A stretch of 64,000 nucleotides of DNA from Perkinsus olseni. Lineage: Eukaryota. The translations under genes and the position numbers were made by a program. The notes under the pieces were generated by a model, which worked only from the letters and a program-made list of their open reading frames with translations, made no database searches and had not been told where the DNA came from. The DNA lies in the NCBI GenBank assembly GCA_013115125.1, contig JABANN010000019.1, forward strand, positions 62,001 to 126,000, in the 5' to 3' direction. Below are positions 1-64,000 of this stretch, piece after piece (the first letter of the stretch is position 1; every line of letters begins with the position of its first letter).

Positions 1-1547
1 AAGAGCTTACCTGGTCCTTTTCAAGATTACGTGATACCGGGCTTGGCGTTAAACGGACTACGATGTTTTCGAGTGTCCAATTTTGTGAAATTCATCTAAT
101 CTGCGCTTGGCTCGAAATGACTCTTTTCATCTTTGCTGGTAGGGGAACTCCTCCGCACACATCTTGGAAAAACAGGAATCTCATCGTTCCTAGTTGTCTG
201 GCGGGCCCTTACCTCGTTCGCGGTCAACTTTTCCTGCATATAAGTCAGAGGATTGACTCAGCATTGCCTTCGTTACCGGCACATGGATATACACAAGCTT
301 CCTTGAGATCCTTCGTTGAGAAGTCGCGGAAAACGTATCGCAGAAGACTGCAGGGGCGATTTTCTCACACGGCGTTGACGAGCCATTGGGTCGGTTCTCA
401 GGTGGTCTTTGATTCAGGTACGTAGCGAGCTCTGCAATCATTTGCTACATCTTCAGAATTTGGCACAGCACTTGGGAACGCAGCAAGGACACGTGCAATT
501 TGATCGTTATAATCTCTCTGGTGGGCAGCTCGAGTTTATTACGTACCGCTTGACAGCGCACGTTTTCATTTAGTGCGCAATTCTAGCTCTCCTCACCACG
601 AAGAGCTTCACGGTGCTTGAGATTCTCTGGACATTCTCACAGCTGCTTGAAGGATTCGCTATGGTAACTGGAAGGTTGGGAAATGGTTTTTGTGCTCTTT
701 CGCTGTGTACGAAGTTGGCTCTCGGTACCTTTTTAAGTGGCTGCTATCTCCAACGACTCTTGCGTCGTTACAGGTCGCTGTCGCAGGTTCCTCAATATGT
801 CTTCTCCTACAGGGACAAGGGAAATAACGACCGCGGTGTCAGTAAGTACGGCGTAGTGTACAGTCCCACTGTCGCTATTGTCAACTTCGCCAAGGACTTA
901 GAGGATAATCTTAGAGTCTTCTGCTACTGACCTCGCGCGGCATCTGTAGCTCTCATCCTGGATGTGCTTCTACGCTACCATTGAACGGTGTTCTCCGCTC
1001 CAGCTGGCCGTGTCACGCCCAGCACGGCAACAGCGTCAGTTCAACTGACTCAGTTGATGCCCTCAGGTACTTTCATTCTCTGTGTTGGTGGATACAGAGT
1101 GTTTTACGCGTTCAATTGGATGTACAAAAAGATTAATCTGGGACGGCACTATTCAGATCTCAACTCGTGGCTGGGTGGACTCATTGAGATCATGTTTTTC
1201 CTCGACTATATCACGTAGGTGTCAGAGCTCCAGGAAACACCTTTTCCGGGTTCTTTGTTGCTCTAGGTGACGTGGGATGTCCCGCTGATCAGATATCGCT
1301 TCAAGGGCGTCTCTTGCCTCCGTACGATGGTTCTGGCTGTAGACCAGAAAATCAACGATATATCGGAGAAAGTGGAGATGAAAGTCATGGGAAGCAGCTC
1401 CAGCTATGGTAAGTCTCAGCGGCGTTTCGATCCCTTGTCAATATCATACCACTGTCAGACGGGCTGTCTACAACTGACGGTACGGTGAGGCGAAGGAAGG
1501 GCGGCGCAGCAGCAGAGGCTGACGAGCAGGCCATGCTTGAGGTCTGA
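1..1547 (+). CDS. ERD2: ER lumen protein-retaining (KDEL/HDEL) receptor family protein; multi-exon, 5' end probably upstream of the window
   Basis: Exons encode WHSTWERSKDT, LEILWTFSQLLEGFAM|VPQY and FILCVGGYRVFYAFNWMYK, matching ERD2 motifs (EILWxFSxxLExxAxxPQ; LGxYRxxYxxNWxYR). The last exon ends ...EQAMLEV-TGA at 1547. Confidence 0.85.
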
Positions 1548-2388
1548 GTTCACGAACCGTGGATTATGAGAGTTAAGGTGTCGAAGCACGATTGAGACAC
1601 TCAGTGAACACGGATCCTTGTTCTTGAGTTCTGGGAGTTATAGACATAAGGCCTTACTTCTGCTACTTAGAGACATCATGATGCTGCTAAATATGTCGAA
1701 TACCCCCCGAAGCTCGCGACCTTCAGCACTATTAGAGCTGAAACCGCGACGCAGTTGTCGCTTGTCCCGTTTTGCGTTCCACCGAAAACTCATTGAATTC
1801 GTCGTCACTGGTGAACTCGTCAAGTAGCATCGTCGAGCGAGTCGCTCGGAGCGACTTTGTCTCACAGAGATAAATCTCAATCATTCATCTCCGAAACAGC
1901 TCTAACCCCGGCGAAGTGAAGTTCAGATGGCGACTGTCGTAGAGGCTCGGGAGGCGACTCGTCTCCACTGTGGATCTCCTGCCAATGCTACAACTCGTTT
2001 GTACACGCTAGCGTAGCACGACGCTGCTCACGAGTCCCGTCACAACATTTCAACGGCTCCGATGCGCGGAACGTGACACCATCTTGCTCACTTGAGCCGT
2101 CTTGCATTTTCATCGTTGCTTAGGGAGTGCGCACATTTCGTGACAAGATTCTCGTTGACGAAGCCATCTTATTGCCTCTGTTCCTGGGAAAAATCCTCGA
2201 GATTAACTGATGCCGAGGCGCTTTCTCTTCGACACTCGTGAGTTCTCCGTGTTCACTTTCTTCATTCGTTAAGGCAGTGCAGGCCTCCCCTGCTGCTTCT
2301 GCTCCAAGTTCTTTCAACTTCCGCTGATTGGTGACCGATTGGTTGTTAGCTTTGACCAGGCGTTTGTTGTTACGACCAGTGGAACTCG

Positions 2389-3210
2389 ATGGCTCTTCGC
2401 CGTTCGTCTGCTCGTCTGAAGCACTTCTTCACGGACGGAGCCAATGACTACGTCACTGGTTGGGAGAACACACCGCCGCTCAAATTCCCTGCCAGCGTCA
2501 TGAAGCCGTGTGACTACTCCAAGACTAAACCCATTCCTAAGCATTGGGTAAGATGCCCCCGCCTGATTGAAATTCTCGGTGCTATGTCATTCGTCGATGT
2601 TTTCTTTTGTCTCAGAAACTCCGTGGGTCGGGAATACATGGTCCTGAGAACACGGACTTGATGAAGCTCGTCTTGTGGAACCGTCTGAAGCAGAAGAGAC
2701 CACAGCGCGAGGTGGGTCTATCTTCAATGGTCTAAACCTCCGCCCGGCAGCCTGCGTAACACCTTTGTTGTGGAGAACAAAGTGTCATGCACACAGGTGC
2801 CGAACATCAACTACTTGAAGGATTCCATTCGATTGGAGCTGTCTGTTAACTGGTGGCTGATGAGTAAGTTGCGACCTTCGCTGTTCCCTCCGTTTTTGCA
2901 AGGTGGAATTGCAGCGCTTGCATACCATTCGTGCGAGTCTTCACGAGTTGAATGTTCCGGATATTCGTGCTCCTCTGCAGGTTGCATCTTCTTGTGGGGA
3001 CCTTGGCTGCACTGGGGTCAGGAGTACCAGAAGGTTCATGAGCAACCTCCATGGGCTATGAAGCGTATAGGTGAGTAACTGCTGGTACCGCCCCCTCTGC
3101 TGTGAATTTTCTTGCACCTCGGGGAAGGCTGCCAACATATTGTCTCAACTCGCGTTTTCGCTTTAGATGGTCTGCGTGGTGAGGGCTACTTCACTTGGTT
3201 CCTGGAGTAG
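2389..3210 (+). CDS. Small (~150 aa) putative mitochondrial single-pass membrane protein, 5 exons
   Basis: Starts MALRRSSARLKHFF (Arg/Ser-rich, presequence-like). Exons join at GT-AG sites through LSVNWWLM|SCIFLWGPWLHWG (hydrophobic/aromatic segment) to DGLRGEGYFTWFLE-TAG at 3210. Confidence 0.6.
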
Positions 3211-3534
3211 TCGTTGGCGCATTATGTGGTATCAGAAGGAGAAGCTTTTATGTCTGCGTCTTGTGGACGAGAAGAGAAAGTACATGATGTCGTGGACTCA
3301 CACGTCATCTCGTGGTCAATTTTTGCTATATTGATACAAGATCAGGTTAGTATAAGCGTAATTTATATCGAGTTGAGTTCAGTCGATGGGCATCGCAACT
3401 GTATACACGTTGCGATACACATGGTGAGGGCTGGAACACATTGCGCAGAAGAGATATACTTTCGTCAAACTGTTTCGACGCTATACTTGCGCTTAACTCG
3501 TCATAAGTGCTTTCCTCGAGTTACTTTTTTCCGT

Positions 3535-5396
3535 ATGCCTCAGCCGCCGCTGCCCCGGGGCAAGAAGGGGGGAGACGGCGATTTTTGGACAAAGCTCAAC
3601 AGACGGCGTCAGTTCACGGATGAAAGTGCTGAAGTCTGGGAGGTGATATTTCGGCATCAACTTTCCTTTGCTGAGCCGCGTATGGGAATGAACTGCTGGC
3701 GTTACAAGCCCCCTTTACCGCGTGATATTCATTCACAAGTGATACGAAACTCGGTCTCAGTCCGAAATTGCCGGAATGCGGGAATTGCATGCTTCTTTTT
3801 GACTGTGAACGTGTTTGTGCTCAGACTCGAGGCACTTCAAGTCATGCAGATGCGGTGTATGAATCAGGGGATGGTTTAGCACTGCAGACACCAACGAAGG
3901 TTGTAGACAGAATCGCCAGGTTCTCCTCGGTAATGCGCGGATGGGGGACACTGGTGTCCGTCTCGTTGCCTCCTTTGATAGTCGACAGCCACCGGCTTGC
4001 CGCTGTAGCGCTTCGATACGATGAACTTGCTTTGCTAGGTTTCCCGCGATGGCAAATCAGAGGTCATCCTTTCCTCTTCTCGGACCAGTCGGTTGACGGT
4101 GGCCGTGTCCGCGCGTGTGTCCCCGACTGCGTTGGCAGAGCTCCACGAAAGCGGCTCTACTGAAGGTAGCATCGTATTTCCTGAGAGTTTGTATTCAACT
4201 AGTCACCGTCATGATTCTCAGGCAAACAACTGAATATACGGAGGAGCATAACTTTCCCTCACGGCCACCAAACTCACATCGAAGGCTGCTCTACTACCGC
4301 ATCAACATCCAGCAGCCCTAGTGCTCACACGAGTAGGATTCGTCATTTATATAACTCTAACGGTAAGTTGCTGCCGAGGTCGCAATGTTCAAGTTTCTGA
4401 ATCGGTATCTCTGCAGACGTCGAAATGTGTATCGAGCAGCTGGCTCCAAGTGCCACTTCCGCTATGTCGGAGGTTGTGCACGATGCCGATCCTGTTTCGA
4501 CGAGCACACCCTCTATTACGCCTGTTACACCAGACCAGCCAGGTACGATGATTGTAGCTCTTAGGGGTTGTTTCTCATGAGGGAAGTGAAAAGTTCGCGA
4601 TTCGGATCGTGAGTCACGATTCGTGACGGTGTTTTTCTGCGTAGGTGAAATTCGACTTTCTCCTCTCCAAGCTTCCTTATCGTTGCCGCTGGGCCTTCCC
4701 GCAGCCACCGCAGTTTCGGAATGTAATTCTTCTTGCTCAACCCGACAGTCCTTCTATAGTACATGTCGCTTGCCTCTGCATCGCAGTTTGTCTGTAGCAC
4801 CGAGTGTAGCGCCCAGCGTTACGCGCTTCCGTATGAGCTCAAGTATCTCCGTAGCAAGCGACGAGAGTTGTGATCTGTCGCTGCCGGTTCCTCATAAGGT
4901 GAGTATGATCCGACGGCGGATTGCCTACTAGCAAATGGCCAGCTTTTAGTACTGCTGTATCTCCGTTCAGGCTCGACTGCCGTCGCCCACATGCAATCAG
5001 ACAACTCCATCTTCGAGCTCAAAAGACGCGAAAGAGCCCACTGGTGAAGACAACGAGGCTCTCCAAGGTGAAATACAGCGCCTCCGATTGGAGTTGGAGC
5101 AAAGCAGGCAGAGGGTCAGAGACTTGGAAGACAGTCACAAGAGTTTTTGGGAGGAAGATGTTTTTGATATTATAAACAAGGTATCCATCCAGCGAGTTGA
5201 TACAACCAAGGATGGAGACTCTAATCTGCATAGCGTGTCTATAAAATCACTGCTTCCCACTGATTGTGAATCCTCAGTTCGAAATGCTCGACGAGGGACT
5301 AGTGTGAGCTCCTGCTCGAGTACATGTTCGTTCCACACTGCAATATCGAGTTTTCATTGGAGCGATGATGAGTGTGATTCTCCTACAGTTTTGTGA
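3535..5396 (+). CDS. Hypothetical Ser-rich/coiled-coil protein, multi-exon; internal structure uncertain
   Basis: ATG at 3535 (MPQPPLPRGKKGG...) after a pyrimidine tract. Several GT/AG-bounded open segments follow. The last exon ELEQSRQRVRDLEDSHK...SPTVL ends at TGA 5396. No family motif recognised. Confidence 0.35.
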
Positions 5397-5507
5397 GTAT
5401 CTTCTTAACGCAAAAAGAAACGTCTCCAAGTTCTGCAGTTCATGTTAAGTTCTATCATAACAACATTTACTGCAACGGTAAGTGACAACGTCGCTTTTCT
5501 ACCGGTA

Positions 5508-7330
5508 CTACTGCCAAGTTAGCTCACGCACGGTCCCGCGGGAGGGGGTTGGAATGATTCTCATTCGGGAAACTTCGGCTCGTTGCGGTGTGATAGATGT
5601 CAACGAAGACGGACGGGTACACCGCAGCAAATTGCTGATCGGCGACAAGAAGTTCAAGTCCGCTGTTGACGAGCAACTATGTCCTTCGAGGTGAGATGAT
5701 TATGACCACCTTTAGCTACTAAATGAAGGTTGGTCGGATGTGATTAATATCGAAACTCGACATAGTGTAATGTCATTGATACGGCAACATACTTCCGCAT
5801 TCCATGTACTCACGAGCTGTTCCACAAATGACGTGGGTCACTTGAACATATCTAGTTCTGTTCCAAAGGGTGGGGAACTCCTCGATGACGGGTATACTCG
5901 CCGTCTGCCGCCGCTGAACACTTCGGCTGGATCAGGATGTTCTCCCGAATGTTCAACGGAGTACCGCAGGATATCAGAGCTCCTATCAAGAGGAAAACTG
6001 GGTAGCACCAACCGAGACCGCCACCGTGCGGGCCCGACGATGACCCATGATTTGACGAACGAACGGTAGCTCGGCGCCAGCGTCCGAGACCCTTCCCTTC
6101 CGGTGACGGGACTTACGTTGGGAGTGTTTTGATGCTCTTCCTCCCGCCGACAGGGAAGGTTTTGGCGTGTGTGCTTGCGGGATCCTCCGTTAAGGAGGGT
6201 TTCCACGATAGGATGTCTCCGGAACTGAGGTACGGAATGTCACCACATGGTAGATTGCTAGGCGCAGAGAACGCTCGGAAGACGAAGCTTGATTTCTGAT
6301 GGGTGGATTATCCCTGAGATCTACTTCTTATAGTTTCCACGCCTCTTGGGGTTCAGTCGTCTCGTGAACTCTCCCCCTTTGTCACCAAGATTCGCAATGA
6401 TTTCCTTAGGATACTCTTGCTGCCGCTGGATCCGCCTGATATGGAAAAAAAACGAATCAACGTTACTACGAAAGAATCCTTCACTGTGCATTCCACCCTT
6501 GACTTACGTGGACGGATCAGGCTCAGTATCCAGGGCGTACGGAACTTCAATCTTGCGCTTGGGCTCCACTCCACGTCCGATGGAGGCATCCCTCTTCTCC
6601 AAGACAGCCGACACAAACTCGTCCAGCTTGGCATGAGACGGGTCTTCTTCATGTCGAAGAATCAACATTTCGATATCCTCATCGACTTCGATACCACATT
6701 TCGCCAAGCGCGTGACGAACTGATGCGTCGAAATGCGCCCACTCATAAGGCTTGCTACTGCCAGCCGGATATCGTCGTCTGTAATGGCACCGGCAACTTC
6801 GGACTCCCAACTAACGGGGTCGCGATGTGGAGGAAGAGCCGGTTGCGGGCGCACCTGAGCAAAGTCCATATCAACCCTGGTTTTTGTACGCTCGGTCTCG
6901 TCCCACTTCCTCAAGCTTGTAAGTTGCTTGGTGCGTTCGCCCTGCATCAGGGTTGCAACTCTCGAGTGCTCGGATTAAGGACGCATACGTCATCGTACCA
7001 GCTTGGCCCTCCGTTTCGATCAGCCTTTCCAGCGCGGGCGTCACGGGAACCTGAGAGGAGCCGCTGGCTGCGGATACCGCTTCGATCTGAAGCTCTCCAT
7101 AAGCGAGTCTTAGTGCACATCAGAGCGGTAAGAGCCTGAAATCATATTCGACGAGTTTACTATTCTCCCTAGCTCTGTTCGGAACTCCGCGACGCTCATC
7201 CTGCCGCTCCTGTCGAACTCCTGAAATAGCCTCAGAAGTCGGGATTGCCCTGCTCCCGTTGTATCCCCATTGGCCGATCCCAAGCACTCTGAAAACTTCC
7301 CGGAGAAGTCCGCGCACACAGTCGGCATGA
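5508..7330 (-). CDS. Hypothetical protein with EF-hand-like helical segments; boundaries approximate
   Basis: Minus-strand exons include RLFQEFDRSGRMSVAEFRTEL (EF-hand-like) and LMSGRISTHQFVTRLAKCGIEVDEDIEMLI. Confidence 0.4.
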
Positions 7331-8104
7331 GGCGACCAAAATCCAGAACAGAGTGCTGCAACCAGATTTGAGGAGGCCTACTGATGCGTAACGTGAACAA
7401 TCAGAGCTCAACCTTCGTCAACTAAACGCTCAGAGGGGAGCTGAGACGAGAATGTGGGACATCTTGCCTCAGCAAACCAGCAGTCGTTCAAAATAAGAAA
7501 GGCTGCCAAGTGAACAAGCCAAGGAAGTGCAAGACTCTCGGAGTAGCCCATTGATAACTCTTTCTCACTCTGGGTGACCGGCCTTATATGAACTGCTTCG
7601 ACCGGACCTACTTCGGCGGGCGAAGATGGCCGCTACAGACGCTGACTGTTGTTCTAACGCGAGCAATTCGAGGGGATGAGATGATAGCTTAATGCATCGA
7701 TCTCTATCAATGATCATCTGGGACCAGATTGACTGTACTTAACACCAGACTGAGTTGATGCATGTCACACTACGTCAGAGCAAGCTACGTCGTTCTCAGC
7801 ACCACGAGGCGCAAACAGCTAGAGTATCCATACAACAGTCACGCAGTAGATAAAAAATCTCGACCCTCACATCGGGCGTCTGCTCAGAACCAATATGCGC
7901 CCGAATATGATGTCGCTTATAGTGGAGTGCAGGGGGCCGAGGCGGGCAACCAGGAAGCAGCACAGAGCCACTTCGCTGGTTGAATACAAAAAATGAAGGT
8001 CCGAGCTCTCATCAGACAACAAAGAAGATTATCGCGCAAAAAAATATCGCCATTCCGGTGATTAACGCCAATTAATGTAGTGTACTCTTGCCATAGCGGA
8101 GAAG

Positions 8105-9600
8105 TCAGCTGCCAAGATCGAGCGTCGCATCGCTGCTGCTACTCTCGCTCCTTCGGTTCTCTTCGCCTGTGGCTGATCGTTCCATAATACTCGGTCTAGG
8201 ACCAGGACCAGCGGGCGTGGCCCAGTCCCGCAAATACACGACTGTTACACAAATATTATCCGCGGCGTGGCGGGCTATGGCTCGGTCTATAAGATATCGA
8301 GCCGCAGTAGCAGGAGTAGCTTGCTGTCCAAGCATGTGGCGGCGAACCTGAAGAAGTCGCAAAAATTGAAACGCTTCGTGGTAGTTAAGAAGATGGGAAA
8401 GAGGGCGGCCCTCACCGTCTCCACTGCTGTCTTCGAGCTCACAACGTCGAAAAGGCCGTCAGTAGCCAATATGATGAACTCATCGTCCTTTTCGAGTGGC
8501 ATGCTAGTGATCTCTGGCTCGGCGATTTGCCCCGCGTTCTTGCTTCCTGAGGAAGCCCGTAGATCGCCCAGTGAGCGGGTAACCTGAGAAAGGCATACCA
8601 ATGAGTTGAAGAGACGGCGATGACAGTGAGGAGAAACTGCATGGGCGAAGGTGCTTACCGCGAGCCCTCCAAGATACTCGCTCGAAGCACTCTGCAAATA
8701 GGGTGCTACGCGGCGTCTCTCGTCCTCTGTGCAGGACTTGAGGTTATGGTCACGAGTCAAATCAATAGCCTGCGAAGGGAGAAAGGCGAGCTGCTAGCAT
8801 GTTGGATGCTTCCGCTCGAAGGCTCACCTCGCCACGGCGGCAGAGCACAGCCCTGCAGTCCCCAGCATTGGCGACCGCCAAGGAGCCCGGGGACGTTGAT
8901 TCGTCGACCAAGCAGACACATGCCGTGCTGCCAGATGTCATCAGAGGATATTCATCATCCTGGCAAAAACAAGAATACCAGTAGACACCAATCGAGTCTG
9001 AAACTGAACAATATGGTACTCACGTCCTCAAAGTCGTCATCGAAATAAGCGCGGAGTTTAGGCATTTCCGTTTCACACAGGAACGACTCCAATGCCTCCT
9101 CAGTGAGGGAATAGCTGAGAATGAGAAGACATCAGAGACGCCACGTCGACAGCAGCAGGGCACCTTCTAGAGAGGGTATCTTCCTTGTCTCTTGAGGAAT
9201 CGAGGGACCTCAAAATCACATTCCTCATGTAGTCTTTAATGAATTCGGCCGCACCCGCGCCACCGTGGCCGTCAAAAACGCCGAACGCGCCTGATGAGAT
9301 AACCTTGAGCACATACAAACAGATCCACCAATGTTCTCACCTCCGCCGCTGAAGGGCACGCACATGGACGTGTCTTCCATGCGCGACTTGTGTCCGATGT
9401 CAGCCGCGTTACCGTAGCGGTCCATGATTGGTGGAATTTGCAGGGTGCTCTTGTCCGTACCCTCACACGGTGCGGTACTGGTGTCCGAAAGTGGGGTATG
9501 CATAGGGGTGTACAAATCGGGGATATTAAACTGCGACGAGACCGGGCTAAACGGTAGTAAGTCCGAGCGAAGAGTCACAGATCGGCGAGCGGAGGGCAAC
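8105..9600 (-). CDS. Protein phosphatase 2C (PPM family); 5' end uncertain
   Basis: Motifs RMED, FGVFDGHGG, VANAGDCRAVL, VTRSLGD, FIILATDGLFDV and AADNICVTVV occur in order across GT-AG exons. Stop at 8105. Confidence 0.95.
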
Positions 9601-10130
9601 TTCTACCTCCCCGGACCCTGACAAGGGAAGCGTTGAGTTATTCAACCGCAGCTCGTGCTGGAGACGGCAATAGTAGCACAGTCACAGGGCACACCAACGG
9701 CGAGTCTCGAAATAACGAGTCGAAGACGGACCCTGGAAGCCCACCCTGCGCAAGAAAATGCTGCACGCCATCAAGACACCCGCCAAAGTGCTAGCGACGT
9801 AGTTCGAAGCACGTAGAGAGTTGTATTGACCACACAATGTCCGCTCTAGGGAAGAGAAAAGGAGCCCTGCCGACGCGAGTAGATTTGGCCCTCGACGAAA
9901 CTGCCCCACTCGTCTGTGTGAGAGCCGGGAACAATTTTGAATGAGACACACCATACCAGGATATTCAGCGAGAATAGTACGTAAAGGCGCACGCCAACTG
10001 AGTAATTACAGAGACAGAGTCTCTTTTAACGCTGGAAATGCCCTGCCGATCGCAAAATGCGCCTGGCGATTTTAGGGCGCGCGAAGTTTTCATGAAATAA
10101 TCGTCCGCCAAGGGCATATGCTTCAGCTCG

Positions 10131-10214
10131 TCAACATTTTTCTCTCCCTTGTCAACTTTTTCCTCCTCTCCCTCAAAATTTTTCTCTCCCTTGTCAAGAT
10201 TCGTTTTCTGCCCC
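10131..10214. repeat. Four degenerate 21-nt tandem repeats in a pyrimidine-rich tract
   Basis: TCAACATTTTTCTCTCCCTTG / TCAACTTTTTCCTCCTCTCCC / TCAAAATTTTTCTCTCCCTTG / TCAAGATTCGTTTTCTGCCCC read directly. Confidence 0.75.
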
Positions 10215-10314
10215 CTTTCTCCCTTTCCCGCTTTTCTCTTTCTCGGGCGCCCGGCCAAACCCATTTTTCAGGCCACTAGTTTCCATCGTAGAGAAATGCG
10301 GAACGATTTCTTGT

Positions 10315-10699
10315 GGGGGAAACCTCTAGCTGTGGTTCGAAGTGATTAGGATCACCCTTGTGTGTGCGGCCCGGGCGAGCGCGAAAGTTTGTGCGGGCTG
10401 TGGCACCCGGTGACTGGCTAGCGAGCTAGTCGTGGAGTAATATATGGAGGTGTTGGTGGATGTGCAACGAAGTGTTTTAGCTCTGTCCCATCCCTCCCAT
10501 TCCCTTGACGTTGGTGGACCCGGAGTGGCTCGGGTTTTGGAGTTTGATGGTCTTGACGTAATCTCCTTACCCTAGCTACTCCCGGGTCTGCATTCGCGAA
10601 TCCGGTCTCGAGGAGGTGTCGGACACCTGGTGTCCCCTCTCGCGGGTTCTGGCTTCGCGTATGCCTCTCCCAACCTCAGCGTCTATGGGTTTCCCTTTT
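10315..10699 (+). ncRNA. Unidentified highly structured non-coding RNA candidate, possibly a Pol III transcript
   Basis: The 5' GGGGGAAACCUCUAG pairs with the 3' CUAUGGGUUUCCCUU, and the segment ends in TTTT. At least four internal hairpins (10362-10406, 10412-10431, 10517-10588, 10590-10664) carry G-U wobbles favouring the + strand. It is intergenic between FAM135 and PP2C. Confidence 0.6.
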
Positions 10700-10888
10700 C
10701 TGGCCAATTCCTCCAGAATAAGTGCCGAGCGCTATCTCTGCATCCCATTCGCGCTACACCCTACAGTGGAAGCTTCCGCCTGCTCTGGGACGTCCGGGGT
10801 GTGTCGGGGGTCTGCCTGTCCCAGGCCCCTGTCTCCGCCAAGCCGGAGCCGTCTGAGTAACACCACACGGAGAAGTAACCGAGGACGG

Positions 10889-13800
10889 TCATTGGAAGAG
10901 AAAACAGTAATTATGAATAATCATCTTCATCAATGGTTGATTCTCAATGAACTGTATATGAGCCGCTCGGCCTATGAGTGAATCCAGACTTCGTTCTGGT
11001 AGGTAAAAATTAACATCCAAGCGAATTAGTTTCTCGGGCGCTATCCCGGATACAAGGGACCGAGCCATTTCTGTGTACCTAGGGAACGACGATAACGGGG
11101 CTATTACCAAGCACTGAACTGGCATGGGTGGTATCGGTCTGCTCTGAGAGTTCATGAGAAAATGTTCGTGAATTATATTTTAACACTAACACGCGCAATC
11201 ACTCCTCACTCACACCGAACCCATCGTTGGCTCCTGTCGCGCCTTGTCCGACACTTCTATGCGTGCAGAATCAAAACCGGCGTATTGATCTTGGCATGAG
11301 GACGCCAGTACCACATGCTGGAACCTGAACCATATACACTGCCAGCAGAAGCAGTTCCAGGGACTACTGGAGCACTCACCGAGGGAGAATTTGCCCCGAC
11401 TCTTTGGCTAGCCGATAGAGGTAGCACTCCTCGGGTATGTCCGAGTCCGCCATGGTCAGCTGGTGCAAACACTCGGACTTCCGCCAACGTTTGAGAACTG
11501 ATCAGTCGAAAGAGAGCCCTATAAAAGCGGCAATCCCCGACGAGGTTAGAATCATTTCCAAAGTCATCACCGAAGCACGCCCCCGAGGTTGCCCTGCGCG
11601 TTTCGACGAGTTGACGATCAACACGCTGAGTCACAAGCACTTACCCCAAAGACCACCTTCAATCAGTTTGTTGCTGTTGTACATATACCCAAGGTGTGGA
11701 GCAGACAGACTCAAGAAGGTGAACCTGGAACAACTTTTCAAAAGCCCATACTCTTCGAAAATTATCACTCCATTTTAATGACGTAGCGCCTACCAGAGCA
11801 AAATTTCAACAGGAATCAGCGGTACCTCACGTGAATCAGAGTGAGCAGTAGATGGCAGTCGTAGCATGTATGAACGGCTGCACTAAAATCCGTACTACAA
11901 CTTCTCTGATATCCCCGGCTGATCCGTGAGCGCTGGCAGTGCTGCCCGTACAATGAGGCCGCCAAGAGAGTGTGAAATGAATGAGAGGCGGGTCTGAAGA
12001 AAGGCAGGTGTAGACGGGAGCCATCATAGATGGGCACTCTCATCTTCCAACCTAACGCTGGGGACGCTTATCACGCACAAACTACTCCCCCGAGAGATCA
12101 CCGACTAGAGGCTTACTAGTGCCGATCCTGGACACCAGTCCGCGATGTAACACGCCACTTCGTCTGCAAGGCGTTGGCCTGTAAACGTCCAGTACGGGAC
12201 CGAAACAGAAGGGAGTGCCTACCCATCTCCGCGATGTTTCCCTCGGTATCCTCTTCATTGCATGAGCTACACAAAAACAACGAATCAGGGAAAACGCAGG
12301 CTAGGTTGTCTTTGAAGAGCCTCATGTCATAGGAACTGCCTTGAAAGCCATGCACCTGAGCGCGGAAACGTGAGTAGTAGTCAAACCGACAACAGAACCC
12401 GACGGTACCAAAACGATGAGATGCGACCCTCTGTATGGTTTCGGATCCGTTGCCATCGGTTTCCGTTGCTCGGTGGGTTCTTCAGAGACATCACCGCTTC
12501 TCGGAGACGACGCGCCGTTTGACTAAAAGGCCACTAGACTTCTCTGGAGAAAGCGGTAGCGCTATGGGGCCCACATATTTTTGCTCAAATATAATTGGCA
12601 TTGCCGACATTCCTGTATAGTGATGACCAGGAGCAGGAGGCTCCCCCTCTTTCACAGGGATCGCTAACTGTGTTGTGTCCTCGATCAGACACAGCGGCTC
12701 CGGTGGGTTGAAGAAAAACGTCCTGAAAGTGACTGAACGGTGAAGACGAATTCACGTGATAGGCTCTGACATTACTCTCTCACACGGTCGGCTGCAGCTT
12801 TATGAGCCTCCCAGATGTCATCCTCCAGAGGAAACGCCAGGTCCCGGCTGGAGTCAACCGTCTGCGTAACGCACGAGTTGCAATGACTGAATCTGCCAGA
12901 GAGAACGCTGCACTTCGCAGGAGGCGGAAGATCTTTCTCCTACTTCTCGATGGTCTTTCTCTCCCATACTCTCCGTAGTCGCTCGCAAACCTCTCGGCAA
13001 CACAGTGGCAGTACATCGAGCAATCTGAAGAGTGAATGCACAAACGGCGGAACGAACACACGCGCCACTCCTCACCCACGGAGACCATCGTCGAGATTTC
13101 GAGAGGATACTACGAAATTTACCTGTGCCAAAGCTCGAATGAGCTCACTGCTAGCACGTTCATCGTTGCCATGATCTCGATAACATTCTTCGGTCCGGCT
13201 CCTTCAGGCTACAGGAAACACACCATGCGGAGCACTCGTCAATTCATAACCACCAGGGAGAATCGAGCATTGCTCTTGAGTGCTCACCGGCTTATGAGGG
13301 ATACTCAACTTCTCCGCTAACGACTTCTCGTAGCGACCATCCAGGCACCGCTTCGTGACCTCACAGAAAAACTGAGGAGACCAGCAAGTACAGCTGGCGG
13401 CGACGGAAAGCTTCGGTAACATACCGATTCGAGATGGCTGTATGCCCCTTCCATGGCATCCATATACGCAGTCGACCCAGCACAAGTCTTTGGTGAAGGA
13501 ACAGATGATTCCTCAGGGTTTGTATCAGTCGTCATCTGAGGAGCAGAGGAGAGATGCCAACGGGGCGCCAGAAGCGTATCGAAAAGCATTCTCCCGCGGA
13601 ACGAAGCTACCAAAGGAAGTGAGTCTTCGTGGTCTTTGCCCACGGAAGCATTCTCCCCCGGAATGTCTTGAAACCGAAGCCAGCCACTTACACCGTTCGC
13701 TACTTTGAGCTTCAAGAACTCCTCTAGAGTTTTGGGCTCGGCGAGAGGAGCGCAAGGAGGGACTGACGCTGTTTCGACGTTACGACTCCGTTCCTCACCA

Positions 13801-15333
13801 CCCTCCGAAATTGCGTCACTCGTGGACTCGGATACCGCTCCGGTCTGAGGTGGGGGGAGCCGAAACCTAAGACAGAAGGTAGATGTAGAACCCCAGAAGG
13901 CGGTTCTTAGAGGCGTCACTGCACCTTCAGCTTACCTGAAGTCTGACAGAGTAGCGCAGATCAGAATTTGCACGGAAGAGAAATGAGCTTCGTCGAAGAT
14001 TACCGGGACGTACCTGCGGAACAGGGTACGGCAGGAGTGTATCGCAGTTGCATGACACTATTTGTCTGCACTCGTGCAACAGTCAAATATCACGATGATG
14101 CACTATTTTTGCACTGGGTTGTATTTTGGTTGCAGATGTACCAGAGATACCGAGGACGTTTTCCGAGTGTAAATGACCATAGAGCTCGCCCAATGCGGTT
14201 ATCGGAAAACCAACGACACTGACTCACTCATAGATGCCACCTTCGATGTGATGGAGGAGTAGCCGCACGGTGGAAGCCACTTTCAATTCGACACCACCTG
14301 ACGATCGCAAGGGGTTCAGCAGTGACTTGAAGCTGCGCGGAATCGCCCGACCGGAAGTGTACACTCTTCAGTGGTGGAAGTTCTCGCAGCAAATGAAGAC
14401 TCACTTCCTTTGGTAGCCTCGTTCAACATTTTCTCCGACTTCAAATTGATGTTACTGTTGACGCCGCAAGCCTTAAGTTCGGCGTAGAGCAGATCAATAT
14501 CACACGCAATCACCTGACTCGCACATGCTGAAACCCTGGCCGACCGTGCCAACAGGAAAACATCAAGATAAACCCCTGTGCGGCGCCATGTATGACCGTC
14601 AGTCTTACTGTTTCACTAGCACGGTCGCCGCTGGATGATGGTTCCGGAATCAGGAGCTCCGATGGGAGTTCTAACCTGGTGAAAAAATAAGTAGCGAGAC
14701 TCGAACGAAGAAATTCCACGATCAGCTCGGGACCCCCTAGACCTTCATCTTACCGGAACTGGCAGAAATCTCCGAGCGGCACCTGCTCCTCGCAGTACCG
14801 TACCAAAAAGCTTCGACTATAGAATGCTACCTGAAGATCCGACCACCCATCGAAACAAATACTCCTAGCTGCCTTCAAGCGGAAGACACCTTACTTCGCT
14901 ATCAGATATAGATGCTTGCTTCACGTGATGAAAGCTGGGCTTGGGGTGACCACCAGTGACCAACTCCGGCTCCTTGAAGATCTCACGGCCTCCAGGATCT
15001 GAGCAAATTAATATTCACCCGTCAAAACTGTTGCGATCTCGAAGAGCACCTTTCGAACGGATAGCGAACCAGTTGTATGGCAGCGCGAATATCCCTGGGT
15101 CCATCTCCGCAGTACCACCGCCGACGGAACCTTCACTCACATTCGGTTCTGACGATGTCCCCTGCTTTGGCACTGATAACTGAGCGCAGAGACTTGAACG
15201 TAAGCTGCGTACGTGGAGGGCCTCCGTTCTTTCTTACCCGAGCTCTAAGCTGGTACAGGCCTTGATGGTACAAGTCAACATTTCTGAATTCATCAAAATG
15301 GATCAAAACTTCAATAACGCCGTGGAGAGGCAT
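10889..15333 (-). CDS. FAM135: FAM135/DUF676 family protein (C-terminal alpha/beta hydrolase), many exons
   Basis: N-terminal EVLIHFDEFRNVDLYHQGLYQLR is the FAM135 N-terminal motif. C-terminal exons give VHGFQGSSYDMRL, RLSFISHSLGGLIVR, FLSLSAPHLGY, FQHVVLASSCQDQYAGFDSARIE and LDSLIGRAAHIQFIEN. Stop at 10889. Confidence 0.9.
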
Positions 15334-15919
15334 TTGACCTTGAAGGTGGAGGAGTATATAGAAAAAAACAAATCTGGACAACCCTGGACAACCTTGAAGG
15401 ATGACTTCCCTGAAACTTTCAGGCTGAAAGCACCATTCGCTAAGGAGTAGCCTGCAGCATTATTGCACAGCGTACTACGGTACCACACGATGGCAGTCGC
15501 CCTCCGACACCTTTTCCACAGGAATTGTCAGTACTAACGGAATCTTTGTTCTTGTAAACAGAAGGAGATATCCTATCATTGCATCCCCCTTGTTTCGACA
15601 CAGAAACCCACCATTGACCCGCCCGCTATGTCATCGAATGCGGAGGTACGGTCCTGTTGTGCGTACCAAACGCAACGTGCACTCACAGGCTGCGATAAGA
15701 CACTTTCGCAGCGATAAAAAATACGAGTCATGAGACCGTCGGTACTCATGAACTTGAAATAACTTCTACTGGCATTCACACACAGGCACACAATAGATGG
15801 CATGTGATTGGCACTGACACGATAGGAAAGAAAACTACTGCCAATAAGGATCGAGATAGAACAGAGAAAATAGACCGAGACGAAGAGGGAACTCCCGAAA
15901 CTTGAAGACAAGAGGAGAG

Positions 15920-18393
15920 TCAGAATTTGGTCATGCGAGAGTTGCCTTTGCCGAGGAGAACAAAAACTCGGCCGATGCCACCATTGACCGTTACAAATAA
16001 TTTATCAGAGTCATTTCCTCGTACTAGGTCGGTGATCTCAACAGCGAACGCAGGCAACCCGGGATAGCTCGCCCGAAGTGCTCTCATCCTGTGTAATAGG
16101 GGCTGCAACTTCGATATCACTTCACTCACTTCAGACCTATCAACAGCGCGCCATATGAACTCCACATGACGCGCTAGAGAGACCCACAACTTTACACGTC
16201 CCTTCACTTTGCGGACCAATACTTCCCGGTCCACGGACAAAAACGTAATCATCTTCGGTGGCAACGGCGCTTGCTCGCTCGACCCCCGTCCATTCCCCGA
16301 AACGCCGCCTTTGACGCCGGTCTGCCCTGGTCTACTCCCCCTCGCGGAGAGACTACTCAGTCGTTGCTCGAGCGTCCTCCCAGGAACAATCGTGGCATTG
16401 CTGCTACTACTGCCGCCGCCGGGATAGACCGATGAAGTCGTTTCGTCGAGGCCGTACGCGGCGGTCAGGGCGAGACCAAGTGCAGAGTGATCTGTGAAAG
16501 CCGCGGAGCGGTGATCACAAGCCACATTAGGGGGACACTGCATGGGAGTGCACAGGCCGAGGCCGCCATTCACCGACATAAAAATCTTACCATCACCTGG
16601 GTTCACTGTGAGCATATCGGACACCTCAACGGCGATATTGCCAGTTTCTCTCCCTCTGGCAACCTGCACGCTTGAAAGTTCAGTTCTCAATTGGCGGCTT
16701 TGAAGCCCTCTCAGAAAGGCGCCAGCCTTATCCCGTGGTATGCCGTGAGGGTCCCAAGAGAAGCATGTTGCTGCGGCTTTCAGACTAACCCAGACCGGAG
16801 GCTCGCCAGGCTGCAGGCTGATACGCTCTATCAGTTCCCTCCCACTCAACGCCCTTGTCTCGCCCACCGGCGCATCCACGTTGAAATCATCGCTCTCCTG
16901 CATCCATCTGCAAGCATAGATCTGATCGAACCCCCAGCGCCTGTCCGGATCAGGGTCTAGCAGACCCAGCATGGCCTCCATTACCCACGGATTCATTGGT
17001 CTGAGAGGCCCTTGTATGCGAAGCCGGCCAGGAGTATCACTGTAGTCCATGGAAGGTGCTCTGCCTTGATAGACTTGATGCAGTATAACTCCCAAACCCC
17101 ATAGATCGACCTTGGCTGTATACTCCTGATGCAGTATAACCTCAGGGGCGGCGTACTGCTCCGTCCCGAAAAACCTATGCCTTTCCTCACCGTCGAGCTC
17201 CGAACTCTGTTCCAACCCCGTAAAGGTTCGAGCAAAGGCGGCCATACCGAAATCTAGTAGGCGAGCGTTGTCGTTGCTGTCTATCATAACATTCTCAGCC
17301 TTGATGTCTCTGTGCCACACCGAATGAGCGTGACTGTATTCCAGCGCCAGGCAAAGTTGAAGCATCCACTTTCGCATGCGCAGGGGGTCAACTGCGCCGT
17401 GGTACCGTTCCATGGCGAGAACCTAGGCGAACATATCGGAAGCCTGCGCGCCTTCGCCTGCCAACTACCTCCACGAGATCCATCCCTACAGGGTGAACTG
17501 CTTCGAACAAGAGACAAAGTAGACAGTCGGTGAGGATGAAGTCACAGAGCTGAACGATGTAGGGGTGTGTTACTGAGCTTTGTAGTCGCGACAAAGTCTC
17601 CGCCTCAATCTGAGAAAGACGAACGAGTCGCGGAGTACCAAGTAAGCCACAACTCACCAGAACATTGTTGTCAATCGGCTTCATCTTCGCGACGTAGTCC
17701 GAGCCGTTCTTTGAGCAATAGACAACCCACGCCTCCCCTCCCTGCACGTCGTCGGGGAGAGGACTGATGTCTTCGTACCTGATGACGCCCGGATGAGAGC
17801 GTGTGGCTAGAACACAATCGAGCACGGGCCCGCGCACGCGCAGAAAAACAGAGAGAAGAGAACCAGCAACGGGCTCGGGAATAGGTACCCCCGATCTCGC
17901 AAGAGGTCCATCATTCGCTTCTGAGCCAACGCTTGTTGACGGTCCTCTTCGGTTAGCCTCGCGTCACCAGGGTATAGCCAACGGTCTTCGAAGTCCGCAC
18001 TGTACTCCATCGACCCACATAGATCAACGCCACTAGCGTGCATAGAATCACAAGATGCGGCAACTCTGTGAGAGAAGTCGAACTGCCCTGAACCTGAATA
18101 GTGGGAACCGATGAACCACATGCTTGGCGCAGGAGAGAGTAGAAGCAAGACACTCCCGCTAGGGTCCCAGTTAGGTTGAAAGAGGGGAGAGCGACTCCTG
18201 CCGTGACACTACATAGTATATTCTCATCGGGCTTAGGTAAGTTTATGACCGGTGCCGGCCTTTCTGCCTTGGGATGTCGACCTCCACGATAGGCCGCGGG
18301 TATAGAAGAGTTGTCGAAGCAACGCCCCTGTATGTAGTGATGGTGCCCGGACGGGTGGGGCATAGTTACCCTGGCAAGGGCAAACACAACCAC
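15920..18393 (-). CDS. Ser/Thr protein kinase with a duplicated C-terminal module; 5' exons uncertain
   Basis: YVAKMK, HPYIVQL, HRDIKAENVMID, DFG, GTEQYAAPE and DLWGLG are present. No canonical GxGxxG loop is visible. Confidence 0.9.
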
Positions 18394-18699
18394 TGCGAGA
18401 AAGGCTACAACAAATTCATCTTAGAGACCCTAAACCACGAACTGGTCTTGGCTGCCTTCTCATCGAATCCAGTATGAGCTCAGTCAGTACTGTCCTGCCC
18501 GTTAGTGGCACTTCTTGGGCGCCTCCCTCCAGAACACCAACGTAACGCCCTTAGAAACGTCACGTAGAATTAAAATGGAGGCGAGCTGCTTCTTGCCACT
18601 CAAAATAAATGACGAACCCCACAAGAAGACATCCAGAGTGTTCAATCCCTACACCATCCACAGCTGGTCCGATGCAACTGCGCGAGTGCTCCGCTTACT

Positions 18700-21259
18700 T
18701 CACTCCACCGCTGCAGCCTCCGCCTCCGAATTCTCTAATTGAGCGGCCTCAAACAACCGCTGTTTCTCTTGTCTCAAGGCACGCAGAATATCGGTAACCT
18801 GTGCCGATATGTAGCATACCATAATACGCGCTACACCTGCGAATCGCCCACCTGCGGAAGCTCCGAGATCAAGTTCTTGAAAGCTAGCATCCATTCTATG
18901 ACGGCCTCTGCATCCCTGGGCCCCCAGGATGGATGTATATAGCGATCAAGCTTACAACAGCGGCTGTACTGAGTACCGTAGTAGTGGTACCTGATTTAGT
19001 GTCCGCGTCTAATTACCCAGAAGAGGCTAAGTGCGCAGGAAAGCATTGGAAACCAAAGGAAACATGGAACTGAATCGCTCTATCACACCGACTTATTATA
19101 GGAATGACAGAGATGAGCGGTTCTCCAATGGCTGAAGATGCTAATGAAGTTACAGGGCAAGGCGCAGAGAATCGCCATGCCACAGCAGTTCGGGCAAAAG
19201 CCACCCCACCGGGCTCACCTGACTGGGTTGGTGCATGGGAATTCCTTCGACAGGTGGTTCAGGCATTTGCCGAAGTCCAACTCGGAAGTGTCTTCTGAGA
19301 GTAATAGCTGCTATCACCAGCAACCCATTCTACAGAATGGCTGCACACCCGTCCAAACTACTCCGGGCGCAGAAAGTTAAGACACGCCGAAACTCACCAT
19401 TATTCTCCGTTTCGCTCTCGTCTAACGCCTCTGCCTTACGCAGGCCGATATCCGGTATCTCCGCATCGTGACGTAACGTGCCAATTCCCCCTCCGTTCTT
19501 CTTCGAACTCTCTATACAATTACCTGAACAACAGTATCCAAGAGAACCAACCCGTGCCGCGACAAGGTAGAGGGACCGACCCGATGAAGGTCTCCAAAGG
19601 TGAATAGCGAAGTGTTGGCTGAGACACCGAGTATGCTCCTGCCGTTACTACCAGGATCTCGAGCACCAGGACTCTCCTTCTCCTCGATCAACTCTCGCTG
19701 GAGCTGGACCTGCCTAGCCTGTTCTCTGTGAGCAATCAGTGGTATCTCCGCGATCTGATGATGAGAACAACGGCGCTAAGGGATTTTGCAGATTCACGCT
19801 CCCGCCCGAGAATCATTATCACCATCGTTAGCACTCGCCAACGCCTTACATATGCTATGGTTTCGTCCACTGTGAAGCCATGCTCGATCATCACATCAGT
19901 AACGAATTCGAACGGGCTACAGAGGTTGCCGGAGTAGTGGAGAATCTTAACTCCTGAATTACAATTGACCACACTCAGTAGTGGCAAGACGCGGGCGCAA
20001 TAATGGCGGGACCAACCTGGGAACGTCTTGCAGTTGTAGTGATGCCACTCCGCAGATCCGTACTGGTTGAGATGGATTTGGAAATTGTACCGGCAGCTTA
20101 TATGGCTCCACTGTTGATGACTTCGACTAGCATACCATCTCGTGAGATACCTGAAGGAAATAGCACCATATGGCAAGGGGACCGATGATGATGAGAATGC
20201 CCTACTCCTGCTCAGCGCCACATGTCGGCCAGTGTGCGGGGTTGTTGTAGTAGGAAACCTCGTCCATCATGCAATTAAAGACCTGATCGAGTATGTTTCA
20301 TTCATTCATCTCAATGCCCGAATGCGAGATCAAGGCACAACAGGGCGGACCTCTTTCGATGGCTCCAAGAGCATGCAACCGCCGTTGATACCCGTTATCT
20401 GTCTATGGCCGTTCCAGAATGACGTCACCGGTACCTTGGCACCTGTTCGCGAAGCGATGAGGACGATTCGGGCTCTTTAAGGGCTACCATGTCTCGGAGG
20501 GAATGTTCCCCGCACGAGAGCGGCAGGAGGTTGAAGGTCAAAAATCTCATCAATGTTGTCTCGGACCAGCATGTCGCTGTCTAGCAGACAAACCTTGGAG
20601 TATTCCGTGAGTTCTAGCACTCGCAGTTTGGTGAAAACGTCCTTGAACCTGAGCCACACATTAAAGGACCAAGCTTGCAGAGGAATTATACGCGATCGCT
20701 GAGGCGCTCAGCGACCTCGCCTGCTGAGGGACCGATCCACCTAGTTGGTGGCGGCAACAGAGCACGTACAAAAGCACACAGGGGATCTAACGCCCGGACA
20801 GCAATCATTGATCCAACTATTCGCTCGAGGCGAGCCCACACGGACGCTCTCAGTCGACAGACTCAAAAAGAGACACCTACCGGCTTCCCTTGAAGTTAAG
20901 GAACAGCCTTGTAGAGACGTTCCGTATGTATTCAACTTCCCGACAATCCCATACCCTCCGCAGACTATCGAGGAACTCCACAGGCACATCGGCGGTGTGT
21001 AGGAGCACCATATCATGCTGTGTTCGCCCTCGATGCTTCAGCGACCACCCGAGTACCTTGATGCGTCGCATGAAACTCGACCCGGGACAACGTGGAAGCA
21101 GCGGACGATTCTCTCGAGCGAGACGAAGCCTGTTACCATGGCGCCAACGAAGTAGTCCGCTCCATTCCCATACATAACGGTGACCCACGCGTTCCTCGAA
21201 CGGCGGCGGCGAGGCGGGGGACGGCGACTGGCAACAGAAAGGTTCTCAGAGTATTTCAT
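18700..21259 (-). CDS. Glycosyltransferase family 8 (glycogenin-like) with a C-terminal extension; 3' end approximate
   Basis: AWVTVMYG..DYFVGAM|VLGWSL, FTKLRVLELTEYSKVCLLDSDMLVRDNIDEIF (DxD motif), INGGCMLLEPS, RYNFQ and KILHYSG. Confidence 0.9.
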
Positions 21260-21322
21260 TGTAGGCAGAGGCAAATTACACAAGGAGAATTCACAGCGCT
21301 CTGACAGCTTTCGGCCCCCCTA

Positions 21323-23070
21323 TTACGGAGGTCCGGAGGAGGACACGGCAGTGTCGCTCTGTGATGGTATAGGTTTCACTTCGACGTATATCGGCTTAAA
21401 GCAGTTGGGACATCCGACCTCAGTCAAGGGATGTGAATGAGCTCCAGCGGCAGCATCAGGAATGGGTATGGTTGTTCCGGTCTTCAACGTTCGACCTCGA
21501 AAGGCAGCTATTCTCTCCCTGGCGGACCAACTGTACCAGTCTGTAACGGCAGAGACTCTCACGAAGGCCTATCTCGACAACTTGAGTAGGCCCGTACGAG
21601 TTCAATATTCGCGCAGCATCACCGAGACTATCAACGAGCGGCTGAGCATAGAAAGCCCTCTCCGCGAATGGAGCCTCGAAGGACCTCCACCGGCCCACCC
21701 CTACTACCCTCCATATTCCACGCTACCAGTCGAATGCAGCTCGCTCTCAGATCATCATTATTGGTCAAGTCCAGCTGACGACCTTCCTCATCATGAGTAC
21801 TGCTACCACATTTCGAGGTAAACCCATCTGTGGAATCGTTGGCCTTGCGGGGTGGGATATCCGCGGTGGTCGCAGCCTGCCATGAATAGAGCTATCGGAT
21901 GATCGACAATGTAGTCCATTGAAGGCGGTCACGCGAACGGGACTAGAGCTTTAGGACCAGCCATACTGAGCTGGAAGTATCTCTTAACGACCAATCTCGT
22001 GTATGACCTCCGAGTCGATCAATCCCTTCAGCCTGTCCAGAACAGCCCGTTGCTGCTCTCGTGTGCCGTTCCTCTTCACATCCTCAATAAGTCGTTTAAA
22101 TAGCTCGCTCTCTCGCTCCGGACCTACGGAACTAATACTTCTTGCTATGAGCAAGACGAAGATGAGTGAGGTGTCCGCGGAACAGAGACTGAGAAAGTTC
22201 ATGACTTATGTAGTCCCCTGACTACTATGGAAATGTCCGCGGGCCTAGACGAAATATGTAATGATTGTATTACCATCGGGTAAGCTTGCCGTACTGATCG
22301 TGCTGTCCGGAGAGCCTTGGGCGACGGGGAGGTCAAGAGGCATGAGCAGCAGTCAACTACTCCCCGAAAGATGGTAATCCAGAGCGTTGCTTAGCTGAAA
22401 CCTGCATTCACTCTTAAACGAAAATCAAAACGGAATGAAACCGTAGTCCATCGTATCGATGAGATATGCTCACACCGTGAGCACTCCGCTCAGCACATGA
22501 ACGTGGTCGCCCTTCGCAGTCCGGTTGACTGCACAGACCAAGGCGATGAGCATACTTGTCACCATGGATCTGCTACCCCGCAAAGCCCTGAGCGCTCATA
22601 TATCACCTACCATCCATATCAACTTCCGAATGTGATACGGTCGTAGGAGACCGACAGCTTCCGTGACAAATGCAATGCCGTGAATCTAGACGGAGCAGTG
22701 CCCGGATGAGTTTACGGTCCTCGCCCGACTCAGATGTCGCTGTTGATTGCGCAACACGACTCAGAACACGACTCGGGTTATTTCCAAAGAGTACCGCCTT
22801 TTGTGGCACAGACCGCACCAGATGCATTAGTCACCAACTTGCCGCCGGCGACTAGACGAAGGAGGAAAGTCATGAGGAAACAGGGGAACGACAGGGGAAA
22901 CATGAAGTCCTACCGTGGGATTAGCGAATCCGAATTCAAGCAGGCAGCGAGCAATGGCGGGTAGCAAGTCCAAACGACGACTATGATAGCTGTTGCCAAC
23001 AGCCTGTTGACTCAGTCTCGAGAGTTTATCCGTGACGCACGATTCGAGTTGGACGATCGAATCACACACT
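21323..23070 (-). CDS. Hypothetical protein(s), multi-exon; may extend further upstream
   Basis: Several GT/AG-bounded minus-strand open segments (e.g. ELFKRLIEDVKRNGTREQQRAVLDRLKGLID). The last exon contains CPNC and ends at TAA 21323. Confidence 0.3.
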
Positions 23071-23641
23071 CTACTTGGGCTGATGCTCTAGTGCATTGCA
23101 TGCTGTTCACGTCGAGAATTTTTTTGACTCAGCAAGATCAACCAGGGCTTTGAGAGCTAGTCTCAATCGTAGACAGAATGAGAGGGGAGGAAGTCCCGGA
23201 CGTCTCTGCCTTCCTCAGCGGTGGCTCCCTTCGAACAGCCAAGGACGGAATCTGGCACAGACGGCGGATGCACGAGAGCTAATAGACCACCACGTAAGGC
23301 GACGCTCGAAATGCTCTCTATTCATTCAACCACAAACCCCTCGACCCAGCAATGCGATCGACAAGCCCCGGGAGGTAACCTTTGAGAATAACGTTGAGTG
23401 AGTCTGTCAGCCTCAGCTTGGCCGTCCTCCAAACCTGTTCAACAGAGACGCTCAGTTGGATGCACACCCATTACTTCCCCCAGGCGAATATTAAATCAGA
23501 AACTCGCACAAAGTAACGATGATATCACACATATAAAAGGAGTCACGACCAGCGTCCTAGAGTACCGGAATAAGAATCGACTTGAGTACTGTAATGGTTT
23601 TACCAATGTTACACAAATACTACACCTAACAAGCGCTGCCC

Positions 23642-24758
23642 CTAGATAATTCTAGTACGTCGACTAGCCTTACTAGGAGTACTTGTACAATCTGAGAGAA
23701 TAGGAGTTTGCTCGTTCCGCTTCAAGCGTTGGGCCTTAGCGCGGGACTCTCGTTTCCGGAGAACGTGTGCCGGAAGTTTCTTCAGAGCTTCTTGCAGATC
23801 GATGCCATAGAGAGGTACTGTCTGTAACTCGTAGAACGGCACTGTCGAGTCATCTCCCGGTGAGTGATCACCTTCGAGCTCAGCCTGACTGCTCGAAGCC
23901 ACCTTACAGTTAGGCGATGAAGTAGCAGAATTGGCGTTAACCTGAGAAATCCGCACTCGGGAAATTACACAACGGATTTCGATGACATCACACTACATAC
24001 CAATCCTCGCCCGAATCCATCGAGAACCCTCGGAAAATGACTACCAATTACCTTGAAATTCATGCGACGAAAAAACTCCTCGTCGACGTCGAACGGTTTG
24101 AAGAGCACGAAACAAGATCGGCTGTGAGCTGAAAAAGAAGGCAAATTACCGTCGAACAGGCGCATCAAAAACTGATGGAAGGAAGTCCAACACGAAGATA
24201 CGAAAACAACTATCCCGTAACCTGCGGCGAACGCCCGTTACTATTTCGAAACTCCGTAACTTACGATCAACTTTAGTGGCAAAAGTTACTGCATTCCCCT
24301 CCACTGGACTGGGCAAGTCACCTAGCTTCTCATCTAGGGCTTTCTTGATACTCAGCCAATCGACCTAAATGGTCGAAGCCGTCACCAGATAATGATGTGA
24401 AGCAGCTCATAGAAAACGAACAGTTGCCGTCCCGAGACCTACAGCTTTCGGGATGTTGTCCACGGTGGCAACTACGCCACCATCGTGAACATGAACATTC
24501 TTTAGCTGCGTCGGTCTCGAGGGTATCTTAGCCGTTTCGCTGCAAACACTCTCCACAAGGGTCGCTACAGTCCTAAAAGTGAAGACAAAAGGTTGTAGCC
24601 GACATGATGATAGAGCAGACGTCGTACCTCTTCTCCCTCGGATCACCCGGAGAATGACCCCTGACGACTCCTGCAGTCAGTAAACGCTCATCACTAGGCG
24701 CCGGGTTGGCCTGAAGTTGAGCATACAGGAAATATCTGCTGATATCTTGACTACACAT
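23642..24758 (-). CDS. Truncated paralog of the adjacent La protein (RRM region only), inverted duplicate
   Basis: QLKNVHVHDGGVVATVDNIP, GNAVTFATKVD, RSCFVLFKPFDVDEEFF and YGIDLQEALKKLPAHVLRKRESRAK align with the + strand La gene, with introns at matching positions. No La motif or DUF3223 is seen. Confidence 0.8.
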
Positions 24759-25038
24759 TCGTCAGGGGGTCCTGGGAGCTCGGATCTGCTACCCACGCGA
24801 GGCCGTTTCCTTGTAGGAGATGAGTGAGAAGATGACGACATTATAGGAAAGGCTGTTCAACGATCAGAACGCATTATCCATATTGCGCTCCGCTCCGCCG
24901 AAAGATAGCCGCGCTCGCCACAGTCATCGATTGCTCCGCATGGCGTTGCGCTGTCGTGTGTCGAAGTCGGACAACTATGCTGAGTTCTGATAGCAATAAG
25001 TTGCGTTGTTGTAGTTGACCGTCCCGTCCTGTTACGTT

Positions 25039-27464
25039 ATGTCTACTACCGAGGCAGCTGCGACCAAGCGACCCCCGTCTGAGGAGCCTTCGGAGGCCAC
25101 TTCGCCTAAGAAGCAGAAGACTACGACCACCGACCAAGCTACTACTGGTCCCGCTACTGCCGATGTACTATTCATGGCTTAATGAGTGATAATGCAGGGT
25201 CGTATTGTAGGGCTTAGTAGTTCTATCGCGTTCACGAGTCACGTAGATTTCCTTATGGCTTTGGTCGGTTGGGGTTCGAGGTTTGCGCGTTAGATGCGGC
25301 AGAAAGGATGTTGCCTTATGTCGAATTTACTATAGGGACGTATTGTGACAAGTCGGGGCTGAGTAATTTTCGTGCTGTGGTTCGTTTTGGGCGTGCGAGC
25401 GTTACAGTTTCGATGTCTTGCCTCTCACAACGCTATCTTCGTTCAGGTAAAACGCCAGGTCGAGTATTACTTCTCCGATGATAACCTACGACACGACGCC
25501 TTCTTTCATAGGAAGATCTCGGAGGACTCGGAGGTATCACCGTCATCAATCTGCAAATTGTCGGGTCATCTCACGCTTCTATTGGTTTCAGGGTTGGCTT
25601 CCAGCTGATCTTGTTCTCTCATGTAACAAGATGAAGCAGATGCACTGCACTGCTGAGAACATCGAGCAGGCTCTGTCGGAGGGTTCTAACCTCGAGCTCA
25701 AGAAAGAGAATGACAAATTGTAATACATCTACCACTGGCTTGGTCTGCTCTCTTCGACTCTGTACTTCGATTCACGCTCATTTGGTGAACTCTGTCGATG
25801 TAGGTTCATCCGCCGAACGACTCCTCTTCCGGCCTTGAGTGCTCCTAAGGGCAAGAAGGGCCAGGCAGGACGCTCTCAGCTTAAGAATGTGACCGTTCAC
25901 GATGGTGGTGTCGTCGTTGCGGTGAGGAATATTCCTGAGGAGGTAACTCGTCGGCTTCGAGTAAGCATCGAGCTGCACATGTGGATAAGTGCAGGTCGAG
26001 TGGCCCAACATCAAGAGAGCCTTGGAGGAGATTGTGAAGGAGAAGGCTAAGGATCCTGAGGGAAATGTGGTCACCTTCGCTACCACTGTTGACAGTAATA
26101 GTCACGGGGCATGTGGGCTAGGTGGGGTCTTAATAACAACGGGGATTTGACGAGGAGGAGAAGTTATCGGGTATCTTTCTCAGAGAAGAAGCGATCTTGT
26201 TACGTTCTTTTCAAGCCTTTCGATGATGACGTTCAGTTCTTCACCGACCTCAAGTTCAAGGTGGGCAATTTGATCGGCTGTCACAGACCGTTCACTCAAT
26301 GTCATCGCAGGTTACTCCCTTCGCTGATAAGGCTGCCGAGGTGGCCTCGGCTAAGGCCGAAGGTGAGAAGGCTGAAGAGAAAAAGGACGAGTCGGCCGCC
26401 CCTGCCGAAGAGGCTCCTAAGGAGTTCGAGCTTAAGACTGGCCCAGTATACGGCATCGAGCTGAAGGACGCCCTGAAGCGTCTCCCAGCTCATGTTCTCC
26501 GAAAGAGGGAGTCCCGAGCTAAGGTAGAGCGGTTGAAGCGCAACGTTTCTTCGCCCGCCCTTGACTCGGCCGTGCTTCCGTCGAATGCGCGATCGCTCCC
26601 CTCTTCTCCTAGTAGTAGTTGCTACTTCTATGAGGGCCTCACATTAGATGGGCAGCTCGAGGAGGCGATGAAGTGTAAAGTGAAGGGAAGCACACGGCGA
26701 TATCTGTCCTGATGATGGTATCGGTCGAGAGTTCTGTCATATACTCTCTGGTCGTGCCGCCACTGGACAGGTCATCGTAAGTGCTACTTTTTCCTTCGTT
26801 GTTTGTTTTCAAGATTGTTTATTATTATTACTGTTTGTCTTCTTGACTGTTGTTACTATACTATTGCGAATTAACTTCGTGTACATTTGTGATAATTATA
26901 CGCCGTACGTTGAGTAATCACCTCTGCTGCTTTGGCTAGGACCGTGCGCGATCCCGCAACAAGCCTATCATGCTTGGCACTCAGCGTTATAACAACGTCC
27001 AGACCGCGAATAACCGCGTGAGGGATGTGCTCAGGAGCCGCAAGGCTGGCCAGGAGCTCAAGCAGGTGACTACGCCATCCTTTTATAGGAGGCAGTGTGG
27101 CCAGGAGGGGATGGTGATTCGTTAGGGTACTCCTGATTACGAGCTCGTGGAAGCCGTTCTCAAGTTCCACCCCTCGGCTGAGCGGAAGCTTGCTGGTATG
27201 ACGGGCATCAAGGTCGACGTCAGCCCCTATGGAGGTAAGAAAACATTTACGTCGCGTAAATTTTTGGTCATATGTGGTTCCTGTTTGCAGAATCATGAGC
27301 CTGTGAATTTAGATACTCATTGCTTCTACGTTATGAGGGAGAATGGCGAGTCTGAGGACATCTCCGTGGTCAAGTGTTTCAATAACATGCAGCAGAATCC
27401 TCCTTACATCAATGAGGAAGACTCCGAGAAAAAGGAGGCTGCTCCTGCCGAGAAGTCCTCGTAG
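25039..27464 (+). CDS. La-motif + RRM + DUF3223 RNA-binding protein
   Basis: KRQVEYYFSDDNLRHDAFF..GWLPADLVLSCNKMK is a La motif, followed by an RRM-like region. The C-terminal VLKFHPSAERKLAGMTGIKVD..HCFYVMRENGESEDISVVKC is DUF3223/DeCL-like. Confidence 0.88.
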
Positions 27465-27688
27465 GAAGTTATGCTGACTGAGCGGATAGTGTTACCGGTA
27501 TCGGTTTACCTGAATGATTTACCCATCCTCTTTACCAAGTAATTCCGGTTACTCGTCGAGTCTCTTGTCTCTAAGGGTGTCGGTTACTCTTCTATACGTA
27601 CTTCTCTGTCTAACGCAGGCTTTGGTTTGGTCACATTCATGTGGGGATTGGGGATTTTCATTGTCCAGACAAGTGGTACATTGTTTCA

Positions 27689-29452
27689 ATGAAACTCCAA
27701 TCCTACAATCCTCACGTGAAAACACAGGGCGCTATCACGACTCTACAGCAGATGTCGAGAACGCCGATAACAGGACAGCTGCTGGTCAAGGGAGGCATGG
27801 CTGCTGTGGTTGGTAGGGAAGGGGACTCCCCTTGGGTTTCGACAGCTTTACGCCGGGAAATCTCATTGTCTTCCCCTGTTCGACGATAGTAAACACAATC
27901 CATCACTAAATGTGTGCTTGGAGCACTTGAGAGTGGGAGGTCGTCGGATGTTACTTGACATCATCAGGTGCCGTGCTTGGTATAATCATCTCACTGGTGG
28001 TCAATTGTACCCTGGTAGAGATCTCGATGTCGGCATTCTTCGCCCTCTATTTTGGACTACTTTTCATATCCGTGGGATGCGTTATACTATGGCGTATATC
28101 CACTCAAGCTCAGATGGTAGTAAGACGCAGACTGGCAGTCTGAGACTGCTATCACTCACCCTCGAGAGCATGAACCGTCTAATAGCCCTCCTGAGGCGTT
28201 CGGAGTGAGCCGCTCCTCAGTTTTGGCCCTCGGAGATTTCCTGACCGCTGTACCTTCGTCCCTTAGCGAAGTTTGCATGTCGTGTGTACTGGAGTGTACT
28301 TTCCATGCCCTTTCGTAGGTGAGCACTCCCGAAGAAACTGCTAGGAAGAAGCAGTTACAGCTCTTCGCCTCCCTCATAGTTGTCAGTGGCTTCTTGTGCT
28401 TCATTCTTGAGAAGAACTGGTTTGTCGGAATGTCGCCAGTTTTGAAGATTCCTCTGTGAGTGGCCACCGTACACTCAGGATGCCGTTCGCCTGTATGACG
28501 CCGTATTACCATGTCAACGTGGGCTATCTCAGATACTCCATTCTTGGTGTATCGGTATCTTTCGCTCTCACTTTTTCTGTCGTGGACATGATCAATTACC
28601 TATTGGGATTCTTACAAGTTGTCGTGGCACGACCGTTGGTGGAGAGTACCAGCCAGGTTTATTTGGTAAGGCTGTGATTTCAACTGAATAGGATTTTGTA
28701 GTGCATCACAGGTCCTCTTTGTTGCTCTGTTGATGGGGGGCACTTTCGGCTTCATATTCGGGGTCATGGATGTTGAGGACGAAGTTCAGTATCAGGTAGA
28801 GGCGTGGTCATCGCCCGACGTCGGCAGCTTTTGTGACACGTGATGTCAAGGTTCGTCTGGCTCTGCTACGTGAAGAGCATTTTTGCTATCCGATTGGCGC
28901 ACTTTTGGGGGCAGTTGGCGGTTTCGGAAATGAGTAAGGTGGTGGTGTGGCTCGATTGGCGTCCTGGGTCGGGTGCGAGTTCGACTGGAGAGCGCGGCCA
29001 TACGAATGAGCCAATAATCCCAAAGGCTATGGCTACCGCAGTTTCTCTCGATCTTGCACGGCGTAAGAAATCCTGGTTGATACTGTAACCGTCTGATACG
29101 TCCTGATCTTTCCGTAGCATATTGAGGGTAGGGGTGTTATCGTAAGTCGATGAGTTTTCACGTTGGTAGAAAGCCAACTACTACACAGCACACGGGATTC
29201 GCCGCGTACTAAAATCATCCAGCTGTCCTGATCGTCGTCCCGGCTGGGTTGACATGGATTCGGTTCCTAGTAGCTCTTCGCTCTAGCGCAGTAGCCAGCT
29301 CCGTAGCTCTCTTTGCATCACTCTACGTAGCGTGCATTGTGTCCTGCAGGGAGTGGTGAATTGATGATGTCACTATCATGCGAAGGTACCTACGCCAGCA
29401 AAGTGACGAATATACCGCCCTGCAGAATACGGAGTTCGACGATGACATTTGA
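27689..29452 (+). CDS. Multi-pass membrane protein of unknown function
   Basis: About 7 hydrophobic segments across short-intron exons (GAVLGIIISLVVNCTLVEIS, YSILGVSVSFALTFSVVDMIN, LLMGGTFGFIFGVMDVEDE, CYPIGALLGAVGGFGNE). The final exon YLRQQSDEY...EFDDDI ends at TGA 29452, after a 452-nt intron. Confidence 0.75.
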
Positions 29453-29672
29453 GACGGTGGACGAGTGCAAGAGCCCGATCATCGTCACATCGTAGTGGTA
29501 GTACTATAGTTGACATGTGTATGGTAGTGATTGTCTATGAGTTGCTCGAGCCTTGAGTTATCGTCCCTTATCCCGCTGCTCTCTTCCGTTGTGATGGGCT
29601 CTCTATCACATGCGACCGACTGCGACGGTCCGAGCGACTGCTCCCAATAGTATTTCATTCGCTCCGTTGATA

Positions 29673-31150
29673 ATGTCTAACCCTCCCACATCCTGTATAG
29701 CCGACAAGCAGTTGGGGGCTGACATGGACGAGTACAAGCTTGTTGTCATAAAGGTCGGTACCTCCACTCTAATGAAGCCCTGCCAGACCGTGGACATGGC
29801 CAATATGGGCGGCCTCGTAGACCTGGTTGCGAGTATACAAAACATCCCTCATCATAATCACAGAGTCATTATCGTAACATCTGCAGCCGTAGGCTTCGGA
29901 TGCCTCAAGCTTGATCTCCCGGCTCGTCCTGATGCTGACGATTTGTCGCTCAAACAAGCCGCAGCGGCGGTTGGGCAATCGTATCTTATAAGACTCTATG
30001 AGGACTTCTTCAGCGTCCATAATCTTCGCTGTGCGCAAATGCTGCTTTCAAGGCCCGACTTCGCGGCCAAGGACCGATATCGGAATTTCCGAAACGCGAT
30101 TTTCCGCCTACTCGATCTCGGAGTAGTACCCATCATCAACGAGAACGATTGTATCTGCGTGGACGAACTTCGCTTTGGGGAGAATGACACTCTATCGGCA
30201 CTGGTCGCCGTTAGCTGCAATGCGGATAAGCTCTTCCTGTTGACCGATGTGGACTGCCTGTTTGATAAGAACCCTCATGAGTTCTCCGACGCCAAACCGA
30301 TTAGGGAGCTCAGTAGTATTGAGCTGGCTAAGCTGGATGTGGATGTTGCTGGGGATAGCCAATGGGGTAATAAGTCTGAGCGCCCTGTTTCCGAACCAAG
30401 AACGCCTCGGACCTGAGGATGCTCCCTGACAGTTCGCATCCCAATGTCAGGATCGGGAGGAATGGAGACGAAATTGATGGCAGCACGTACTGCGGTATCC
30501 GCGGGTATCGAATGCATTTTGACTCACGGGGCCAAACCTGAAAAGGTAGTCGAAGCGGAGTTACTGATGGTTAGCCTCTCCTTAGGTTCTCGAGTATCTG
30601 ACCGACTCTGCGTCGGACTCGCTGATGACTATATTTAGAGTGTCCCCTGACAGCATGAGATTTGGAGTGTCGGAGATGACTTGGCGGCGAAGGTGGATTT
30701 TGGCCCTCCCGCTCAAGGGCACAGTGACGCTCACCGCAGTGGGTGCTAATTCGATAAGAAATAAACGCCCCCTGCTGGCGACTGGTAGTCACGCGGGCGG
30801 CTCATACGGAACTATTTGACCGATCCGTCGGGCATAGGTATTTGTGCCGTGTCGGGCGTGTTCCACCGTGACGAGGGAGTGTCCCTCCTTGATGAGGAAA
30901 CTGGCGAGGAAATAGCGCGCGCCCTGATGAATATGAAGAGTGTCGAGATTGAGAAGGTGAAGGGGTATTCAGCGAACAAGTAGGGCATTTGGGGCGTGAA
31001 ATCCTGAGACGGTTGTCCGCTAGGTTCCAGAAAATACTAGGTTATCCTGTCACTTCCGAAGTGGCCTTCCGAGAGAATATCATATTAACGACCGGGGCCC
31101 TAGCAGCGCTGGACAGTGATCAGGATGAGGACGAAGATGACGATGATTGA
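29673..31150 (+). CDS. proB: Glutamate 5-kinase with PUA domain, copy 1
   Basis: VIKVGTSTL, IIVTSAAVGFG, KQAAAAVGQ, PIINEND, LFLLTDVD, GSGGMETKL, and PUA-like exons. Ends in an acidic tail and TGA 31150. Confidence 0.95.
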
Positions 31151-31443
31151 CCACACGTTGGGAAGTCAAGATTGTTCAATATCGAAATTAGGAGTCGTAC
31201 GGTTCTCTTTTTGGTCAGACCTCAGTAGGTTACTGGGAGGCCGTGACCAACATTATTTGTTACGTAGTGATAGCGTTCGTGATTACCCGTACATGGAACC
31301 CCGTTTCCAAGCCCGTGCTCCTTGCGTTGCGACAGTGGTTGCTCTCTGGCTGATCGGGCATGCGCCAGTCACTACGGATAGCTAGTACGTCCCTTCTCTG
31401 TAGGAATTATTAGGGGGTGAAGCCCAGTTTACCTCGGTGAGCC

Positions 31444-32939
31444 ATGTCCGGAACTGGTCATGAACACGGGGCACATCATAACCATCATGGTGAGGAAGAA
31501 GAGAAGAGACACTTGATCGTGCTGAAAGTCGGCACTTCGACTCTGATGAAGCCCTGCCACACGGTTAATATGGCCAATATGGGCGGCCTAGTAGATCTAG
31601 TAGCCAGCATCAGGAGACTGCCTGGTTATCAAGTCATCATAGTCACGTCCGCTGCAGTCGGGTTTGGTTGTCTGAAGTTGAACTTGGAGAACCGTCCCAC
31701 ATCTGATCAGCTCTCGTTGAAGCAGGCCGTGGCAGCTGCTGGTCAGTCTCATCTGATACGACTCTACGAGGATCTCTTCAATGCCTACAATCTAAAGGTC
31801 GCGCAAATCTTGCTGTCGAGGTCCGACTTTTCCGCGAAAGACCGCTTCAGAAACTTCCGAAACGCAACCAACGAGCTCCTTAAGATGGCAGTCATTCCGA
31901 TAATAAACGAGAACGATTGCATATGCGTGGATGAGCTTCGATTCGGCGACAACGACACTCTATCGGCGCTAGTGGCCGTCAGCTGTAATGCGGATAAGCT
32001 CTTCCTATTGACCGATGTGGACTGCCTGTTTGATAAGAATCCTCATGAATTCCCCGACGCCAAACCGATAAGGGAGCTCAGTAGTATTGAACTGGCTAAG
32101 CTGGATGTGGATGTTGCTGGAGATAGCGAATGGGGTAATGGGGAGGGGCATCCTAGAGAACCGCTCTTATCTTGTCATCCATGCGTGCTCCTTCTCAGGG
32201 ACTGGCGGTATGGCCACCAAACTAGTAGCAGCTAGGACAGCAGTCGCTGCTGGAATAGAGTGTATCCTCACGCATGGCGCGAAGCCCGATAAGGTAGTAT
32301 GCCGCTTATCCCCGTAGTGCGGCGGCTATGAGTGACTATCCTCAGGTATTGAGATATCTGCGAGACGGATCAGAGAATGAGCTGATGACGGTCTTCAGAG
32401 TGGCCCCAGATGATATGCAGTTTGCGGTATCCAAGATGACGTGGAGGCGACGCTGGATGCTGGCCCTACAGACTAGGGGGACTATCAAACTCGACTCGGG
32501 GGCTGCTGATGCGATAAGGAAGAAGAAGAGCCTCTTCGCGGCCGGTAGAGACGTAGTGGCAGGGCGGTTCCCGGCTAATTGTGTTTTTTCAGGCATCACG
32601 GAGGTTACGGGAAGCTTTCACCGAGATGACTGTGTATCCCTGGTAGACGCCGAGACTGGCGAGGAAATAGCGCGCGCTCTCGTCAATCTTCGAGATTTCG
32701 AAGTCAAGAAAATCATGGGCCATCGATCTTCCGAGTGAGAACGTTAGCAGTCTTCTCGCCAACTGTCAGCTTTGTGATAACGCAGGTACAGAGAAGTCTT
32801 AGGCTGCGTTGTTGCTCCAGAAGTTGCGTATCGCGAAAATATTATTCTCACCACGGGAGCTCTCGCAGTTCTTGACAGCGAGCCGGAAGATTCCGACCAA
32901 CCGTCCACTCCGGAAGAATCTTCCCCGAAACAGCGCTGA
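31444..32939 (+). CDS. proB: Glutamate 5-kinase with PUA domain, copy 2 (His-rich N-terminus)
   Basis: VLKVGTSTL, PIINEND, FGDNDTLSALVA, GTGGMATKL, and PUA KKSLFAAGITEVTGSFHRDDCV. Same intron positions as copy 1. TGA 32939. Confidence 0.95.
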
Positions 32940-33295
32940 GGCTCTCCTACACGACGCGTTCCTAGCTGCTAGACTGTTCAGTTGATTTCACATAATCGGA
33001 TACATTCTGTCCGTCTCAGAGTAATGGTATCCTGCGGCCGCGTTACGAGTCGTAAGGGCTTGGAAGAATCTTCAGCATGGAACGTATGCTCGATATCCTG
33101 CACCGCGATGAAGGACTGCCATAGGGTGGAAAGGGGGTTTCTGTTCGTGGAAGTTTGTCCGAGGGGCAACACTGGCGCTTCTGTTCAGCGACTACTCTCC
33201 CTAGTCGCAGTGTGTGTTGTCACTTGAGACGAGTGGTGCCGTCTCATCCGCAGCGACTATTGCCGGTTACTTGCCGTTCTCATCGCCCTCTCCGC

Positions 33296-36200
33296 ATGTC
33301 TAGCGCGTCTCCGGGAAAGCAGGAGGGCGAGATCGCAGCTCTAACTCGGGATGTCGTGGACAGCATTTGCGCAGCTCAAGTCGTGACGAGCCTGAGCCAA
33401 TGCGTCAAGGAGCTGCTGGAGAATTCGTTAGACGCTGTATGTAATACGGGTGGCTCACAGGCCAGACGGTCACCTGCCGTGCCTGCCTTCACTGTGAAGT
33501 ATAAAGTCTGCCGTCCAGTTGTCGCGAAAAAAAACTGTATAAGAGTCCGCGTGTGGACCAATAGCTCAATAGCTGGTACAAAGTGTTACGCAATTGACAT
33601 TTCTCAAACACTCTTCTACGCCGGTATTTCCATGATTTACTTTCGTTTCGCAGGGTGCCAGCAGCATTACTATAACCCTCGTTAACAACGGAATTGATAT
33701 GATATCAGTATCGGATGATGGATGCGGGGTATCTGAGGAGAATTGGTCTACCCTGTGCCGATGGCATGCGACCAGCAAGGTCGATACTCTCGATGGCCGG
33801 ACAGATGATCTCCGGTTGGGCTACAGTGACTTTGGCTTCCGAGGAGAGGCGTTGGCGGCGATGTGCGGCCTTAGCAATGGGGGAGTCATCGTTCTCACTC
33901 GGACAGGGGACTCGCAACTCGGACTTGGAAGGGTGCTGGTGTATGACAAAACAGGTCGCCTTGCCAGTAGTGACGGTGAAGCTGCGCGGGGAGTTGGTAC
34001 CACTGTCACTGTACGGGGACTGTTCAAAGGCCTTCCGGTGAGACTCAGGGAGTTCGAGAGGAGTGCTAAGAAGCAAGTCACGGCAACCGTAGAGCTCATA
34101 CAGGCTTACGCTGTTATACGGCATGATGTCGCTTTCCGTCTGTCATGCGACGGCCGTTCTTTACTCGCTACGAATGCCGAGAGCGATATGGACACAGCGA
34201 TACGGAAAGTGTGCTGTCTATCCCCGGCGGAGCTCCTAGGCATGACCCGCATCGAGTTGAATGGGGAGGATAGTAGGTGGACTCTGAAGGCCTGGCTCTC
34301 CCCTCCGACTAGCGTCGTTCGCCCTGGTGTGGTACATGCCCAGTGGCTCTATGTAGGAGGGCGTCCGGTGGACATGCCAGTGAGAGTGAGTAGGACCATC
34401 AACCAACTGTACAAGAGGTTCCAGACGACCCTGGCGTTAGAGAGAAAGAGCGGCCGTACTTGGATAGCTGTATTATCGGTTGAGCTCGGAGATGATGTGG
34501 ACGCGGCTGATGTGAACTCGTCGAAGGATAAGAGAGCAGTCATACTGGATTTCGAGGCCGAGCTGTGTGATAAGATCACCGAGAGGGTCGAGGAAGACTG
34601 GTCCAGTGCTTCCAGCCAAACCGCTGTTCAAGTGGGAAGCAGCTGTAAACAGCAGAGGAGGCTAGACGATTGGCTGAGGAAAGACGATAGTATCATGGTC
34701 AAGGCACCAACTAAGAAAGAGGAACAGTGTGCTCGAACGCAGCGACAGGAACAATGGACTCCGCGAAGTGCAGGGCGACCCGAGGTGCCCGCTCCGAGAA
34801 AAAGCATCATCACCCCGCCAGCTAGGCACTCTGATTGCCCTCCAGTGGGGGATTTGATCCGGGTCAGTGTGCCTCCAAGCACTCAGCTTCGGAAACGCCG
34901 GGACAGTCTGGATACACCACGGAAGGAGCCTCGACATGAGACCGACTCGCCGGCCTCGGCGTTGCTGGTACGGACTGTACAGGACGTGCTGGCTGAGAGC
35001 GCAAGGAAGTCTCGAAATTCAGAGATAAGGGACACCACTCAGTCCGAGATCGCCAGTGAGCCGTGCGAAGAAGAGGAGAGCCCTGTGGAGGTACCAGCCT
35101 CGATAGCGGACGACTCTCATCGAGAAACAGTTGGCAGCGGAGATTCGCGAACGATATCGTCTTCATTGAGCGATGATAGATTAACAGCGGATATTACTAC
35201 GCAGCTTCGATCTCGAGCGGGTGATTCATTCGCTCCTTCGGAGAGCTCTGGTGTCACCGAGTCTTCTGCAGCGGAAATTCAGGAGCAAATGGAGGACGCA
35301 GCTTCCGATGTTGGTGATTTCAAAGTTGGGGACGGCGCTGGGGAACTGATCAGCGCGTCGCGGAAGCGGCAGAGAGAAGAGAGCCCTGAGAGCATTGGAC
35401 GGAAATTGATGAAAGTTTCGACCCCACCGGACGACCAAGCCGGGGATGAATTTGACCAGGGCTTCAATGCCACATTCCACGTGAAGCTAGGGAAGAAGCA
35501 CTTTGAGGCTATGCGGGTGATTGGGCAGTTCAACAAAGGGTTTATCATAACAGTTCTCGAGGGTCGATGGCTATTCATATTGGATCAGCATGCCTGTGAC
35601 GAGAAGACCATATTCGAGACCCTCAACAGAACGTCAGAACTGAAGTCTCAGCCTATGGTTGTTCCGGTGAGGCTCAGCCTGCCGCCCCCTATTGAGTCGT
35701 GTATCAGGAGCTCACGGAAAGAGATAGAAGTGAGTGGGAGCCGACAGTCGTGCTCGGTCATGGCGCTTTTCTATTGCGCTTCTGATACGCCTTCCCGGCG
35801 ATCCCTGAGTAAAGTGAACCCGTTGGCAGCTCCACTTTTCCAGGCGTGTGGGTTCCGTTTCAACTTCGACGATGAAGCCCCTATCGGCTCCCGGGTTCAG
35901 CTGACGTCCCTTGGCGTAGCCTCCGGCTTGGGATTCGAGAGGAGTCGGCCTCTCACCAAAGAGGACTTCGTCGACCTAGCGAGCCTTTTACTCGATCGAG
36001 GAGCGACAGGTCGGCCCGACGACGAAGGTGGGGACCGAACGCAGTCGGTCGTCATTTCGTCACTCACGCCATTCTACTGCCAGCCCCATCAGCCTCGCTG
36101 TTCTGGTCATCATCCCTCGGTCACTGTCTGCGACCTCCTCGCGTATGGTCGATGCTGGCTTCTCGAGCGTGCAGGACAGCCATAATGATAGGGGACTCAC

Positions 36201-36435
36201 TGGGTCGTAAGAAAATGGAGGGAGTAGTGCGGAAGATGGCTGGTGAGCCGGCATGAAGTCTTCGCTAGCTCTGCATGGGTGAGTATCTACAGGCCTTAAC
36301 CAGCCGTGGAACTGTCCACATGGCCGGCCCACCATGCGTTTGCTTGCAAAGCTCTCTGCTTGCGGCAGAGGGAAGGACACAGTAATTCAAGAATATGCAG
36401 CTGAGCCATTTGATAATTTACTTGAACGTTTGTAA
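33296..36435 (+). CDS. PMS2: MutL-family mismatch repair endonuclease (PMS2 / yeast Pms1 type)
   Basis: VKELLENSLDAG, VSDDGCG, FGFRGEAL and GTTVTV (GHKL ATPase). DQHACDEKTIFE is the DQHA(X)2E(X)4E endonuclease motif, followed by ASRACRTAIMIG and PWNCPHGRPT. Confidence 0.95.
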
Positions 36436-36519
36436 CTTGCGATGAGTTGATGCTTGAGTTCTCCTCTCGCTGGCCGGATTCGAGTATCCTCCCATCAGTT
36501 TTGTCGGAATCCTCAGGGA

Positions 36520-37189
36520 ATGTCTGTCCCTGGCCGATCGACTACACGAGGAAGCGGGGTGCCGTACGGCTCTCCAGTGTCGTCGGCCTCATCCCCTCCA
36601 GGGGCTGCTATCGGTGACCTTGGGCCCTCTCCCTCTACTCGGGCGATTTTGAATCCTCAGGAGGGAGTTGTGGTTAAAGGTGACATGGCCATCATAGCAA
36701 TTTGCAAGTGAGTCTCTAAAGCGGTCGTTTCGAACATTCACTTGCATGCCTCAGACATTTGAACGGCATGGCTGGTTCCAAGGGGGGCTTCATATTGAGG
36801 GAGCTCGACGACAACACTTTGTTTTGCAAGACTTCTGTGCGTGGAGCGGCGGATTATTTCTAAACGACGTCTTGCATTACCAGGTTCAAGATTGGCTGCG
36901 TATGGATGTTTCTAAGGAGCTCAGCAAGCTGCTCAGTTTGGGGGAAGACAGTCCGGCTGACGGGCGCTCACCGGTAGTTCTACGGAGAGTTTTTACGGCG
37001 ACGGAAAGGGCCTGAGAAGCTCCCGGTTGATTTTCTCGCCTTTGGCAGGACGACAATTGGGGTTTTGGGGCCACACCTCCCGACAGCAGTGTTGATGGCG
37101 GGAGTTCATCGAGGAGAGCAGGTTCGAAGAAGAGAGGCCGGCGTACAGGCACTAGCGTCTCGACAAGCAAACGAACCAAAAAATGGTGA
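36520..37189 (+). CDS. Small hypothetical protein with a basic C-terminus, 3 exons
   Basis: MSVPGRSTTRG...IIAICK | FERHGWFQGGLHIEG... | DDNWGFG...KRTKKW-TGA, joined at GT-AG sites. Confidence 0.5.
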
Positions 37190-37376
37190 CCCGTGTCTCA
37201 AGCTTTCATCGTGTCCTTGAGTTGCTGACGAGTTTCTACCCCGTGTTTCAGCTCAGTCGTGATTTGAGACTATCAAGGCTCAGCAGTGCCGACCGATAGC
37301 ATATGACTGCAACGACGCAACACTAGTACAACAGTGAAATATCGTACTGCGGTGATAGAGTTCATTGCAATCACGT

Positions 37377-40030
37377 CATTTTCCATCCTTGAGCCCCAAC
37401 CGTTTGCCTCTAAGAACGAGATCTTTCTCCAACTCTTCGTCCCCATTACCAGGCCTCTTGAACATTGGCTGCGCCCGCAGCTCTGCCAGTTGATCTGTCC
37501 AACCTCAATACGAACCGAAGCGTCCAGTTTCGCTCTTCACTCACTCTTTATCGCTTCCTTGAGAAGTGCTTTCAGCTTTTCAGTCGTTAAACTCATTAGA
37601 TTATTAAAACTGGGCTTCCCCTCATTCGGTCGAACATCTATCATTCGCCGGTCATAGGCCCGATATACACCGGGAAACTGATGGGAACAATCTCGGATAG
37701 TACCTCGGGATCCTCCACTCTACCTGTGCGAGAGGATATACCTTGCCGCGTCCCTCCTGGTCGATGTCATCCTCCTCTTCCCAGTCCTGTAGACCCACAA
37801 CTCTGTAAATGAAGACAAGCAAAGCGCTATAAGATATGAAAACACTCGCTATTGGTAGTACCGAAAGCCTTGCCTCGCGAGCTCCTTCTCATAGTCGAAG
37901 TTGGCCGGCGGCCAAGGGGGCATGGCGTACCTAACTCACGAATGCCCATGTCAGCGAAATACGATCGGAAAGAGAATAAGCTCACCACCAACGGCATAGA
38001 ACTTCGCTCACAAGCTGTTCTTTTTCCGACCGATTTATCTTCTTTTTCGACACTGGGGTCGCCACACCTTCGAGACGGCAAGGCGTTCCGTGAATTGGTT
38101 AGTGCCAACGACAGCTCACTCGACTCGCGCTTCACTTTCTTGTCGGCTCTAGACTTCTTCTTCGCTCGCTCCTCCGACTTGACGGACTCCGACTTGGGTC
38201 GAGCTCGTCGCCGACCCTTTGTGGATCGTGCAGGAGTAGAAGAGGCTCCGCGAGAAGAGCCTGACCAGGACAGTCTGTTACAAACTACCGCACAACCGAG
38301 AGCGCCCAGCGGGAAGTGCCTTGCTGTGGCGTGGTGAGATGCAAAAGCACTACTGTCCTACCATAGTCCTCATCGTCATCGTCTTCCTCATCGTCGTCAT
38401 TATCGTCCTCCACCTGAGCGTCTGAATCATCATCTTGCTCATCGCTAGCATCATCCTCATCATCATCCTCATCGCTATCTTCGTCTTCAGTATACTTCAG
38501 TACCTACTTCCTTCAGGATGCTACAACCAGGATTCATGGACTTCTACTGCTAGAGACCACGATCAGTAGCACCTTGCGCTGCGCCGTGCGTTTTCTCCGT
38601 CTGATGATGGGTTGATCGCTATCTTCGGAACTAGCATCCTCATCAGGCGATGTGGTTTGATCTGGCGAGGAGCTGGATGTCGACGTCCGAGCCACCTGAG
38701 GTTCGCGTGCAATCTTTGCTTCACCAGAGTGAGACATCCCTACAGCAGGGGTGTTCTCGGGGGACTTCACAATCGGCGTTTGATCGAGTGCCTTGGTTGC
38801 CTTGGGCGTTGCGGACTCATCCTTCGTCAAAGCTTTCGCGGGGCGTGTGGGGGCTGCGAGATATCACAATAAGGACGGAATTGAGTGGCCGGTCCGGCGG
38901 AATAGATGCTCCCGACTCAAGTTGATCGAGAGGACTCCTGCGAATCGAAGTATATTCCATGGGAGAATTTGCTCCCGAGTCCATTCGAAAACCTCTCCGA
39001 TACAATCGCCCGTTGAAATTGCGCCCTTCTACTGACTCGGAGATGTGCAAGGAAAGAAGTATATTTATAACTGTAGCAATGCGGATGCGGGGGGAATGAT
39101 ATACTCCACGGACGGACGGGACTACGGTGTTCACTCAGTGCCGACGCAATGACGAAAAAACAGCGACACGACTAAGGAAGGCTTACTCGTAACTCCACTC
39201 ATATTCTCTCCCGCGGGAGGAGGCGACGCGGCAGGCGATATTAGAGCCTACGAAAAAAACTATGATTCGGCACAAGCCTCGGGGGAAGGATTGGTCTCGG
39301 CATGAGTTACACAGTGATACGCGAAATGTCGCTACGCGACAGCATAGCAATAATACCAACAACCTGCACGCGAGTGCACCACATGATACTGCATCCTGTA
39401 CTGAGTCAACCTTCAATAGAAAGCTCATTACTACACACATCATGAGAAACATAATAATCCTGGGTTAGTCAATAGTGATGCGGTAAAGGTAATTACGCGA
39501 AATTATGTATTTTGACACGACATTGCCGACCACAACAGACCGTACCCCCTACTACAGTGCTGCCAATTGGCTTGTCATCATCAGAGTCAGAGTCGTCGTC
39601 TTCACTATCGGATTCGATGTTGATCCTCCTCCTTTTATGGCTGCCACCTCCCAACAACAAGTCGGAGTCATTCCCAGCGGACAGGCCGCCCTGGGAAGTA
39701 GCGGCAACAACCGCGGCTGCAGAGGACAACATGAGAGAGGAACACAATACGGTTGGCTCAGCAAGCCTGCGGTCAGGATAGCGATACTTTTACCACGCTC
39801 CGCCCTATTCATCTACGAGCAATCTTCGATCAGCGCGTATTGATCGTGGCATGTCAACATTTTGGTGATACGAGAGCTCTGCAAATCGATCGGTCGGGCG
39901 TCCGCGTAAGACTCTGCGCATAAGGACCTCCGTTTCGTAGACCCGCGTACCTCCTCTCTCAGTGGAGGGGTTAATGCTCTGTAACCTCGTCCATGTTAAG
40001 GCACTGAGATTTCCAGATATACTCTTACTG
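37377..40030 (-). CDS. Hypothetical low-complexity acidic/basic (probably nuclear) protein; boundaries approximate
   Basis: Exons carry KRRR/RRRKR NLS-like patches, a long Asp/Glu tract (~38370-38490) and Lys-rich stretches. The last exon ends LGLKDGK-TGA. Confidence 0.45.
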
Positions 40031-40393
40031 AGGAGATCCCCAGCCAAGCGTGGCTCGCTGTTCTTGTCATACTACTACTGTTCCCTGCAGAATCACCTTG
40101 CGCCGTGATCGTTTGCTGTAATACGTCTATGGTCTAAGTCTTAGACTCTAAGAAGCGTTTAACTGCCCGTTGGTGCCTCCTCTAGTGTCGTCTTGTCTGG
40201 ACAACCAGATCCTACAAAGTCTAGTTCGGTTTATATCCTCTTCTGCTTTTCTTGTTGTGTCCAGTGACCGTCAATAACTTCTGTGGGGTTTTCATGCGGA
40301 CTTGCTTGGCATGCTACCGTCGTTGAAGCTGTGTGATGGCGATGTGCAGGTTCCGTTCAGTGAAATTCCTGGCTCTTGCGCCTTCCTGGGCTC

Positions 40394-43285
40394 ATGTCTG
40401 ACATGCTCAGCGACCCCCACACCTTCCTGGAGCTGCTCAAGCAGCAGATAGAGCAGAATCTGAAGACCCATGTTGGCCACAGCGACGCCCCGGTGAGTCG
40501 CCTATTTTCCCGATCCACCTGTGATGTGTTATTAACGAAGCATAGTGCGCGGATATCTGTACCAGCGTATATGTACTCAGTTGTGCTTTCAGGTGATGTC
40601 GAAGTCGGATGCTTTCGATCTGTCCCAGTTCACGAGCAAGGTGCAGTTTGAGAAGGAGATGAATGAGCAAGGTCTCAAGGTGGAGACCATCTTCCACAAC
40701 TCCGCTCCGCCCATCCTGTGAGTTCAGCTGACCTTTCCTCCATCATGTATCCCTCTCAACGGGGAGCTTGACGTACTTCCAGTGTGACGCTCGCGCGAAT
40801 CAGGTACGAGCAGGCTTTGAAGCACGAAAAGGGTTCCTTCATCACTAGTACCGGTGCATTAGCCGTCAGCAGTGGGCGCAAGACGGGCCGTTCGCCAAGC
40901 GACAAACGCATCGTGGATAGCCCCGTCGGGCATTGGGCCTTCACTAACGAGATTTGGTGGGGCAAGGCAAGACCCGGCATCTCGCGTCTCGGCGTGAGCT
41001 TATCGCCGTGCTTCTTACAGGTGAATATCAAGCTAAAGGACGAAGCGTTTCTCACCAACCGCGAGCGCGCTATCGATTATCTCAACACCCGAGACCAGCT
41101 CTATGTCATCGATGCCTTCGCGGGGTGGTGTGAAAGCTACAGAATCAAGGTGGGCGCGCTCACTTCTCTCTGCTTCAACGGTCGATATACTTTATTGTTC
41201 CTATCATCGTCGCAGACATTACTGCTCGTCGACTTATCGTTGAAGGAGTCTCACGTTATGCTACTCAGATACGGGTGATCACTTCCAGAGCGTATCATGC
41301 TCTGTTCATGCAAAACATGCTCGTCATGCCGACACCGGAGCAACTGAAAGACTTTGGCCATCCTGATTTCATCATTTACAATGCCGGTTGCTTCCCAGCC
41401 AATCGCTACACCTCTGGAATGACGAGCAGTAAGTATCCGCGCACCTTGTTGCACTTTAACGATCTGCTGCGAGTTGATTGTGTCTCTGTACAGGTACTTC
41501 TGTTTGCGTTCATTTCCAACGCAGAGAGATGGTTATTTTGGGCACTGAGTACGCTGGCGAGATGAAGAAGGGGATTCTCACTCTCATGATGTAAGCAATT
41601 CCTCGGGTTAGTCTGAAATAAACTAGACGTGCTCGCGCATTGTGTTCGCAATGCGACAAGCTTTCGTCAACATTGTCATCCACTGTGGCCCAGGTATGCT
41701 ATGCCCATGAAGATGCAGCTCCCCCTTCACTCTTCATGCAATGTTGGTCGCGAGAAGGGAGATGTTACCCTCTTTTTCGGCCTCTCCGGTACGAAACGCT
41801 TCCTCGGACCGCAAATTTGATCGCGGATGCAGGAACGGGCAAGACAACTCTGTCCGCTGACGTGAATCGAGATCTTCTTGGTGACGACGAACATGTGTGG
41901 AGTGATACCGGTGAGACTCCATTCTACATCTTGGGTTTGCGACGAGGGTCTCGAGGGCATTCGACCTGTCAGGCGTCTTTAATGTCGAAGGAGGCTGTTA
42001 CGCGAAGGCTATCGATCTCACTCATGACAACGAGCCAGAGATATTTGATGCGATCCGTTTCGGAGCGGTCAGTGGGTCTTTCATAACGTTTTTCCGGTCG
42101 ACTGCTCGGATTCCTAGGCTTCTGAGAACGTAGTGGAGTTTTGCTGTACTATTTGTCGTGTGCTCAGGTTCTAGAGAACGTCGTCTTTGATTCTAGTACT
42201 CGAGTCGTGGACTACCATGACACCAGTGTGACGGAGAACACCCGATGTGCGTATCCTCTCAGCCACATACCTAACTCGATAATACCAGCTGTGGTGAGTC
42301 TAGTCCTTCAGCGGCGATGTGAACCGTCTTCCTTTACTGCTGGAGTTGCCTTAATCAGGTTGATACACATCCTTCGAACGTCGTCCTGCTGTGTTGCGAT
42401 GCGTTCGGTGTTCTGCCTCCCGTCTCTGTTCTCGATCCCGACCAAGTGCAGTACTATTTCATATCGGGCTATACGGCCAAGGTGGCAGGTAAGGAGAATC
42501 CTTCTGCTCGCGAATTGATTAGCAGTTTTGGTCTTGATAGGTACGGAGCAAGGCATCACTGAGCCTACTGCAACGTTCTCGGCTTGCTTCGGGGCCCCCT
42601 TCCTGGTATGGCACCCGGTAGTTTATGCTGAGATGCTCTCCCACAAGATCCAGAAGCACAAGTGTAAGCTGTCACCGGTGTGTGTGTCGTTACGCAGTGA
42701 CCGCCGATTCCGTCACGAAGTGATTCGAAGCCTCAAGACCGACTTAGCTGTATTTGTATGCAAAGTGTGCTTCTCCCAGGCACAGCGTATTTGCTCAATA
42801 CAGGCTGGATTGGTGGCGGCTATGGTGAAGGGAAGAGATGCAGTTTGAAGTGAGTACAGTGCTATAGTCGAAGCTCGTTATCATCTTAATCAGATATACG
42901 CGTAAGATGATCGATGCTATGCACGATGGAACTCTGAAGGGTATGGTCGATGATGGCGAGCATAATTTCGATACTCTTCCTTTATTTAATCTGAAGGTGA
43001 TATGGAGCTCTTCGGGCTGAAGTTTTCCAAGCGTTTTGAATTGCAGGTACCGAAGTCATTGCCTGGTGTCCCGGAGCATATCCTCTACCCCAAGGATGGT
43101 TGGGAAGATAAGGAAAAGTGAGCCTCGTTGTATCGTCAGCTATCGCTATGTCGAGCTTGGCCTGCTTCTTCTGTAGATTCGATGCCACTCTGACGAAGTT
43201 AGCCAAATTGTTTGAGCAGAACTTCCAAGAGTACGCAGACAGATGCCCACAGTCCGTTAGAGAGGCGGGGCCTCAAGTGGAATAA
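40394..43285 (+). CDS. pckA: Phosphoenolpyruvate carboxykinase (ATP), many exons
   Basis: [76 protein letters not shown] and YLLNTGW. TAA 43285. Confidence 0.97.
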
Positions 43286-43662
43286 GCTAAAATCGCCGTG
43301 GTCAGTCGAAACCGGTGTCACTTTTTGTTACGACTTCGTTTTACGGGGCTCAATCGCTCCTGTGTGTAAGAATATATCAGTCCTACCGAGAACTCTCCAT
43401 GTGGAGACCGGCGGTAGAGACGCAACTCTCGGTGTCTGACGGAATCGTATTTATGAGGATATCACGAGTATGTTTCTAATATCGCTAGTGGCGTTTCAGC
43501 AGTTGTCAATTATCAAGGGGGTGGGTTCTTGCGGTCTCTCTCATCGGTATGCCACTTCTGTTCTGACTTTTTCAGCGAGCTCCTTTCGAGGGGTTAGACG
43601 ATTGGAAGGCATCTCTTTATCCTTTTCGCAGTTTGCTCGCTCCCGACTTGAACCTTCAAAAG

Positions 43663-44329
43663 ATGCCGGTGTATCCTTTGACAGCAGATGAAGCCGCCGC
43701 GATCTATGGCCGACAGCTTGCAGATGACGATGAAGATAAGTGCGGTGATCATGGACAACTCGAAACCGGTGGTATCTGCGAATGTGATGCTAATTGGTAT
43801 CACATCCAAATTGACGACGGATCTGTTATGTGAGATTTCGGGCCGCTGCGGAGTATCGCTCGTTTCAGTGGTCTTGCGGTTGACTCATATACTGCTTCAG
43901 GTGGTGTGCTTACAACAATAGAGAGACCCCTGATATTCCGGGGTACTACTGGGAAGAGAACGGACTCAGGCCAGGAGAGTACGAGGTGCGTTATATACGT
44001 TGTCGATCCTTGCGTTCTTGTGTTCAACCGATTCAGCGCCGTTGCTCAGTTGTTCCCGAGCAGAGAGCACCTGGACATCCTTGACATGCGTTTCTGGATC
44101 TTCGGCCTGCTCATATTTGAATGCTGGCTCCTGTGTTGGTAGGCTGCACGCTACCTCGTGCTCGTATTTTCTTCTCAGCTGTCGATTCATTCGAGACCGA
44201 TTCTGTGGGCCAAGTGTCGAGGAAGTGATAGCTCGTCTCCCTCCCGGGTGTAAGCTTGATCCATTCAGCAAGAGCAGCGCCAGATCCCTTCTGCTTTTTG
44301 CCCCAGATTACCGTCCGGAGAAGCCTTGA
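43663..44329 (+). CDS. Small EGF-like Cys domain + single transmembrane protein (tandem family member 1)
   Basis: KCGDHGQLETGGICECDANWY...WCAY, TM FWIFGLLIFECWLLC, tail CRFIRDRFCGP... Confidence 0.6.
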
Positions 44330-44704
44330 AATTCTGTCGACTGGCTCACTTTGAAGTATCGAGATATTCGACCGTGGTGAGTACCCCGATTCACGCGATC
44401 TTTCGCCCTCACCCCTCGCGGCACAGCAACCAGCGTTCATTTAATCAGTCGTGATTAAGTCCCCCCTGTCAGGCTATCAGTCTTGTGATCAGCCTCTGTC
44501 GAGCCGTGCTCTTCGCATGTCCTTTAAATGCAGCTATGCGTGTGGCAATGGAAGTATAAAGTGCCGGCTTCACCTAAACGTCGCTGTGACTTGCGTGATC
44601 AGGGGGAAGCAGCGGGATCGTCGCGGTGCACCGCCTCAACTGCTTCACCGTTCTCTTTCAGTAACAGCTGCGTGTCACCCAGTGCGCCTTTAGTTTCGTC
44701 CAGG

Positions 44705-45357
44705 ATGAGCTCAGCTAACAAGGCTCAGTCGGCCACTCCGACCCCGTCGCTCAGTGACGAGGACTATAAGAAGGTCCAGAAGGCCGTGGACGAGGGTCGA
44801 TACCCGTGCAACAACGGCAATTTTAACCTCACCACTGGGCGATGTGTATGTGAGAAGAATTATGTGCACTTAATTTATGAGGATCGGATTGAGTGAGTAT
44901 CGACGAGGATTCTCGGTATGGTGAATCCACTGTTCCCTTCTGCTTCGGGTCATCGTTTTTTGTCCTTGTCAGTATGTGTACTTATCAAGAGAGGGTTATA
45001 GGATCCCCTTCTGCTCCTGGCTTCCACCTAGTCGATGATACGTTCAGAAGGGGAGACCTTATTGTGAGTGAGCATGAATCCCTCGCGGTTTATCTCTCGG
45101 TCGGCTGTTTGATATGTTCTTCTCGCAGACTGACGAGCGAGAGCTTGAGCCTGGGTATAACCCCTTGCTGTGGATCCTCATCCTAGTGGCTATAGAGGTC
45201 GCGCTGTTCGTTGTGTAGGAGGGGCGGGAACCCGGGAACCATCCACCATCTCCACCTCCACGCTCCGGTTGCTCTAACTTCGACTCCCACCACGTCTGTT
45301 TTCAGGCTGAAGATCCTCCGCAAACGCTGTGTCAAGTTCGTATCCTCCAAGAAATGA
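44705..45357 (+). CDS. Small EGF-like Cys domain + single transmembrane protein (tandem family member 2)
   Basis: PCNNGNFNLTTGRCVCEKNYV...MCTY, TM LLWILILVAIEVALFVV, tail LKILRKRCVKFVSSKK-TGA. Confidence 0.65.
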
Positions 45358-45561
45358 AGAACGTTTTCTGCTATGCTACACGCATAGACCCTCCCTTGTC
45401 TAAAGGCAGAGTGAAGCTAAGATACAATGTTGCTGCATGACGTTCTAATCCTGAATAGCCAGTGAAGAGTGTGTGATAAGCAAAGCACTATGAATTTAGT
45501 ATTCCTGTGCTGCGGTGGGCGTTGGCTCGTGCCTGCTAACTCAGTTATTCCTGCATCTCTC

Positions 45562-46487
45562 ATGTCATATCCCGACTCCGGTGTGCTGCAGCGAGAGAAG
45601 TTCTTCTGGGTCAAAGTTGTAGCCCTTTGTCTGTTTGTTCACTCCGTGCTCAAAACATGTGCTTTCAGGAAGACCACGATGCTCTTGCAGTTCTCTTCCG
45701 ATCTCAGTGGGGATTCATCGGCTTCTTTCTGTTCATGCAAGCCTGGTGTTTCCTGTCGTAAGCACTCACTGGACAGCTCAGTGGCGGTCTCGGCTGCGGT
45801 ATTGTCTTTTGACTCAGGTTTAAAGTCCTGCGGTTTGTTTTCCGACCGGATAAGATGAAGGATCTCCCACCTAGAAGACCTCTGAAAATTAAGAGTAAGC
45901 ATGCTTCTTGCGCGCACGTACCCGGCGGCTTCGATATTGGTATTCATCTACCCTCAGTACCGAAGCTGCCCAAACTGTCGTCATCAAAGAAGGATCGTAG
46001 TCCTGATGGCTATGGTCCAAATCCCTATGCATCGGGCATGGCGTACGGGGGTCCTGCGCCCCTCACCTTCGGAGCACCGATGCACCCCATGGCACAAACC
46101 TATGGAGGCCCGTCACCACAGACACCTTCTCACTCATTCGTCGGCTCATCGCCATTCTATCCTACTTATGCTCACACTGCCGGCCCTTCCTACCCCATGG
46201 CTCAGTCACAGCCTCAACTATCAGCTGTCCCGCCCATGTATCAGAGCCCCTATGGACAGGGGTCGCCCTATCCGATGGAGATGTCACCACAGCCGCAGCA
46301 TTTCAATACAGCACAGCAGCTACCGAGCTACGGCGGCCAGTCGATGGCTGCTACGCAATCCAACTTATCTCCGGGTTATGGCAACCCTCCTATGGGGACG
46401 TATACCCAACCTCCAGGATACGGTTCGCCTGGTTTGTGGGGGAGTGGAACCCCGCAGACGATGCGGTGTGTACCAACAACAGAGTAA
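45562..46487 (+). CDS. Single-pass membrane protein with a long Pro/Gly/Tyr/Gln-rich tail (possible tandem family member 3)
   Basis: Short N-terminus, TM WGFIGFFLFMQAWCFLS, then FKVLRFVFRPDKMKDLPP and a ~200-aa PGY-rich ORF ending at 46487. Confidence 0.6.
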
Positions 46488-46993
46488 TTCAGAGAAATCA
46501 ACAGCTTCGGATGTTTGCCGTTCTCTTCAGAGTACTACCGCCGCACGGTCGAAGTCAGAGCAGCTTCAAGTAATGAAGAGTATGAAGTTAACTCTCAGCT
46601 TTAGTGTCATGTACCTTGCATGCTGGCGCGTATCCGTGCAGCGCAAGTAAAATATATAGATGTTGTGTTGTGATTCGTGAGATCAGTAATGCACATGAAT
46701 ACAAGCGGAATGTCTCGCCTATGGTCAATAAATTGTTTATTATAGTGCTGCGCGGTAATCGCAGGCGTTGTTTCAAAGGCAGCACGAGTAACTTGCTCAG
46801 TATCTTCGCGAGGCTAACGCTACAAAAGCACAACGGGTACATGGATTTATTAAGCGACTCCAGAGGGCAAACTAGCGACTAAAAAGCCACTGTGGACGAA
46901 CTACAACGGTGCAGGCACTCAACTGAGGGCGGTTGGTTGACAGAGAGTGGAGAGAAATGATGCTAGGTAAACCACGTTTACCACGAAGTCGAG

Positions 46994-48866
46994 TTAACCA
47001 ATCACACGCCACCTTGAAGTCAAGTAATGCAACCGACTATCCCTGGGATAAGTTTGAAGAAGTGGAATAGTAGCCCACTTATTCAAACTTGTGCCAGCCC
47101 GGATTTTATGTAAGTTCGCACCTCCAACCGCCATTTCCCCCAGTACTTCCGTGCTCCTGCTGTGGTTGAACACAACAGGGATAACAGCGGAAACAGTGCA
47201 CAACATCCATGTCTGTAACGTCATCGTAATAGCATGTGTGACGGCTTCGGGCCCTTGTTGTTCTTCTTCCATCTCGGGAACCACCTACCGCAAGAGGAAC
47301 TTAGCCGCTCACCATCCCAGTTGGCCGTGCATGTGGTTGACCTAGTAACCTACCGAACAGGCACCTTCCGCCAGCGGTCGAAGCCTGTGCTCTTATGCCT
47401 TTTGTATGCTGCCGTTATGATCGGTTGCCGCCAACGTGTTCTGTTCCACAGTCTGAGAGCTCACAGTCAAAGGAAAATGGGTATGTCAGAAGAGAAGCGT
47501 TCAGCCCTCCTCAGAAGAGTATCACTGATATTTATCAACCATCTTTTTGAACTGCTGCCGCTCCATCTGAGATCTCGGACGGTCGTATTTGGCCATGAAC
47601 TCTCGATCCTCAAACGTTTTGGGCATGGGCATGTTGTATTGTTTTCGAATCATGTACCTATCGAATGTGACGCGGTGGATGGGGGGATCGGACCCGTAGA
47701 CCCCCCGTCACGGGTTAATGATACCGCAGGTCGAAAAATGGCACAAGAATTTACTACCATTTTCGATCACCACGTAGTGCATCGTGCTCGAGGATAACTT
47801 GGATAACAAACTCCCTGAGAAGAGAGGGCAACTGGCCTCGTGTGGTCATCCGAATGCCTCACTTCGAGACTCCTGCCTTCTCCGCGATGAGTTTCCGCGA
47901 CCGCTCCGTAAAAACATCTCTGTGGTTGGAAGCCAGCTCGATAGGGTTCATAGCCTGGAACACGGCTTGGGCCAAATTGGCTGCCGCAAGGTACTACCGC
48001 AAGAACTTTTATCCCTTTCTTGATATGCTCAATGCCTGCCGACTCCTCAGAAAACTTTGCTCGCATCGAGTGAGCCCCTGACGCTTCCAGGACCTAATCA
48101 GTAGATGAGTAGCCGTTCTTCGCAACCTGCCCAGGAAGACGATAAGCAACTCCGGTTAAGGATCTGCATAATTCTGACGTAATTTCGTATCGCGATTCGA
48201 AGCCGCAAAGCCACCGCGGGTCATCACCTTTTCTTGGTAGTTCTTGAATGCGCCATATGTCCACATCTGCGGCTTCATCAACTCCTCTACCATGTATCGA
48301 TACTGTTCAAACTCATCCTGGTCCTTCCGTCTCTTTCGTGCTACACCAAGCGACACCGTGGCCAGCGGTAACCACTCATATAGACTAGCGTACTATTACC
48401 CTCGCTCACAGAGTGTCGTATGGAGCCCGTTAAACCAGCCTTAGTCTCTGCATCCTCCTCCCTCCCTAGTAGTAGATCCTTAAGCCCCTTCATAAGCCCT
48501 CCCAGTGCTTGCCCCGAATCCGGCGCTAATGACCCTAGAGGACACCAGCGGCACCGTTGGAAGGAGTATCATCGGCCACTTGTACCGCGAGTACAGCGAG
48601 TCTTTCTGTTCCCGAGCGGCCCGGAATCGTTTTTGTAACGATGGCGAGACTTTCAACTATTCGGCGGCAGTATAAAATTGAGGGTTGGGTGAATGAGATG
48701 AAGCCTCACTTGTAGAGCTATCGCTCGACCGCCGTAAAACCGGAGCTCTCTGTCGGAACGCTGAACTAGGCATCTGGCTCTTCGGTACCGTATTCTGACA
48801 CGAAGTATAAATCGAAAAAGACGCAACGGGTAACCTACCCCTGATCCTCGAACTGCTACGAAACAT
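46994..48866 (-). CDS. Protein with a mitochondrial-type presequence and an SRP54/Ffh M-domain-like region
   Basis: Starts MFRSSSRIRGRLPVASF. WTYGAFKNYQEKV...HIKKGIKVLAAMNPIELAS..FTERSRKLIAEKAGVS resembles the M-domain pattern FTLxDFxEQ...IIxSMTxxER...SRxxRIAxGSG. Confidence 0.6.
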
Positions 48867-49219
48867 CGTATCGCAGAGACGTTCACCCTGGCGTAGGGTT
48901 GACGGCTACCAACCGGATATACGCAGAGTTTGAGAGACATGACAGTATGACACTGCTTGGCGAAGTCTCATCAGAGCTGTGGTGAACATCAGCCCCGCCA
49001 AGCTAGGTTCATCACGATTAGGAGATAAACAGGCGAGATTGCGAAAAAGGTCTTTCGGTCTCTCAGCAGGGGATTCGCACCACAGAACCTCGTAACACTT
49101 CCATAACACAACAGAGGATGCAAAGCGGCGGATGAAGCGAAGTGACAATTTCGACATCAGACATCAAATCATAAAAAAGGTTATCGGGCATGAGAATTGC
49201 TAGCATATTCTCATATCGA

Positions 49220-52144
49220 TTATATCGCGCGGCCAGCTGCACTTTGAGAGTCCACGGCACTGCCGCCAGCTCCGATGACGGAGGGATTCTCTACATCCTG
49301 CTGCTCCTCCAAGCTCTCACGAAGGCGCTTCTCCTCCTCACTCTTCTTACGGTATCTGAAAGGACTTCAACTCCATCCAGCTGAAGCCTAAGCGGCCACA
49401 CCGACTCAGTACCTTCTATAGATGAGATAAGCAACGAAGAGGATGAGAAGGAACACCGCCACTGAGCCAAGGGTAATCCCAACAACAGCGCCCGCCGACA
49501 GGCCGTCATCGCCACCCTGTGATTCGGCACCTGACCAACCAAAGGGAACACTACATATCATACACTTGGCTGAAATTAAACCAAACCCCGTGGAATGGGG
49601 AGGGTAACGTCATCCTACGCGACAGATCATATCGGTGAGAAAGAAACCGCTCACCTCTCCCATAGACTATGGGCGTTCCATCCAGGACTGCATCAGGAGT
49701 TCCTCCCTCGTCGGACTGGCCTTTCAGCCAGTCTGTTATAGAACTGGCCGCCTCCCCCTCAGCAAAGCCGACTCCGTTCGAAACGTCACCCTGATTAACC
49801 TGACAGTGAGACAAAGGCTACCCTTACTAAAGGTCATAAAATGCCTGCCCTACCACAGTGACGACTTTAAGTATGAGCTCGTCGGCTTCACCTCCCTGCA
49901 AGCGTCTGCGGTCGTTGCTGATGTCCGAGGCGAAACCCAGGTTGAGCTCCTCTGTTTTGAACTCAGGTTTCAGTTTATCATACAGGGATGTCTTCCCAGG
50001 AGCCGAGGGCTCGTAGAGACCGATGTCGATCAACTGCCGGCGGATGCCAGAGATCTAGCACAACACGTGATACGGATCAACATTCTTCGACGGAGCAGCG
50101 TGGGAGACGAGACATCACCTTGTAATTAGATACTATGGTGGTCTTCTCATCTTGCGGCGGAACTACAGGAATGCGATTCGGTACTGGGCACGTGAGATCA
50201 GGCAAATCCTGTTTATATGCCATGTAATAAACTGTCTCATAGTCGAGAGCGCCTGAGCGAAAGCCTCAATAATGCCTCAAGTGCGGCGAAAGATATTGCC
50301 TCTTAAATCAGGATGTGTGAGGTAGATGACGTCCTTGAGTAGAAGATCAGGATTCAAAATGCCATCGTAGAACACGGGATTAGGGAACCCGCCCTGAAGC
50401 CGCACCACAGTGAAAACGCGCGTTCATAACGGTTAGATACCTTATTATAGTCGATCAGACCGCCCTGGCAGCGGACGGCGCGCCAAGAGGTAAGATTCAC
50501 TGCAGTATTACGAGCCACTACTTCGGAAACCTATCAGAGTTGGCATGCAAGGTTTGAGGCTTCCTCGCCCTTCATTTTCACCTTGTCCTCCTTTAGGCCT
50601 GCCCTCGGTATATAGTACTCTACTCCCTGCGCGTAAATAGATGTGCTGCCAGGACCCTGCAACGCCACTGGAGTGTTGCTGACCTAACATGGCAACGACT
50701 TTGTAACTATGAAAAGTCAAGAAACCAGAAAAATGCATCCTGGTGTTGCACGTAGAGAAGAGCGAGAACGACTTGTTAGGTACGATCTCACCTGACCGGA
50801 AGCTCCCAGAGTTTGTAGATCCTGACTGAGACCTCGTGTATTATCCTGGGAGAACATGTAATAGACGTGAGCGTCGTCCATCATGCGAGCCACGTAGGAG
50901 TCTGGTTTTGGGAAATACCTACCAGTGACTAGTAGCAGAACAAATAGCAAGATAACGACATTACCAGTCATATCCTGGAAAAGCCGTGCCCATCCATACT
51001 GAGGGCTTGTAAGATGCCCTAGCAGCAAGAGCTGAAGCTTGCATGTAGCTGGACCGAGTGCTCGCAAAATGAGACGCACCAGTGCTATACTGAACGAAAA
51101 TAGAACACTCGGTGCAGTTGTAGTGTGAGTAGCCGAGTACTCACTGTATCAGTTAATAGAGCCATGAAGAGCATCCATGTGAGCCTCCCCAAAGGACTAG
51201 CTTCGTAACGGTCACTGAAGGGTAAAATAGTCTGGGTCTGTGTGGCAGCCTTGTATGCATCCACGGTGCCGGAGGGAACGATTACAGCGGATAGCTGAAA
51301 CAAATAATAAGCCTTGAATAGCCTTGGGTGAGGATACCGTGCCCTACATTCAGCTCATTCAGCTTAGTGGCATTGTTAGGTCCGCCATAAGCGCCCGTAC
51401 ATGCACCGTTTGCGAATGAACAACCCGCCTCCTTCTTACACTCAGACTCGGGGAGACTTGACGTACACGCCCAAGTGGCAATCTGGGAATAGTAAATATA
51501 TCACCAAACGAGAAAGACTCATTCGACCGAGGAGTGCGGTATAAAAACGTGATGCTACTGCAGAATAGCAATAAGGTGGCCTACCTGAGGAAGGCGTGCC
51601 TGCAACAAAGGCTCCTTGGGCAGGTTGAGGTCGGCCTTGTTCAAGTAAGCAGTAACGGTGGCTAACTTACCCAGGCCCTTATCGAGTATCCCAACCTACT
51701 GACGACGATGCGAGCGAACTAAGGGAAGTCGCTCAGCTTACCATGAGAGTCTCAGTGAGACCCAATGTTTTGACAGGCGTCTCAACCTTGATGTAGTCAC
51801 TGAAGCTACCGGGGTCATTGACTGTCGGATCCTCTGTACCACACCGTACGAATAGCACTTTCACCGAGACCGAGGGCGTCGAGAGTACTTCCAAGGTAGC
51901 GTAGTACCTACAGTAAGACTCGTACCATACGGCAAGGGAAGCCCGCTCGATCTCGGTACTTGTAAGACTGATAATTCTTGATGGTCGTAGAGTACTCGGA
52001 AAAGTAGGAGATGCTGGTCGGAAAGTAGTCGACTTCATTAGCCTTGTCGAACCCGACCACGGGGTCGCCGCACTGTTCCCACTGAGCAGATGCTACCGCA
52101 AAGGACAGAATAAAATACGTTAAAGAGGGAATCACAGCCATCAT
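49220..52144 (-). CDS. Periplasmic-binding-protein-like type I membrane protein resembling cobalamin acquisition protein CBA1
   Basis: Signal peptide MMAVIPSLTYFILSFAVASA. Then DYFP..YS..IKNYQSYK, LFVRCGTEDP, EASPLGRLTWMLFMALL and PDLLLKDVIYLTHP. C-terminal TM LSAGAVVGITLGSVAVFLLILFVAYLIYRR and a short tail end at 49220. Confidence 0.7.
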
Positions 52145-52611
52145 CGTGATTGGCCGGCAACTGCAAAATCTGAAAAGGAATTTTCTGACCCTGGTAGTTC
52201 GGTAACCTGCGGTCGTCATACCGAGTACATCAGCTCAATTCGTCGTCACCCAGCCTTTCCGTCTAGCCTCACACAGCACTCTCCCCCGGTGGCTAGCCTG
52301 CCGCGAGCCTAGTGCCACGGTTGCGGTCGTGCACACTCTTACGCCTCCGGTTCACAACGAAAGAGCTTTATGAGACATAGTGCTTGCTCACGTGCACTGA
52401 GTCCATCCGTATGCGAGAGTTCGTTTCTTATACAGAAATGGAGGCCTTCGCTCAGTTACAACGTCGGAGAGCACAGAAGCATTGAATGAGTACTGCAACT
52501 CAACTCGAAGCTGCATCCTGCGCTGGACAAAATTTAATCACATCTTGCGTTGTTCCTTGCGCATGTCGACCTCGACCCCAGTCAAGATTCTCGAAAGGTG
52601 AGAGCGAACAG

Positions 52612-54559
52612 ATGACCGCCGAACATGATGAGCGCCTTCCCGAACACTTGAGGTCGCCGGAAGCCAGTGGGTTCAAGCCACGCGGGTCATTCATCTGGAG
52701 GAAACGCAAGGTTCTTCAAGACGCGTAAGGCTGAATATTGGGCAGAGCCTGCTTGCAAATGTCTAATGCAGATGAGGATGCCGCAGAAGAGATCGTCCGA
52801 GTAGGAAGGCCGTGGGACGAAACCGAAATTGATGATGTAATATTGCCTGGGGCGGTTAAGTGGACTACTATGGGCTCACTCTCATGCAGTACTTGCGTTG
52901 TCTCCAACAGGGGAGTCCTCAACGGCGTGAATCGCGTATCGTTTGAGGAAATGCGGCGATTCGTACTCCTTCAACGTCCTTCCGTGACCGTAGTTCTTTC
53001 AAGGTTTTCAAATCGCCTCAAGTGCAAAGCGGCTCTGTTGACGGCAGAAATATCATGGCAATGAGGCACGCCAAAGGTAATGCCGACCAGAGACCAGTAG
53101 AGAATGCGCCCGTATGAGATAAGTGGGTCTCTACAGGTGCGTCCACAACCGCTTCCAGCACTTGTCTGAGTGCGGAGGTTTATAACGATGTGCTACTGCA
53201 GAAGCAGGACGAGATCTTCAAGCTCGGCCAAGATATGACCCGGGCGACGACCGAAGGCCACTATAAGAAGGCTGCCTCATTGCGCAGTGAGTCGTGCTCT
53301 GCGTGTTTCCGAAGCTGGCGACAGGTGGTGTTTCGCAGAGCACCTGAGAGAGGCTCGGCAAGAGTACGACACGATGATAGAGAAGCGCGTGGAATACCTG
53401 GCTGGGGTCAAGCAGGAGCAGCTCACGGAGTCTTGGAGATCGATGCGGTGTAGATTTGAGAAGCGGTAATGCGGCCCGCATGAAACCTAGGGACACGTGT
53501 CACCCGAGTCCCCTTAGTGCTCGAATTGGGGCGATTCATAAGCGGGAATTCGCGCCTCAAGCAGAATGTCAGTTGACGTCCTTCGGTTAGCTCCACCTGT
53601 CCCTAGCTTTCAAGCAGGAAATTTATACGGCGTAAGGCGGACCGGCCTGGGCTCCACGGTGGGAGCCGTTTTCTTCGGAGCAGGTTGATCAGTTTCCTGG
53701 ATTAGACTTTCTGTAGGTTCATCGAGGAACGTAAGCGAATAGAAGAGCTCGTCGCTACAACTAAGAATAGACTCTCTGCGGAGCATGAGTGAGCATCATC
53801 AATCCTGCCGCGTCCTCGAGTGTCCTTTCGAGCTTAGGCGGGAGGTTGCGGAGCTTGAGGAAGCCTTTACCAGCGAGACCGCAGATCCCCGTCACTCTTG
53901 GAGCTCTACGTTGCGGGAGTTGATGAAGACTGAACAGCGCTTAGCCGCCATAGGGGACTTCGACGCGGCTGAGCAGTAGGTCGACCCGGTAGGACGGAAT
54001 TCTACAGAGTCTCGCAGATGCCGTGTACGGGGACAAGCCTTGCGACAAAAGGAGTTGGAAGATCACTACCGGAAACGGCAACACCAATTTGAAGTCAATA
54101 AGCGGTAGTAACGGTATCAGAGCGGCTGTCCTGGGTTCTTGAAACGTGGCCGGCGAATATTATCGCAACAGGCATCTTCAACGGCGCCACGCGTCTGAGA
54201 TCGAAGCTGTAGCTCGTCGGGGTGATCGGATGATGGAGTTGGCGCGGCGAAACTACATAACGTCGAGCAAGGCGTTGGACGCGAAGTCCAAGTTCATTGC
54301 CAAGAAGGTCAACAGCTCTACTTCGCTCCTGTCGTACCGGTATGTTTGTAGGTCACTCAGGAGTGTTATAAATTTTCGACGTCAGTCAGAAGACCGCCCA
54401 CGCATGAAACGACGCAGAAGGGCGCTCTTGGCTATCGAGGCACGAAGTTTGGACCTCCGCAAAGAAGGCTGGCCATTTCCCCAGAGCGGTGAAATCATTC
54501 TTCTCATGCGTGCTTGTTATAATTGCTCTGGCTGTGTCGGCGACGTTCCTGTCGAGTGA
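52612..54559 (+). CDS. Hypothetical coiled-coil protein; boundaries approximate
   Basis: Exons rich in E/R/K/Q heptads (KQDEIFKLGQDMTRATTEG, EHLREARQEYDTMIEKRVEY, RREVAELEEAF). Confidence 0.45.
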
Positions 54560-55973
54560 TGGCGTCGAGTTTCAGTAGTCTTACTGGAATGACTCGGGTC
54601 TATAGTCCACTTGGGTACTCTCTCGCAAATGAGCGTCACTCGACGGAGGAGAGATGGCCGTGTGGGAAGGATTGCAGAATTCAGCGCAAGTCCCCCGAGC
54701 TACTGGCATGACGCTCGGGAGTCCGATCTCGAGAACTCTCCTCTGCCTTCTAACATCAAAGTGGGCGACGATATTCTATTGCCTACAGCACGAGCAGCGA
54801 GACGACAGTCCTCTGGGATAAGTAGGAAAGGTTGCAACTCCCCGTCCTCCCTGATGACTCCGACCCTCTGGCTACGGAGGTATCCTGTTTCTCTGAAATA
54901 TCAGCCAGTGAGCGGAGACTTAACTTCCGACGAATCACTTCAGTTAGTTTTCAGCTCGAAGCGATCTTCAAAGCCTCGAGCATAGCATCATGGTGGCGAT
55001 GGAGCGGCAGAGCATGCAAGTGATTGAGTATGTTGATACCAGTCTCAGGGAAGTCAAGCTGATGATAGGCAAGAACCAAGGGCAAACAGGGCAGGGCACT
55101 TCTTTTTTTGGTTTGCTTCGAGGGTTGGCTCGACTCCTCGCACGTAAGAGTTGCGCGTTATCCAGGTGCAGTGGCCCCAGTCATGATAGAGTCCCTTTCA
55201 GAGGAACTCTCCACCCGTCTATCGAGCCGGGCCTCCCCACTGTCCTCGGGTCAGTCACTTGTGTCAAAGCAGAGTACAGGTCGGGCACGGACTGTGAGTA
55301 CTATTCTCGGATCTTCCTCGCTACAGCGCTTGCTTCATTTTGTCTCGTATACGGCACTACTGGAAGGTAGTCTCTTATTTTCTGCCCATGCACAGGAGCA
55401 TTACTCTGGGGGCAGGCCAGCGCCCCTTGCGGAGACGTCCGTTCGGTCTGGTGAAGAGATTGAGGCTGAGAGAGTGATAGCGGGTTGGCGGTATTTCCCT
55501 CCGTGTCGTTCAAATCACGATTTGGTGGAGGCCTTCTAATGTGGGCCTCCTCGCCTCCGTTGTGCGCTTGTTCAGGAGCCCATGGAGGAGGAATCCACTG
55601 GGGAGCTGCCGGATGACATGTTCCAGCCGATAAACTCATTAGACTCGGGTGCTGGTACTGGCGGAGTGCCATGGATAAGCCCGGCGAGGTCGAGGACTGG
55701 AGGACGGATCAGCTCTGCGAGTGAGGCCCTTGGCTCGCTTGCACGGCTTGAGGTGGTAGTTGCGCCGCGTCGAATGTGTCAGGCTCGGGACGACCGACAA
55801 CTACCTGGGGCATGCTCCGAACTCCTGGCACGACGGGCCATCATATCATCAGGCTACACGAAGGTGCTCAGGACGAGAGTGATAGCGATATGAATCAGAA
55901 TAGAAACAGCGAAGATGAGGAAGAGGAGGAGGAGTTGCCTCTGACCACTAGTGAAGAGCCATCAGTGAGATGA
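54559..55973 (+). CDS. Hypothetical protein with an acidic C-terminus
   Basis: GT/AG-bounded open segments. The last exon ...SEDEEEEELPLTTSEEPSVR ends at TGA 55973. Confidence 0.3.
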
Positions 55974-56058
55974 GATCCTCCGACATACGCTATCTCTATC
56001 GTGATCTCGATAGCCGACTAAACCGCGGCCGAACACGAACACACCTGGGGTTCAGAGG

Positions 56059-56688
56059 ATGGACACGGCGGTTCTCTGTGGCACTGAAAAGGAATCTGCT
56101 TCGCGGGAGACTCGGCAGGTGGCGCTGATCATCACTTTCTCCACAGATCTGAACCGTCCACCCTCAGGTTTGCTCTACGGAAAACAACGCATGCGTTGCT
56201 GTGGATGCCGGAGTCAAAGCGGTATCGCAACCGTTGAACCATGCGTCAAGAGACGTCACCAAGAACTCATCATGCGTCTCGACTGAGTAGCCCCTCACAG
56301 TGAGGATGTACTCGTTAGCTTTATAGCGGTCCTCTTCAGACTCGGTGGTTCCCAGCGATCCAACGTGGTCATCCGGCGCTGGATTACTCCGCCGACACGC
56401 ACGACCATCAGAGTAAACAACGCACATTCTGATGAGTGTTATCATTTATACCATCTCTCTCAGTCCCACACAGCTGCCGCTATTCGGCCTAGTTATGGTA
56501 TGGCGATGACGCCACCAGTCCTCTTTCCTCAGTATAGACTAGTCAGCCCCATCGCAGCTGCGGCGTCATTCACTCCTCCCACCGGACTGGCTCGGTCTCC
56601 GGTACAGATCACCCAGAGTGTTCCACTCCGTCGTCGATATCAGCAGTCTCCGGTGACAAAACTGCCTGTACTCGGCCCATCGAACTAG
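56059..56688 (+). CDS. Small hypothetical protein
   Basis: ATG 56059, short GT-AG introns and a Pro/Ser-rich last exon ending at 56688. No motif recognised. Confidence 0.25.
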
Positions 56689-57315
56689 TGGAATCACTTG
56701 TAGGTTACGAGTACTATAACAAGAATGGGGACGCAGGACTGGATACCGCTCCCCCGACCGTGATATGATCAATTAACAGCATTACTACATACAGGCAGTT
56801 GCCAAGTGTGATGATAAGCTTTGGTCTGTTGAGTTGCCGTCAACGCATGAAGTTGGGAGACGCGGTCACATCACAACTGATTTCACATTACTGCCTCGAA
56901 TATCAGAGATGTATAGATAACAACTGTCTGTATAGTTTTATAAGATTACGAACCCTTGCGGTTGAGGAATTCCGGTACGAGGGTACGAATTCCGCTCAGT
57001 TCCGCATCCCCTATCATATCTAGTGATTCCTTGTCGCTGCTGATGACATTGATCCCCACTGATCTTACTCTTACAAACACTGCTCCTCGTCAGTTAGTTG
57101 AGAAACGGTAACGATTATCGACATTGACTGTCGTGTATAGACAGCTTGATTACTGTCATCAAACAAATGTCGCACTTATCTCCTTTAAAGACTCCATGTG
57201 AACGGTATAACAACAGAAGAAACTACAACTTCTGATGCATACGAAAACTACTCAGCGTGAAACGGAGGAAAACAGGGCGGTGAACAATGCAAAGGTGAAT
57301 GACGTCGCACCAGGT

Positions 57316-59049
57316 TTATATCTTCTCAGCCGAGCCAACATTCTTGATCAGAAGAGTGCGGATCTCCGTCATATCCTCCATAGCGTAACGAACACCCTCC
57401 TTTCCGACACCGGAATCCTTAACACCACCGTAGGGCTCAGCGTCCACACGGATGCTGGGGACATCGTTGATAACAACGCCACCGACCTCGAGGTTGTTCC
57501 ATGCGTAGAATACACGATTCATGTCAGTGGTGAAGATACCGGCGTGGATACCGTACCTGTCAAAAAAACCATCAAACATGACAGAAAAAGAGAACCAGCT
57601 TTCCTACTTAGAATCATTAACAGCATCGATAACATCCTTGAAGTTGCTAAACTTAGTGGCGCAAAGCAGGGGGCCGAACGCTTCCTCCCTCCAGGCAGTG
57701 GCATCGATCGGGACATCGGCCAGAAGCGTGGGCTCAACCATGCAGCCGTTTCGGCCACCACCGCAGAGGACGGTGCAGTTGAGTCCCTTGGCCTCCTCGA
57801 TCCATCCGTGAAGACGAGACGCTTCCTTCTCGGAGATCATAGGGCCAACAAAAGTGGTCTCGAGCTTGGGGTCGCCCATCTTCAGCGACTTGACCTTTTC
57901 GGTCAAAGCCTTCATGACCTGAAAGCAGAGCGGTGGAAAACGCCAAGAGCGAATGAATGCGCCTCACCTCGTCGTAGATGGTATCCCTGATGTACAACCG
58001 CTGGGTCGAGATGCAGCTCTGGCCGGACTGGTAGTAGGCACCGAAGGCAATGCGGTTAACGAGGTAATCCAAACCCTCTTGCGGGATGGAGTCGACAACA
58101 CAGGCGGCGTTGCCACCGAGCTCGAGGACGACTGGCTTCTTTCCGGCCCTGGCCTTCATGTCCCATCCGACCTGAGGGCTGCCAGTGAAGGAGAGGAGCT
58201 TGAAACGCTCATCAGTCGTGAACAAGTCAGCACCTGATCACGGAGGAGTTGACATTGGATTGTGTTGAGAGCAAAGAGAGAGGACTCACCATTCCTAGAG
58301 CAGGGGAGGATAGAGAAGGCCTCGTTGGGGAAGTCAGGGCAGTTGGAGAGGATCTCACCGATGATGAGGGCACCAAGGGGGGTGGCGCTCGCAGGCTTCA
58401 ACACGAAGGGGCAACTGAAGAGAAGAACCGAGTGCGCGGACGTCGAAGAAGTCATCGACTTACCCCACAGCGATAGCAGGGGCGATCTTGTGAGCGGCAA
58501 GGTTAAGAGGGAAGTTGAAAGGGGCGATCATCGAAACGGTTCCCTTGGGGACGCGCTTGTAGATCTGCTGCAGGCCCTTGTTACGGCTTGAAAGCTCCAT
58601 CGTAGACCATTCACCGTACATACGGGTGCACTCCTCCGCAGCGATCTCGAAGGTGTCAATGAGGCGGCTGACCTGAATGAGTGATACAGTACTTTTATTA
58701 GTGAAAGAAGGAAGGTGAATAGTACCTCTCCCCTGGCATCAACGATGGGCTTGCCAGCTTCGCTGCACAGGCAGTAGGCAAGCTCGTCGAAGCGCTTGCG
58801 GAACTCAGCAACACAGTACATGAGGACAGCCTTCCTCTGATAAGCGGGCATTTGAGCCATCTTCTTCTCGGCAGAGTGGGCCTTCTCAATGGCCTTGTCG
58901 ATCTCAGCCTCGTGAGCGACAGCAACGTGGCAAACGACATTGCCGGTGTACTTGTCGGTCACACCCAGATCGGTGTTAGCATAAACTGGCTCACCGGCGA
59001 GATAGTAGGGCCACTTCTCGGCGATCTTAGGATCAGGGACGAAGGCCAT
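57316..59049 (-). CDS. Aldehyde dehydrogenase, ALDH21-like
   Basis: IAPFNFPLNLAAHKIAPA, LKPASATP, LSFTGSPQVGW, VLELGGNA, YQSGQSCIS (catalytic Cys), EEAFGP and PYGGVKDSGVGKEGVRYAMEDMTE. Confidence 0.93.
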
Positions 59050-59499
59050 TTTGAGAGAGTACTTCTTATAGTTTGAACTGAGGGATAATCGACCCGCCGA
59101 CAATAGCACTCGACGCTGGAGCCCTCAAGCATTCAAGTCCCCACAAAGTCGCTTCCGGCACTGTGGCGTGGGTAGACACGCGACTGTGTCGCACTACAAG
59201 GGAACACAATTTCCTCCCAACTACAGACGATAGGATTCCACATGGCTGTCGAATCGGGCTAAGGCGTGGGCGTGAGTAGTAATCCCAACCTCCCTTCGAA
59301 TTTCTTTAGTTGCCGCCGATCTTTGCACATCTCTGAGGGCACTCCCACCACTTCTCCGCCACAAAGAGGGACAGTAACGCTGCTAATGCCAGCAGAGATG
59401 TCCGATTCAGCTCAGGGCAACGTAAAAAGCGCGCGCCCGGAAAATCTCGGCTTGGCAAAATTCGTGTAACTATCCCGTTGGAAGTGTTATCTGAAGGTC

Positions 59500-61960
59500 A
59501 TGTCAACCGCCACTAACGAACAACAGCATGCAGATCCCAGCTCGAAGGGAGACGATGGAGGAGGGGGTGCTATGAAAGAGAATGAAGATGCGCCGGATAA
59601 GCTAATGCCGCCCTCGTGAGGTCTAGGGCTCGCTAGAAGGGTCTCTCAAGGGTCATTTTGCTTAGACATCCTTACTCGTTAAGGCCGCAAATACTCAAGA
59701 AAAAACAGCCTGATAATGTAACGAGGGTTGAAAGACGCGCTGCAGATGGTACCTCCATGGTAGGTCAAGGAGGATGGACCGTCGTCGTCTAGTAGAGGGA
59801 GGACCGGCTCGGCTGCGAGTAGCATCGATAGTGCCGCAGCCACTATTGGATCTGGTAAACCAGCACCCTGCCTAGCGGAAAATGGTGTTTCGCTCAGCTG
59901 AGCAAGAGCGCATAGGTGCCGAAGCTACACTCACTGGTGACACCAGCGGCGGTAGACGGAGGGCTCGGAGCAGATCAAGGATTTCTTCCAACGGCGGAGA
60001 TTTGGCGACATCAGCGTAAGTCGAGCCGCGGCCAAGCTGGGCCCTAAGCTCGAGCATGCCCTCAGAGGCGATGCTGAAGTGAGAGGTAAATCTGCAGAGA
60101 AAACGCCCAAGAGGCGACGTGCAGGTAAGTGCCAGCGATTTTTTCTAGTGAAGATAGAAGGTTGTATGCCGAACTGCACGCTTCGCTGACTTCGAGTGTC
60201 AGCATTATTGGCTTTCCAGGCAGCGGTAGGAGGAGCGCAGGTGGCGTCCCGGCAGTTCTCGGTGTGGGTCCCGCTGTCGCCGATGTGTATTGGGTGCAGT
60301 GCAGCAGGTAGCCCTGCCATCCTGATGTTTGCCGCTGTTGCAGCTCTCTCAGTCCTTCCTGTGAGAAGTGGCGTATCGTCACTAAGGAGATATTTGACAA
60401 GTGAAACCTGCCTCGTCATTCGCGAGATATCCTTCGTGAGGGTAGGTTCAATGGGAACCCAGAACTGCCGGTGCTGTGCGCCCAGCTTGGCAGTGCATGC
60501 TCGGAACCTGACGATGCTGAGAAATACAAAGCGCCTGATGAGCAGCAGGAGTAGGGATACCGGCTACAGTCGTGTCCTTGGTTGGATGCTTTCCTCAGGC
60601 GCGAGCGCGCCGCAAAGGATCTGCCACCAATTTCTTCCCAGTCGTCTCCGATTCCTGCCGTCCCTGATGCCGCAGCGCATAGTCAGGCGAAGCAGCAGGA
60701 AGAGCAGGGAGGAGAGGCCAAGGCTGAAACGACTCCCCCAAAGGCTTCAATGGATTCAGAACCCATTGAGCATCCCCTCGTAGATAAAGCCACTGTGCGC
60801 TATCGATGAAAACATTTAGCCAAACTTTTGTCATGTCAGGTATAGTGAGCCCCAGCGAGTTAACATGCACGTTATTATTCCTCACGTACATTGCGCCCCA
60901 TCCCGATCTATCATCCACGCGGTGCCCAATTCCGCTGGGAGTGAATCGTGATCTTATCGGCGAATTTCTCAATAACGATTGTGTCGCCCTTATGCTCGAG
61001 TAGCTAACATGCTAACGTATATTGATGTCATCGAATCCGTACAATAAGTTGCTTTTTCGACTACTCCAGTAACAGTGTTGATCATTTCTAGTGGCAATGG
61101 GGTGGCTCGTCAGTCTCTATTTGTAGTAATGCTGTCTCTGAACCCGCCCCCACCCAGTGAAGCCTCCTGGGTCCTCATCCCGGTGGGAGTTCTAGAACCA
61201 GAGACCTCCGGGAGAGCCACCAGGCGAGGTCATACGGTTCCCGAATGGGATGTACTCAGGATGGCTGTCGAGTAACACGAGCGCCGCCCTGGCTTGAGGC
61301 GAGGCGTTGCTATATAGATACTATCGGCATCAGGGCCGTGAGACTAAAATGAGGCTCATCGTCAACGCTCAAGATGCATCACGTCTCCCTGGGGAGTTCA
61401 GAAGCTATGCCGTGATAGTGCCCAGCCGTTCATGGTCGGGGGCATTACCCAACGTGGTAGTGAGAACCGGGACGATACTCTGGTCATAGGTGAAGAATTC
61501 TTCTATCGGTACCCTGCGAAAAATCTGACCGCGTTTGGCATACCGGGAATTCGTGTTGTTGTGCAGTGAAGCTCTCTGCAGATATCTTGGACGCTACTGT
61601 TGTGCAAGCAATTATCCACCGGTGGCTATTCGTGTCAAATAGTCACCAATCAGAACTGGGACCGCTTGGAGGCTCTACGGGACGGCCAGGTTGACGAGAG
61701 CCTCGCTGAGTGGTGGTTCACCACCGGGCGAAAATTGAGAGTAGGTCGGAAGGCTCTCGGTTGGGCGTTGTGGTACCGCATTTTGCGTCCGTCAGATTGC
61801 GTACACTGTCGTTGACGGGTTGTTCCGCCCCCATGCTAAGCCGGCGGACACACCTCGAGGGGAGCCGGAAGAGGGGACGCGGTATTGCAGTTCATCGTGG
61901 ATGGACACCTGAAAGCTTGCCGGAAAGTGCAGCATCGGATTCAACGTTGGTAGTAGAGTA
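59500..61960 (+). CDS. Hypothetical protein with a possible degenerate NYN/PIN-like C-terminal region; boundaries approximate
   Basis: Low-complexity N-terminal exons. C-terminal exons give WDVLRMAVE|YYRHQGRE and CQIVTNQNWDRLE. Confidence 0.35.
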
Positions 61961-62111
61961 GCGGCAGTCTCAATCGAGCAGGCCGCGGTGAAGTGAATGT
62001 TGTTATTACGAAGATGCCGTGCGTTGGCGATTGTGTTTTTGGCGAGTTGATCGTTATTCTATTGCTTCGGGGAGATGCCATGTAGTGTTTCGCTTTTTTT
62101 CTCACACCAAG

Positions 62112-63065
62112 ATGTCCAACGATTATAATAAGATACTCCGCAACGGTGCTCCTTTCATCAGAACAGCGATGTCCCACAAGTACACTATGAGGTCGATCAT
62201 TCTCGGCGTAGTTCTTGTCCCGGTACGGATGGTACTACTCTTGTCAAGCCTGGTCATCGCGTTCCCCATCTTCTGTTTGCTCTCTCATTTCGGTTTTGAT
62301 AAGGCCACTGAGCTCCTTGTGAGGACCTGGTGTCTTTATGCTCTCGTGGTGTGCTTTGGGATCGTCCCCAGAGTCGTTAATTTTGATTTAATGAAACACT
62401 ATAACAAGGAATCTTTCGTGATGGTGTCTAACCACATCAGTTGTATGGAAATACTAATTTTACTTTTCCTTTTTTATCCTACATTCGTCGGGAAGAAGTC
62501 CCTTGAAGATACCCCAGTGGTCGGTAGAGTTATGAAATCGATGCACTGTATTTTTGTTGATCGACTAGCGATCAAAGGTCATCAGCAATCGACTACGGAC
62601 ACTATCCACAAATACATCTCGGCCCCTGGGAAGGGAAGTCCCGTGCTCCTTTTCCCAGAAGGCACTACTACTAACGGGCTCGGCCTGATACCATTTCGCA
62701 GCGGAGCATTTTGCCAGAACGTTCCAGTCTTGCCAGTGGCGATAACGTATCCTATGTACCGCCCAGGGGTGACATTCGATCCCCATTGGACTGCCATCAA
62801 GGCTGTGCCCTATGCTGTTGGTCTCATGGCTCAGCCATACACCACTATGAGAATTCAAATACTACACCCGGAGAGTCGCCGCGAGGGAGAAAGTCCCAGA
62901 GGTTTCGCCGATCGAGTTCGTGAAATTATGGCCCAGTCCTTGCATGAGAGGCTCGTTGCGGGTACATTTCCCGACAAGGTGGCTATTGAAGGCGCTATCC
63001 GACGCGGCGATATCCCCATGAACGTCGTCAACGAGTTCGCCCTACGGCAGTGGAAGGAGATGTGA
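62112..63065 (+). CDS. Lysophospholipid acyltransferase (PlsC/LPCAT-like), single exon
   Basis: N-terminal TM segments, then VSNHISCME (motif I), CIFVDR, LLFPEGTTTNG..FRSGAF and PVLPVAI. The ORF is uninterrupted. Confidence 0.92.
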   Translation: MSNDYNKILRNGAPFIRTAMSHKYTMRSIILGVVLVPVRMVLLLSSLVIAFPIFCLLSHFGFDKATELLVRTWCLYALVVCFGIVPRVVNFDLMKHYNKESFVMVSNHISCMEILILLFLFYPTFVGKKSLEDTPVVGRVMKSMHCIFVDRLAIKGHQQSTTDTIHKYISAPGKGSPVLLFPEGTTTNGLGLIPFRSGAFCQNVPVLPVAITYPMYRPGVTFDPHWTAIKAVPYAVGLMAQPYTTMRIQILHPESRREGESPRGFADRVREIMAQSLHERLVAGTFPDKVAIEGAIRRGDIPMNVVNEFALRQWKEM

Positions 63066-63426
63066 TAGCAGTCTAGTGAATGATTTCGTGCATTCATCTG
63101 TTGTTGCGTTGAGTTTGTCTCATGAACAGTATGGGTATAGACCGTCGACGAACTTTGAACTCGACACGTAACATATTCATTCTGAGCCTGTACAACTTGA
63201 CTGCCGATATACCCTCACCCTCGAGGTGAGGGGCAGTCTGATAACTGTGCTCGATAATGTTACAGGGTTATTGTAAAATCGTAGGTAGACCGTAAAAGTA
63301 GGAATGCTATGCTTGGCAATGACGGTGACCCGTGCAATTTTCACGTTCAATGGACGCCAGCCGGAACTGGTCGGTCAAAATGACTCTTCGGAGACGACAG
63401 AAGACCTGGTGTGTGTCCTGCCTGAT

Positions 63427-64000
63427 TCAGGAGGCACCATTCAGGTTTGACACGATTGCTGCGAGCTGAGGCAACAAATCATCAAGAAGAAAATGGTCTT
63501 CATCGGGGACGTAAATACCTAATGACCAATGCGAAACACACAACACTCTGACAGCGCTACCATTGAGGATGTCCGCTATGTGATCTCTCATGAAAGTGCA
63601 GGGAGGAACAGTCGGGAAACAGCAGACGTCGGTATTAACCTCAGTCCATATGCCGCAACCACTATCATCAACTATGACCACCTGACGGCGAATGCCAGAT
63701 CGGATCATTCCCTCCCTATCAAGGCTCGATAGGTCGCTGAATTACCTTCTCGTATCCTGTGGGGAGCACTCCCGCAGATTTACTGGTACCAATGCCGAGC
63801 TCTTGGCTGCAGTATATTCGCCCATCGAACAAGCACCCATCCGGGTCCAATTTCCGTGCCACGAAATGCACATAATCCGGGCTGCTGAAGGCAGGCCAGC
63901 AGTCAGTATGATTTATCGTCTCGACACGAACGAGTGCAAATTGCACTGTGGAATCGCCCGCTCACCTCGCTGCGCTGAATATGGCCATGTCTGCTATCTC
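63427..64000 (-). CDS. FCP1/NIF-family HAD phosphatase, 3' part (gene enters from beyond the window end)
   Basis: DMAIFSAA|SPDYVHFVARKLDPDGCLFDGRIYCSQE and QVVIVDD resemble the NIF/FCP1 motifs (IFTA..Y..xx.LDP..F..RI; VVIIDD). The catalytic DxDxT would lie outside the window. Confidence 0.6.

Follow-up and report, generated by a model that had tools for sequence, protein, structure and literature searches.

The locus and its copies in public runs

Perkinsus is a parasite of oysters and clams and represents a sister lineage of the dinoflagellates. In the stretch of its DNA analysed here (64 kb, hereafter the window), an intergenic spacer separates two genes that both lie on the minus strand, as the initial annotation had stated: a PP2C phosphatase on the left (Pfam PF00481, E 3e-17, exon 8290–8793) and a FAM135-like gene on the right (weak DUF676 match, E 4.9e-4, exon 12119–12481). 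Into this spacer, at 10315–10699, the annotation had placed a structured plus-strand RNA with a closing stem and an oligo-T end. Farther along the window, a glutamate 5-kinase ORF (29733–30380) has 77–79% identity to two Perkinsus marinus proteins and 94% to another protein, identities that assign the window to the genus Perkinsus but not to P. marinus.

With 10200–10800 as query, 20 public runs were listed as matching, none of them recorded as RNA, and we aligned the contigs of four (X6, X13, X14 and X11) to 9700–11300. Assembled contigs carry no information on strand, ends, RNA level or circularity. Contigs of X6 and X13 join 11076 to 11212, the removal of a GT-AG intron on the minus strand, in the neighbouring gene, and this intron-less joint indicates that both runs hold transcript-derived sequence.

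The contigs of the four runs define a unit at 10279–10694, which consists of GTTTCC (10279–10284), a body of 404 nt (10285–10688) and a second, identical GTTTCC (10689–10694); the body with one GTTTCC gives a period of 410 nt. These limits come from joints that skip or go back by one period, sharing 5–6 letters at the repeat, and from the end points of copies with foreign flanks. The left repeat is a target-site copy or a crossover site, and the right one doubles as the 3' strand of the closing helix described below. Measured against these boundaries (10279/10285 to 10688/10694), the initial annotation had missed about 30–36 nt on the 5' side, including a small hairpin at 10291–10312, and its T4 end (TTTT, 10696–10699) proved to be flanking DNA: the CTTTT at 10695–10699 lies outside the element, is present in a contig that lacks the element, and is replaced by other letters after two other copies. 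Since TTTT belongs to the flank, the unit end lacks the oligo-T terminator of a Pol III gene or SINE. It reads ...CTATGGGTTTCC and carries neither an A-rich nor a short-repeat tail.

The contig without the element, of 669 nt and from X6, covers 9746–10279 and then 10690–10824; exactly 410 bases are missing, with 5 letters shared at the joint and one GTTTCC remaining at the empty site. Its 6 other differences from the window, all in the flanks, indicate that it derives from a different haplotype or another isolate. A contig of X11 crosses the right boundary of the filled site with 0 differences, so that this site is no assembly artefact. The opposite joint, from 10688 back by 410 to 10279 with 6 shared letters, occurs in both X6 and X13, which stem from independent studies, and in X13 has 126 and 59 letters on its two sides. 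These joints show that the unit also exists head-to-tail, with a single GTTTCC between copies; this form may be circular RNA or tandem DNA, and the contigs fit both alike.

Contigs ending in foreign flanks place such flanks directly before 10279 and 10285 and directly after 10694 and 10695, one of the 3' flanks being found in X14, a run of DNA type that is recorded under another organism's name. GTTTCC is present at two of the three 5' junctions observed, the remaining one having ...GTTT before the body, and at each of the three 3' junctions seen (in the window, X6 and X14). In one copy, foreign sequence extends as far as 10563 and the element begins there, which fits a possible 5' truncation. 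In X6, 46 contigs lie on the stretch, and the spread of their likeness to it (25 at 99% or more, 11 at 95–99%, 9 at 90–95% and 1 below 90%) points to a family of diverged copies. Contig depth in this run was 150–409 on the element vs 16.6 on the flank contig, a poor gauge of copy number or expression. The 64-kb window holds no second copy of the unit, and GTTTCC is not enriched in it (34 sites vs 30.2 expected). Searches with exact words of the unit gave 0 matches in metagenome contigs (a 24-mer and a 22-mer) and 0 in viral contigs (the 24-mer).

Dispersed copies with flanking duplications argue for a mobile repeated element and against a Pol III gene specific to this locus, a conclusion that we regard as very probable. 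A single-copy housekeeping Pol III RNA, with the 7SK-, telomerase- or RNase P/MRP-like identities suggested by the initial annotation, is at odds with the other flanks, the empty site, the direct repeats and the head-to-tail copies. The same annotation had named dispersed copies with target-site duplications beforehand as the mark of a transposon, and it is such copies that the contigs contain. The structured stretch is best explained as a single inserted copy from a family of non-coding mobile elements in a Perkinsus species, which makes it a resident of the spacer and no gene of the locus.

Fold, strand asymmetry and sequence features of the unit

All five structural elements listed in the initial annotation recur in the MFE fold, and the second to fifth have mean pair probabilities of 0.94–1.0 when the unit is folded as a circle. 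These four are a hairpin of 8 + 6 bp with the loop GCGAAA (10366–10401, mean probability 1.0), a hairpin of 8 bp with the loop AGCG (10412–10431, 0.98), a rod of 8 + 7 + 4 + 4 + 3 bp (10516–10589, 0.94) and a rod of 4 + 6 + 4 + 4 + 1 + 4 + 6 bp (10590–10664, 0.97). The small 5' hairpin at 10291–10312 (7 bp, 8-nt loop, pair probabilities 0.94–1.0) adjoins the junction in the head-to-tail form. The remaining element, the closing stem, is formed by the internal GGAAACCU (10318–10325) and the complementary terminal GGGUUUCC (10687–10694). It is predicted with a probability of 0.90–1.0 in the circular fold of the excised unit and of 0 when the copy is folded within its genomic context (10200–10780).

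We folded both strands, a check that the initial annotation had proposed. The plus strand of 10315–10699 reaches an MFE of −172.9 kcal/mol (z −5.30), and 0 of 100 dinucleotide shuffles were as stable; the minus strand reaches −133.4 (z −2.98). The difference persists for the unit folded as a circle (z −4.48 on the plus vs −2.32 on the minus strand). For a genomic background, the rest of the window was cut into non-overlapping tiles of 385 nt and both strands of each were folded (n = 328 tile-strands). None of them (0/328) attained the MFE of the element or its composition-corrected residual (−28.8, 4.6 sd), and the second-best tile is unremarkable (z −2.37).

The plus-strand fold contains 18 G-U pairs and 0 A-C 1x1 mismatches, the minus-strand fold 5 G-U pairs and 2 A-C mismatches. 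As neutrally decaying DNA palindromes should yield G-U and A-C equally, the fold looks selected as plus-strand RNA, and the argument of the initial annotation from its G-U pairs is borne out. Selection acting on the predicted plus-strand RNA fold is thereby supported. Variation between copies was set against the same fold, in which 276 of the 410 nt are paired: five of seven substitutions and the single insertion fall at unpaired positions, a comparison that comprises only 8 differences, one of which (10621) comes from a contig of depth 2.1.

Two of the substitutions concern a B-box-like motif. The GGTTCGAAG that the initial annotation had noted is indeed present at 10334–10342, but two of its nine positions, both unpaired in the fold, are not constant across the copies (10338 C>T, 10341 A>T). 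A putative A-box-like motif lies at 10289–10299, about 45 bp away. The plus strand of the unit has two T4 runs in its interior (10475–10478 and 10535–10538) and none across the head-to-tail junction. Such runs would stop Pol III in many eukaryotes.

The GC content of the unit is 0.563 vs 0.50 in the flanks. Its termini show no significant terminal inverted repeat (5 of 9 positions match, chance 0.15); there is a 13-nt inverted repeat, which corresponds to the closing helix, but its 5' arm (10317–10329) lies 33 nt inside the unit, so that it is not terminal on the 5' side. Coding capacity is absent from the unit, which has only random ORFs of at most 85 aa, and the 85-aa ORF on the minus strand had no match in the protein database. 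An autonomous partner was sought among 26 ORF translations of the window, which yielded no transposon or reverse-transcriptase family.

Candidate identities and modes of movement

Covariance-model searches against Rfam yielded 0 matches at E≤1 over 9000–12000 and 0 at the gathering score over the whole window, and in the linear copy (10270–10710, both strands) none of 4227 families matched even at E≤10. In particular, there was no covariance-model match to RNase P, RNase MRP, 7SK, SRP, snRNAs, U3, telomerase RNA, group I introns or small ribozymes. The absence of a known RNA family, claimed by the initial annotation, is thus upheld, and its Rfam check turned up no family that would remove the novelty. 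ARAGORN detected no tRNA in the window, and no tRNA, 7SL or 5S head was found by ARAGORN (window) or Rfam (10270–10710); a tRNA-like 5' head drawn by hand as a cloverleaf fails as well. An HDV-like fold threaded by hand from G10279 gave joining regions that were too long.

Several kinds of intervening or inserted DNA were likewise rejected. A spliceosomal intron is incompatible with the 410-nt skip, no register of which gives GT-AG, GC-AG or AT-AC on either strand, and for a group I intron there is no register within the 6 shared letters that has U before the 5' splice site and a last G on either strand, nor a match to Intron_gpI. A solo LTR is contradicted by the lack of TG...CA ends and of flanks resembling a primer-binding site or purine tract at the contig ends, and a Helitron by the lack of a register with an A|T insertion site and TC...CTRR ends. 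The unmatched termini exclude a MITE with terminal inverted repeats. Finally, a nuclear copy of mitochondrial DNA would not have a GC content of 56%, as Perkinsus mtDNA is 82–86% AT (PMC9550989).

Of the identities suggested by the initial annotation, only a SINE-type element comes near the data, though the unit has no known SINE head or tail. A classical SINE is further disfavoured by the constant 6-nt repeat and the internal T4 runs.

For the mobile element we tentatively favour, at slightly less than an even chance, a non-autonomous element with GTTTCC as its insertion site and a folded plus-strand RNA as its means of movement. This RNA would arise by read-through transcription or from a promoter inside the unit, and would adopt a compact fold of several hairpins that GGAAACCU and GGGUUUCC close by pairing. 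The enzyme of an autonomous element might then be borrowed to copy it into GTTTCC sites, and the 3'-terminal GUUUCC of the RNA could pair with the nicked target during reverse transcription, a pairing that would account for the constancy of the repeat in the flanks. As for the head-to-tail form, it could represent a monomer that has been circularised, as in retrozymes, or result when further copies insert into the GTTTCC at the edge of an earlier one. An RNA intermediate is favoured by the strand-specific fold, the 18-to-0 ratio of G-U pairs to A-C mismatches, the variants that avoid paired positions and the copy starting at 10563. Against RNA-mediated movement stand the missing head and tail, the internal T4 runs, the constant 6-nt repeat and the tandem units sharing one repeat, both of which are Dada-like, the 5' junction with ...GTTT and the lack of an autonomous partner in the window.

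A more specific version, which we consider rather unlikely, takes the unit of 410 nt for a small circular RNA that is encoded in the genome, has no known self-cleaving ribozyme and spreads by reverse transcription into GTTTCC sites. Cleavage at GUUUCC and ligation would be the work of host enzymes or of a hitherto undescribed ribozyme spanning the junction. The hammerhead core motif, CUGANGA, is absent from both strands of the head-to-tail form, and the sole site with one mismatch lacks the essential last A.

The strongest rival derives the unit, as a non-autonomous form, from a DNA transposon with a specific target, such as Dada or a similar type; the transposase would insert it into GTTTCC and duplicate those letters, and the RNA would be mere read-through. 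Head-to-tail arrays would grow whenever an insertion hits the GTTTCC next to a copy already present. At the level of DNA this explanation does well. GTTTCC stands at both ends of the unit, once at the empty site and once in the head-to-tail joint, there is no significant terminal inverted repeat, and the duplications of P. marinus Dada elements are fixed sequences of 6–7 bp (PMC3706591), one of which is shared by tandem copies, a pattern that GTTTCC matches. The elements described there, however, are 4.7–11 kb long, encode a transposase and reside in small RNA genes, whereas the site studied here has no detectable RNA gene around it (0 Rfam matches over 9000–12000) and no transposase was found among the 26 ORF translations of the window. 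Moreover, neither the strand-asymmetric fold nor the location of variants at unpaired positions would be expected of movement as DNA. A Dada-type origin accounts for the facts at the DNA level but not for the asymmetry at the RNA level, and we judge it doubtful.

A still less probable explanation is an introner-like element that is cut precisely from transcripts at its direct repeats, so that the mRNA keeps one repeat and the whole unit comes free as a circle. It draws on the joints of X6, a run with spliced transcripts, in which skipping 410 and going back 410 are exact reciprocal products with 5–6 shared letters, on ends that suit neither a GT-AG nor an AT-AC intron in either orientation, and on the introners of the related parasite Amoebophrya, which have boundary repeats of 3–5 nt and folding inverted repeats (PMC7789003). 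Against it, the element lies between genes, and the fold under selection belongs to the plus strand while both neighbours are on the minus strand. For the skip, the 6 flank differences of the contig without the element make a different allele the simpler source, and tandem DNA could equally give the head-to-tail joint. Contigs with foreign flanks are present in X6 too, and the strong inverted repeat is not 5'-terminal, with the termini themselves unmatched.

About as improbable is a multi-copy gene for a functional non-coding RNA with tandem and dispersed copies, of which the copy in the window would be a gene or a retro-pseudogene. The exceptional strand-specific fold, the variants that avoid paired positions and the putative A- and B-box-like motifs near the 5' end, about 45 bp apart, would suit such a gene. 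Yet none of the 4227 Rfam families matches, there is no terminator at the unit end or in the head-to-tail form, the B-box-like motif varies between copies, and tandem units leave no spacer for a promoter or terminator; presence and absence at the site together with a constant flanking repeat indicate an insertion and no conserved gene locus.

An endogenised viroid-like circular RNA replicon of Perkinsus, whose genomic copies would be occasional reverse-transcribed integrations, is highly improbable: although 410 nt, a compact branched fold, a GC content unlike the flanks and a head-to-tail joint in two independent transcript-containing runs would suit it, several genomic copies with common end points and a diverged family point to a genome-resident element, neither strand contains a hammerhead core, junction included, Rfam finds no ribozyme in the linear copy, and the complementary strand is unsupported.

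Significance and comparison with known systems

Our literature searches on Perkinsus returned no description of such an element, while Repbase or supplementary repeat catalogues may already list the family. If our reading is correct, Perkinsus carries an active, insertion-polymorphic non-coding element with a fixed 6-base insertion site, in which the RNA fold and not the DNA is apparently under selection. The family would then give strain markers, and it would be a warning to annotators against calling its copies RNA genes.

Among known elements, SINEs resemble the Perkinsus element in size, in the absence of coding capacity, in dispersed copies with short direct repeats, in a possible 5'-truncated copy and in box-like 5' motifs. 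They differ from it in that the Perkinsus element lacks a detectable tRNA, 7SL or 5S head and an A-rich or simple-repeat tail and has internal T4 runs. In addition, the flanking repeat keeps one sequence among the copies seen here, and head-to-tail units share one repeat. A constant rather than variable flanking repeat is unusual for SINEs.

Viroid-like circular RNAs of the Avsunviroidae type have a comparable length, a branched compact fold and a head-to-tail joint. The Perkinsus element, in contrast, resides at several sites of the nuclear genome and has yielded no ribozyme, and its replication as RNA is only putative.

The introner elements or non-canonical introns of Amoebophrya have direct repeats of 3–5 nt over their boundaries and folding inverted repeats (PMC7789003). 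The two share an alveolate parasite as host, short boundary repeats, a folding internal inverted repeat and one repeat left on removal. Unlike the introners, the Perkinsus element is intergenic and antisense to both neighbours, the inverted repeat is set back by 33 nt on the 5' side, and its removal at the RNA level is only putative. Inverted repeats of 8–20 nt at the two ends, as in Amoebophrya, are not seen in the element, whose termini match at the chance level given above.

Dada elements are represented in Perkinsus marinus by 8 families. Their duplications are of fixed sequence and 6–7 bp long, terminal inverted repeats are absent, and a single duplication stands between tandem insertions; they measure 4.7–11 kb, carry a gene for a DDE transposase and insert into small RNA genes (PMC3706591). 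By this description, they agree with our element in the host genus, the fixed flanking duplication of 6–7 bp, the absence of terminal inverted repeats and the tandem copies sharing one duplication. Our element differs in being 404 bp long and non-coding, in residing in a spacer without a detectable RNA gene and in its strand-specific RNA fold.

The non-LTR retrozymes of animals are short tandem repeats of 150–450 bp with type I hammerheads, which occur as linear and circular RNA (PMC7229834). The Perkinsus element is like them a non-coding unit of a few hundred bases (410 here), found head-to-tail in runs that contain transcripts, compactly folded and non-autonomous. It is unlike them in lacking a hammerhead, in a GC content of 56% vs under 50% in animals, in its protist host, in single dispersed units bounded by a constant 6-nt repeat, and in a circularity that is only putative. 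Should the circular-RNA reading be true, the element would be a counterpart of retrozymes that either has no ribozyme or has a new one, and if the head-to-tail form is circular RNA, a retrozyme-like system would for the first time be known from an organism that is neither plant nor animal, and it would be one in which no ribozyme can be recognised.

A private variant of the element

In the candidate mobile unit (the GTTTCC-bounded element of 410 nt at 10279-10694, folded as + strand RNA), position 10653 is a C in the window copy vs a T in all three of the other sequencing runs that cover it (X6 and X13, which contain transcript-derived sequence, and X14, a DNA-type run). The C is thus a change private to the window copy of the element. 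In the predicted fold, the position is unpaired and lies in the long hairpin at 10590-10664 (rod v).

Breaks and a possible RNA end

One X6 contig stops at position 10330 of the window and is followed directly by Illumina adapter; many short inserts therefore end at this position, which may represent a discrete RNA fragment end within the 5' region of the element. Further contigs from X6 leave the element after 10431 or enter it at 10563, with 172 and 255 nt of adjoining foreign sequence. Contigs with these breaks would represent copies at other sites, either truncated or rearranged.

Surrounding repeat and genes

About 80 nt upstream of the element insertion, a CT-rich motif of 21 nt (TCAA..TTTTTCTCTCCCTTGTCAA) occurs in three tandem copies (10131-10197). 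The repeat lies in the spacer that precedes the PP2C gene, the left neighbour on the - strand, and is possibly a CT-rich promoter or trans-splicing signal.

A long single exon of 849 aa at 33636-36185 encodes a mismatch-repair protein of the MutL/PMS1 type that carries the DNA_mis_repair and MutL_C domains of Pfam. Two glutamate 5-kinase genes form a tandem pair (29595-30416 and 31441-32235, ~1.77 kb apart), whose repeated blocks are 75-81% identical at the nucleotide level. Besides those from Perkinsus, many of the named protein matches to glutamate 5-kinase are cyanobacterial, at ~45-50% identity, and judging from these matches the gene may be plastid-derived or transferred.
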